Origin: Alloascoidea hylecoeti
Lineage: Eukaryota
Assembly: GCA_001600815.1 (NCBI GenBank)
Contig: BCKZ01000001.1
Coordinates: 1,036,613 to 1,100,612, forward strand
Direction of reading: 5' to 3'
DNA: 64,000 nucleotides
Below the pieces are notes generated by a model that had not been told where the DNA came from, did not search any database, and saw only the letters and a program-made list of their open reading frames with translations. The translations under genes were made by a program, and so were the position numbers. Of the stretch, positions 1-64,000 are shown piece by piece (position 1 is the stretch's first letter; the number at the start of each line of letters is the position of its first letter).

Positions 1-188
1 GGTAAGACTCCAGTGATGTGTGTAGTGTCGGAGATTTAGTATGAATAAAATCTACTGACTGACCTGGTTCTTTCCTATTGATCCTGTGTAAGAGCATCCA
101 CCATTCTTTCCAGTCCTGTGTGAACCCGTTAAGAGGATAAAAATAATTCTTTGATTTTTAAAAATTAAAAACGAATTTCACAACTCGT

Positions 189-262
189 TGATTCGACCCA
201 GGATCGAACTGGGGACGTTCTGCGTGTTAAGCAGATGCCATAACCAACTAGACCATCGAACC
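189..262 (-). tRNA. tRNA-Val(AAC), intronless
   Basis: Reverse complement reads GGTTCGATGGTCTAGTTGGTTATGGCATCTGCTTAACACGCAGAACGTCCCCAGTTCGATCCTGGGTCGAATCA. It folds as a cloverleaf with anticodon stem TCTGC/GCAGA, anticodon AAC and T-loop TTCGATC. Confidence 0.97.
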
Positions 263-400
263 TTAATTATTTTTAAATAATTATTAATATTTCCTCAAGA
301 ATATCTCATCGAGCGGTGGTCCAAATATTAAATGAGATTGATTGGGGGATTCTAAGATCTAAAAACTTGAAAAAGTAAAAAATATCTAATAAAAAAAAAA

Positions 401-574
401 TTACTTTTAAGGTGGTCTAGGTTCATGAGAGAAGAAAGAAGAGTGGCAAGAATATACAAAAATAAGAAGAATAGAAAAAGAGGTTTTTATTTCACTATAT
501 ACAGTAGAGATTTCCTCAGTATTTACATAGTTTCTAGTTATATGACTTAATTATATGAAAAGTTAAAAAAAAAA
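401..574 (+). mobile_element. Short poly(A)-tailed repeat, copy 1 (candidate SINE or 3' end of a non-LTR retrotransposon), upstream of tRNA-Val
   Basis: Aligns by eye over its whole length with 12989..13183 (ACTTTTAAGGTGGTCTAGG...AAAAATAAGAAGAATAGAAA...GTAGAGATTTCCTCAG...TTACATAGTTTCTAGTTATAT...). It ends in an A10 run and is also preceded by an A10 run. Confidence 0.7.
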
Positions 575-696
575 TATAAGCTTATAAGTTTATATTTTTA
601 TACCAATCGTAGAGGGAACGGGTGTTGAATATTATATAAAAATCGGTCTCTGTACCAGAGAGACTCCTGTGTAAAAGATCTTATATTTTCTACCAG

Positions 697-940
697 GCGA
701 CATCACTCGAGTCCAATTCAGACTTCTCAGCATACCATATAACCTTATAGGAAACCTCAGGACCTCAATTATTTTCGGAGAAAACACTGAGAAGGATCTG
801 TTTAACTTCACAGAATTTTCTGAATGAATGGATGGCAAGCTGAAGTTGTGTGGGATGAATAAGAGCGTACGTGTTCGCAGGAGTGGCAGGGCAAGTCGTT
901 AAATGGTCCTGATTCCCCAAAAGTGGTGTATGCAGGTCAC
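697..940 (+). mobile_element. Degenerate Ty1/copia-like RT/RNase H fragment
   Basis: Interrupted + frames give ...NLIGNLRTSIIFG...TEFSE* and RAYVFAGVAGQVVKWS*..KSGVCRS. These resemble the copia YLKGT..GI.F / GFSDADW / GYVF..AG..ISW.S.KQ..VA.S series. Confidence 0.4.
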
Positions 941-1070
941 TGATGGTTCGTCGTATATTTAAAGACCCGCCGCCATTGTTATACATCCATATCAAATTGA
1001 GAACCAGCACCATATATTTCAGCTTGCGTCTCCACAACGCTGAACAACCTCCAGCTCAACTATAGCTAAT

Positions 1071-1937
1071 ATGAAGAAAGAAAGTAAACCATATGCTAAG
1101 GAACAGGAATTCGTTTCAATTGGTGAGCCAGTTCCAAAGTTTGACAGTTTCGAAGGATATGAATTTTCCAAGATTGGGACCCTGCCGCCATCATCACCCC
1201 TTCTCCCCGTAAATAACATTGACGGTTATATCCAGCCTGATAGCGCATTATACACCATTCTCTCAATGCCAAAACTAGTTATTTGTCGTAAATACAAAAC
1301 ATGGAAGAATAGCAAGCATTTTGATACATATTATATCACTGATGAATTTGGAAATCATCTGGGCTATATTATTGAAGATAGTACAACGGATGGGCCACGT
1401 TCCGAAAATATCCAGTTGGTAATGTTTGATATTTATGGAAATGAGTTGATGAAAATAAAACAGAAGTCCTCGAAGTTTCGATATCACTACCAGGCATTAA
1501 TAAATGATCCAGCAACTGATGAGGATGTAGAATTCGGTCGCACTGAAGGAAAAACAACTTTACTGAAAAAGAAGTTTGACCTAAGACAACAGTCGGTGGG
1601 GATAAAAGACCAATACAATCTATTTGCAAAGGTCCGTAAACTGTCTCGCGGAAAGGATTTTGTGGCAACAAATGGAGTTGGTGGCATTTACGCTGCAGTT
1701 ACCCACCAGTCTTTGGGTATTAAAAAGGAACTTCTGACTGATTCTGCTGTCTTCATTCTTCGCATGGACCCCAGTGTGCTTGGAGTAAATCTAGACAATT
1801 CAATCAAGAAATTCGTGGAAATTTCTATTGACCAAAGAGCAATTTTGCTAACTACAGTGATCGGCATTGATTTTGAATTTTATAACACTGAAAAATCTGT
1901 GACCAATGTTATCTATTCGTCAGCACCTATAATTTGA
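1071..1937 (+). CDS. Phospholipid scramblase (PLSCR/Aim25-like) family protein
   Basis: 288-aa ORF with C-terminal QRAILLTTVIGIDFEFY, matching the scramblase 'QRAvlLa.a..IDFdyF' motif. Also has LGYIIE and KELLTDSAVFILRMD blocks as in Aim25-like proteins. Confidence 0.75.
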   Translation: MKKESKPYAKEQEFVSIGEPVPKFDSFEGYEFSKIGTLPPSSPLLPVNNIDGYIQPDSALYTILSMPKLVICRKYKTWKNSKHFDTYYITDEFGNHLGYIIEDSTTDGPRSENIQLVMFDIYGNELMKIKQKSSKFRYHYQALINDPATDEDVEFGRTEGKTTLLKKKFDLRQQSVGIKDQYNLFAKVRKLSRGKDFVATNGVGGIYAAVTHQSLGIKKELLTDSAVFILRMDPSVLGVNLDNSIKKFVEISIDQRAILLTTVIGIDFEFYNTEKSVTNVIYSSAPII

Positions 1938-2728
1938 ATAGGATGTGGAACTCCTAAGTCAATTAACCTAGGAGACTAAAGAGACTTGGCTTTTTACGTC
2001 AACTTATTACCAAATATACTATTGTTGCTCACTGGAGGAAAGAAAACAAGTTCTTTAGAGGACAACTTTGTTGCTCAAATAAGCCGACCAAACTCTTTAA
2101 TTAGCAATATAGTCCTCCTCGCTGCTCTAGTCTCGTAAAGTATGTTGAAAATCTTAGTCTTCGTGGCCACCATTAAACAGTGCCATCATCGGTGTATGTA
2201 GACCATTGATTATCTCTTATGGTTAATGCACATCCTCTACTTTGGTGTGATTTCCTTATCTAATTATTAATTATAAAGCCTTATAATTATAAGTAGTTAA
2301 TTTTAATTGAAAATTTAGGAAAGGCTAAAGTATTTACTGACTAAGTACATGCTAAATATAACATAGGAAAACTTCCCAATACCTGCTAACTTATAACTCC
2401 CATTATCATAACTGTTTAATATTATAAACGTGATTATATATAGATATCATTAATGTTTTTCTTGATATAATAGCAATGTATTCTGAGATTAATGATGCAT
2501 ATTGACCAAAAGGGGCTGCATGCGTGGTTGGGCTCTTATAATAATTGCAAATCTAAACCACATATGGTTCACACTTCTAATATCTTCAATCACAAATCTC
2601 TGATATAAGCCGTTTAAATTCTACCATTACTTCAAATTTTTCCTATACTTAAGATATCACTCACTCTCGTTTCTTCAATATACAACTGCTCACTTCTTTT
2701 CATTCATTTGACGGATTGTATTGTTAAT

Positions 2729-4885
2729 ATGACCCGATCGCAAACAAACTCCTTTCTAGTTTTATTTCTCTTTATTTCATCTTTATTCATTTCTCTTGTA
2801 AAATCAACGCCAATTTCCCACTTGAAAATTCAAAATATTCAACAAAAAGCTCCTTATCGTATAAATGAGGTGGATAAATCTATAAATTATCCTGTAGAGC
2901 TAAACGCTCTTCATACCCCTACCCCCAAAATAAATGTCACTGATATTTACCAAGTTTCTTCTTACTTACCTGATTTGGGTAATCCTGTTTATTCACAGAA
3001 TGTGATGACCCACGTCTTCGGAAATTCTTATGGACAACCATTTATCGGTAAATACTCCTCCCCAGATCTCGATTACGACCACGTTTTAATCAAATTGGAA
3101 GCTTCAACATTCGGTATTCAATATGATAGATTGGCTCTATTATATTTGGATAACTTTGAGATTTGGAGAACTTCGACTGCAGAACCAGGAAATGATAATA
3201 TTACATTTAGTTACACAAAAGACGCTACAAGATATTTAAAATTATTCGAAGAAGCTTCGGAAATTACATTTGATTTGGGTAATATAGTCAATGATCAATA
3301 CACAGGTCCATTCACAGTTTCAATAACTTTTGAATATTATAAAGTTGGCGATAACAATATTAATGATGTTGATAGTATTCTGGAGTTACATCAATCAATC
3401 GTTCCTGCTAACAAGATCATCAAAATCACTGATAAGACAGTAGACTTACCAAATAATCCTATAAATGTACATATTGATCCATTACCATTAAATACAACTA
3501 AGGTAGTAGTTGATATCTTTGCATCTGGTGCTCATGATGAAGAATTCTGGTATTTTGGTGATTCAGCAACAAGCGCGGGTCGGTATATTGAATTGAGTGT
3601 TGATGGTGATCTAACTGGGGTCATTCTTCCCTTTTCAATACTTTATACTGGGGGGATATTTCCAAGTTTATGGCGCCCAATTGTAGGAATAAATACTTAT
3701 GATGTTCCTTCTTATCAAATTGATATTACACCGTTATTACCTATTCTATGGGAAAAAGGAGCTAACATCTCAATAAATGTTGCTAATGGATTTGATCACA
3801 AAGCGCCTCTTGGTCAATATTGGATTGTATCAGCTAACTTACTTAGCTGGGAATTACCTAATATTAAAGGATCCGGTGAAGTAATTAACAATGATAGTAA
3901 TAATAATACTTTTATCTTTAATAATCCTACTCACAATAATTTGACTATAATTGAATCCCTATTTTTTAATTCAACGGTATATACAACAGCTAAATTGTCC
4001 TTTACTGGTGGAATATTGTGGCCAGATTCTGAAACATTAATTCTAGAATCTTCAACAAATGTAGAATTTGATCATTTCTCATCTGACAGCAAAACGGTCA
4101 CCGAAATTGGTCAATTTTCATATGGTTCCTCTTTATTAACTAATCTTCCAGATGATGCAGCAAGTGAGACGTTTAATAGTTCTATACATGGAACTATTTC
4201 TGGCTATTCGTATTTATACCCTCTAGCCCTTAATTATTATTCACCTGACTTCATTCAAGGATCAAATGTTCCTTTAATCATTGACATATTAAGAGGTTAT
4301 GGTATCTATGATAATGACCATGTTCTTTGGACAAGACAAGATGCAACCATGAATGGTTCTGTTGCTTCATCTGGTAGAGCTCAAACTTTTGACATTGAAA
4401 CAGTTCAAACTCTAGAAGAATTATATTATGATTATTTCGTCGACACTACAACTAACTACACTTCTTACGACCATCATTCCTTAACCAAATCTTCTGTAAA
4501 CGCCACAAGACAAAGTCATTTAGATTCAAGTAATGGTTCAAGCTATGTGGGCGGATACACATTTCCCGATACCGGCTCAAATTATGCTCCTATCTCAGGG
4601 TTTGGATTAGAAGATGATCTTGTAATCATACTTAAAAATGGAGTTAATGAGTTATTATCTAACAAAGATAATATTGACGCTGCTATTTCTGTTATTAAAA
4701 ATACGTTATATAAGTTGGATGGACATTTTAATCCTCCGGCTTTTAAGCCTTTATCTCCTAATCTTTCTGCAATCCAATCTGATACGACTCAAAATGTTAA
4801 CATACCAATCACATTTGAAATAGAGAGCAATGAATGGACACTTGATAATTTATTTGATGGACTATTAGGTAGATTACCTTTTTAA
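2729..4885 (+). CDS. Secreted peptide:N-glycanase A (PNGase A-like amidase), paralogue 1
   Basis: ATG at 2729 followed by a hydrophobic signal peptide. Motifs FGNSYGQP, QYDRLA..EIWRTSTAEP, DEEFWY and YTGGIFPSLWRPIVGI are typical of acidic PNGase A. Confidence 0.88.
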   Translation: MTRSQTNSFLVLFLFISSLFISLVKSTPISHLKIQNIQQKAPYRINEVDKSINYPVELNALHTPTPKINVTDIYQVSSYLPDLGNPVYSQNVMTHVFGNSYGQPFIGKYSSPDLDYDHVLIKLEASTFGIQYDRLALLYLDNFEIWRTSTAEPGNDNITFSYTKDATRYLKLFEEASEITFDLGNIVNDQYTGPFTVSITFEYYKVGDNNINDVDSILELHQSIVPANKIIKITDKTVDLPNNPINVHIDPLPLNTTKVVVDIFASGAHDEEFWYFGDSATSAGRYIELSVDGDLTGVILPFSILYTGGIFPSLWRPIVGINTYDVPSYQIDITPLLPILWEKGANISINVANGFDHKAPLGQYWIVSANLLSWELPNIKGSGEVINNDSNNNTFIFNNPTHNNLTIIESLFFNSTVYTTAKLSFTGGILWPDSETLILESSTNVEFDHFSSDSKTVTEIGQFSYGSSLLTNLPDDAASETFNSSIHGTISGYSYLYPLALNYYSPDFIQGSNVPLIIDILRGYGIYDNDHVLWTRQDATMNGSVASSGRAQTFDIETVQTLEELYYDYFVDTTTNYTSYDHHSLTKSSVNATRQSHLDSSNGSSYVGGYTFPDTGSNYAPISGFGLEDDLVIILKNGVNELLSNKDNIDAAISVIKNTLYKLDGHFNPPAFKPLSPNLSAIQSDTTQNVNIPITFEIESNEWTLDNLFDGLLGRLPF
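2933..3864 (+). repeat. Left arm of ~930 bp near-identical inverted repeat (PNGase A core)
   Basis: Reverse complement of 6848..7779. I saw only about 3 mismatches by eye (2941, ~3055, ~3796), and similarity drops sharply on both sides. Confidence 0.95.
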
Positions 4886-5877
4886 AAATGTTTAACATTG
4901 ATCTTTCTCCTTTTATCTACCCATGAATCTAAATTTAATATTGCTATTGAAAATGAATTTAATTCAATTGCAATTGGCCTGGTTCAATTTCAGCCTATTA
5001 CTATATAAGGCAGATGATCAAGTTTTTACTGATTCGAAGATAAAACCTCAAGTTTATTATATAATATAAATCAAATTTAATAGTCTAGCTTAAATAGTTA
5101 TACTTTTAATAAAATGATGTATGAAAAAAAAACACAATTATAAGTTACTATACATGCTGTATATTTAAAAGATGCGTATAGCTTTTAATTAAATATACCG
5201 GTATATCATAATACTGATAGTTATGTAAGTAATAATTGTCATATTTTAAATTTTTAGAATTCAAATTGAACTCATTTAAGAAATCTTGGTGGACTTCATG
5301 TGCGATTACCTGCATTTAATAATAAAGCTTGAGAAAGCAGCAATATGGTAATTATAAACTTAAGGGGAAATTTTGAGGAGTAAGAATATATGAAACTATT
5401 AAGCCTACAGCCGATTTTTTGAATCGAAATTTCGATCCCTTTAATTAAATGTGATCTGGTGAACACATATAGAGTGTGCAAAGCAATTGACCACAACCAA
5501 AAACAGATCGGGAAAACACCGGCGCCTATTGTGAAAAACCTCTTTATCTGTTTAGAATATTATCTTATTTCTCCTGTTTTGTACTCAAATCTTTTCCTAT
5601 CTGTCATTAGAAGGGGTTTTATACTAGTTGCAGCAGTTGAAAACATGTATTTTTGAACTAGATCGATAACGGTACGTAGATAATAATTTACTTTAGTGGT
5701 GGAAAAATTAAAAGAAATTTGAATTATAATAGGAATAAGAGAAATATATATATATATATATTAATATGAGGGGTTTCATATTAAGTATTAATTACCCAAG
5801 TAGGCAGCAGTTTCTAGTAGAATTTTAAATCGTTTGTATATATTTATTTTGTTCTTTGGGGTATTTGAGGGCTTTCT

Positions 5878-8016
5878 TTACTTTTCTTCAACTTTAAAGT
5901 CAACATTAACCCATCTCTTCTTATTGATGGATAATTTTGAAGGAATAGAAGCTGAAGAAACGAATTTTCCAAGTAATTTATGTAGGGTCTCTCTGATTAT
6001 TGAATTTATAACTTCACTGTTATCTTTATTCGATACTAATCTGTTAGCTGCGCTTTTAAGTAATGTTGTCATTTCATCATCTATTCCAAATCCAGAAACC
6101 GGCATAAAATTTGAATAAGTCCTAGGGAATAAGAAATCTCCTTTTACAACTTCTGAATTATCATTTGAAACCAAACTATCAACACTTGTAGCGTTTATAC
6201 TCGATTTAGTTAAAGAGTGAAAATTATTGGATGTGTAGTTGGTGGTAATGTCAGCATATGAATCATAATATATTTCCTCTAAGTCTTGAACAGTTTTAAT
6301 TTCATACTTTGAAAGCCGCCCAGACCCTAAGATGGTGCCATCTGCGGTTGCATTTTGTCGTGTCCAGAGAATGCTTTTAGGGTCGTATATCCCATAACCT
6401 CTCAAAACGTCAATGGAAAGAGGAAGTTCTGATCCATTTATAGGGTTCGGCCAATAATAATTGAGTGCGAGGGGATATAAATAAGAATAGCCGGATATAG
6501 GCTTAACTACATGTGTAAATTTGTCGACTGTACATTTTGACATTATAGGTTTTAGGATGGATAATATAGAAGAACCTGATGAAAATTGGCCAATTTGTGC
6601 GCGTGAATCAAAATCCGAAGAAAAATGCCCGAACTCTAATTTAGTTGAAGATTCCAAAATCAATGTTTCCATGTCTAACAAAAGCATCTTGGTATCACTC
6701 TCATTATGGAACCATAATTGTGCTAATGTAGATACTGCTGAGTTGAAAAGCAAAGATTCGACTGCACTCAAATTATTGTTTTCCAGATTTGTAAAGATTT
6801 CTGTATTGTTCTTGTTGTTATGATCAAGAATCTTCCCTGATCCCTTGATATTAGGTAATTCCCAGCTAAGTAAGTTAGCTGATACAATCCAATATTGACC
6901 AAGAGGCGCTTTGTAATCAAATCCATTAGCAACATTTATTGAGATGTTAGCTCCTTTTTCCCATAGAATAGGTAATAACGGTGTAATATCAATTTGATAA
7001 GAAGGAACATCATAAGTATTTATTCCTACAATTGGGCGCCATAAACTTGGAAATATCCCCCCAGTATAAAGTATTGAAAAGGGAAGAATGACCCCAGTTA
7101 GATCACCATCAACACTCAATTCAATATACCGACCCGCGCTTGTTGCTGAATCACCAAAATACCAGAATTCTTCATCATGAGCACCAGATGCAAAGATATC
7201 AACTACTACCTTAGTTGTATTTAATGGTAATGGATCAATATGTACATTTATAGGATTATTTGGTAAGTCTACTGTCTTATCAGTGATTTTGATGATCTTG
7301 TTAGCAGGAACGATTGATTGATGTAACTCCAGAATACTATCAACATCATTAATATTGTTATCGCCAACTTTATAATATTCAAAAGTTATTGAAACTGTGA
7401 ATGGACCTGTGTATTGATCATTGACTATATTACCCAAATCAAATGTAATTTCCGAAGCTTCTTCGAATAATTTTAAATATCTTGTAGCGTCTTTTGTGTA
7501 ACTAAATGTAATATTATCATTTCCTGGTTCTGCAGTCGAAGTTCTCCAAATCTCAAAGTTATCCAAATATAATAGAGCCAATCTATCATATTGAATACCG
7601 AATGTTGAAGCTTCCAATTTGATTAAAACGTGGTCGTAATCGAGATCTGGGGAGGAATATTTACCGATAAATGGTTGTCCATAAGAATTTCCGAAGACGT
7701 GGGTCATCACATTCTGTGAATAAACAGGATTACCCAAATCAGGTAAGTAAGAAGAAACTTGGTAAATATCGGTGACATTCAATTCAGAAGTTTCTGACGA
7801 CGACGAACGATGATTAAGTTGTCTAGACCTCAGACAATTTCCAGATACATCTACAACACTTTTTGAATGTAACACGCCAGACCCAGGGTGTACCTGCTTA
7901 AGTTTTGGAAAAGTAACTGGTTTCGAACTAACAAAAGAAACCAAACAGAAGGAAATCAGAAGTAATAATTGGTAATTATAAGGCTTTACCCTAAAAATAT
8001 AACAAGAAGTAGACAT
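5878..8016 (-). CDS. Secreted PNGase A-like amidase, paralogue 2 (convergent with paralogue 1)
   Basis: 712-aa ORF with a signal peptide and the same PNGase A motifs. Its N-terminal ~78 aa and C-terminal ~320 aa are diverged from paralogue 1. Confidence 0.88.
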   Translation of the reverse strand: MSTSCYIFRVKPYNYQLLLLISFCLVSFVSSKPVTFPKLKQVHPGSGVLHSKSVVDVSGNCLRSRQLNHRSSSSETSELNVTDIYQVSSYLPDLGNPVYSQNVMTHVFGNSYGQPFIGKYSSPDLDYDHVLIKLEASTFGIQYDRLALLYLDNFEIWRTSTAEPGNDNITFSYTKDATRYLKLFEEASEITFDLGNIVNDQYTGPFTVSITFEYYKVGDNNINDVDSILELHQSIVPANKIIKITDKTVDLPNNPINVHIDPLPLNTTKVVVDIFASGAHDEEFWYFGDSATSAGRYIELSVDGDLTGVILPFSILYTGGIFPSLWRPIVGINTYDVPSYQIDITPLLPILWEKGANISINVANGFDYKAPLGQYWIVSANLLSWELPNIKGSGKILDHNNKNNTEIFTNLENNNLSAVESLLFNSAVSTLAQLWFHNESDTKMLLLDMETLILESSTKLEFGHFSSDFDSRAQIGQFSSGSSILSILKPIMSKCTVDKFTHVVKPISGYSYLYPLALNYYWPNPINGSELPLSIDVLRGYGIYDPKSILWTRQNATADGTILGSGRLSKYEIKTVQDLEEIYYDSYADITTNYTSNNFHSLTKSSINATSVDSLVSNDNSEVVKGDFLFPRTYSNFMPVSGFGIDDEMTTLLKSAANRLVSNKDNSEVINSIIRETLHKLLGKFVSSASIPSKLSINKKRWVNVDFKVEEK
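6848..7779 (-). repeat. Right arm of ~930 bp inverted repeat (PNGase A core)
   Basis: Encodes the same NVTDIYQV...WELPNI stretch as paralogue 1, with a single H/Y amino-acid difference. Confidence 0.95.
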
Positions 8017-9330
8017 GATATTTCAATCAATTGGTAGGCAGAAATTTTCAAAAAAGATCTGAGGATCTTATTATTCATAACACATACATCAAACCAAATT
8101 AAGGTTGTATAAGTCCTATTGTATAATAACATATACGAATTTACAACGAGTTTTAGTATTTAAATGTTATCTTCATGAGAATATGTTATCTAACTAAAAA
8201 TGGAAAGCCTAACTTTGCAATTGCTAGTTGATCCTAGATAAATAAAGTTTGGTCTAACAGTTTTATTGAACGTTTCTGGGTAGTTATCTTGTGTTGAAGG
8301 AGTGACTTCAAGACAACAGTATCTCTTTAGAATAAAAACTGTATAACCATGTGATATATGATATAAAACTAACCAAATTGACCTATATATTTTAAAGTTG
8401 GCTTAAAATCAATTATCCGCCAGCAAACAAACGCGCTAATTTAGAATTAGAATTCGCGAATATATCTATAATCTTGTAATACCGGAGAAAGTTTTGTTAT
8501 TTTGGGAGAAGGGGAATACTAAAAATCTGATGAAATCCACAGAAACAAAAGAAAGATTGACCTGACATTGTTTTGATATCCAACAAACAGAACTAGAGTT
8601 GATCAACATAATTCAAACCAAAGTGTCAATTAATTACTTATGACTAGATGAATAAGAATGATATTTCTTTCAAATATAAGAATCGTCACCTGAGATATCT
8701 AGCAATTCGTGACATTATACAATTTAATTCGCTGTCTGATTCACTTTTAGCTTTTAAATCAGTATATGACAAACTTAGTCATTTGCTTCATAATTGGAAT
8801 GATACATGTATCTATAGTTCGAATTCTCAATCCACAACCAATTATATTGTGAAATCACACGAATTAAACTTGGTGGATAGATTTATTAATTGAGTTACAA
8901 AGTGAATTGTTGTAAATATTCACGAACTACATGCAGATCTACTGTTAGTCTGAATCTCAGGCTATGATTTTATTTTATATTTCCACTACTTCTGCGTACC
9001 CATGTATAGGCCTATAAAGCTATAGTCTATTCTTTATATCAAACATAGACAAGATTAATATGCTATAACTTATACAATATATATAATATAGTATGAATTC
9101 TTTTTTTTAAAAAATAACAAACCAAAAAAAAAGTACAAAAGATGAAAAAAAAAATCAACCACTCTTCATAAATTTTTATCATTCAATCATAATCAATATC
9201 CATATAATTTATTCAAAAAAATATAACTAACTTTTTGTTCGTTTGTTTTTATATAATAATTTATTACTGTATTAGGTGAGGGTTCTAATTATCACCCTTG
9301 ATTTGATATTAAAACTAATATGACTTTTAA

Positions 9331-11728
9331 TTAAGCTGTTGTGGTACTATCACCAGAAGGTGAGACAGCCCATTTATCATGTTTAGTTAATATTACTTGA
9401 GATTCTTTTTTCTCATCATTATCATTATTACTTCCTTTTCCAGTTTTCCAATCACTTCTAGATCTATAATAACCTCTATTCCTACCACGACCTCGGCCAC
9501 GACCTCTGTTACCTCTTGTTCCAGTAAGAGCACGGGGCCCTTTTGGAACACCATCAAAGTTTTGTTCTAAATTTATTGTTGTAGAAGTTATATTTTCTTT
9601 GGCACGCCACCATGAACTTTTATCTGCTGCTGTTGGTATCGGTTTAACTTGTGATTTTAAATTTTCTAGTGGTTTTTTTAATGGCGATTTGGTAGTAGGC
9701 GGTGGTGGTGGGGTTTGACCATTTAAATTCACTTTGACAACTGGATTGGATGATACATTAAGTAATGAAGAATCTAATGAGGAAGAGGATCCATCTGATG
9801 TTATCACCGTTATTATTGTTTTATCTGTTATTATTGATTCTTGTGATGTTGATGTTAAGACTTTAGTATCTTTATTTTTTTCATTTTCATTTTCATTTTC
9901 ATTTTCATTTTCATTTTCATTTTCATTTTCATTTTCATTTTTATTTTTCATTTTATTTTTATTTTTATTTTTATTTTTATTTTTGTTTATGTTTTTATTT
10001 GTGTTTTCATATTTATTTTCATCTGTGTTTATATTTTTATTTCCATTTTTAAATACCTTTTCATTTGATATTTTATCTTTCTGCTGTTGTTGCTTCTTTA
10101 AAGATGCTTCTTTTTTAGCTTCTTGTTTTTTCTTTAGTTGTAATTGTTTTTGATAAATACGATCTTCAATTTCATTAAATCGATTTAATTCTTCATTTAT
10201 TGATGTTGTTGTCACCAATTTTCTAACCCCTGCTGCTTTTGATGGTATAGGGTTTTTTTGTAGTATTGGAACATTAGAATTAGAAGGAGTTAATTCAGGA
10301 CCAATAACAGAATTATTATTATTAGAAATTATCTTCTCATTTGTAATACTGTTTTCATCACCATTAATATGATTATTTGATATAATTGAAGATCTTCTTG
10401 ATGATTTTGAAACAAATGATAATCTTCTTTCTTCTTCTATCCGTTTTTCCATCTCAAAATATTTTGAAGCAGTATCAACAGGTTTTGCATCACCAAAAGG
10501 ATTGGATTTGATTTTTTTAATCGGTTTAATTGTTTTCTTTTCTTGCATCTTTTCTTCTAAGGATTCCATTATTTTTGCAGTATCAACTGGCTTTGCATCA
10601 CCAAATGGATTTACTTTTGAACTTATGATATGCGTTTCAATATTTGATGATCTTGATGATATCTTAGTTAATGGTGATCCAGAGGATGTAATTGAACCAC
10701 GTCTCCAATTATCAACGGTATCAGCTTCAGATAATTTTCCATCTTCACTAAATCTACTATTTCTTCTTCTTTCTAATCCAGGTTTTGAATTTAGATCAAT
10801 ATGATTCCTTCTTTCATTTTCTTCTCTTGGTAATGGAGGTAAAGGGCCTCTTTTAACCCAATCAAAATCATCATTCCCATCATTTGAACCACCACCACGT
10901 ATATAACCATTTGAGTTTGAAGAAAATCTTGAATCCCTTCTTCTTTGTGGTTGTCGTTGTTCAGCAACGGTAACAAATAAAGTTCTTCTATCTAATTGTA
11001 CATTATCAAATTTTAAAGCTTCAATCAGATCATCTTTTGTTCTAAATTCTATAAAACCGAAACCTTTTAATTGATTATCTCTTGTCGGATCCCTAATTAA
11101 CCTTATATCAATTATTGAATCTTGTGATAGTTGTGATGTAAATAGATCAAATATTTGATCTTCATCAGATGAATATGAAATATTTCCCAATTTTGCTAAA
11201 AATGGAGGATCATTTGGAATACTATCAATATCTATATTCGATGATCTTTCATTTGTATTAAATTCTTGATCATGATTTTGATGATAGGATGGAAAATCAT
11301 GCGGAGTTTGGTATGTGTCATGTAATCTTTCTGTAACTATAGCATAACTTATATATTAATGAAAAGTGTTTATTTAAATAGGTTATACCTAAATAGTGAA
11401 TATTAATACGTACCTGGATGGACTTTTATCGAAGAAATATCAATATCTTCATCGGCCCATGAGCCAGAACCGCCGATAGCTAGTTATACAGATGCCAATT
11501 AGTATTGAGTAATAAAAATGGATATGAAATAACAAGATTCAAATACCTTCGTCGGTGGCAAATTCACTCCATGACATTTTCTTTACTTTAGGTGCTATAA
11601 AATGGATAAAATAGGTTCGTTAGTTGTTAAATTATATGTTTATGTCCTGACGTCAGTGATCATGGTATGCGTAACAAGGAGTTCAAGAAGATGAATTAGT
11701 ACACTTTGGTATATAATTACATACGCAT
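9331..11728 (-). CDS. TIF3: Translation initiation factor eIF4B-like (RRM), 4 exons: 11728-11725, 11594-11547, 11479-11414, 11336-9331 (~707 aa)
   Basis: Spliced N-terminus MPPKVKKMSWSEFATDEAIGGSGSWADED resembles Tif3. RRM with RNP1 KGFGFIEF and two NPFGDAKPVDT repeats. Intron donors GTATGT, GTATTT and GTACGT, with AG acceptors that keep the frame. Confidence 0.82.
9878..9990 (-). repeat. Coding hexanucleotide repeats (KN)n/(EN)n within TIF3
   Basis: (TTTTCA)n and (TTTTTA)n arrays on the + strand. Confidence 0.9.
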
Positions 11729-11929
11729 TTTGGAAAATATGAAATTTATTGTCCAGTGTTGCTATTGTCAAATATGGAAAAGGAAGAAAAAGGAAGAGAG
11801 AAACCTAATTGTAAACATTAAAGGATGACTGGTTGTGTTCATCCAAATATCAATTTACGAGTACAAAACACAATAAATATTAATGCAATAGATAATATAA
11901 TGTAACTAAGATATATAACTAAATCAAAT

Positions 11930-12403
11930 TTAAACGGTATCGTCGTGATACACAAACCGTGAATTCTTGGGATTAGCTGGGGCATGAGCTGTATAAAGAT
12001 CATCATCAGGAGGCCTACTGTTGACGTTATTCCCCATCAACATGGATTGGATCGAAAGAGAAATGGAAGCAACCGTCTGAACAGGAGTCCAACCAGATCC
12101 TAAAACATCGAGACAAATGTGACCATTGCTGTAAATATGAGGATGTGTAGGTATTGGGACTAGGGATCCACTTGTAACAAACTGAACTTCTGGTACTTCA
12201 ACGGGATATTGTGTAGGAAATTTAAATCTTAACCGATAAAACTCATCTTGATAAATTGGATTTGTGTATTGTCCTGTGCTGTCCACCACTTTGATATCCA
12301 CGTAGAAAGCCAACAGTTCTTCTGCTTTGTATAGGGAGATTCCTGGAGGAGGATCCTTTTGCAGAATTTGTAGTTCTCTCATTAGTCTTCTTTTGAACGC
12401 CAT
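11930..12403 (-). CDS. Ubiquitin-conjugating enzyme E2, UBE2W-like
   Basis: Likely start at MAFKRRLMREL (ATG 12403). The active-site motif HPHIYSNGHICLDVL and C-terminal FVYHDDTV are characteristic of UBE2W. Confidence 0.88.
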   Translation of the reverse strand: MAFKRRLMRELQILQKDPPPGISLYKAEELLAFYVDIKVVDSTGQYTNPIYQDEFYRLRFKFPTQYPVEVPEVQFVTSGSLVPIPTHPHIYSNGHICLDVLGSGWTPVQTVASISLSIQSMLMGNNVNSRPPDDDLYTAHAPANPKNSRFVYHDDTV

Positions 12404-12836
12404 TTTTGTCTTGAATAGAATTAATTGGAAAGATGGAGTAAGTTGACCTTTGGGTGTTAAATAACTAACATTAACAATTGAAATTACGACAATCATACCC
12501 CATAATAAGGTATTTTTACAATAGAACCTCTCCTCCATTCATGGTTTTATATCCAATCAACCCCATAGACGGTTAGCAATTGGGGAGTTTTTTTTTTCAC
12601 CTAATCATTTTATTATAAATTATACTTGCTAATCTATAAGAGGATAAAAAGAATCATTGAATAATTTTATATAACAAAGGTTTAAATATTGTGCGGTAAA
12701 ACCAAGACTGATATCATATCTAATATGATCATACTTTATTTGTATCTCTGAATTAATTTACGTTTTAACGAATTTTTTTTTACGAAAGCGGAACCACTGG
12801 GAAGCAAAAATATAAAATAAATATAAAAAAGAAATG

Positions 12837-12923
12837 CTTCCCCGCCAGGGGTCGAACCTGGAATCTTTCGCTTGTGACCAATTTGAATCGTAGGCGAACG
12901 CCTTGCCATTGGGCCACGAGGAA
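12837..12923 (-). tRNA. tRNA-Arg(ACG) with 15-nt intron (12873..12887)
   Basis: TTCCTCG TGGCCCAATGGCAAGGC G TTCGC CT ACG A [TTCAAATTGGTCACA] A GCGAA AGATT CCAGG TTCGACC CCTGG CGGGGAA G. The acceptor stem matches yeast Arg(ACG), and the intron is at the canonical 37/38 position. Confidence 0.92.
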
Positions 12924-12988
12924 CAAGCTTTTTCTGATGGGCCACACAACTTAAACATGTCGAAAGCAGAAATTGCATAAAACCTGTT

Positions 12989-13183
12989 TTCACTTTTAAG
13001 GTGGTCTAGGTACATAAGAAGTGAAGAAAGAAGAGTGTCAAGAATACACAAAAATAAGAAGAATAGAAAGAGAGGTTTTGATTTCACTATATATAGTAGA
13101 GATTTCCTCAGAAGTTACATAGTTTCTAGTTATATAATTTAATTGGAAAATATATGAAAAATTAAAAAAAAAAAAAAAAAAAA
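12989..13183 (+). mobile_element. Short poly(A)-tailed retroposon-like element, copy 2, flanked by 10-bp TSD AAAACCTGTT (12979..12988 and 13184..13193)
   Basis: Homologous to 401..574. It has a terminal A-run of more than 20 nt and direct repeats at both ends, and lies 56-65 bp upstream of tRNA-Arg. Confidence 0.8.
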
Positions 13184-13299
13184 AAAACCTGTTCAGACAG
13201 AAAAGTAGAAAAAAATTCACCTCCAACCAACAAAGACTTCTTTTCCGCCATTTATATATTTTATATATGATTGCAGTACGAGTATTTGAAGTATAGATA

Positions 13300-16200
13300 A
13301 TGTCATCATCAGTTGGATTTAATAACGATCATGATCGTGAATATGGTCACGATCACGATAGCCCAATTTTATCCTCATCGCCTTCCGTTTCTGTCAGTCC
13401 ATTTCACTCCTCACCTGTTCTTTCACCAAGACAATCCGAATCAGATATCGATAAGGCAGTATCACTTTTAACATCAATTGCAAATAATAATAATGATCAA
13501 AATAATACCGATGAAAATGATTCTTCAACTTTTATTCAAACATCGCAATCTCATGTATTACCGGTAGCTGCGGCAGCAACTAATATAATTAGACCAAGGG
13601 ACAACAGACGAAAATCTTTCTCTACGTCATTATCCCCAACACATTCCCGATTTCCTCATTTTCATCCCGATAAAGTTGAAGAAGAAGATGGACCATTCCC
13701 GACAAATTTAAGACCAACTCCAAACGATCACCATCAGATGAGATCTTTTGGAGACGATTCTTATTCTTCTTTAAATTCTTCCTTAAATTATAATATTTAT
13801 GACCATCGTCCCAGTTATCAACATCAGAATAATTCTCAGTCTCATTCTCATTCTCAATCTCACTTTTCTTCTTCTACCCACGGAACTCAACAAAAACGTA
13901 AATCCACTTTTAATACAGATTCAAATACTATGGGTATTAATCTTCCTGTATCCTCTCATGATCGAAGAAAATCTGTCCCTACAGGAAAAATTAATTACAG
14001 AGAAAATTTGACTTCTGCGCCGACAACTAGAGTAAACCAACAACATCATTATTCAACAGTAACTAATAATTTAAATACTAATTCTTCACCACTTACTAAA
14101 GAAGTTAATTATTCTCAAAACATTTCAACTCCTTCATCATCATCTGGGTTAACAAATGTTCCTTCTTATCCCCCGCGCGGGGGTCCGGATAATACAGGAA
14201 AAAATGCCGTTGATGATTGGGTAAATCATGGTACAAAGCGATATCAACCACATTATGTGTCAGGAACAGATGAGAATGATAATGAAGCAATTCTATCTTC
14301 TAATACCAATATCAATAATCAATTTGGGTTTCCGCCAAGAACGAATGATTCACTTTTCATTAACGTTATTGATCCACTTGATAACTCACAACCCCTTAAT
14401 CACAATAGTACTAATAAAACATCAAAAACCAAATCAAAAACTAAATCTTATTTTAAAAGTACTAATAATGATTATTCTTATAATACTGAATCATCATCAG
14501 ATGATATTATAAATCATGGATTTGGAGTCTTTGATAATCGAAGTATAAATTCTCATGGTTCAAGTAGTATTGAAAATATTAATTTAGATTTTCAAGATAA
14601 TGACAATGAATCAATATCTTCTTCGTCAACGTCATCATCAAGTGGATCTTCGTTGGATGATGTTTGCTTTCCCGTTGAAACAACTGAAGATAATAATGGC
14701 GGTATTAATGCTTGGCCAGATTTGGAAGTTTTGAATCAATTTGCTGAAGAAGAAAGATTAGAATTAGAAATGTTATTGAAAAAAAGAGAAAAAGAATTAT
14801 TAATAATGAATAATTTAAATAATCAAAGCAATAATGCAACTGCTTCAACATCACAATTAAGAAATAATTATTTAAGTGGTAGTTTGTCATCATCACATAA
14901 TAGTATTTTTGAAAATGAAGTTGTTAAATTTAAACAACCATTAATTACTCCTAATGCATTAAGAAATCAAAAAAAAGTTAATGAGACTGAAATCATGAAT
15001 AAACCACATCGTTATCTTCCATGGGATAAGCATCATCATAATCATAAAAATACCAACATTAATAATGGTAATGATAATAATCATAATGCTGGTGAGCATA
15101 ATACTAATAATAATCGTCATGCAAGAAGAAGTAATTCAAATATGAAAAAATTTAAAAAACATGATGATATTTCAAAAATTATAAATGGTATACCAGGAGT
15201 TTATGATGAAAAATCTTTCATTCAGTATAGATTTACTTATTTCAGAGAAGATTTAAATTCAACTATTCATTCTCCAACAATTTCTGGTTTATTACAGCCA
15301 GGACAAACTTTTGCAAATTTATTTAGCCCAGAACAATTATTACAACAACAACAGGCACAACAAGCACAACAACCAAATCAACCAAATCAACAAGGTAATG
15401 GACAACCTAATAGAACTCAAATCTCAGTTCCCAATCCATCAATACAACCTCAAACTCCAATATTAAATAATGGTAATAATGATATATCAAATCTTGATCC
15501 ATTGACTAATAATGGAAAAACAACTCCAATTTTAAACAATTCCAATTCCAATTCCAATGGTAATGAAATTGGTGGTTCCCAACATCATTTAACACCAAAA
15601 CAATCTCAATCTCGGCCTCAATCTCGATCTCAATCTCGGCCTCAATCTCAGTCTCAATCTCGACCTCAATCTCAATCAGCATCAATTTCACCTTCATTCA
15701 ATGAAGCTCAAGAATCAATTGATCCAATACCATTTTGGCTTGACGTTTTAAACCCTACAGAAGAAGAAATGAAAACGTTAAGTAAATCATTTGGTATACA
15801 TCCTTTAACAACTGAGGATATTTTTTTAAGAGAAACTAGAGAAAAAGTTGAATTATTTAAAAATTATTACTTTATTTGTTTTAGAAGTTTTGATATATCA
15901 CAAGAACGTAAAAAAAGAGAAAGAAAACAAGCAAAATTAGAAAAGAAATTCCAAGACGAAAAGAAAAGAAGAAGTTTTTTCAATAATAGTTATAATTTTA
16001 ATAATAATAGTAATAATAATAATGGAGTTATTAATGAAACATCAAATTTATTAAATGATGGTGGTTTTAATGGTACATCTTTTGAAAATTCAAATCTTGA
16101 AAATAATGAAAATTTTAATGGTAATTCTGGTAAACCAACATTTAAAAATATTTCAAATATTTTTAGAAGAAGATCAAGTAGATCAAAAAGCTTTTCATCT

Positions 16201-17211
16201 TCATCATCAATGAGATCAAAAAAGACTAAAAAAAGTCAATCAACAAATAAACATCAAAAGAATAAACATAATAGTAGAAGTCGTGATATTGAATTGGAAC
16301 CATTAAATATGTATGTTATTGTCTTTAGAGAGGGGGTTATAACATTTCATTTTGCTCCAACACCTCATCCAATTAATGTTCGAAGAAGAGCAAGATTATT
16401 AAGAGATTATTTAAAAGTTTCATCCGATTGGATCTGTTATGCATTGATTGATGATATAACTGATGGGTTTGCACCAATGATCACATCATTGGAAGATGAA
16501 GTCAATAATATTGAAGATACTATATTAAGATTACACTCAGGGGATGTGTCTGAAAGTGATAGTGACTCAGATTCAAATTATGGAAATGATTATGATAATG
16601 ACACATCATACAGAGATGATAAATCATGTATATCAACCAGATCAAAAACAAGTTTGGGTATATCAAGTACTAAGTCAACATCTTCATCTTCAACCTCATC
16701 ATCAAGAAGTTCAATAATTTGGAAGCGTAAGGGAGATATGTTAAGAAGAATTGGAGAATGTCGTAAACGAGTTTTATCAGTTTTCAAATTACTGAATGGT
16801 AAACCAGATGTTATAAAAAGTTTTGCCAAAAGATGTAATGAGCATTGGGAAGTTGCACCAAGATCAGAGATTGGTATGTATCTTGGGGATATACAAGATC
16901 ACGTTGTTACTATGGTACAAGCATTGAATCATTATGAGAAACTATTGGCAAGGTCACATTCGAACTATCTAGCACAGATTAATATCGACATGACCCGAGT
17001 TAATAACAACTTAAATGATGTGCTTGGTAAAATTTCAATAATGGGATCTATTGTTCTTCCTATGAACATTGTTACAGGATTATGGGGTATGAATGTGTTA
17101 GTGCCCGGACAGGAATCTCCAGGACTCGCTTGGTTTTTCAGCATCACTCTTTCTTTAATATTTGGTGCCATTGGACTTTATTATGTAATAAACAGAGCTT
17201 ATGGATTTTGA
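13300..17211 (+). CDS. ALR1: CorA-family Mg2+ transporter, Alr1-like
   Basis: Motifs RFTYFREDL..TIHSPTISGL, FWLDVLNPTEEEMK, FGIHPLTTEDI..ETREKVELF and GLWGMNV, with two C-terminal transmembrane segments. Confidence 0.93.
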   Translation: MSSSVGFNNDHDREYGHDHDSPILSSSPSVSVSPFHSSPVLSPRQSESDIDKAVSLLTSIANNNNDQNNTDENDSSTFIQTSQSHVLPVAAAATNIIRPRDNRRKSFSTSLSPTHSRFPHFHPDKVEEEDGPFPTNLRPTPNDHHQMRSFGDDSYSSLNSSLNYNIYDHRPSYQHQNNSQSHSHSQSHFSSSTHGTQQKRKSTFNTDSNTMGINLPVSSHDRRKSVPTGKINYRENLTSAPTTRVNQQHHYSTVTNNLNTNSSPLTKEVNYSQNISTPSSSSGLTNVPSYPPRGGPDNTGKNAVDDWVNHGTKRYQPHYVSGTDENDNEAILSSNTNINNQFGFPPRTNDSLFINVIDPLDNSQPLNHNSTNKTSKTKSKTKSYFKSTNNDYSYNTESSSDDIINHGFGVFDNRSINSHGSSSIENINLDFQDNDNESISSSSTSSSSGSSLDDVCFPVETTEDNNGGINAWPDLEVLNQFAEEERLELEMLLKKREKELLIMNNLNNQSNNATASTSQLRNNYLSGSLSSSHNSIFENEVVKFKQPLITPNALRNQKKVNETEIMNKPHRYLPWDKHHHNHKNTNINNGNDNNHNAGEHNTNNNRHARRSNSNMKKFKKHDDISKIINGIPGVYDEKSFIQYRFTYFREDLNSTIHSPTISGLLQPGQTFANLFSPEQLLQQQQAQQAQQPNQPNQQGNGQPNRTQISVPNPSIQPQTPILNNGNNDISNLDPLTNNGKTTPILNNSNSNSNGNEIGGSQHHLTPKQSQSRPQSRSQSRPQSQSQSRPQSQSASISPSFNEAQESIDPIPFWLDVLNPTEEEMKTLSKSFGIHPLTTEDIFLRETREKVELFKNYYFICFRSFDISQERKKRERKQAKLEKKFQDEKKRRSFFNNSYNFNNNSNNNNGVINETSNLLNDGGFNGTSFENSNLENNENFNGNSGKPTFKNISNIFRRRSSRSKSFSSSSSMRSKKTKKSQSTNKHQKNKHNSRSRDIELEPLNMYVIVFREGVITFHFAPTPHPINVRRRARLLRDYLKVSSDWICYALIDDITDGFAPMITSLEDEVNNIEDTILRLHSGDVSESDSDSDSNYGNDYDNDTSYRDDKSCISTRSKTSLGISSTKSTSSSSTSSSRSSIIWKRKGDMLRRIGECRKRVLSVFKLLNGKPDVIKSFAKRCNEHWEVAPRSEIGMYLGDIQDHVVTMVQALNHYEKLLARSHSNYLAQINIDMTRVNNNLNDVLGKISIMGSIVLPMNIVTGLWGMNVLVPGQESPGLAWFFSITLSLIFGAIGLYYVINRAYGF

Positions 17212-17254
17212 TAGGCGTTAGATAATACGTATATAATTATATATAATATAAATG

Positions 17255-17620
17255 TTAATATTGTTGCCAATAGCCGTGACGGAATTTGTCGGGTGCGATT
17301 GAGGTCCAACGGCGATTGTTTCTCGATTGTTTCTTGATCTGCGACCGATTTGCGAAAATTGTGGGGTTCCGGGGTCCATTTTCCGGGTCTCGTGGTTGAT
17401 CTTCTGATGGTTCTTCCGATAATACCCGGTGGGTTGCACGGGTACAGGAGACCACAGATTGTAGCAGATAAACGTTGGCACCAGCAGATGGAGGAGGCCC
17501 CCAGTGGTTACCACTGGTCACCAGCAACTCTAACGGTTCCTTGTTCGGCTTCCTTTTTCTCGCAATCATGAAATTCCACATCACCTGACGGAACCGACTG
17601 CCATCGAGGCATATAAATAT
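17255..17620 (+). promoter_or_regulatory. GC-rich GAPDH promoter with TATA box (TATAAATA 17612..17619)
   Basis: GC-rich tract with many CGG/CCG triplets and an E-box-like TCACCTGA (17581). The TATA box is ~100 bp upstream of the ATG and is followed by a pyrimidine tract. Confidence 0.6.
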
Positions 17621-17680
17621 GACTCAATTCCTCTCTTTTCTTCCCTTTTCCTCTTTCTTTATCAACTCAATTGCAATTGA

Positions 17681-18727
<1,047 letters not shown>

Positions 18728-19859
18728 ATATATATTAATTATATATATATATATAAGTTTATTTATTTATTTACTTTATTGAAAAAAATGTGATTGTAAG
18801 ATCAGTTATAATAAAATGATTTTTTTTTTTCAGAAATCTGTCGTACAAATCTGCTATAAATGCTATATTAGTGTAGTTTTTTTTTCCAATTAAAATTTAA
18901 CGTTAGAAATTGCCATTGGCCATATATCCAGTTACCAGTCATGAATGGCTCGATTTGCAAAAAAAATACAAATCTAGCAAATAGTAGATGTAACCTTATA
19001 CTGTCGACTCAGTGTCGAGCCACTACTAGTGTGCTGTGCTCACTGTGAAGGCAAATGTCCACTATCAATCAACGGGCTCGTGCACCAAATAAGCCTAGCT
19101 ATTAATGATGATTTCTTAAGCTTTGTTTATTTGCAATTGTCTATGCTTACCATAAGAAGGCAGCTCAAACAAAACAGCAGCTCAAACAAAACAACTCAGT
19201 CAATACTTATAAATTATTACTAGTACTTGTTATTCTATTCCAAAACTAGAATTTATAAAAATGATTTTTATTGGCTGTATAAATTCAAGTTTGAGTTGCT
19301 TTTATTGACACAATAAGATCATAAATGGAGTTAGCCTCATCTCGTTCAAGCTTCGAATTCTAGCTCCAAGCCTAGAACTCACCTTAGCCTCGGCTCACAA
19401 AGATGAGTTTACTATATAGAATCCCGTGTACTACCAAACCTTATTTCATTCTACATTATTCTAGTAATCACAATTATCACAATTAATATTAATGGTATTT
19501 AACTGAATAGTCTAATAAACAAGATGATGCAAGGTATAAAAATAGAAGAAGTAAATTAGAAAGCTTAACGTTAAAAAAAGTTTTTAATTTTAGTTTAGGA
19601 TTGCAAAACTCAAGGGTCCATTCCAATCCTTCATCCAAAGAGATTAAAATTTAAAGATAAACAAACAAAAAAGATACAACTTCAAGGGTGAAAAAATAGT
19701 AAAATAATAACGTAATGGTAATGTGAAAGAGATTTCATTTCATGAATCATTAAATCATATCATATAACATGTCATAAACAATATTACATGGTCATCCATA
19801 ACAATAGCAAAAAAAGCTAAAAAAAAATGAATATGATAACCAACAAGGAATCAGTTGAT

Positions 19860-21549
19860 TTAAAAAATAATAGGATCAATGATAGTTCTTCCAAGCTGCC
19901 CAGTATTTGTTTGATTAAGGACTCTAAATCTCTTACGACCAATAGTTGGAGTAGTATTCAATGAATCTTCTCCATTCTCATCACCCATAGTAACATCTCC
20001 ATCTGCAAAATCTTCCAATTCCCAATCAGCATTAGTATTTATATATTTACTCTTTAATAATGGTAATGATAATGAATATTTTGTAAAAGCAGGCTTTAAA
20101 GAAGTTTTTTGATTTGATTTTAATGATTCGTATTTTGGAAATTTAAATGAAAAATCCAATTGAGAATTTAATTGAGAATTTAAATAAGAATTTCTAATTA
20201 AACCAGAAGAACCGAATTTATCAGTTTTAGGAGATTTATTAGTAATTCCATTAGTATTTGAATTAAATCCCAGTTGAGAGTAATTAATGTTTGTTGATGA
20301 AGAAGAACCTATACCATAAGTATAAGACTGAGCTCTATTTAGTTTACTACTTTTTCTGAAACGGTCCATTTCTTTTTCACATGTTTTCGAATGTTGCTCA
20401 TCGTTCATTTCAACGTATTTTTGTGGAAAACAACGAAATGACCAATTTTTAAAAAACGTTTTATAACCACCCTGTAGAATTAATATGTTCGGATAGTTGA
20501 GATGAGGATAATTTCCAACGTTTAGATTACGATCGCATTTTCTTAGATGCACTGCCATCAAAGGACCACGATGGGAACTGAATTCACAATGAAATATCAA
20601 AAGTGGTGGAGATTTATAATGTTGTCGCTGAAACAGTATTTTTTCTAGTTTTGAATGTTCACTTATGTTAATTGCTGAATCGATATGACCACCTCTATAT
20701 TCATACTCAAATCTACAATCAATTATAATGTGTTTTGAGTATAAATGGTTAAATTTACCATCCAATATATCACATAATGTATCACCATCTATTCTTTTCA
20801 ATGGATCTGATTCAATAGTGAAATGATCAATTGGGCAATCATCTCTATCTAAGAACGATATTGGACCATCTGTTTGTGAATGATTTTGATGATCATTATT
20901 ATCCAAGCATGATGATGATGTTTTCCTAGTGTTTTTGTCATTGACTTCGGAATCAACAACTTCTTGGGATTTTTGGAACATTGAGTGAGTTCTTCTCATT
21001 TTTGATCTATTTCTGTAAAATTTCACACAACTTGTTCTATCACCATAAATTGAACGGCGTTCCATTTTTTTAACGATAGGAGATCTTAAAACGCCATCAG
21101 AGTCATTATTATTTACGATCCGATTCGAAACAGGTGATTCAGCGCATAGCATATCGATTTCAGTGGAGGCGTCAGATAGTGATGATTCTTTAAAGTCTGG
21201 AACAATTGGCTTATTTGAAATAAATGAATTTGGTGAAGGAATAGTTGCTTTTGAGAGGGACAATGATCTTGAAAATAATTTATTGACTTTTCTGTTTCTT
21301 TAGAGAGAGAAAAAAAAAAAGGTTAGCAAAAATAATATTTAGTACCACAGATCTAAGAAACCTAATTAACAGAACATACCCTTGAATTGGTCCCAAACAA
21401 GTAGAAGACCTAGTATATCTTCTTCGATATTTCCTACAGCTATTATTCAAAATGTAGATATTTTCTTTATTGCTCGAATCAAAATCAGATGAGAAGGAAG
21501 AAGCAGAAGAGGTACTGCCAATTGAGTATAATAAATTCAGTTCATTCAT
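19860..21549 (-). CDS. MIH1: Cdc25-family M-phase inducer phosphatase, 2 exons (21549-21380, ~21291-19860)
   Basis: IIDCRFEYEYRGGHI and HCEFSSHRGP catalytic motifs. The intron has donor GTATGT at 21379, branch GCTAAC (~21327-21322) and in-frame AG acceptors. The start codon is uncertain. Confidence 0.88.
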
Positions 21550-23949
21550 TTTTGGAATAGATAGAACCAAAGATGAAGTTGTTGATAGAGAGGGAAAATT
21601 ATATGAATATGAATAAGAATATGAATAAGAATATGAATAAGAATATGAAGAAATTGATTTGTGAGGTTAATGTAGAATATTTAACAAAAGCAATGTGTTA
21701 ATAAAACAACTTTAAATATTAACAAAGAAATATATCTTTAAAGTTGCTGACAGATAAGGGGAACAGTCTAAATATAAGAAGATTTTTATATTATCTAACC
21801 AAAATGAATATCTCAGATAACAGTCCTGTGATTTGTTCTGTGATTTGGTCTGTGATTTTTTATGTGATTTGTTCTGTGATCTAACGGTTGTACCGTTCCG
21901 GATTGTGATCTGTCAATTCTCTATAGTGAACATATAATGTTGTGTTTTAGTCTGTTTTGGATATCGGGGATCAAGCAGACGTATGTCCCTGCCTGCACAG
22001 ACACCTTAAACATTAAAATGCAAAAATATTTATACTAAAATAACTATTAATTGTGAAATTTCAACTTCGATAACACCTCTTTAGTTTCTACTTATGAGAC
22101 TTAATTATAATCTCAGCTATGCGATCTTTCCTTTGAATCTGGATCAAGATAGCGATCCTGATTTCCATCTTACTAAACTATTACCTCACTTGACTGTCGT
22201 TGTTTTGCTCCAATTGTTTAAAACTACTGCAAGGTTATTAATTGAAAATAACTCGCTCAAGTTAATTTAATGCAGGGTAAATCATATTTTATAGAATACA
22301 TGTCAGGTGACGTATCCTTCTCAAAAAGGTATTCTTATGACAATGGAACTCCATCGCTGATTACTAACTTATATTTCATCAAATTATTCCGAGTAATACT
22401 AGTAGGATATTGAACTTACCTATTAAAGAAATATATATCAAAACTAACCATTATCTAGCTATTATGCTCGACAAGGTTAGCATAACATTCTGATGGAATC
22501 TGATCCCACCTGCAGCCGATATTTTTATTTAGAAGGATCATCATTTTGGTTATGTGGCTATAGTTTATAATTTATTACTTATATAATAAAAGAAACTCAA
22601 TGGAACAGTACTAGTACAAACATTAAAGTGATTTTGAGTGAAACATATATAATAGATAGCTTTAAAGATGTATAGCTAGTTGTGGTATGGGTCTATTAAC
22701 TAATATAATAGGCTATAATGGATATATAAACTGTTTAAATTTCATCACAAAAACGGTCTTACAATACAACATATCTTTTTAACATCTTCCAATTACACGG
22801 GTTCTAAAATATAATGTTTTTGTTGTCGTGGTATCAGATTTTGTAGATATAAGTTTAAGTTTAAGCTAAGCTTAAGCTTAACCCTTACTTTAGTTTTTCT
22901 CTTTCTTACTATTGTAATCAATGGAAATGGGCTTTATATCAGTACCCCATTCTAAAATAATAATTAAACATGACTTCTACAGCAATAACAAGAATGGTGC
23001 CTATCAGTTCGAATTTGGTATATTGTCGTCATCACCATACAAATATAATACGTTTCTATATTTTTACCTATTAGTCGAAGGAATAAAGTTATCATTGCAA
23101 AAAGAAACATAAAGTAGCCTAACCTAATCCAGAACGAATAAGAATGAGTATTAAACCTAGGTAGCTATATCTGAGCTAGTCCAAAACTATTAGTCTTTAG
23201 CTGGCGATTAAGCTTGACAATATATAAATTTTTCAAAGGAACTTACTTCGTGATTGAACTTTATATTAAATTAATGAACCATGTGCCTAGGGACTTTGGG
23301 AGGCTGTTCTTGAGTTCTTGAGGTGAACTAATCCAGCTATTACAATGCATCTGCATTATATTAGTTATTGAATTGATATACGCATTACGTAGCTATAAGT
23401 TACAGTAGCACTACATGTAGTACACATGAAAATATATCTTCATGATCATGAGGATTGCAAACGTATTAATATTCTTGTTAATACATGTATTTAAGAAGAT
23501 TCATCTATTGATTTTCTGTGGCCTGCAAATTTAACACAATTGAAAGACACCATTGTAGTAAGAACTAAAATATTGAATCTTCTTCGTTGAACTACTATTA
23601 GATATGTTCGTGTAGCTGGATCAAGTCTAAAGTTACGCTTTTCTTTTCGGGCCACCACTCCAAATAACAGTGTAAATATTATAAACACAGCTGCTTAGTA
23701 CTCTAAAAGGCCTTAAAATAACTATTTTTGAAATAGCACATAATGTTCTTTAAATTCTAGGGGGTTCTATTAGTCCATATATAAAATTAAGTTCAGTAGT
23801 TTAGTGTTAGCGCCCTTAACGCCATAAACGACTGGCACTCTAGGGGGCACAGGACCAACCGCTCTATACAGTGAAGTATATATATACAACTACTTTCCAA
23901 ATTCCAGCTTATACGACAAGATTTACTGAACCAGCTTTCTTTATTTATA

Positions 23950-24100
23950 AATATTTTGAGGTTCAAAGGCTTAGCCAGACTGTCACTGAGCATATACCTT
24001 TCTGGATCTAGATCTTGTAACATCCGTCACTGGATACAACATTATAAATGTTCTGAGACTACTCTGATCTATCTTTAGATCATGTCGTTCTGTTCCTTTG
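23950..24100 (-). mobile_element. Possible decayed Ty1/copia RNase H C-terminal fragment
   Basis: Minus frames give TKGTERHDLKI and, after a frameshift, ERYMLSDSLAKPLN. These resemble copia RTKHIDI...DMLADxLTKPL. Confidence 0.33.
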
Positions 24101-25890
24101 GTTAATCTCATTCTGAGAGCCCTTTTACACGCCGTAAATGTTCTGTTTGTTTTTTCGAAATGGTTCTTAGGACGATCTCTGTATGTAGTTGTGTCTTAAA
24201 AAAAAGCGTAACTTTAGACGTGGACAGGTTGTAAGTGCTGAATCTGCTGAAATACTTATATTTATAACTATAAATTGATTAAGATTTTTCAGTTCAGTAA
24301 TTAAATACGTACCTAATTCAAATAACGTTTAGTTTTCTCTTGGCTTCCTGATTGGGGTAGCTACATAAACGACTGGGTAAAATGCAAACTTTTCCTCTGT
24401 TTTTGATGAGGTTATTCTAAAGAGTCATAAATATTATGAAAATGAAACATTCAATATTTCATTCTCAGTTTTCCACTATTATATTAATATTGTGGGAAGT
24501 GAAAAAACATCTTTAAAGTATTTCAGATTGCTCATCAAGGTATAATAATAATAATATAAAACAAATATGTTGCTTTATTTCACTAGCTAGTGTTGTAGCG
24601 CACCATCGGTTTTAATCAACGATAATAGTAGCCATTTTTAAAGTTTATTTTAAATGTTCTGAAGAAATAATTTCTTATTACGTAAATCTACATTATGTAT
24701 GATTTCTCGCAATATAGCCATGCCACTAAATTGTGTAAACAAACAGTTTTTTAAGTCTTTGGTTGCAATATTTTCGATACGTTGGAAATTTATTAGAGTT
24801 ACCTAGGCAACACGTGTTGATGTAATGACATAATCGTTTTTATCAGTGATGGGTAAATTCAAGACCATGTGTAAATACCAGCATGGATATATTTGTTTAC
24901 ATCCAATATAGATCCAATATAGATAAAAATGACAAAGTATCCTAAATCAACTATACGAAGGATTATAAAGAAACACCAATCACGAAGTGTATCAAAAAAT
25001 GTTGATGTCATGGTATGTTTATAAAAAGATAAGGAAAAAGTAAATAAATTAAGATGTCTAATTGGTGATATAGTTACAACTGCATTATCTCTTATTTGTT
25101 CAGAGGTATGATTAATCAAGTTTCAGTTGTATTTTTATTATTAAGAATGCGTTTACTGATGTAACTTATACATTAAGATTAATGGATGAGGCGACCTCAG
25201 AGATGAAAAAGGATGACGACAATAATTTAAAAGGAAGGCATATTGATAAGGTTAAAGAAGTTAGTAGTTTTTTGTCTCCTACTATTGCATTACTTCAAAT
25301 ATATTTACTGACTGTTCTCTTTAGAGTGTTCTACGGGAGTTTCGAGGATAGGTTTTACTATATATCCATGGACTAGAAATTTACATTGTAAAGTACATGA
25401 TATGATTTCAAATTTCAATATAGAACTTGTCACAAAATTGATATTGTTGAAGAATAATTATAAGCAATATATCTGGTTTATAAATTTGTACATAAGGATT
25501 TCAATGATATTGAAATTCTCCTGGTAATGTTTAATGCGGTGGTCAAAATGAGTTTTAAGATCAATTCCACGCCTTTAAGACCCCTCATTTTATCACGGTT
25601 TCATGTCTATTCAAATTCGCACATATTTACAAATAGTTAACGTTAATATTAATGATCAAACATGTGGAAGTAGTTATGGTTTTCGTAAGATTCAATAGGA
25701 CTATGACATAATACTACAAAAAAATATATGATTAATAGCAATTACAAAGTTTGAAACTTATTCTCTACCAGAGTATACAATTAATTGTAACTTCATTATA
25801 AACACCCAAAATATATATGTATATGTGAATCCAAGGAACAGAGGCGAAAAAAACGACATCAAATAAATATTACAATATTATAACTTCAGC

Positions 25891-26283
25891 TTAGTAAACA
25901 AAACCAATAATCTTTCCACCAACATGCTTTCTTCTAGCTTCTTCGTGATCCATAATACCAGCAGAAGTGGTTAAGATTACATAGCCGAATTGACGAGCAG
26001 GTAATAAATTATTAACCCATTTTTCGATATCATCGATTTTAACATTAAACCTTGGAGAAATGACACCACACTTATTTAAACGACCATTAAGCTTAACAAC
26101 AATCTTTCCTGATCTATGATCATCAACATATTCGAATTCATCAATATAACCATGTTTTTGCATGACAGATAGAAATTTGATAATAACTTTTGAAGATGGT
26201 CTAATTAAGACTTGTCTCTTACCAGTTTTTTCGGCATTGTAGATTGATTTTAAAGCATCAGCGAGAACAGAAGTACGTGCCAT
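25891..26283 (-). CDS. RPS22: 40S ribosomal protein uS8 (S22/S15a)
   Basis: 130 aa, [14 protein letters not shown]...[10 protein letters not shown]...GGKIIGFVY. Confidence 0.99.
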
Positions 26284-26295
26284 TTTTAGAGAAAA

Positions 26296-26531
26296 CTAGA
26301 AAACAGTTATATTAGCAAGCTAATCCTCATGAGTATCCTAGATTTAAAAGGAGTCACGAAGTCATCTCAAGAAAGCAACGAGTATAAGCGCAATTCTGAA
26401 TCGTCAATTGCTCATAAATGAGATTTGCGAATTAAGAGAAGAAATAACACAGCAAATATCATTTAGATCACAAAATCAATCGAGCGCACCTATTTCGAGG
26501 ATCCGATGTTGGTAATACCATGATCACATAC
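26296..26531 (-). other. 5'-UTR intron of RPS22 with internal hairpins
   Basis: Donor GTATGT at 26531, branch GCTAAT (~26316-26311) and TAG acceptor at 26298-26296, 12 nt before the ATG. Confidence 0.75.
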
Positions 26532-26613
26532 TTTATAATTATAATTATTTGGTTAATAGTTAAAAGTTTTGGTCGAAAAAAAGCAGAACAGAACAGGTAT
26601 AAATACATGTACA

Positions 26614-26682
26614 CACGTGACAGTTGAATTGTAAAAATGGGGTTTAGCCCTAATATTTGTCTACTTGTCAGACGTTACCCGG
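26614..26682. promoter_or_regulatory. RPS22/UBP2 divergent promoter: Cbf1 (CACGTGAC 26614-26621), Tbf1-type TTAGGGCTA (26645-26653, minus strand), Reb1 TTACCCGG (26675-26682)
   Basis: Exact motif matches clustered just upstream of the RPS22 5' exon. A second TCACGTGA lies near 26848. Confidence 0.65.
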
Positions 26683-26965
26683 CCCAGACGCGAAGCCCCA
26701 ATATTCGTCAATGTTCATAAACACATATTCGCAGCATATAACAATGTAAAATTGACCGTAAACGGTGTTTAATTAGAATATGCAAATATTACTAATTGGC
26801 TATCATTCTTACATTGCCAATTTACGTAATTAAACTGCGAAACACTCATCACGTGATATATGCTTGAAGACACTCTTTTGAGATTTGTGATCATCTTCAC
26901 CACCACCATCGCCGGGATTAGACTACTTCCCAAATCGAGGAAAACAGCAAAATAAAAGGCCTAGG

Positions 26966-29900
26966 ATGGATGACTTAACCCCATCCAACGTTAACGAATT
27001 GATATCCCACTCTAGCATAAGCAATGAACAGGTATCTGGACTTAGATTGGCATCAGAGCCACCTAATCAGACACCCAAAGCCCAATTGCAAAATGTTGCG
27101 TTGCAAGGTAGCATCAATGAATCTACCCTCCAGAAAGCAGGGAGGTCGAGTCCGAGATTAATAGATGATGTTCTAAGACTACTATCAATAAAGCATCCTC
27201 AATCTCAAGAAAATAAGATCTTATCATTACCACCAATTGAATATTCTGACAAGGTCTCTGTTTCACCTCAATATCAATTATGGCAATTTGAACCTCCCCT
27301 GAAGTTTGCCCCAAATCTTGAAATTAAGAGTGATGGAAAAGTACAGATATACAGAGCTTTATTATGTGATACAAAGCCACAAACTTCTACTTTTCCTAAA
27401 TTCTTTCATGTTAAAATCATATTAACAGAATTAAACACTATTCTAAATCCATTTGAACGTCCAATTTATGATTTTCATTATGTTGAAAAATTAAAAATAG
27501 ATGAACCGTTTGTCAAACTAGTTGCTGATGGTGATGGTGATACTGAAATGGAATTAGATCAAGATTTAATTGATTTTTATTCAAAAGCATATCCTGATAT
27601 TATAGAAGAAGCCACCTTTAAATGTTCGATTACTAATGCTATTCTAGAAATATATATATCAAAACCCGAATTTCAAGATCAGGATCTTGAAGAATTCGAA
27701 GACATGTCAATTGATTTAAGATATGCTAAATATTTAAGTAAAATTGACCAAAAATCTGATGAATCATCACTAAATCCGAAAGATCGACATTTATCTGCAA
27801 CGACATATCCAACAAAATCTATGTGTTTTCATACTCTATTTAAAGTTCTAAGAAATCCATTATTACAACAAATTGGAAGTGAAAAGAAAACGATAGCTTT
27901 TGATAATTTGATGCTTAATATAAGGCTGAATCCTGAATTATTAGGTCGACATTTATTTATTGCAAACACTTCAAATGATGAATGGGTACCACCATATTTT
28001 TATGAGCTTGGTACTTTGGAACCAATTGTTCGGGAATCATTTAAAAGAAAAATTTGGGAAACGGTTGGTTTAATAATTTCTTCATGTGCACCAAATGAAC
28101 ATAAACCAATAAATAATGCATTTAATGATGGTATTTTACCATTAAAACAATTATTATCATGTACTGATTTCCTAACTGCTGCTCCTAAAAAGAATTTTAG
28201 ATTACCGCTAAATAATTATGAATATTCAGCTTATGTCAAATTAGGTGCTGTTGAAACATTCAGTGATAATCTTATAATTAAAAGTTATGAATTACAAGCT
28301 AAGAATGATGAAGAAAACATTCCAATATATGCAGATGCAATAAGAGATATTTCACAGATGAGATCAAGCCAAAACTTACAATTTTTCGTTGTTAATTTAA
28401 TGTCATTAGGTGTTCTTACTAAATCTGAAATTGATGAAGCATATAGAGCATTGAATATTGACCCAATAATTACAGAAAATATGACTGATGAAATGATTAT
28501 TGATGCCTATAAACTAACTTCAACAATAAACAATAGTAATAATAACAACAGTAATAGTTCTAAGGAAACTAATCTTAAGGGTTATCTGTCAACACTTGCA
28601 AATGCACGAAAAAGTAAAATTTTAAATGAATATCTCAACAATGAATCGACATCACTAACTTTACAATCGGCTTATGAAATTCTAAATGTTGATGCAATCG
28701 TTGATGATGATGTTATAATTATTGCATATCAAGTTAAACAAGGTGATAATCCAGATGAAAAAACTATAAATGAAAGAGCATTAGTATCAATAGCAGAAAC
28801 AAGAAAAAGTTCATTATTATTAGATTATGTTGAAACGAATATGATTTTATCAAGTGAACCTGTGTCATCACAAGAGGCATTTGCAATTTTGGATGTTGAT
28901 AATACAACTGATGATCTTTCTTTAATTACTGTTTTTCAATTAAGACTTGAAGAATCACCATTAAATATTAGATCATTGAGACATGCTCTGAGATCAATTG
29001 CTATTGAACGAAGTAGTTCATTATTAATAAAATATCTAAAAACTGGTAAAATTGATCATAATGATTTATCTGCTTATGAATGGCCAGTTGGTATGAATAA
29101 TATTGGAAATACATGTTATTTAAATTCTTTACTACAGTATTATTTTACCATTAAACCATTAAGAGAATTATTAATATCATTTGAGGATCCGAATTTTTCA
29201 AAAAGAGCAGATTTACATGATATTAAACTTAATGATAGAAGAATTGGTGGTAGGAAAATTGGTTTAAATGAAGTTAAGAGATCACAACGTTTTGTTATTA
29301 AATTAAATGCATTATTTAATGAATTGACTTTTTCTGATCAAAAATTTATTACACCTGAGAGGGAATTGGCTTATTTAGCTTTTGTACCAACTCAGTCGCA
29401 ACTTGATGCTACTGATAATGATGAAAAGAAAATAGAAGAAATTAAAGTTGATGAAGCACATGTTAAATCAAATGATAATGATGAGATTTCTCAAGATACT
29501 GAAATGACAGATGTAACGGAAACAAATGAAGATTCAGATCAAGGAAATGACGAAAAAGAAAAGAAATTTTCAGATACTAATGCCACAAATAAACGTGTTT
29601 TAGAAAGATCAACGGAAGATGAAAGCCAATCAGATAGTCATAAAAGGCGAAATAGCAATGATACTAAACCAATGGATATAGATATATCTCTTACAGAAGA
29701 TAATGAAATTCAGGATGGTGTTATGATGGTAAGCTCCCCACCAGCGAATGATGGCGATCAAGCTCAAAAACAAGAGATATATGAACCACCTAAAACACAG
29801 ACTAACGGGCAAAATCTTGTTGCTTCCTCAAATACATTAATTGCAGAAAATACCGAGGTTAAGAGTCCCAATTCCAAAGCAACTGAAGAAATGGTCCGTG

Positions 29901-31138
29901 AACCATCCCCTGAGATCAGTCCCGCTGAAATTGACAATGCTCTTGAATTGGGAAGACAGCAAGATGTTACAGAGTGTATTGGTAATGTGTTGTTTCAAAT
30001 TGAATCGGCTTTAAAACCGGATAGTTTTGAAGAGGATGGAGAACAAGTCGATATAGTTAAAGATTTCTTTTACGGTAAAACAAAACAAGAACTAATACCT
30101 TTGGATGGAACAAAACGTGGTTCAAAAAGAGAAAAGTCAGAACGATTTTTAAGTTTGTTAGTAAATGTTGCTGATCATCCACAAAATATCTATGATGCTC
30201 TTGATTCATATTTCCAAGAAGATATTGTGAAATTAGATGATGGTGAATTTAAAAGAAATCTTACTATTACTCATTTACCTCCAATTTTGCAAGTTCAAAT
30301 TCAACGTGTTGGGTTTGATAGAGAAAAGTTAATAGCTGTTAAAAATATCAGCCCTTTGCCGTTTCCTAGATCAATCTACATGGATAGATATTTAGATACT
30401 AATGATGAAGAAATTTTAACAAAAAGAAGTGAAATAATCAGCTTTAAAGTTCGAATTAAAATGTTAAAAAAACGGCTGGAGCATCTTACCGACAGATCAG
30501 TTAATGGAATTGCTCTACGTGATAATTTAGTTACGACAAGGCAATGGTTGAATTCAAAAGATGTTGTTGAAAGCGGATTAAAGATAAAGCCTGAGACTAT
30601 ACATATTTTGGAAAAACAAATTGAAACTGTCAATGTACAAATTGGATCGATCGAAGATAAGATAAAGGCTCTAGAACAACAGGTTAATTCAAGATTTAAA
30701 GAGATGGAAAATTGTAAATACAATATTTTCGCTGTATTTATACATAGGGGTGAAGCAAATTATGGGCATTATTGGGTATATATTCGAGATTTCAAAACAA
30801 ATATTTACAGAAAATATAATGATGAAACAATCACAGAAGTTCCAGAAGATGAAGTTATTAAATCAAAAGAAGGAGATACTGCAACTCCATATTTTTTGGT
30901 ATATGTAAAAGATGGAATGGAAACGGAATTACTAGAACCACTAAAAAGGGTCAAACAGGTACCGGTTGTTAAAAATCACATTTTGGATCTTACCATAGAT
31001 GATGATCATGAGGTTTCTGATAAAAATTCTAATATATCTACACCGGATATTGGCAGTGAAAGCCCAGTCGCTATAGAAATGAAAGATGTAACCCCACCTT
31101 TAATTGATTTAAGCGATGATGTTGAAACGTCCATCTAA
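26966..31138 (+). CDS. UBP2: Ubiquitin-specific protease Ubp2-like
   Basis: Cys box GMNNIGNTCYLNSLLQY, GRQQDVTECIGNV and His box HRGEANYGHYWVY. Repeated AY..LNI/V helical units in the N-terminal part are as in Ubp2. Confidence 0.92.
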   Translation: MDDLTPSNVNELISHSSISNEQVSGLRLASEPPNQTPKAQLQNVALQGSINESTLQKAGRSSPRLIDDVLRLLSIKHPQSQENKILSLPPIEYSDKVSVSPQYQLWQFEPPLKFAPNLEIKSDGKVQIYRALLCDTKPQTSTFPKFFHVKIILTELNTILNPFERPIYDFHYVEKLKIDEPFVKLVADGDGDTEMELDQDLIDFYSKAYPDIIEEATFKCSITNAILEIYISKPEFQDQDLEEFEDMSIDLRYAKYLSKIDQKSDESSLNPKDRHLSATTYPTKSMCFHTLFKVLRNPLLQQIGSEKKTIAFDNLMLNIRLNPELLGRHLFIANTSNDEWVPPYFYELGTLEPIVRESFKRKIWETVGLIISSCAPNEHKPINNAFNDGILPLKQLLSCTDFLTAAPKKNFRLPLNNYEYSAYVKLGAVETFSDNLIIKSYELQAKNDEENIPIYADAIRDISQMRSSQNLQFFVVNLMSLGVLTKSEIDEAYRALNIDPIITENMTDEMIIDAYKLTSTINNSNNNNSNSSKETNLKGYLSTLANARKSKILNEYLNNESTSLTLQSAYEILNVDAIVDDDVIIIAYQVKQGDNPDEKTINERALVSIAETRKSSLLLDYVETNMILSSEPVSSQEAFAILDVDNTTDDLSLITVFQLRLEESPLNIRSLRHALRSIAIERSSSLLIKYLKTGKIDHNDLSAYEWPVGMNNIGNTCYLNSLLQYYFTIKPLRELLISFEDPNFSKRADLHDIKLNDRRIGGRKIGLNEVKRSQRFVIKLNALFNELTFSDQKFITPERELAYLAFVPTQSQLDATDNDEKKIEEIKVDEAHVKSNDNDEISQDTEMTDVTETNEDSDQGNDEKEKKFSDTNATNKRVLERSTEDESQSDSHKRRNSNDTKPMDIDISLTEDNEIQDGVMMVSSPPANDGDQAQKQEIYEPPKTQTNGQNLVASSNTLIAENTEVKSPNSKATEEMVREPSPEISPAEIDNALELGRQQDVTECIGNVLFQIESALKPDSFEEDGEQVDIVKDFFYGKTKQELIPLDGTKRGSKREKSERFLSLLVNVADHPQNIYDALDSYFQEDIVKLDDGEFKRNLTITHLPPILQVQIQRVGFDREKLIAVKNISPLPFPRSIYMDRYLDTNDEEILTKRSEIISFKVRIKMLKKRLEHLTDRSVNGIALRDNLVTTRQWLNSKDVVESGLKIKPETIHILEKQIETVNVQIGSIEDKIKALEQQVNSRFKEMENCKYNIFAVFIHRGEANYGHYWVYIRDFKTNIYRKYNDETITEVPEDEVIKSKEGDTATPYFLVYVKDGMETELLEPLKRVKQVPVVKNHILDLTIDDDHEVSDKNSNISTPDIGSESPVAIEMKDVTPPLIDLSDDVETSI

Positions 31139-31963
31139 TCATATTTCTTCTTATATAATGGAATTTCGGAATGATAAATTAGGAGAATATGGATATTTTT
31201 TATAATTAATTTGCTTTTGTTTAATGATACAACAGTGATATATAGCTATATAAACACCGATAATAAATATTATTATTATATTATTATTAGAAATATACAA
31301 TTCAGTGAATTCACAGCTTGTTTTAAATTTAGATCTAGAAGTTCACACTTACCCAAGAAAGAATTAATAAATAACTTATTCAAATGAACTCTAGACTATA
31401 TTGATACATGATTATAATTTATAATTTATACATTAATTTTAATTGAAGAATATTACCCCACTAATTGAATGCGACATTATGTTATACATGTAAATATTAA
31501 TGATAATTTGATAAATACAACAGCAATATTTATAAAATTATTTTTCAATTTCTATCTGTAGGTAAATCTCAAGCTTAAGCATGTTTCAGTTGCAATTATT
31601 TACAGAATCATACCTGCAGGCTTAACTTTACGAAATTAAACCTCAATTCTAGCTCAATTGGGTCAATTTCAAATGATAAAATGATAATTACAAAACCTTA
31701 ACTACTTCTTAGTATACTCTACTTGAAATTTTACTTTATTAGGCATAATTTAAAAATCAAATAAATATATTGTTCTAAAGATTTATAGGTACTGAGAATA
31801 CCTTCTTGTAGGCGTAAGATTATCTGACAATATCTCGTTCATTTATTAAGTAATTAAAACAATCTAGGCCTTAAAAAAATAGTAGTGTGCAGCTCATAAG
31901 ACAATAAAAATTAAAAATATGATTAATATTATATAAGTACAAAGATAAAAATAAGTCCTAGAT

Positions 31964-33640
31964 CTAGAAAAAGAAATCGTAAACTTTCTTCCATTTTTCA
32001 TTTTGAATTGGAGCATGTTCAAGCGCTTCAGCTTCTTCTTCTCTATCTATAAAATCTTTGTCTGTTGTGATATCAGCTTCTAAATCACTTCTTGATTTTG
32101 TCTTCTTAATAAATTTATATCCAACATATATAACAATGAAGAATACGGGTGAGAAATAAGCAGTGAATAGATCAGAAACTGTAAATTTACCAGGGAAAAA
32201 GACCCAAAATCCATTAAAGAACAAAATTAAACACACCATAAGGAATCCAAAATATGAAGCCCATGGTTGAAGGTTATATGGTGTAATGTAATACATGCTT
32301 TCAAATCCAAAACCCTGTGCAACAATTGCTTTTCTGAATTTGAAATAGACTAAGAAAATAACAACATAAGTGCATAAAAATCCAGTCGTTGCAAGATTAA
32401 CAAACCAATTGAAGACTTTTGCTGTATTTTCTGAAATTGAAAGTAAAGATATTAAAGATGTGAGTGCAATTGCTGTAACGCAATAGATTGGAACACCATT
32501 TTTCAAACATTTATTGAAACACTTTGGAGCATAACCACATAGAGAGAGGGAATATAATGTTCTACTTGCTGTGTAAAGATATGCATTACCACAAGACCAC
32601 GAAGATGTCATAATAAGAGCATTTACAAGAGAATCAAGCCCCGTAACACCAACTGATCTAATGCCAATAACCCATGGCGATGCAGCAGCACCACTATTCC
32701 CACTTTCGTAAGCAGCAACAAGATCTTTATTATTAGCGGCACATAATGTGTTCATGAAAAATATACCACCGAGGTAAAACAAATATATTCTAATGTAGGA
32801 TTTCTTACCAGCGGATGGAATAGTTTTTCGTGGTCTGACAACTTCTCCTGCTATCATCATCAGTACATCTGGCCCAGTACAGGCAAAAGCAGCGTATATC
32901 ATGACACTCCAAAAAGCAAGGAATTTCCCTGTTGATCCATCAACGAGATACTCTCTAAATAATCCACCTTCAGACCAATTAGTAAAACCGTACCTGTCAT
33001 GGTTTGGATTTCCTCCTAACATTGAAATAAAGGAGAAAAACATCAAACCAACGATCAACAACACTTTGAACATTGATGATACAAATTCAGTTTCTCCGTA
33101 ATATTTAACGGCAAATATATTAAGTGCATATGAAACCAGCAAAGATACTGCAATGAATATACCCGAATTTGCATCAGTCCAAAAAGAGATAACACCAGCA
33201 GTTGCAACCCATTCTGTACAGACCAACATTGTAGCAGCATAGAGGTATATCCATCCAGCAGCAAATCCCAAAGCCGGATCAACAAATCTGTTTGCAAAAT
33301 GGAAAACTGAACCTTTAATAGGCAGCCATGAACACATTTCAGCAACAACCTGCATTAAAATCCACATAACGAATACAGCATAAAACACAAAAGCGATAAA
33401 TAAAGATAAGGACCCTGCCTTGTTTAAAGAACTTCCCACACCAATGAATAAACCAGTACCGATAGAACTACCAATGATGATCAACGATACATGTCTTGGA
33501 GTAAGACCTCTTTTTGTTCCCTGCTCTATTTCTTCCTCAAGAAGGACACCTTCTTCAACGATAGTGTGATTCTCTCCTATAGTTGGACCCTTTTCCATAG
33601 TACTTTGATCAGTTCCTGATGTTGTTGAACCCAAAGTCAT
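31964..33640 (-). CDS. Amino-acid permease (YAT/APC family; Put4/Agp2-like)
   Basis: TKRGLTPRHVSLIIIGSSIGTGLF, RFVDPALGFAAGW and YGETEF motifs, with about 12 transmembrane segments. Confidence 0.92.
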   Translation of the reverse strand: MTLGSTTSGTDQSTMEKGPTIGENHTIVEEGVLLEEEIEQGTKRGLTPRHVSLIIIGSSIGTGLFIGVGSSLNKAGSLSLFIAFVFYAVFVMWILMQVVAEMCSWLPIKGSVFHFANRFVDPALGFAAGWIYLYAATMLVCTEWVATAGVISFWTDANSGIFIAVSLLVSYALNIFAVKYYGETEFVSSMFKVLLIVGLMFFSFISMLGGNPNHDRYGFTNWSEGGLFREYLVDGSTGKFLAFWSVMIYAAFACTGPDVLMMIAGEVVRPRKTIPSAGKKSYIRIYLFYLGGIFFMNTLCAANNKDLVAAYESGNSGAAASPWVIGIRSVGVTGLDSLVNALIMTSSWSCGNAYLYTASRTLYSLSLCGYAPKCFNKCLKNGVPIYCVTAIALTSLISLLSISENTAKVFNWFVNLATTGFLCTYVVIFLVYFKFRKAIVAQGFGFESMYYITPYNLQPWASYFGFLMVCLILFFNGFWVFFPGKFTVSDLFTAYFSPVFFIVIYVGYKFIKKTKSRSDLEADITTDKDFIDREEEAEALEHAPIQNEKWKKVYDFFF

Positions 33641-33704
33641 GTTGGATAATATTTAGCGATGTATGTTTCAATAGTAGCAATCACAAATGAATTAAAGGTC
33701 GTAT

Positions 33705-34280
33705 CTTAAGTATTTATACTTCTTCGTATTATAGAATACTGTCACTAGATTAGGTATTAATTAAAAGGGTCTGTGCAGGGCAAATCTCAATACATTATCT
33801 AAAAAGGGTTTGAACCCTGAAATAATATTCTGTACAGGCGAGCAATAATTGTACGTCTTCCAAAAAATATTGTCCACTTTGCGGATATTATCAGTTTTAA
33901 TGATACACAACTATTACACATATTCAATTATTCACTGCATTTGAAAATAACCGAAGCATTTTATAATAACCGAAGCGTTTCATATTTCTTTATGTGCGAC
34001 AGACCCCGACAGTGCGAAGCTTAAGTATCTAGTATTATAATATAGATATTACAGAATACTATCATTAGGCATCAATTCAAAGGGTCCGTGCAGGGTAAAT
34101 CTCAATGCATTATCTGAAAAGGGTTTGAACCCTGAGATGATATTCTGTGGAGGCGAGTAATAATTAATGTTGTAAGTTATCCAAAAATAAAATGCCCACT
34201 TTTCGGCTATTATCAGTTTTAATTATACACGCATTCATTTCACTGTATTTGAAATTAAGCGAAGTATTTGATAATATCCA
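33705..34280. repeat. Diverged tandem duplication (period ~315 bp) of the permease upstream region
   Basis: 33705..~33970 aligns with 34020..~34280. Both copies keep the palindrome AGGGTTTGAACCCT (33805-33818 and 34120-34133) and TTATC sites. Confidence 0.88.
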
Positions 34281-35974
34281 AATAACATAGAAGTGAAGAA
34301 AACTCTATTTTTTGAGTCTCTTTCAAACTATTAGGACCCCATGGATCATTGATAATCTGATTGAGTTCAGTATATTGTCAGATGTTTATTTGATTAAGAG
34401 CGGTAACACTAAATACTATACTTAGAATATCATTTTATGGAGACTAATAGAATCTTCTCAAGTATCTACAGAACATGCACTCCTTTAAGAACAGTTTAAG
34501 GCCTTCTAGAGTATTCAGTAGTTAGCCTTTTAGAGTTGTGTCTGGAAAAAAAGCTTAAAAATTTAGATCTGTGAGATCTGTCAATTTATCTGCAGCTTTC
34601 TCAATGCGAACCTATACAGATCTAACTACATAATCATCCCATGGCAATGCCATCATATGTTTTATATACATATACGCGTATATGGCCGCCGTTGTAGCTT
34701 ACAGTTCAGATGTGTATCTTAACCCTATTAGATGATTTCATTTTGTATATTTGTACGATAACATCGATACATAATAAGTGACTTTACTGTATTTCTAATA
34801 ATAATGTTAGCCCTTTTCCTACTACCAGAACTGGTCCGAAAGGACATAATTTATTATATAATATTCATCTTGTTCTTCAAAACTAGGCCTATAATTATGT
34901 AGCTAGCTGACATAAATTTCTCAAGTACAACTATATAGAAGAGAATGCTTATATAAATACAAGTATTGAGAACAGCCATTGAATAATTACAAGAGGGGAA
35001 GAGGCATAATAATATTAGATATTGTTGAGCGGCATTCCTTACAATTATCAAAAGGATGTGATGCCCAAGCATGATTGCGAGCGTTTAAATTTGAAAGTAA
35101 AGTGTTAACTAGAGATAGATATTACGACGTCTAAATATTTTGTATTCTGTTATCTTGCAACCTTAAGCTGCAATATCAAGCATGGATCAAAAAGGTGTAT
35201 CCACATCCAAATGTTTTCTAAGGAACATCTGATACTATTTACAAAAGTATGATTTCTTGCAAAGGATTTTTTCTACCCAATGAAACGAAACCTCTCAATA
35301 TAGGTGTGTGTGTGTGTGAGACGTTTATTCCTTCACATGACTATATATGATTGTTTGCAACAGTTACTTTCCTAAAGTAGGAGTGTGGAGTTGTTCCTTT
35401 TCCAGTGAAACTTCTGGATCTTTCAAAGTATCTCTGTACTTTTCAACTCTTAATGACACATCCAGAACTCTATCAAACTTAAGCTTGGTACTAATTCTGA
35501 TATCACCTTTGAATCATACCATACAGTGTATATGTCTATCAGATGTGTCATATGTTTAAATTATGGTTGTGAAATAATAAATTTAAATATAAAGCGGTAT
35601 ATTCGGTGGATTACAACGTTATTTCACTCTGAAAAGCAAACGATTTATAGACAGGAAATCTTGATTGAATAAATACTACCAAACAAAATAGAAATTACAT
35701 TGCCTAACCTCTCTATGTATTATTGGAATGTATCATTGAAGACATTCTATTAATCACCTCCTTTTGCAATGACAACTTATTTTAGTCGCTTTGGCATGGA
35801 TACAATGAGTTAATCAAAGAAATTTTGATCCAGCTGATCCCATAACTCTGGCATTTCTGGCAGACGAATCTTGACTTCTTGGCACCACCTTTTAGCTCTG
35901 TAGCTAACTCTGAAAGCTTGTGGCGCACATTTTTCAATGGAAATTAGGTCTTGGGCCGATTCCAAAAAAATTAT

Positions 35975-36162
35975 TTGGTAGCTGATTTCATTTAATAAAT
36001 TACGGACATTAACTCCGTTTTTGGCTATACCAGGAGATTATATTTCCATTAAGACACACAATTGAACCTGATTGACCATATCCATATCTCACCACCAGAA
36101 TCGGAATCCGAGACCACAATTGGTTTTAATTCACTGGGAATCCCATAATAAATTTTAGCTTC
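35975..36162 (-). mobile_element. Decayed Ty1/copia RT-RNase H fragment
   Basis: EAKIYYGIPSELKPIVVSDSDSGGE, then a frameshift, then YGQSGSIVCLNGNIISWYSQKRS*, then RNLLNEISY. This matches the copia SDSDwaG..S.SG.v..l.G..ISW.SkkQ...LR.LL.ElG series, with the EAEY segment apparently deleted. Confidence 0.75.
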
Positions 36163-37522
36163 CTAGGAATCAATATTTTGCTTATCAATTCTGGTGGTGA
36201 CGAAAAAGATAGACACAACCAATCCGGTTCACCTGTGTATCTTAATGCAAATATATGCCCTAATCTCCTGGTGAAGCTAAAAACAGTAATGTATTGTATT
36301 GTCAAGTACTGAAGGTAAATATGTGGTTATCAGAATCAGTGAAAAACGGAGCTCGAATGAAATGAATTATCAAATCAATTTTTTAGAATGGGTTGGTGAT
36401 AATCAAAGTGCTTTAAATTGAAGATACTGATGAATTTTCGAATTTGGTCCAATCTGAAGAAACAGACGAATAAGTATATAAAATGGAACATGACAACAAC
36501 AAGGATTTTGTGATGGACACTGGTGTATAACCTTCGAATTCACAGTAACTTTCATCTTCTGTATTGACTCTCAATTCCTTTTGAGATTTCGGAGATGACA
36601 CAGTAACTGGGGTTTTAATGATATTTTTATGTCTTAGCGTCGAAGTTTCCTTTTTTTTTTTACAAGCATTAGACTTAACAATCGTTCACATTTTTTACAA
36701 AACAATATAAAAATAAAAATGTCATGCTTATCTAAAAAAGATACTAATACTACTAAAGAAGAAGAAAGAGCAGTAGATAATCTCGTAATTGTACAAGAAA
36801 GCTGCTAGTTCTAGTGCCCACCCGGTTGAATCGACTACCAATCCACCACCAGGTACCCGATGATGCCAATAAACAAAAGGTTGTAAATTACAAATGGAAG
36901 ACAACCATTTAAGAAAAAGAATGATAAAAATATATAACATAAAACAAATGGACGACCACCATTAAAATAAAAGTCAATACTGCAGAAACCTCAAGTGGAC
37001 TGATACCTGTTGCAGCTAGCTGTTTTCATTTATATTTTAAAATGTACACATATAAGCTTTATAACTTATTTTTTGATTATGAAAATAGATCAAATGTATT
37101 ATTCTATTTTTAACTTAGAAGACCTTTTTTTTGATTAATATTGAGCTTTGCCTTTCCTAAACTTTCTGTGTTGGGATGATATTTAACTATACTTATGAGT
37201 TTATATTACTCTCAATATAACAAACGCTATTTTGAGAAATAATTAAGCTATACCTTACCTGTAAAGACTCACATTTTCAGCTTCAAACAAACTAAGTAAT
37301 GAATTGTATTAAATTGGAAAGTGGGGTTGATAATTATAAGTTGTATTTACAATAGGTAGATCAACTTATAATTGAATGAAATATAACTACAAATTATGAT
37401 CATAACGTCTTTTACCAAGTGGACCAAAAACAACAACTTAACATTAAAGCAAACTGGTTCAATCATGCCTCTATAATTATATATATATATATATATATGT
37501 CTATTAGTATAAACAGTTTAAA

Positions 37523-38542
37523 TTAATTTATCAAACTCATCACCAATTCAAATGTTATGAAATTTGTAGCCATTGCAGGAATGACTTTCATTAGATTAAC
37601 AGTTAATCCTTTATAAGCACCAAAAAACCCTTCTTGTATAAACATAGCTTTTAAAGCTTGACCAGTAGAAGTATAATGGAAACCAAGATCACCAAGACCT
37701 TCTTTTGTAGCGGCTCTCATATTGATAACTTGGAATCGACGTCGAAGTACATCTAATGGATATATTATGACTTGTCCAACAGCTCCACTAACAGCTCCAC
37801 TAAATAATTTCCATAAACTTGATGGTTCAGATCCATTTTTGCAGCCGAATTCACGCATCTTTTCATAAACTGCAAAATTTATGGCAACATATGGAGCAAC
37901 ACCCCAAGTTGTTGGAACAATTCCTCTAAAAAGGGCAAATAGACCACCTTCAGTTTTATAAATTTTTTTCATAACGGGCCACATTCCTGGTGGATTTTGT
38001 AAACTTCTTCCTTCAGCTCTAGCCAGTGCTTGTAATGAGGCTGTTTGAATTGATAATCTTGTTCGAACGAGATCCAATGGATAAGTAGCAAAAACACTCG
38101 CAGCACCACCAGCCGCACCAGCTATTAACCTCCTCGTAGTATCAAATTTACCATCGTATTTAATCATCGATCTTTTACACCAGTTATAACAGGAGAATTG
38201 GACCGCACTATATGGAACCATTCGTAAACAGTTCAAACCATTACCTCTAAACATACCCTTCCATCCTTCTTCACGCCATATCCTTGTTAACGCTGGATAT
38301 ATTCTAGAATAAGATTCTTGTCCAGGGGCTTGTACTTGAAATATGATTTTTATCCGCTCAAATGGTGACACAACGGTTCTCGATACTGCTCCCGCTACCC
38401 CACCAGCAATAAAAGAAGATACTCCCGGACTTTGAATTAAGGTTTGTGCTTGCCTCACAAATCCGGGGTGATCATGACGCTTTTGAATGGTGAGAGCACT
38501 TGATTCTGGATTTGTATATGATGGTTTGATATCGTTTGACAT
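37523..38542 (-). CDS. Mitochondrial carrier (SLC25), YPR011C/SLC25A42-like nucleotide carrier
   Basis: Three PX[DE]XX[KR] signatures (PFERIK, PLDLVR, PLDVLR), plus AGAVSRTVVSP and FRGNGLNCLR. Confidence 0.92.
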   Translation of the reverse strand: MSNDIKPSYTNPESSALTIQKRHDHPGFVRQAQTLIQSPGVSSFIAGGVAGAVSRTVVSPFERIKIIFQVQAPGQESYSRIYPALTRIWREEGWKGMFRGNGLNCLRMVPYSAVQFSCYNWCKRSMIKYDGKFDTTRRLIAGAAGGAASVFATYPLDLVRTRLSIQTASLQALARAEGRSLQNPPGMWPVMKKIYKTEGGLFALFRGIVPTTWGVAPYVAINFAVYEKMREFGCKNGSEPSSLWKLFSGAVSGAVGQVIIYPLDVLRRRFQVINMRAATKEGLGDLGFHYTSTGQALKAMFIQEGFFGAYKGLTVNLMKVIPAMATNFITFELVMSLIN

Positions 38543-38979
38543 TATCTGTGACCTTTGATCAAGAGAGAAGAAGAGAAGGTGTGCTCTGTATAATTATAAA
38601 TATTTGAGGATTTGAATATTATTAGATGAAAAATAGAAAAGATGTGCGCACGTGAATGTTATATTACTGGAGAACGTTTGATCCACATCCGACTATAATG
38701 ACAACAATGAATGAGTTTTTTCGAAGCTCAAAGCAAAGGGAGAAAAATGGAAAGAAAAGTGTTTCTCCTATAGGCTATATAACAAGATATTTCAACGACC
38801 GAGGCATTTAGAAAGAGGAGTAAATAATATTTACAATAAGCCAAAAACAGATTGAAACCCGATTGTCCGGGGTAAACCAAAAAACACAGAATGCTACAGT
38901 GCATTAATATTTACGATCGACAATAATGACATCAAGAAAAATATAAAAAACAGTCCAAATATCTATCAACTTTTATTTA

Positions 38980-40242
38980 TTAAAGGCTCGCTGTGTCATT
39001 ACTAATATTGTCCACTTCTACACGACGTTCACTTGTGTCGTTTCGTGGAGCATCCTCCAATACATCAGGTTGTTCATGCTCAACTTCTTGATTATCATGT
39101 TGGGTAGCGGCACTTGATGCTTCAGTTTTATCCGCTTGTAGCGGGTTTTCAGTTTCATTTTCCTTTTCATTTTCCTTTTTTTCTTTTGTTGTTTCTGATT
39201 TTTCAGCCTCAGTTGGGAATTCTTCACCAGTTACTTGTAAAGGAGCTGGCTTTTCAACAGACGTAGGTACAGTAGGAGATTCATTTTTTTCAGCATCTGC
39301 CGTACTTTGTTCTGCAACATTTGTTTCCTCTGGCGGTTCTTCAACTTCAATTGTTGGTTGAGATTGCATTGGTGATTTGGGAGGTTTAATCGCTTCCCTT
39401 GATGCTCTTCTACTAGCTTCTCGTGATTGTCTAACCAATTTAGCATAATTTTGGAATTGAGCACTATTAGAACCTAAATAAAAAGCTCTTACACCAACAA
39501 TTCTTCGTTCAGCTTCACATGCTTTTAACCATTCTGGTCTAACAATAGGGATATTTGTTTTAATAGCTTTATTCCATTCTGTACCATTTCCAACAGTACA
39601 TACAAAATGCGTCGTATCAACTTTAACAGAAGTTTGTAATGGTTTAGCACCCATATTTCGAAGTGTTTCTTCAATTTCTTCTTTTGTAAAACCATCTTCT
39701 TCAATTGGTCCTAAACATACAGTAATTCCACTTAAATCTGTCATTTTATGAGTATGCACCGTCACTTTTTCAGAACTGAAACTTCCAGCAGTAGTATCTA
39801 ATTTTAAAGAAAAAGTAAATTGTGTATCAATAGGTAAACCAGATAATTTTGTAGTGGTGTTTAAAGTTGGATTTGGAATTTGACCTAATCTTACACCATT
39901 TTTATAAAGAGTTAAAGATATAATATCAGCAGTTTTTAAATCCAATGGATCCCATTCTAAAACACAACTTGTTTGAGTAATATTTCTAATTTTTAAATTT
40001 GGTGGATTTGGAGGATAAGTACCAAAAGTTGTTAATATTTCGCCTTGAATCTTTTCAAATTGTTCAAATTCTTTTTTTTCTAAATCTTTATTTTGTTCAC
40101 AACGAATAGTTACATTTGAACCTGCTTCAATTCCATTTGGTAATAAAATGGTTGGAAACTCTATTAGATGATGATCTTTTGTTAATAATAAAGCAAGAGA
40201 AGCATCTAACTTCCCAACTGTTAAGGAAACCTCTACCACCAT
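38980..40242 (-). CDS. CHS5: Exomer subunit Chs5 (FN3 + BRCT domains, acidic tail)
   Basis: N-terminus [35 protein letters not shown], plus [13 protein letters not shown] and [13 protein letters not shown]. Confidence 0.95.
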
Positions 40243-40409
40243 GATAAGGAGTTAAGTGTCAAAAATCAACCTGCAGCTTCTGTAAACGTAAGTTTATTGG
40301 TGGAAAGGCCGGGTAATTCCCCTATTTTTAACACAAAGTTAAATTTAAATTCTGAAATGAAACTGAAATACGCGAAATATTAATATTAATCATATGCCAT
40401 ATTTCTATT

Positions 40410-40488
40410 TATAACAAATAAAAACAAAAAGGAAGACAAAAAGGAAGACAAAAAGGAAGACAAAGACAAAGACAAAGGCAAAAACAAA

Positions 40489-40519
<31 letters not shown>

Positions 40520-40632
40520 TAAAAAACAAAATAAAAAACAAAATAAAAAACAAAATAAAAAACAAAATAAAAAACAAAATAAAAATAAAAATAAAAATAA
40601 AAATAAAAATAAAAATAAAAATAAAAATAAAG
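40410..40632. repeat. Non-coding low-complexity tandem arrays (AAAAGGAAGACA, AAAAAT, AAAAAACAAAAT)
   Basis: Directly visible 6- and 12-bp units. The overlapping F/Y/L-rich ORFs are artefacts of the repeat. Confidence 0.9.
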
Positions 40633-40914
40633 GTAGAAATGAAATGAAATCAAACGACGTAAAGTAGAAATTTATATTAACGCCAAGTATACCATCAAAC
40701 ATGACAACATGTTTGATATATAAAACACCACAACAATTAACATATATAAGTTAATTATTAATATTGATGTTGAAATGCTAACCATAGAACACCATTAACG
40801 AAACTAGGATTATGAAAGAAGTTACCAATTAAAAAAGAATGATGATGTAATTATGAAAAATATGAAACAAACTAATAAAATTATTTAAATTAATTTAAAT
40901 TTAAAGGAATGTTA

Positions 40915-41042
40915 AGAAAGAATGAATAAAGTATAAATAAAGAATGAATAGAGAATGAATAAAGAATGAATAAAGAATGAATAAAGAATGAATAAAGAAT
41001 GAATAAAGAATGGATAAAGAATGAATAAACTGAATAAAGAAT
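40915..41042. repeat. 11-bp tandem repeat (AAAGAATGAAT)n
   Basis: About 10 imperfect units. Confidence 0.88.
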
Positions 41043-41176
41043 GCTGGATATTTTTTGATAATTGTAGAATAAAGTCATTAAATCGTTAGTTTTTTTTCTT
41101 CATTAATAAGATGTAAAATGTAAAATGTAAAATGTAAAATAAAAATAAATAAATTATTGAATGGATAAATTAATAA

Positions 41177-42124
41177 TTATGGACAAACCTCAGTTTCAAT
41201 CCATTCATTAATATCAATTCTTTGACTAATTATAGCTTGTCCAGCACCATTCATTGCTTCATAATCAATATAATTAACTTTATCAACAAATAACAAAATT
41301 AAAGCAAAATTTTTAAGACCATCATCTTCATTATTACCATCAACATTTCTTGATAAGGAATCTAAATAATTTATATTATCATTTGTTAATAAAGTACTTG
41401 TTAAAGGTTTTCTATAATAAGATTTCGAATTTGAAGATAATTTATACCAATGTCTATTAATTTCATTTAACCATTCATTTTTTGAAGGAGGTGGTATTTT
41501 ATTCATATCTAATTCTAAATCATAATTGTTAAAATAGTTGTAGTTTGAAGTTAAAGAAGGAGAATATAATCGATAATAATCATAATCATTTGGATTTGAA
41601 GTATTTGAAGAAGCGGAAGAAAGTGAAGGAGATAGAGCAGCATCTAAATTATCAGAATAACAACTAATTTCACTTGTAGAACTTGAATATAACAATTTTT
41701 TATCATTTTGTTGTGTTGTTGATTGTGATTGTTGTTCAATTATTGTAGTTGGTTCTAATTCAGTTGAATATCTTGTTTGAATTATACCAATATCATTTGG
41801 AGAATTTTTTGAATTTAAAAAATCATAATCAATAATTTTAGTAAAACCAGAAATTCTAAATTGTTTTTTTGAATTTTTAAAATTAAAACATGCTTCATAT
41901 TTATTATTTAATTTTAATTGATTTATTTTATCCGATCTTTTATCAGAATAAAAAGTTAAAACATTTGTTGAAGGATCATTAAAAACAAAATCTCTAAATA
42001 TACAAGTTCTAACTTTTGGAAATCCATCAGGGGATATAGTTGCTAAAGAAAAAGAAATTTTATCATTGTGTTCGTCAGCGATGGCGTTGATGAGTTGAGG
42101 TACCCAAGTTCCCATGAAAGTCAT
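41177..42124 (-). CDS. Pyridoxamine 5'-phosphate oxidase-like FMN-binding protein (YGR017W-like)
   Basis: FSLATI..GFPKVRTCIFR, F.SDKRSDK, QFRISG and terminal W.ETEVCP. Confidence 0.85.
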   Translation of the reverse strand: MTFMGTWVPQLINAIADEHNDKISFSLATISPDGFPKVRTCIFRDFVFNDPSTNVLTFYSDKRSDKINQLKLNNKYEACFNFKNSKKQFRISGFTKIIDYDFLNSKNSPNDIGIIQTRYSTELEPTTIIEQQSQSTTQQNDKKLLYSSSTSEISCYSDNLDAALSPSLSSASSNTSNPNDYDYYRLYSPSLTSNYNYFNNYDLELDMNKIPPPSKNEWLNEINRHWYKLSSNSKSYYRKPLTSTLLTNDNINYLDSLSRNVDGNNEDDGLKNFALILLFVDKVNYIDYEAMNGAGQAIISQRIDINEWIETEVCP

Positions 42125-42431
42125 TTTTTGAAAGGTTTGAAAGGTTTGAAAGTTATAGAGTATTCAAGAAAAAAGGGAGGTGTGGAGAAGAGCATCAAAC
42201 CTCCCTGGATGGCGTTCGATGTCAAGTAATGAAGATAGAAAGTCAAAGTGCCGGTGGGGAACAAAGAGAAAAAAGAGAAAAAAGAAAATTTAAGAGGGAA
42301 AAAAAGGGAAAAGTAAGGAGTTTTGTTTGTAACAAAAATCGTATAATAATAATAATAATCGAGTAAATATAATTCCTTATCTGCTGATGTCGTGTGAAAC
42401 TCACATTTTACTGCAATTCACCAAATAATAA

Positions 42432-42965
42432 ATGTCCATCCCACAAAAATCAACTCAACCTTCAATAGAAAACCTCCTTTCTTCCACGTGCGCCTCCACC
42501 AACACAGGTAAATTCCCTACAAATGATCACAAATTTCAACATCTATTTATACAGTCCGCTCCATTATCAGCGGCGATAACTCCGCCTGACAGGCCGTATT
42601 CTTGCACGGTCACAGCCTGTAAATGGTCTTTTGCACGCAGGTCAGACCTTAAAAGACACCTACGATCTCATAAAGAGCCAGGTTTTAAATGCCCTTTTTA
42701 TAAAAATGACCCTACTTGTCACCGAAATGGTGGTGCTTTTAACCGATCCGATGTTCTTAATCGTCATTTGAAGCTTGTTCATTTTATTCCAATCCACGCA
42801 AGTTGCCGATCTCGTTCTAGACGCAAACCCACCCAAAAACGTCAATTGGAACGTTTAGAAGATGGTGGTTGGTGTAGAGTTTGTCAATTGTTTTGCCATT
42901 CTGCCAACCAGTTTGTCGATCATTGTCAACAATGTGCAGATAACAATTACAATAGCAATCAATAA
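42432..42965 (+). CDS. Small C2H2 zinc-finger protein
   Basis: Fingers CTVTACKWSFARRSDLKRHLRSH and CP..CHRNGGAFNRSDVLNRHLKLVH, and a third C2HC-like finger CRVC...HCQQC. Confidence 0.88.
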   Translation: MSIPQKSTQPSIENLLSSTCASTNTGKFPTNDHKFQHLFIQSAPLSAAITPPDRPYSCTVTACKWSFARRSDLKRHLRSHKEPGFKCPFYKNDPTCHRNGGAFNRSDVLNRHLKLVHFIPIHASCRSRSRRKPTQKRQLERLEDGGWCRVCQLFCHSANQFVDHCQQCADNNYNSNQ

Positions 42966-43103
42966 TAATAGATCTCTAGGTGTTAAAGTTCATTGTCTCC
43001 GGGTAATGTTTCTCCTTTTATAACCAAATGTGTACTTCCCACTTCCATTATCTACCCATTATCTGCTTTAACTATTTGTAATTATACATTGGAAATTCAT
43101 ACA

Positions 43104-44258
43104 ATGGAAATCCATACAATGGAATGGAATGGTGCAATATGGGATGAACAAGATAATAATCGAGATGTCAAAAGAAGAAGGAAAAACGGTCCATATAATA
43201 ATAATGCAACAAGCGTTACATTTGAACAATTGCCAATAGAATTATTACAAACGATATTTATAAAATCAAGGAATTTTGAATTACCATTAGTTTCTAAAAG
43301 AATGTATAATGCATTAGGTTATCATTTAAGTCTTGGTAAAAAAATGTTTGAAAATCAAGTATTATACTTACCCATGTTACCATATGATATAAATAGAATA
43401 ATAACAAGACCATTAAGAGGTAGATTATTAACAAATCAGTTTATTGAAGTTGAAGAACAAACATTAGTTAAATCAGATGAATTAATTAAGAAAGAAGATA
43501 TTTTAAAAAAAAATGCAAAAATTCAAAAATATGCAACAAGAGTTGTTGAAGTTATGGATATAACAATTTTGAATAGAAGATTTATAACAAAAGAATTATT
43601 AGAATTATCAAGTTTTAATAAAGATAAAAAATTAAGATTTCTAACAATCGAAGAAATTAAAAAAGAAAAACAAATGAGAAGGTATTTTTGGAAATTAAGA
43701 AAAACAATGATCAAAAAGAACTGTAATAATAAATCATCAAATGATGATCAATCAAATACAATAATTGGTGAGAATATTAATGTTTTTGGTATGGAAATAA
43801 GATTTGAAGATTTAAATGAAAATAAGATTCAGGAAATTTTTAAAAAACATTATATTTACTCTAAATTCCCATTGAAATTTTCAAATGCACCTTTTACAGA
43901 TAAGAAACTAAAATTAATTAAAAACTTATGGAAATATAATTTACATTTTGAAGATTTAAGTTTGACTATTGTTAAATTAATTGAAGAAGAAAGAAGAAAT
44001 ATATGTTCCGGATTAACAAAAGCCAACAGCCAAGGAATCTCATCTCGAATTCATTCCCTTCTAGGATTAGAAGATGATACGAACCCTGCAATTTCCGATG
44101 ACATTCCACTGGGAGATATTAATGAGTACCACCGACGAGTGATGCAGAACACGAATGCGGCTATCGCAGCGATTCAGCTGGTGAAACAGTTGAAGGTGAA
44201 CATCTTGGAGGTTTGTTTCATGCTGTTTGCGTTCTACGACATTGGAGGAGCAGAGTAG
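43104..44258 (+). CDS. Hypothetical protein with N-terminal F-box-like motif
   Basis: Long ORF with ATG at 43104 or 43119. FEQLPIELLQTIF...ELPLVSKRMY resembles an F-box, and there is a KRRRK NLS-like motif. Confidence 0.6.
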   Translation: MEIHTMEWNGAIWDEQDNNRDVKRRRKNGPYNNNATSVTFEQLPIELLQTIFIKSRNFELPLVSKRMYNALGYHLSLGKKMFENQVLYLPMLPYDINRIITRPLRGRLLTNQFIEVEEQTLVKSDELIKKEDILKKNAKIQKYATRVVEVMDITILNRRFITKELLELSSFNKDKKLRFLTIEEIKKEKQMRRYFWKLRKTMIKKNCNNKSSNDDQSNTIIGENINVFGMEIRFEDLNENKIQEIFKKHYIYSKFPLKFSNAPFTDKKLKLIKNLWKYNLHFEDLSLTIVKLIEEERRNICSGLTKANSQGISSRIHSLLGLEDDTNPAISDDIPLGDINEYHRRVMQNTNAAIAAIQLVKQLKVNILEVCFMLFAFYDIGGAE

Positions 44259-44710
44259 TGTAAAAATAGCATGAGGGTTACGTAACGCGTGAGTAATATA
44301 GATAATTATAATAGCCATCCGCCTCCATCGGATTTGAAGGCTTTGCAGTGAGTCCCAGTCTTTCCTCGTAGGGGCTGTTTCCATTTATGCCCGGAGACAT
44401 GCTGGACTGGTGCCTGGCTCGTTGCCAGCTGCCGGTTGCCAGCCGCCGGTTGCCAGCCGGGTGTGTCTCCTGTGTGGCTATATACAACATAAGACAACGT
44501 AAAGGCGCGACACTCCCCCTGTTGCCTCAGAAATGGAGAATGTAAATTGATGATATGAGGGTAACTGCTGTCTCCGTATTTAAAACAGCCCAGCCTCTTT
44601 CTTCTTCTTCCTTCTTTGTTTATTAGTCCGTCGTTACTCTCAGTCTTATTCTTACTTATACTCACTCGTTTCCTTTCTTCTTCAGCCATATTAATATTAA
44701 TACGTTAGAA

Positions 44711-45997
44711 ATGTTGTTCTCACACACCGCCATCCTTTCGGCTCTCGCCCTCTCCGGTGCCTACGCCGCCAACAGCACCTCCTCGGCCGCTGCTTCTTCT
44801 TCCACCACCTCCAGAGGTCCGGCAATCACAACCACTTATTCTGTCGCCTCAAGTTGTTCTTTCTCAACCAAAACAATCACCGCCCAATCTCAGTTGGACT
44901 CTTTGTCCGACTGTAATGCCGTTGGGGGTACCATCAAGATTTCTGGCTCCATCGGTTCCGCCTCCATCGCCGGTATCAAGCAAATCCAAGGTTCCCTTAT
45001 TGTCAGTAACGCTACTTCTTTAACCTCCTTAACTGCCGATTCTTTAGAATGGATCCAGGATGAATTCGGATTAACCGATTTGACTACTTTAAGTACTCTA
45101 TCTTTCCCAGTCTTGACAAAAGTTGGTTCTATTAATTTCGTTACTTTACCAGGTCTTAATGATTTCCAATTTACTGATGGTATTCAAGAAGCTGATAAAG
45201 TTTTGATTTCTGATACAACTGTTCAAACTTTAGATGGTATTGATGTCGTTGATGTTGAAACTTTTAATTTAAATAATAATAATTATTTAGAATCTTTTGA
45301 TTCTTCTTTACAAACTGTTTCAAACGCCTTAAGTATTACTTCAAATGGTGATGGTTTAGATGTTAGTTTAGATGATTTAGTTTGGGCTAACAACATTACA
45401 ATTTCAAAATGTTCAAATATTTCTTTTTCTAATTTACAAGCTGTTAATGGTACTATTCATATTAATAATAATTCCATTGAAACTTTAAATTTTGATAAAT
45501 TAACAAAAGTTGGTGAAACTATTTCTATTGTTGGTAATGAAGATTTAGGCGAAGTTGTTATTGATGGTGTTACTACTTTATCTGGTGATTTGGTTGTTGA
45601 AGATAATTCTGATGTTGATGAAGTTTCTTTAAGTAAATTAAAGTCTGTTTCTGGTTCTGTTGTTGTTGAAGGTAACTTTTCAAATGTTACCTTAGATGCT
45701 TTGAAATCAGTTAGAGGTTCATTAACCATCAAATCTGATGAAGATATTGACTGTTCATCATTTAACAAATTAGCTAAAGCTAGTGATATTGAAGGATCAT
45801 ATTTATGCAAAGGTGCATCATCTTCTTACTCAGCTGCTTCAGGTTCAGGATCAGTTAAAGGTGGTTCTAGTTCTAAATCTACAGGTACAGATTCTGCTTC
45901 CACAAGTAAAGGTGCTGCTGCCAATCTTGGAGCTATTGGATTTGAACATTCTACTTTGATTGGTGGAGCTATTGCTTTGTTGGTTTCATTACTATAA
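44711..45997 (+). CDS. ECM33: GPI-anchored cell-wall protein Ecm33/Pst1
   Basis: Signal peptide, receptor L-domain-like repeats (LTKVGSINFVTLP, VLISDTT, FNLNNNNYL, LVWANNITI), Ser-rich stalk and hydrophobic GPI signal. Confidence 0.93.
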   Translation: MLFSHTAILSALALSGAYAANSTSSAAASSSTTSRGPAITTTYSVASSCSFSTKTITAQSQLDSLSDCNAVGGTIKISGSIGSASIAGIKQIQGSLIVSNATSLTSLTADSLEWIQDEFGLTDLTTLSTLSFPVLTKVGSINFVTLPGLNDFQFTDGIQEADKVLISDTTVQTLDGIDVVDVETFNLNNNNYLESFDSSLQTVSNALSITSNGDGLDVSLDDLVWANNITISKCSNISFSNLQAVNGTIHINNNSIETLNFDKLTKVGETISIVGNEDLGEVVIDGVTTLSGDLVVEDNSDVDEVSLSKLKSVSGSVVVEGNFSNVTLDALKSVRGSLTIKSDEDIDCSSFNKLAKASDIEGSYLCKGASSSYSAASGSGSVKGGSSSKSTGTDSASTSKGAAANLGAIGFEHSTLIGGAIALLVSLL

Positions 45998-46957
45998 GTT
46001 CATTCGTATTCATTCATATTCATAAAATTACAAATAAAGTTTAGATTTAAAAATAATTAATAAAAGAAATTAATAATTAAAAATTTGAAGTTTGGAATTG
46101 AAATTTTATTTGTTTACATTTACATCTACATGTACGGTGTCTGGTAGTTCATCATTATTAATTAATAATATAATGGAGATAATGGAATCTTATACTAATT
46201 TGTTGCTGCTTGGCTTCAGTTAAGCTTGAGCTTGAGCTGAACCGTTTTGATTTAAACCTTTGTCTTCATCGTTTGTCTTTGTTCGTCAATTTTACACATA
46301 CATTCTAAATAATACTTCATATACTTTCATATCTTCATATCATTTACACCTTTGTTTTGTCCCTCAATTTAATATGAAAATTAGGTAATTAATATTGATT
46401 AACTTTTAAATTAAATTTTAAATTAAATTTTAAGTTTTTATAATTGTGCAAGTAAAAATGTACGCCCTTATAGTATTATTTAGGAATTCTACCCGTTTAC
46501 TACGTCTTACTAGCTGCTATTTGTTTCATCGTAATTAGTTCGACGCAATCATGCATCGATTCAGAATAATAAATGATCTTGTGGGGTGGACCCCCTAATT
46601 TGCAAAAAAAAGAAAAAGAACTAGAGCTGAGAACGGGGTGCACGTGTGCCCCACATGACCCAACCAAATTAATACAAATCTTGGGCTCGGGTTCAGTTCG
46701 CTGGTTTAAAATTTCGGATTCCGATTTGGCTTTAGATTTATCTTGTTAGAAAACGCCGTTTCTCCGAACTCATCCCATATCCCGGACGAATATATCGTTA
46801 TCGTAAGATTTTTGATGTATAAAACGTGATAATTATTATGGACTCTAGATATAAAGGGGTATCTTTTTCTCCATTTTTTGATCTCCGTCTCAATCTTGAT
46901 CTCATTCTCAATCTCATTCTCAATCTCATTCTCAATCTCATTCTCAATTACAATACA

Positions 46958-47221
46958 ATGTTAAACATCTTTAAACGTCAATTATCTACGTCTACTGCCT
47001 TACTCAGAACTGCAAAGAAGTTGAAACCAACTGCTGGCTTCACAGCTCAAGTATTCTCAAGTGAAGAAGTTTACACCGCAGCGCCTACTTCATCAGCCTC
47101 CACAAATCACCCAACAAAACATCATGAATCTGAAGTGAAGAAAAATGGTCATTTTGAACCAATTATCCATACCCATGATGCTGATTTGATCTCTACTGCC
47201 GGTCCTGCCAAGATAAACTAA
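46958..47221 (+). CDS. Small (87 aa) putative mitochondrial protein, unknown family
   Basis: ATG in ACAATG context. MLNIFKRQLSTSTALLRTAKK looks like an amphipathic presequence. Codon use is coding-like and an upstream TATA is present (~46850). Confidence 0.62.
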   Translation: MLNIFKRQLSTSTALLRTAKKLKPTAGFTAQVFSSEEVYTAAPTSSASTNHPTKHHESEVKKNGHFEPIIHTHDADLISTAGPAKIN

Positions 47222-47520
47222 GGTTTAATGACTTAATGAATGTTAAAATTGAAATTAAAATGCTAAATTGTTATTGGATTTATGTTTCTTTTACTTGTTT
47301 TATTTTATTTGCATTTGCAATTGTGTTGTTATCTTGGAGCATATATATAAAAACTTGGATGAATTGATTTTAAACGTTATATAAATATTAACATTGCATG
47401 AGTTAATATCAAATGTTATATAAATATTGAAATTTAAATGGATTAATAAAAAATGTTATGGGCTGTTGTCTTAATTGTATAAATGTAAATATCATGACTA
47501 TAAAATATGATCATGATGAA

Positions 47521-48189
47521 TTAATATAAAACATTATCAAACTTTTCATCCCCAACATAACCTCCTCTCATTGCAGTACTAACATGTCTTGCGAATAATT
47601 GTTCATTTTTTAATAAATCATTTGCTGCTTCTTTATTTAATGGATCAGTTCCATTTGGTTCTAATAATAACGATTGTAACCCAATTAAAACAGCATTTAT
47701 ATCTAAAACTGGTGTCCAATCTTCTCTTAAAATATTTAAACAAATATTTCCTTCTAAATCAATATTTGGATGATAAATTTTTGAAATACAATGAATTTTT
47801 GGTGGTTCATGTGGATATGATTCATTAATTATTATTTTAAATTTAAAATTTCCATCTTTATAAATTCCTTCATCTGGTTTAATTGATAAATTAAAATTTA
47901 AAATATTTGATGCATCAGGAAATGTCATTTTCATATTTGATCCTAATGATAGTTCACTTAAATCTTTTTGAACTCGAACTTCTGCAACTGATGATTTTTT
48001 TAATGATGATGATGATGAATTTGTTGTTAAGTTGTTATTCGTAGGCTTTGAAACTTGATTAGATCCTTGTTCTCGAAGTCTTTTAGCTTCTTCTTGAAGT
48101 TTTTTCTGTCTTATTATTTTTAACTATATAAAATAAGATCATGTTAGATATTAATATAATGATATACACAGGTGTGGAGATCATACCAT
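47521..48189 (-). CDS. UBC12: NEDD8/Rub1-conjugating enzyme; ATG-only first exon (48189-48187), intron 48186-48124
   Basis: Spliced M|LKIIRQKK.. N-terminal extension, RVQKDLSEL, HPNIDLEGNICLNILREDW and DPLNKEAA. The intron reads GTATGA..TCTAAC..TAG. Confidence 0.9.
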
Positions 48190-48310
48190 TTTTAGTCTGT
48201 GGTTGTTTAATTCCAATTTGAAATCTGGAGTGAGAGGAAAAGGGGATAACTAACCAAGTGGGTAATAACTGACTAATATATACCAACATTGATTACTAAT
48301 TATATATGTA

Positions 48311-48985
48311 TTATGGTTCTAAATTTAAATCATTTACGGAAATAACAGAAATCCCCTGGGACTCCAACATTTTTGTTTTCTCAGTTATATTTCCAATTGA
48401 ACCGTCTACCGGTTTCGTGGCTTCTTTGATGATAAACGTGTTGTAACCCAGTCGCTGGCAGTCCAGACTCGTATGGTAAACACAGTAATCAAAGGCCAAA
48501 CCAACAACGTAAACATCAGTGATGCCGTTGCTTTTCAGAACGAGGTCCAGGTCTGTTTTGTCGCAACCCCAGACGTCCTGGAAAGCGGAGTAGTACTCTC
48601 GATCGGGCAGAGTCCCTTTGTATACGATATGATCCAGCTCGTTAGGGGGAAACCCTGGGGGAAACCCTGGGGGGAACTCTACCCCCGGAGTGTTCTGGAC
48701 ACAGTGATCGGGCCACAACACGTGCTGCTGGGTAGCTGTGATGTTGGTAACTGGGTCTGTGAAGGACAGTTGTTTTGTTTGGAACGGAGCACAGTGGTCG
48801 TGGTTCGACGCAAACGAAATGTGGTTCTGTGGATGGAAATCCTTGGAGGCCACTATCAGTTGGAATTCTTCTTTAAACAGCGAGTTGATCACCGGAATCA
48901 CCGTTCTCCCGTCCGAAACTGCCAGCTTCCCGTTTGGCGGAAGAAAGTCCTCCTGAAGGTCGATTATTAAAAGTGCTGCTTTCAT
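48311..48985 (-). CDS. PNC1: Nicotinamidase/pyrazinamidase
   Basis: Start MKAALLIIDLQEDF (ATG 48985), then DFHP..HISFAS, LWPDHCVQNT, KG...REYYSAF and VGLAFDYCV. Confidence 0.95.
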   Translation of the reverse strand: MKAALLIIDLQEDFLPPNGKLAVSDGRTVIPVINSLFKEEFQLIVASKDFHPQNHISFASNHDHCAPFQTKQLSFTDPVTNITATQQHVLWPDHCVQNTPGVEFPPGFPPGFPPNELDHIVYKGTLPDREYYSAFQDVWGCDKTDLDLVLKSNGITDVYVVGLAFDYCVYHTSLDCQRLGYNTFIIKEATKPVDGSIGNITEKTKMLESQGISVISVNDLNLEP

Positions 48986-49061
48986 TCCGTTTACATATAA
49001 AGGTCCAAACTGCTCTTTTTTTCTTTTCTTTCTCTTTTCCTCCTTCTTTCTTTTCTGGAAG

Positions 49062-49491
49062 ATGCCCTCGCCACAAAACACCCCTACAACCACGGCTACA
49101 GCTACAGCTGCCAATGAGCTTAACAAGGCAAAAGCCTCTTTGCTGAAATTAGCTTTACATGTATCTAAAACTGGTGTTTGTCATGGATCCAAATATTCTA
49201 CTTTGCTTTCCCAATTCGCCGCTTATTTGGCCCAAAAACCTATAATCACTTCCATCTCAACGGATGAAACTTGTTCAAAATTATTACTATCTTTATCTAA
49301 GTTTTGGTTAAACTCAAAAAAACCTTTATCAAACCCATTTCAATTGGAAAAACAAATCTTATCTTCAATTGCTTTAATTCGTGCAAATACAATTATAAAC
49401 ACTACAATTAAATCTTATCAAACTTCTGAAATCTCTTCAGATCATGTTGATAAATTAATTTCTTTATTTAATTATTCAATTGATATTCTTT

Positions 49492-49533
<42 letters not shown>

Positions 49534-51851
49534 TTCATGATGATAAACCTTTGGATTCAACTTTTCAACATTTATCTTTATTACAACCATTGGTTATATT
49601 AACATGTTTAAGTTTTAAACAATATTCTAAATATACTTTAAAATTATTAAATATGTTATATGTTTTATGTTCAATTTATATGATTAATTCAAATTTATTA
49701 AATATTTTCATTGATTTTTTTAATGATGATGATAATAAAATTTTATGGACAAAGTTATTATCAATTGATAATATTCATAATGATAATTCAATTGATCATA
49801 AGAATGATCATAATAATGAAAATCTTAATAATAATAATAATAATGATGATGATGATGATGATGATTATTTACCTGATGGAATTTTAACTACTTTATCAAG
49901 ACTTGAAAAAATAAATTCTTCATCAATTGATAAATATTCAATTGTTGTTCCTTCAAAATCAATTTCAAAAAATTTATTATATTCTTCATCAAATTTAATT
50001 GATATAATTAATAAATTAAATGATTTAAAACAAAATCAATTATCTTCACAATTATTTGAAATTTTATATGAAATTTCTTCATGTTGTTCAAAACAAGCAG
50101 GTAGAGAAGTTTTAACTGTTGCCTTTTATCATACAAATATGTTTCCATTATTATGTAATTTATCTTCAATTGATAATGATGAAGATAACAATAATGATAA
50201 TAATAATGAATCTCCTTTATCAATTTTATCAAATAAATTAGCAAAAACAATTGGTGAAACAACTCTTTGTTTCCCTTCATTATTAAATAAAACTACTCAA
50301 CAAGTTCAATCTAACATGTGTAAAAATTTAAATATACCATATTCATTAATAACAAATGAAAATAATAATCAATTTCAATTAATTTTTGAATTAATTGATC
50401 AAAAATCATCATCATTATTAACTTTTGAAAATCCATTATTTATAAAAAGTTTAAAAATTGTTTTAATTCAATTAAATTATTTAACATTTCTTAAAAAAAA
50501 TTTAACAAATTTAATTTTAGAATTTAGTAAAAATGGTTCATCATTATCAATTTTATCATTATTTTCAAATTTACAATTTAAAATTATTTCAATTTTATTA
50601 AAAAAATATTTTATTTATAATATTAATCCTTTATGGAATGATGATGATGATGATATATTAAATGATGAATCAAAATTAAAATTAAAATCAAATATTAAAA
50701 ATTTATTTAATAGAGATATTGCACCAATTTCACCAATTAATATAATTTCACTTGCAAAATCATTTCCAATAAATAATAATAAAAATAAATTTTTAATAAT
50801 GTTCGGTATTCGTGATGATTTAATAATTTGTTTATATGAAATTTCATTTTTAATTGGTAAAATTTTAAAATTAATTATACCAATAACAAATTTAAATGAT
50901 ACTTTTAATTTAAATTCTTTCAAAAATGGTATAATGTCAATGACTTTAAATAATATAACAACAAATCATTCAATTATAAATTTAATAATTTCTTCAAATT
51001 TATGTTGTGTTGAAGGTTTAAATTTTATAAATTTAAATGAATCAATTAATAAAAAATTAACAAATGATAATTTATTATCATTAATGATTTTACTTGATAA
51101 TTTAAAAATTTTATTAATTAATCAAAATCAAAATCAAAATTTAAATAATAAAAATAAAGATAATTGGTGGAATTTCTTATTTATTTTATCAAATTTTATT
51201 GATAATAGTTTAAATTGGATTAAATTATCAAATCAAATTTTTGATTTTTTATTTGATAATGATGATAAAAAGAATGAAAATAAAGATGACGAAATTGAAG
51301 TTGAAAATGAAAATGAAATTTTTAGAAATGAATTTAGAAGTTTTTTTAAAGAAAATATTGATTTATTTAAAATTAAATTACCAAGACTTTCTGAATTACT
51401 CGAAGATTATTTTCAAAAGTTTGATGATAAAAATTCAAATCAAGAATCTTCAGATCTAACAAAAGATTCAATTGATCCAACACAAACACAAACTGTTGTA
51501 TTGAATCTTCAACCAATCATATCATTATTAAATATTAATGATTCATCAATGTCCTCATTATCATCAACTAGTATTAATACCAATAAAATTAATCATAATA
51601 CTATTAATAATCAAAGAAATAATAATAATTATCAACAATCACAATATCAGTATCAATCTCAACCACAATCTCAATCTCAATTGTATTTGAATAAATTGGC
51701 TTATAGTTCACAACAACAATTAAACAACAATAATAACAATAATAATAACAATAACAACAATAATAGTAATAATAGTAATAACAATGGAAATAATCATGGA
51801 AGTAGTATGAATCCGAATCAAATGAGGATGAACAGTAATAACAATAATACT

Positions 51852-51908
<57 letters not shown>

Positions 51909-52013
51909 AACAACAATAACAACAACAATAACAACAATAACAACAATAACTCTAAAAATATGTCAAACACAAGTAGAGCTCAGAGCATCCACGTTGATAG
52001 ATTTAGACAATAA
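49062..52013 (+). CDS. VIR1: Virilizer/VIRMA-like subunit of the m6A methyltransferase complex (Vir1/YGL036W-like)
   Basis: 983-aa Leu/Asn-rich helical ORF ending NTSRAQSIHVDRF, similar to the virilizer motif NTSRPPSMHVDDF. It is divergent from PNC1, as YGL036W is from YGL037C in S. cerevisiae. Confidence 0.72.
51720..51952 (+). repeat. Coding (AAC/AAT)n poly-Asn tracts in VIR1-like ORF
   Basis: Long trinucleotide runs directly before the conserved C-terminal motif. Confidence 0.92.
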
Positions 52014-52984
52014 ATTTATACATGACAGCATTAAAAATATAGCTATACACTTATATATTTATATAATCACATTTGCATTTTTTTTTTTTATTGGGGGAAT
52101 ATTAAGAGAATAATTATAAATATAATCATAATTTATGATGTTAACCGCTACGGTGTAAGAATGGCTATAATGGTTACAATAGAGTAGAGAATAAATGGTA
52201 TAATAGACGAGAAGATTGGCATGAAACTCGATCACGTATACCCCTCGTTTTTTGCTTCCAAACAGCTCAGAACACAAAAGCGAGGGATGACCCACACAAG
52301 CCACATCCATGGTGGATATTTTTACCACCAAGCAACTTAAATTAAGTGGAATTACTGTATGCAAATAATGAGGTTACCCTTGATGAGATGTTTTAATGTT
52401 AGAAGTTCCACTTAATTTCGATCATGTGGAGGACCAATTATTCACCTTTGAACCAAATATTGGCAATCGCAATTATTACCGATCCCTCTTTCATTAAACA
52501 CTTTCTCTATATTATAGTTATATTTATAACATGTAGTATAGCCATGTTTATAGTGTTAAAATGTTTAAATAGTGAACGTGGCAACCGATAATCATTCATC
52601 AACGTGGCAGATTTTTTTTTGCAAAATAAAAACAAGAGTAATCCATTGCAAATTTACAATAATTAATAATAAAGGATCCACATGAAATTCAGGTAAAAAA
52701 GCAATCGATATCTGAGTGGTTACTGATCTATTTTAACGTGTCATTGTCTTTTCAAATATAGGAAATTAGATCTACAGCTCGAATAGATATTAAAATTTTA
52801 AAAGTTAACTTCTTATCTACTTTATAAAATGGTATAATCTTCAATCTAGGTGATATTCTAATTCGCCCCTCTTGTAAGCTTATAGGTGTTACTCTAAGTC
52901 ACCTCCTATAGCTAGGTTAATTCATTTAAATCTATAACAAATATGAATACATATCATAGCTAAGAAATTCAAACATATGCATGA

Positions 52985-54042
52985 TTACTTAGTTTTTTCT
53001 TTTAACCTCTTTTGTTCTTCCGAAGATCTTGTTATAACTTCAGGAATAATTCCCACTCTCCATGTGAACTCGTATACATCTTCTTTATCTAAAAGTAAAA
53101 TCCTCAGATACTCCAAATATACAACATAGTAGTATACACTATTATAGTATAGTTAAGTTAGCAACTTTAAATTAAGCCGGTATAATTATCCCAATTGATT
53201 ATAAAACTTACCCAGTCCCAGTAAATAAATGCCACCAGGCATGTCCTTCTAAAACAAACCCATATGGAATGCCCCAACGGTGCTTAGTTAAAGTTAATAT
53301 ACTGCAAGCATGAATATCTATTAACCATAAGAAATATCCCGTAATAAACGAAATACTTCCCATAAGCATTGCTTTGTTCATCGCATGTCGTGTCTTTAAA
53401 TCCGTCACCTTTGTATTGGTTAGCTTGTAAGATCGAACAACAATCAAAAGGTTTAAGACTGCATAACCGATTTGATGTAGAGTTGGATCTCTCAATATTA
53501 AATACCAGCCTGTGAATCCTAAAGCACCCACGATTGTAAAAATAGCTAGTTTCACCGATTGTGCCTTCGTGCTATCTTGAGAAAAGAGAGACCAAAATGG
53601 TATACATGTAGCATAAATCATTGGGAGCTCATCTAGCAATTGGTACTTGTATAATAAAGTCATATGGAACATCCAAGATCCGAAACCAACCAGTGCAAAC
53701 CCAGCACCAATGAGTATAAATCGTTTCTCTAATTTATTAACGTAGGCTCCATACATTGCGTAAGCCGCTAGTACGATAAAAATTGAGTTCGTCACTGTAT
53801 TCAAAGCTTCGGCTATATAATGAGAAACCACATAATTTTCTTCACACCAGTCGATCGTTGAGGTACTATAATAAATAATTAAGTTAGTTATACATTTAAC
53901 GAGACCTAGATTGAAGTAAACACACCAATTGACTGGATATGTAGTGTAAATGCAGTTAAACTATATTATAATTGATGACTTACCTGATTCCCCAGTAACC
54001 TTCGGTTGAGGGAGGTGGATAAGCTCTGGCACCCGGTAACAT
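52985..54042 (-). CDS. YPC1: Alkaline ceramidase, 3 exons (54042-53984, 53865-53212, 53138-52985)
   Basis: Spliced GYWG..TSTIDWCEENY, FHMTL.Y..QLLDELPM, LEGHAWWHLFTGTGVY and a C-terminal KEKTK ER-retention signal. Both introns have GTAAGT donors and TAG acceptors. Confidence 0.92.
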
Positions 54043-54688
54043 TTTTAGAAAAGTTAAAAAAAAACTAAAAAGAATCACAAGAAAGATGTAATTATAAATA
54101 AAAAGAAAGAGAAAGAAAGAAGATAATCTGAGGAATAATCATGATGGATAGACCGGCAGTATACCGTAAGTTTGAGTACATATATCTCGGGAATAGATTT
54201 TTGATATAAATTATTTTCGTTTCATTCAAGGCTATGGTTTTCTATTTTTGGTCTTTTTTAGATTACTTACATAGTTAACCTCCTTCCTGTGGCAAAAAAA
54301 TTAAATTAAGTACTAAAAGAGACTCAAAAAATGATCAAGAGGCTTTAAAATGCCGAGGAACGTGAAAAAGAAGGATTGAAGAGCATGTCATGATTTTATT
54401 CTAGAATTTATGATTATTATAACAAATTTATAACTTCACAATGCATTGAAATAATGTTTTTTTAAATTTATGGTGTGTATCGATATCTTTAAGTCCTATA
54501 TCGATCAGATTTTATACAATTGCAATTGGGTAGGCTGTGCTTTATTGTCATTCGGTATATAAATATTAGTAACTATGGAAAAAAATATTGAATACTATAT
54601 AGAAATATTTAAAGGTTGTAAACATTTATATAATGAATCAAGAGCTGAAACGTATTAGAAAAAATCCTCAAATGTCAACAGATAATAT

Positions 54689-56392
54689 CTATTCCAAGAT
54701 GTTTGTCTTCACATTCAAATCAGTCTTCTTAATTATTGAATGCGATAAGTTTCGAGCGCTTCTAAATGAAGCATATGCATCAAAGCTTTGTTGAGTTTGC
54801 ATTTGTGTACTTTTTTCACCATCAGCCGCAGGATCGTCTCCAAACACCTTAGAGACTTCCTCTAGAGAGTACCCTTTGGTTTCAGGGAAAAGTAGAAATA
54901 CTACAAATCCTTCGACAACAAGCCAGCAGGTGTAAACAATATAATATTTCCAAGAAATGGCACTCATTGCAATAGGATTAACAAATCCTGAGAACACTAT
55001 GGTTAAATACATTAGCATGAAATATATTGATGTTCCCTTGCTTCTTAGACTGAATGGTAATACTTCAGTAATATATAAAAATGGTGCACCACATAAACCA
55101 CAGTTATAACAGAAAAAATTAATAAAAACCATAGCTAGGACACCTCTTCCAAGAGCCTTATTTTTATAATTGTTAATACTATTCTCAGCTGAGAGCACTG
55201 TCCATGTAGTAAAGCATGCCAGCATAGCAAAAATACAGCAAAGAAACATTACTCTTCTTTTCACTCTGCTCACAATTAAGGGAATAAATATGCAAGTTAC
55301 TAGATTGGATATCATTAAGCAACCATAGATTTGAAATTCTTGGGATTTTGAAGTAATTCCAATACTAGTGAGAATTGCTTTAAAGTAATAACTTACAACA
55401 TTAGTTCCTGATAATTGGGTAATAATTGGTAAAGTAATGATAATTGCTAAACGCTTTCTATTTCCTTTGGTTTTTAGAAATGCTGAATAGGAGGAAGAAC
55501 CTTGTATTTTTTCTCTTTCAATCACCATAGAAATGGCAGACATTTCTGTTTCAATCAATGTTCCATATTTTGATTCATCATTATTCCCATGCAATTTCAA
55601 TAAAGTATTTTTAGCCTTCTCCGATTCCCCTTTGGAAATGAGATACCTTGGACTTTCAGGTACCCACCACATAAAACTTAACTGGATTACTATAAGAAAT
55701 ATCTGAATTAAACTTGGAAGTCTCCATGACCATGAATTGTTCCTTAAATATGAACTTCCATAGATTACCCATGCAGCTATTACTGCCCCCGAATACCATT
55801 GTGAATTATAAATTCCCGTCATTGTTTCTCTATGTGTTGGGAAGGAGCATTCACTTATTAAAGGGACAGATGCAACTCCTGAAATGGTAGTACCTGCACC
55901 AACAATTAGTCTTGAGATTAAAAAGGAAGCATAATTATTACAACATGTCTGGATTATAGCTCCAACTATAATTATAACATCACCAATTATGATTGCACTT
56001 TTCCTGCCATAATTATCTGAAATGTAAGGTGCAAATATAAAAGAAAGAAAGTAACCCAAATTAAGGCCATTTGATAAAGCTCCTTGAGTAGCCCCAGAAG
56101 GATGCCCCATATCATTCTCCCATTTGTCAAGTGATTGAAATCCATTTAACATAGCGGCATCATACCCATTTGTAGAAGAAGTTAACATAATAATATATAA
56201 GAGAAAATTAAGTTTACGCAAACCATGATCCTTATACCAACATCTTTCTAATGAGTTTGGGGTATCATAATGATTGCTATCTGTAGCTGTAGAGTTCTCT
56301 ATATCAATGGTCATGGAGTTAAGATTTATAGATTTAGAAATACTGTAATTAGCGATTTTGTTTTGATTATTGCTTTGATTCTCTAATTTCAT
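54689..56392 (-). CDS. MFS sugar porter, Lac12/cellodextrin-transporter-like (start may be 56314)
   Basis: GLRKLN, TNGYDAAMLNGFQ, SDNYGRK, VPESPRYL, QLSGTNVVSYY, EVLPFSLRSKG and FPETKG..LEE. Confidence 0.9.
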   Translation of the reverse strand: MKLENQSNNQNKIANYSISKSINLNSMTIDIENSTATDSNHYDTPNSLERCWYKDHGLRKLNFLLYIIMLTSSTNGYDAAMLNGFQSLDKWENDMGHPSGATQGALSNGLNLGYFLSFIFAPYISDNYGRKSAIIIGDVIIIVGAIIQTCCNNYASFLISRLIVGAGTTISGVASVPLISECSFPTHRETMTGIYNSQWYSGAVIAAWVIYGSSYLRNNSWSWRLPSLIQIFLIVIQLSFMWWVPESPRYLISKGESEKAKNTLLKLHGNNDESKYGTLIETEMSAISMVIEREKIQGSSSYSAFLKTKGNRKRLAIIITLPIITQLSGTNVVSYYFKAILTSIGITSKSQEFQIYGCLMISNLVTCIFIPLIVSRVKRRVMFLCCIFAMLACFTTWTVLSAENSINNYKNKALGRGVLAMVFINFFCYNCGLCGAPFLYITEVLPFSLRSKGTSIYFMLMYLTIVFSGFVNPIAMSAISWKYYIVYTCWLVVEGFVVFLLFPETKGYSLEEVSKVFGDDPAADGEKSTQMQTQQSFDAYASFRSARNLSHSIIKKTDLNVKTNILE

Positions 56393-59300
56393 TCATATAA
56401 TATTTAATGATGTGTCAAGGAGATAGCCTCCGAATTTTAAAACTATAGCTAGAGTCTGATATTGAGTTAAAAAAATCTAACTTTGTTTAATATAATTATT
56501 GGAATATATATGGAGTGAACCCGACCTTAAATAGATTATGTATATGTTCATATAGCAAGTGTTTTATTTATCCATCTTTTAATGGAGTCACAGAAATAAA
56601 CGTTTCATTTTCAATATCTATAGGCCTATATGGTAAATCTCCTTTTGGAGTATTCCCTTTTTTAAAATTGGTATAGGCATAAAGAGAGGGTAATGATTCA
56701 AAATTAGCGCCAGTTACATATGGAATACTATCATTTTTCGGAAAAACTTCCTATTGAAGAGATTTTTCACCTGTGCATCATCAGACTTTTGGATCACAGG
56801 GTGGCTAACTAAATAATATCAAATTAGTGTTGTTTTATCAAAAGTTCATGATATATTGATACATAAAGAATTAAAAGCCTGTAATTAATATTTAGTTAAT
56901 AAATAACGTTATATAATTAATTATAATTGAAAATTTTAAATAAGATTTTTAGATAATAGTCCGTTTAGTTATATGATTAACTAAAAATATAACATTCAAA
57001 CGGTAGTTGAAAAACTCTATTAATTTCATTTATCACATATTTTTCCTTCATACTGCATCTGATGAGCACATTTAAAGTTTACTTTTCCGCTATTAATTTT
57101 TCCGAAGGAGAAAACAGTTTTTGACGTTACAACGTGAGTCATTTGAATCATAACTTTAGAATTGTACGTATCGGTTAAAATCTATAAATACACAGTATTT
57201 AACCATACCTTCTGACACCACATATAATTACAGCTAATATGCCATGACTAAAAAGCAGGGTCTACAATTATGTATAATTCTTTATTGTTTCCTTAATATT
57301 TCGATCTAATTATTCCAATTATGACTATGAAGTTTCCATGAATATTTAAATTTAAAATTTAAAATCTCTTTGTTTTCAACAATTCAACTAGTTTAATAAA
57401 TCCGCTGATGCTATTGAAAATCTCAAAAATCTTATTCTTTAATAGTCTTTGTATAGTCTCATTTGAACGTTTGATGTAATCTTCCATTTTATAAATTGTA
57501 TAGTTTAATTATTTCTATTCTAGAAAACTTCATTTCAATACAGAATCGCTTTCCAACTTTTAAAATCCAGTGCTAATTAAGATCCAACTCCATTCATATG
57601 AATATACGAGATGCAATGGAGCATAATTAATTATTGAGGCATCTATCAAATATTGTCAAGAAAATATGATCGCATCAAAAAATGAGTTATAATTACAAGG
57701 CATAGGGTTCTAGAATTATCTTAAAGAACTAATCTTATGGGCACATATCAGGAATAAATGAGGGACATCCTATAATTAATGATATATAATACGTTTCAGG
57801 ATCATGTTTTTATTAAGTATATCCAAATTCCGTCCGTTTGAAGATTTTGAAGATTATTGACGGTTTAGCTCTGAGAGTGTTTGCACAACTGAATTAAAAT
57901 ATAAAGATGTTACAGACAGTGCCAGACACGATATATGTTTGAGCTCAGGGTTCTGTGGTCAAACCGTACCAATTTCATTATAATTATAAACAGACAATTG
58001 GTTGAGTCAAAATCCCCCTATCAGATATAAGGCAACATAATCACTTCATTAATACATGCTCGTAATATATATATTTCAGTTAACGATTTTTTAATTAACT
58101 TGAAAATGCGATTTTAAGTTTTCACTATATAGTAAATATTATAGGAATCAAAACCTACTGTATCTTCTTAAAAAATTAGGCGGCAGAGGAACAATGCTCA
58201 AGAGATGTAATTAAGAAGACTATGTTGAAACTGGTGGTACCTAAAATAGCAACAGTGTCTTCTAAATCCTTGGGTTAATTGTTATATTTGAAAATTTCCA
58301 TTAGTTAATTTTTTTTTTTTTTAGTCGATAATAAACATATAATGGCATTTTTCATCAATCGTAAGTTTTCTATCTGCTTGTATTCATGGCGCTAATGGCC
58401 AATAACATAGCTTCTAAATAATTCTATTTATAAGAAATTTACGGTAATTTCTTAGACCAAATCTTTCGAGCCTTGAACTTTGCAAATAATTAGTAATAAA
58501 AAGAGATTGAAAGCTATCATTAACCATCACAATTGATTACTAGATGGATTAACATTTTATTACACACTATATAATGGATCTTGCGATAGAAATGTAGTGT
58601 GCATATCACTCAAGGTTGTGTGATATTACGTTTCTATTTAATATGGCTATTTTAGGCCCAGTTTTGCAAGTTTTAGTTTAGTCCGAAGAATCACTAAAAT
58701 ATGTGTAACCAATACAAAGAATACTAAGATATTATTCTCAATTCATAATGGTTCAACCGCCGTGTTAAAAGGAGGTAAATTTACTCTTTCTTATGCCTAT
58801 AACTTATATTAATGATTTAAGACTTAGCTGTAATCTAATTGTAGCGTAGGAAAATAACCGTTATCCTTTTCTTTCCGATTAATTGTTCATTCTTAAGTTT
58901 TACACAGTTTTAGTTTTATATTATGAATTTACTTTTAATAATATACGTATGCATTATAAATTTACCTGACGAGTAGTTATAAAGTATACTGGTTTTATAA
59001 TCGAGATTAAAACTAATATTGCGATTTAGAACTTCAACCTGGCATGGGGTCCTCATTAAACTATCTTACATCCCAACAATTCAGCATATATATGCCAATT
59101 TACTGTTTAAAGACTAGTACTATAATATTGTGTATGCAGCTCATGTGTCGAACTGTTGGATTCTAATGTAGACATTGTAGACTCAATGTACGTTAGCTAA
59201 AGCGATCAGTTGATTAAAGATTGGAAGCATAGTGTTAGAGTATTGATCAAGGAGGAACACATTTCTAGAAACGTAAATATGTGTTTTAAATATTTATTTC

Positions 59301-59450
59301 CAAAAGGAAACACTTATAAAATTTATATTGGAGAAGAAAGTATTATTAACAGAAGAGTAAGAATAATAATGCATTTATATTCACAAAGTATAAGTTATAT
59401 AACTAATACGAGCTACGCGCACAATATCAAGATATTTAGATTTTTTAAAA

Positions 59451-61310
59451 CTAGAAAAAAATGAAACCAGATGCAACAACTAAAGTAATAGCAAGCTGTT
59501 TTATAAACGATATTGGCCTTGTAATCAAACCAGCATTAATTATGCCACTTTTAGTCCCATTTGTCATACCAGTTTCAGTGTAGTTAACTAGAGCATATGT
59601 ATTTTCATAAGCACCTGTCCAGCAGTATTCTGAAAAACACCTTTTACATTGTTCAGTTTGTTCTTCACCTCTTCTTTCTTGTTCTCTTCTAATAATTGCA
59701 CATGCAACACATGCAGGCCACTCATCATCTAATGTTAAATTCAATCGACTCGAAACTTCAAACCCGTTACGAATCACGGCTCTTTTATCATTTTCTTCAT
59801 ATTTTAGTTGAAAGGTGGAGTGATTCGATTCATGAGAAAATGGACGATTAGCAATATAAATAATTAATGGAGGAATAGTAGATAAATTTGTTAAATTTGA
59901 AGAATCACAACCAAAAAAAGCTGGTTTTGAAGTCAAATTTAAATTCACAAAGGTGTTAATATCTGGGACATAAGGAAAAGCAGCTTTATTCGCCTCATTG
60001 CCGAATTGCCTTTCAAATGTATGAACTAATGATGATCCATCAGGCCAGCTGTAATGAGTATCAGCTGAATTATCAAAAGCAAAGATTGCATCTAATTTTC
60101 TTTGTGGTTGAAGTAATGGATATAATGGAACATTTTGACCATCTTCACCACCATCTACTAATGATAAAAACTCAGATGAGGTAATTAAACTTGCATTATT
60201 ATAATCAGCAAAAGGATTTGGTTCATAGACTGCAATATCATCATAATCTTTTCCTAAATCGTTTAAGAAATGATTGGCCAGTTTATACAGTTCACCAGAA
60301 GCTAAAGTTCCATTAAGATGTAAAATGAATTGATTGAATAGTGTTGAAGAAGTACCTAATATGAAACCTGCATTATCGAATCCAGCAACACAAGTGCCAT
60401 TGACAGGTATCCCTTTACGGACATCTGTACCTAAATATTTAACATTGGTAAATGCTTTCAAGGATGGATCCCAACTGCCTAGTTCATAAGGATTAATTTC
60501 AAACACTGTAGAGTTTATATCAATAATTTTTTCACCTGGTTGTCTTCCATCGGTGACCATAATTGGAAAAGGCATGTCATGGCTTACAAAGGAATCCATC
60601 TCTTGGATCGATGACCAAGTATAAGCAGAAGAAGATTCCATTGAAAGATCAAAGAAGTGTTCAGTCAACATCATACCCCACACATCTGTTAAAGAAACAT
60701 TGAAACCAGCATTACGTTTTTCGTCTAATTGATCAGTTATCGTATTCCAAAATTTAGCAGTTTTAGTTATATGTAGACCACCAGGATTATAAAGCTGATG
60801 CTCTAAATCCCATATTCCTGATTTAGGTTCTAAAATATTCTGTACGGAAGTCCAATTATTAAAAACCAATGTTCCGACAAACCAATTACCACCAGATAAA
60901 CCAGTAATGTATGTTGAGGCTTGTACAATACCACCAAGACCAGATTTTGTAGCATTAATAGTTCTATTATCCAGGGCTGCAAACTCACCAGCACCGCATA
61001 ACATAGCTCTTAATCCACCACCAGAAAAAGATATTCCAATATTGATAGAAACGTTTGATAAAAAATTTTGATAATCAAAATCTACGAGATTTGCTCTTGA
61101 AAAATACTCAAGCAATGCTTTATCAGTAATCTCATGTCTTTTTTTCACCCATTCTTGTTCTTGAATACTTATATCATCGGCATCTCTTACCAAGGATTTA
61201 TTTGATGGACAATCTACTAAACCGGGGGCATATGAATTTGTTGGAGACCAAGCAAGAGCAGTAGCAATGTTAAAAAATCCCCATAAAATCAGATATACAT
61301 GTATATTCAT
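59451..61310 (-). CDS. PLB1: Lysophospholipase / phospholipase B, secreted or GPI-anchored
   Basis: Signal peptide from ATG 61310, WSPTNSYAP, SGGGLRAML, catalytic GLSGG, LVDGGEDGQNVP and a hydrophobic C-terminus. Confidence 0.93.
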   Translation of the reverse strand: MNIHVYLILWGFFNIATALAWSPTNSYAPGLVDCPSNKSLVRDADDISIQEQEWVKKRHEITDKALLEYFSRANLVDFDYQNFLSNVSINIGISFSGGGLRAMLCGAGEFAALDNRTINATKSGLGGIVQASTYITGLSGGNWFVGTLVFNNWTSVQNILEPKSGIWDLEHQLYNPGGLHITKTAKFWNTITDQLDEKRNAGFNVSLTDVWGMMLTEHFFDLSMESSSAYTWSSIQEMDSFVSHDMPFPIMVTDGRQPGEKIIDINSTVFEINPYELGSWDPSLKAFTNVKYLGTDVRKGIPVNGTCVAGFDNAGFILGTSSTLFNQFILHLNGTLASGELYKLANHFLNDLGKDYDDIAVYEPNPFADYNNASLITSSEFLSLVDGGEDGQNVPLYPLLQPQRKLDAIFAFDNSADTHYSWPDGSSLVHTFERQFGNEANKAAFPYVPDINTFVNLNLTSKPAFFGCDSSNLTNLSTIPPLIIYIANRPFSHESNHSTFQLKYEENDKRAVIRNGFEVSSRLNLTLDDEWPACVACAIIRREQERRGEEQTEQCKRCFSEYCWTGAYENTYALVNYTETGMTNGTKSGIINAGLITRPISFIKQLAITLVVASGFIFF

Positions 61311-64000
61311 TGCCAATATTATAGCTATATATGTAGGAGGAGACCCAAAATAAATCAAGTTATATTGAGCAATTGAATAAAGAATGAGCAATATAACTTA
61401 TGGGTATAATTAATAAAGGAATTAAAAGTGTTATAAATTATATCTTTAATATAAGATCTGTGTGCATTTTGCCGCAACCGCAATTATGACTAACCTAATA
61501 TAGTAGCATATTATAGTTGCATGCAGCATCCTGCATGATGCATTTACTTACCGCCTTTTGTTTACCGGTAAGGCCTGATACTATGCATCTTACAGTTTTT
61601 GTATGATTACGGAAACTCTCTGAAAAATAGTTGAGTTACTCATAATTAAATCCATATTTGTGATTAGAATAGAATACATTTCATTTGTAGAAGAAAATTC
61701 ACAGCCCAGTTAGTTTATCGTTAACAGCAGAAAATAGTAATTTTGGACAATTCGTGATTTATCACAAATAGGGGAGTATGCAGTTAGTGGCTTCATAGTA
61801 TATAATAACCAGATATAAGAGCGTTGTTCTCGATTTCAGTTTTGATTTCTAGCACCATATGCATTGATGATGGTTTGACAAGTCCTTCTTCTATCGATAT
61901 CTATCGGGTCCTCTTTGAACGCATTATTCTATTCACTTTTTGAGGTATTTTCGTCCCTGAGGGCAATTGTTCCTCAGTTTTCCTCTCTAAAGTATCTGCC
62001 TCAACTCCATTATCATTTGGTGCCTTTAATATATATTGGTAAAGTTCGTATTTCACAAGTATCACACATTTGTTGTTTACTACATACTGGGTAGGAGTGG
62101 CAGTTAACAGTTAATGCAATAAACTATGAGTTTACTTATACTTCATGGAAGCCCAAACTATTTTGTGTTCTCTCAACGACCAGTTGCGACTTTTTAGTTA
62201 AGGTTGTAATAAATGACGACAAAACTAAGGCTGAGCAATTCCATAGACTACCATGCCATTACCGGTAAATTATATTTTCCCTCAGCCTCCCAACAACCAA
62301 TCGAATCCTAAATATTATCGAGCTGAAATGATAAATATTTGCCAATGTGCAATTAAAATTTGGTGCTTTAAGAATTATCTTCTTTATAATAAATATATAC
62401 TAACATCTTATAATGAGACTAGGAACTAATACTCAGCTTATCATAATAAATTCTATAGAATTCTTCCCCCAACTAGGATCTTAAATGCTGATGGATGAGT
62501 TATAATACATTGTGGAACCAACAAATTAACGGTTTTGCCCTATACTTTTTTAACCTTTCATAAATCCTAGGAAATTACACTTAAACTCTCAAATTCTATA
62601 TTCTTTTTTATTGTACTCTTCAATTAAAGTTCTTTTCTTTGATTCACCGCGAAAATAAGATATAAATGTATAAATATATATTAGATATGTTTTGCTTGAA
62701 ACTTATATGATACAATTGAAAAGCATTTTGATATTATTCCCTAATCAATGTCAATTTCAAGAAAAAGAATTTAGAGAGTGGTGGTGAATTTGCAATACAT
62801 ATATAATATTATATTTGTCTTATTTTCATATAGGCCATTCTTTTTTATATATTTTCTTATCTTTATTTATTATCATATAGAAGAACCTAAGGACATTTTT
62901 CTAACATTATAATCGTGGTGCATCCATCAAACAAACCAAATGTTTTTAATTTGTACTACATTTTTGGATTTTTATTTGAGTATATCATCTATGTAGCGTA
63001 TTCCGGTCATATCCTTGAATGTTTTTTGTAAGTTTTCTTTATTTCACTCCACGATTAGTTGCGGCCTTCCTGTCGTAAATTTTGGTGTTCTTTAATCAAA
63101 TTTAAGGAACTATTAAGTTCAGATCCAAATGAATATGCATATCAATACATTTAAGACTATATATCAATTATAATCAGAAAATATCGATCAACGGTCTAAG
63201 AACGTGAACTTGATTTATTTCTCATTAATCTGTTAAAACAATTTAATTTTGGACGTATATTCATATCTCTTCATGAAAAGTAATGAATAGTCTGTATTGA
63301 AATCATAAGTATTCATTAAAAATTATCATTAATATTTTTATCTTGAAAAATCAACATCAAAAATTTTAGATCCACACAAAAATGGCAATTTTACCTAACG
63401 TCCCAGATTCAGTGCCATGGCAATAAAGAGAATAAATATGATCATATCCTTAAAGATATCAAAATACTTAGTTCTTATTTTTTTTCTCAAGAGACCCATT
63501 AAGATCTATATTAGACAATAAAGGAACCGAGGGGGATTAACAGAACGAGCAGTCCAAAACTGTTACATTTCAACCATGAATTACACAACCACTACCTCAT
63601 ATAAATTATTAAAAACAGTATTACTAAAATCTACTTAATTTCGCAATTCAGATAATATATTTTTGCTTTGTAAATGTAGTTGTAATTTGAGTGTTCTTCT
63701 ACGATTTAGCGTATTGAGCTAAGGGACACCAGCACCAATCTTTAAATGTAATCTCAAGCAAGCCATGATTAGCTGAAAAGTGCCATATGGGCAAGTATGA
63801 TACCTCTAAGTTCACAGAATAGTCTAATGTCTCTTTAATGCAAGCGCCCTGGTGAAGAACAAGGATTTATGAGGCTTAAAAATTTGTAGGATCAATCCCA
63901 AAATGCGAAAAAAGTTGTAACTCAAAAGTTCTTCCTCTTTTTACATCCTCCAACTTATTACCAGTGAATGAAATAGCATGTACAAGTGCTATAAAGAAAG

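Follow-up and report, generated by a model that had tools for sequence, protein, structure and literature searches.

Genomic context of the locus

The analyzed window, a 64-kb stretch of DNA, has a base composition of 31.4% G+C and represents an A/T-rich, intron-poor, ordinary segment of a budding-yeast chromosome. Pfam families were assigned to 17 of the 21 scanned open reading frames (ORFs; 22 ORFs of at least 150 aa are listed in the window), including GAPDH, Chs5, CorA, PLB, permeases, and a UBC enzyme. The best named relatives of the Chs5 protein belong to Saccharomycopsis and Wickerhamomyces, with 65-67% identity and approximately 63% of the query aligned. Upstream of this CHS5-like gene lies an A-rich array of tandem repeats with a period of 6/12 nt (40477-40645), which surfaced as a series of weak matches to the tail of the element described below. 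Two genes of the PNGase A family (2933-4509 and 6185-7779, encoding 718 and 712 aa) form a convergent, inverted duplicate pair that is 85.4% identical over 1609 nt. Two ORF-poor gaps at 21.2-26.9 and 33.6-37.5 kb contain no ORF of at least 150 aa and harbor local repeats, namely a direct pair (33727-33974 and 34047-34282, 77%), an inverted pair (23691-23837 and 34521-34376, 70%), and a third pair (36017-36074 and 36284-36220, 77%).

Exactly two tRNA genes were identified in the window by ARAGORN, both on the minus strand, and each is preceded by one copy of a short repeated element (Table 1). The tRNA-Val gene was recovered by Rfam in a 1-kb scan and was absent from the whole-window scan at the gathering threshold; this omission probably stems from filtering by the tool rather than from biology. 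The tRNA-Arg gene exceeds the standard tRNA length by approximately 15 nt, pointing to an intron 3' of the anticodon. A contig from one public sequencing run (X4, see below) matches this gene plus 8 nt and diverges thereafter, indicating that an identical tRNA-Arg paralogue exists elsewhere in the genome.

A second repeat family was observed at 12588-12745, in the interval that separates the UBC-like gene from tRNA-Arg, on the 3' side of the latter. Its summed contig depth in runs X1, X2, and X4 is approximately 29-31 times the single-copy level at 12582-12622 and approximately 6-8 times by 12664-12745, with diverse flanks ahead of 12588. A weak relative is located on the minus strand at 5053-5132 (71% over 92 nt, E 1.9e-5). 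This family may consist of LTRs or of retroposons of another kind positioned downstream of tRNA genes.

Table 1. Coordinates of the tRNA genes and of the two element copies in the 64-kb window.
Feature	Position	Strand	Remarks
tRNA-Val(AAC)	189-262	-	ARAGORN; Rfam 52.8 bits
Body of retroposon copy B	401-564	+	3-nt and 7-nt deletions
A-run of copy B	565-574	+	shortened, A10
tRNA-Arg(ACG)	12836-12923	-	88 nt; transcribed away from copy A; ARAGORN; Rfam 45.1 bits
Left copy of target-site duplication	12979-12988	.	10 bp, AAAACCTGTT; 56-65 nt upstream of first base of tRNA-Arg
Body of retroposon copy A	12989-13163	+	175 nt; 27% G+C; 61% purine; non-coding
Poly(A) tail of copy A	13164-13183	+	20 A
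Right copy of target-site duplication	13184-13193	.	AAAACCTGTT

Structure of the two element copies

The copy next to tRNA-Arg(ACG), hereafter copy A, starts 66 nt upstream of the tRNA gene in divergent orientation, so that its 5' end faces the tRNA. Its A-run is uninterrupted from 13164 to 13187 and comprises 24 A in total, the final four of which form the start of the right AAAACCTGTT. The initial annotation of this DNA had described an element of about 195 bp with an A-run of more than 20 nt and a perfect 10-bp direct repeat, located 56-65 bp upstream of tRNA-Arg with its 5' end toward the tRNA. This description agrees with the obtained coordinates and the ARAGORN predictions, which define a 175-nt body followed by A24 and bordered on both sides by AAAACCTGTT. 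Homology between copy A and the second copy (copy B) starts at 12990-12992, only 1-3 nt from the left repeat, and its other border falls in the A-run; thus, the 10-bp repeat brackets the repeated unit exactly. With four offsets allowed, the probability of a chance recurrence of the 6-nt non-A core of the repeat, CCTGTT, at a junction of this kind is approximately 0.0024. Neither terminal inverted repeats nor an ORF was found in the element. The perfect duplication and the pure tail of 20-24 nt indicate that copy A was inserted recently.

Copy B is 87.9% identical to copy A over 182 nt (E 5e-63) and begins 139 nt upstream of tRNA-Val(AAC), again divergent and in the same relative orientation as copy A. 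The diverged homologue that had been reported at 401-574, upstream of the only other tRNA gene in the window and in the same orientation, is thereby corroborated. Just ahead of copy B lies a run of ten A followed by TT (391-402), and no clear target duplication was detected at this copy. Judged by its 12% divergence and shrunken tail, copy B appears to be older than copy A.

No third full or half copy was found in the 64-kb window, as had been noted previously. The best leftover matches are a 28-nt fragment at 22082-22109 that is identical to the 3' part of copy B at 25 of 28 positions and has no A-run (E 5.7e-5), and a 17-nt stretch at 54048-54064 identical to the last bases of copy B and its A-run. 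Both are far from any tRNA gene, and they may be either extreme remnants of the family away from tRNA genes or chance matches. Searches for older element remnants in the flanks of the two copies (263-400, 575-700, 12924-12988, and 13194-13299) gave local alignments no better than those of shuffled sequences; for the flank at 263-400, which contains a tail-like stretch at 361-400, the score was reached by 270 of 500 shuffles.

Copy A carries a TATA-like motif, TATATATA, at 13090-13097, and its end is separated by 107 nt from the downstream start codon (ATG, 13300) of a 1303-aa ORF encoding a CorA-family transporter. Insertion of copy A may have reshaped the promoter of this gene through the TATATATA motif and the 24-nt dA:dT run.

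Classification of the element

The class of the element was assessed by its termini, its relation to known small RNAs, its promoter motifs, its folding, and its coding content. In both copies a 3' poly(A) tail is present at the end of the homology (A24 in copy A and A10 in copy B), and the 10-bp target duplication at copy A falls within the range of 7-20 bp that characterizes non-LTR retroposons. Copy A begins with TTCACTTT... and ends in ...AATT(A)n, and the corresponding termini of copy B are TTACTTT... and ...AGTT(A)n. The initial annotation had considered that the element could be part of an LTR with TG...CA ends; such termini are absent from copies A and B on either strand.

Rfam searches of both copies with E values up to 10 identified no tRNA, 5S, 7SL, or other family, and a few weak snoRNA-like matches (E 3.5-8) were dismissed. 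The best A-box and B-box scores for a Pol III promoter were reached by 51% and 60% of shuffled sequences, respectively. The element and the D-arm of tRNA-Val have an 8-nt sequence, TGGTCTAG, in common, but the similarity falls short of a credible A box. Having neither a head derived from a small RNA nor credible Pol III boxes, the element does not qualify as a classical SINE; "SINE-like" or "short non-autonomous retroposon" is the more fitting term. RNA folding compared with shuffled sequences gave z-scores of -1.65 for copy A and +0.65 for copy B, and no structure in common was found between them. No ORF for a reverse transcriptase or an endonuclease was detected in the window, either among the 21 ORFs scanned with Pfam or in the ORF-poor gaps.

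Family abundance in public sequencing contigs

To characterize the family beyond the window, Logan contigs from four public runs were aligned to positions 12500-13700 at a likeness of at least 80%. Runs X1, X2, and X4 were each generated in a different study and contain 84-93% of the words of the locus. The matches of the fourth run, X9, which derives from another organism, are confined to the tRNA and a short stretch of coding sequence. In each of the three runs, 123-130 contigs were placed, of which approximately 21-27 match at 99% or more, 44-47 at 95-99%, 35-40 at 90-95%, and 14-23 below 90%.

The summed word depth rises steeply along the element in all three runs (Table 2). Relative to the single-copy flank, the depth is 29-fold (X1), 50-fold (X2), and 33-fold (X4) in the bin at 12992-13032 and reaches 277-fold (X1), 389-fold (X2), and 348-fold (X4) at 13115-13155. 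Depths summed over contigs cannot be read as copy numbers and give an order of magnitude only; in this sense, the family size lies between approximately 10^2 and a few times 10^2 copy equivalents, among which 3' ends are the commonest. The gradient from 29-50-fold to 277-389-fold suggests the presence of 5'-truncated members. The same bias could also arise if the 5' half were more diverged or if some subfamilies had only the 3' part in common.

Table 2. Summed word depth of Logan contigs over the single-copy flank and four bins of the element.
Run	Flank	12992-13032	13033-13073	13074-13114	13115-13155
X1	10.5	301	1200	2810	2908
X2	58.6	2902	10250	20181	22797
X4	7.67	253	1319	2429	2666

At position 13114, which is covered by 24-27 distinct contigs per run, nearly all copies have T, compared with G in copy A. 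The many distinct variant contexts rule out a single high-copy source such as organelle DNA. In four X2 contigs the match ends at 12992 and is preceded by a run consisting almost entirely of A and ending in TTT, the same arrangement as the A10 and TT ahead of copy B. The 5' end common to copy A, copy B, and these four contigs thus defines a 5' terminus in at least six copies. No contig of X1, X2, or X4 spans either junction of copy A, leaving these junctions without independent read support, and no empty-site joint across the element was found among the contigs of the three runs, none of which reaches either junction. A conserved 21-mer of the element had 0 matches in the genome contig collection and 0 in the viral contig collection; the single metagenome contig that matched was dismissed as a chance hit, as the match falls in coding sequence and neither a tRNA nor the element is present.

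Proposed mechanism of insertion

The reconstructed target of copy A reads ...GCAT-AAAACCTGTT-CAGA..., and the deduced first-strand nick (n = 1) lies in the bottom strand at 5'-TTTT/AT-3', between 12978 and 12979 and 55 nt upstream of tRNA-Arg. The L1 endonuclease prefers TTTT/A, and the nick deduced for copy A from the DNA sequence fits an L1-type pattern. The multi-copy nature of the element, its 3' bias, the L1-type nick, and the lack of LTR ends strengthen the retroposon reading proposed by the initial annotation; the strict designation "SINE" had to be given up, since the element has no small-RNA-derived head and no Pol III boxes. Based on these results, we consider it highly probable that copies A and B belong to a real, recent, high-copy family of poly(A) retroposons made by target-primed reverse transcription.

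In the proposed mechanism, the bottom strand would first be nicked at 5'-TTTT/AT-3', the T-rich 3' end would pair with the poly(A) tail of the element RNA and prime cDNA synthesis, and a top-strand cut 10 nt further on would give rise to the AAAACCTGTT duplication. As no reverse transcriptase or endonuclease is encoded in the window, the enzymes must come from elsewhere; an L1-like LINE outside the window would supply an APE endonuclease and a reverse transcriptase, mobilizing the element in trans. Copies A and B would then be short (approximately 175 nt plus tail), non-coding members of a high-copy family. A preference for sites upstream of and divergent from tRNA genes could arise from contact of an element protein with TFIIIB/TFIIIC, as in TRE5-A, or alternatively from the open, A/T-rich DNA at such sites. 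As a whole, a retroposon family mobilized by an L1-like LINE, with a probable preference for the upstream side of tRNA genes, is the best explanation of the data, although we regard the full combination as standing about midway between doubt and acceptance.

Position relative to tRNA genes and possible targeting

Both copies in the window are located within 150 nt upstream of a tRNA gene and are divergent from it, and both tRNA genes of the window are thereby occupied. With 30,976 non-ORF bases available, the chance of both junctions falling in those zones in one orientation is P ~5e-5 (4.7e-5), a value that relates to n = 2 copies and to a finding selected for that very adjacency. If only runs of at least four A or T are taken as targets, 5 of the 668 non-coding runs are in the zones and correctly oriented, giving P ~5.6e-5 under the same selection and the same sample of two copies. 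The distances to the tRNA genes are unequal, 66 nt for copy A vs 139 nt for copy B. If the fragments at 22082-22109 and 54048-54064 are real remnants of the family, targeting is not strict.

A genome-wide bias of the family toward the upstream side of tRNA genes is plausible from the two of two copies in the window, and we incline slightly toward accepting it. The tail, the duplication, the nick sequence, the high copy number, the lack of LTR or TIR ends, and the location of both copies are observed, and a LINE partner, mobilization in trans, and any active tRNA targeting are inferred. The tRNA gene complement of yeasts is of the same order as the rough copy number of the family, a comparison that is no test of targeting. 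In its most specific form, the proposal is that homing to a zone approximately 55-65 nt ahead of tRNA genes, with divergent insertion, has evolved independently in this family, with a 175-nt promoter-less rider present at about one copy per tRNA gene (~10^2 or more). We put this forward tentatively, leaning somewhat against it.

Comparison with known systems

In position and orientation, the closest known systems are TRE5/TRE5-A of Dictyostelium and NLTR-B of Polysphondylium, which likewise have an oligo(A) 3' end, TPRT-type insertion, and a location upstream of tRNA genes in opposite orientation. According to the available excerpts of the respective reports, TRE5 inserts 40-54 nt and NLTR-B 39-64 nt upstream of tRNA genes (PMC5911963; PMC5006619), and the target of copy A at -56 to -65 adjoins these windows. 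In contrast to the 4- to 6-kb autonomous amoeba elements with ORF1 and ORF2, the present unit is a 175-nt non-coding element of a yeast. Furthermore, unlike the narrow TRE5 window, copy B is located at 139 nt, and the targeting considered here concerns two copies only.

Zorro3, an L1-clade LINE of Candida albicans, resembles the element in its budding-yeast host, its 3' poly(A), the A-rich DNA on the 5' side of many copies, and its use of A-starting or A-rich targets in promoter-side intergenic DNA, as far as the available parts of its descriptions go. In these excerpts, Zorro3 inserts into poly-A tracts and has poly-A at both ends (PMC1965478; PMC7175516), and no tRNA gene association is described among 30 new insertions (PMC1965478). 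Unlike Zorro3, which in the same excerpts is a 5.8-kb, low-copy element with two ORFs, the present element is short, non-coding, and represented by approximately 10^2 or more copy equivalents. A pre-existing A tract, as used by Zorro3, fits copy B (A10) and the four X2 contigs; copy A does not fit, as its target has only A4 within a mixed-sequence 10-bp duplication.

Classical SINEs share with the element a size of 100-300 nt, the non-coding nature, the A-tail, target duplications, a high copy number, and a presumed dependence on LINEs, but the element lacks their tRNA-, 7SL-, or 5S-derived head. The solo LTRs of Ty1-Ty4, Tca8-beta, and Tyl are also short repeats upstream of tRNA genes in compact yeast genomes, and these carry TG...CA termini and duplications of short, fixed length generated by an integrase, whereas the element has neither and ends in poly(A). 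Taken together, the element would resemble TRE5/NLTR-B in position and orientation, Zorro3 in its host and A-rich flanks, and SINEs in its size and dependence.

In the excerpt of a comparative review that was available, solo LTRs upstream of tRNA genes are the rule in yeasts (PMC5911963, table 1), tRNA-targeted non-LTR elements are tabulated only for dictyostelids, and the elements listed as targeting Pol III genes in fungi are all LTR elements, which use an integrase (PMC5911963). From the parts of the literature at hand, the non-LTR elements described in budding yeasts comprise only a few low-copy LINEs (Zorro and Ylli). The accessible portion of a C. albicans review states that little is known about SINEs in this species (PMC3956500), and that of a Yarrowia paper only speculates on SINE-like evolution (PMC5014426); a 2017 review of Saccharomycotina genomes has 0 occurrences of "non-LTR" or "Zorro" (PMC5499181). 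Neither a tRNA-targeted non-LTR element of fungi nor a SINE family of a budding yeast was found in the literature searched, and other papers or supplements could contain one.

Alternative explanations

The strongest alternative is that the same retroposon has no specificity for tRNA genes and inserts, like Zorro3, where open intergenic DNA offers A-rich or poly(A) targets, its proximity to tRNA genes being due to chance or tolerated persistence. The A-rich runs ahead of copy B and the four X2 contigs, the AAAA at the start of the copy A target, the unequal distances of 66 and 139 nt, and the possible fragments away from tRNA genes all agree with such behavior, as do the poly-A tract insertion, the poly-A at both ends, and the lack of tRNA association in the available descriptions of Zorro3 (PMC1965478; PMC7175516). 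However, only 5 of the 668 A4+/T4+ runs lie in the tRNA zones in the right orientation, which makes two of two a rare outcome by chance (P ~5.6e-5), and the A4 in the copy A target is no poly(A) tract. Moreover, the site occupied by copy A is itself part of a promoter, with the ATG of the gene (13300) 107 nt away, and the argument that tRNA flanks are a "safe haven" is accordingly weak. We regard insertion without tRNA specificity as a serious possibility, with perhaps a third of our confidence.

The 175-nt unit could also be the 3' end of a full-length LINE, the copies being 5'-truncated insertions with a preferred break point. The rise in depth from 29-50-fold to 277-389-fold toward the 3' end is what 5' truncation predicts, and the element has no Pol III promoter that would account for its independent transcription. 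On the other hand, copy A, copy B, and the four X2 contigs have the same 5' end to within 3 nt (12989-12992), with unrelated or A-rich DNA ahead, and homology shows no leftward extension among the matches listed (32 pieces; 381 more exist). A truncated LINE is an unlikely source of the unit.

A solo LTR or a piece of a Ty1/Ty3-type LTR, with the A-run as an ordinary poly(dA:dT) tract of a promoter, would be in line with the solo LTRs usual upstream of yeast tRNA genes in the available part of the comparative review (PMC5911963), with the TATATATA motif in the element, and with the second repeat family (12588-12745, at approximately 30 times the single-copy depth) on the other side of tRNA-Arg. 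This origin was rejected as very improbable, as both copies lack TG...CA termini on both strands, the flanking repeat is 10 bp rather than 4-6 bp, the homology between copies A and B ends within the A-run, and the abundance is biased toward the 3' end. Finally, the unit may be immobile, representing an artefact of the assembly or else a conserved module with a regulatory or RNA-gene function in the vicinity of tRNA genes; this reading would agree with the lack of contigs across either junction of copy A in the three runs, but it is the least credible explanation of all given the hundreds of copy equivalents at 90-99% similarity in three studies, the absence of any Rfam family at E up to 10, folding no better than that of shuffled sequences (z -1.65 and +0.65), and a tail and duplication structure that has no regulatory explanation.

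Implications for yeast retroelements

Non-LTR elements are considered scarce in budding yeasts, and a short poly(A) retroposon at approximately 10^2 or more copies in a compact genome would be notable. The insertion is also relevant to the evolution of promoters: with copy A, a TATA-like motif and an extended dA:dT tract have come to lie no more than 107 nt from the gene for a CorA-family transporter. If the homing reading is true, fungi would have an equivalent of the TRE5 elements of Dictyostelium, and Saccharomycotina their first SINE-like family of such a size. If the tRNA bias holds, it would represent a third independent invention of homing to tRNA genes, by an integration chemistry different from that of LTR integrases, and the reading of TFIIIB/TFIIIC as a landmark by a target-primed element would become testable in a genetically tractable group.
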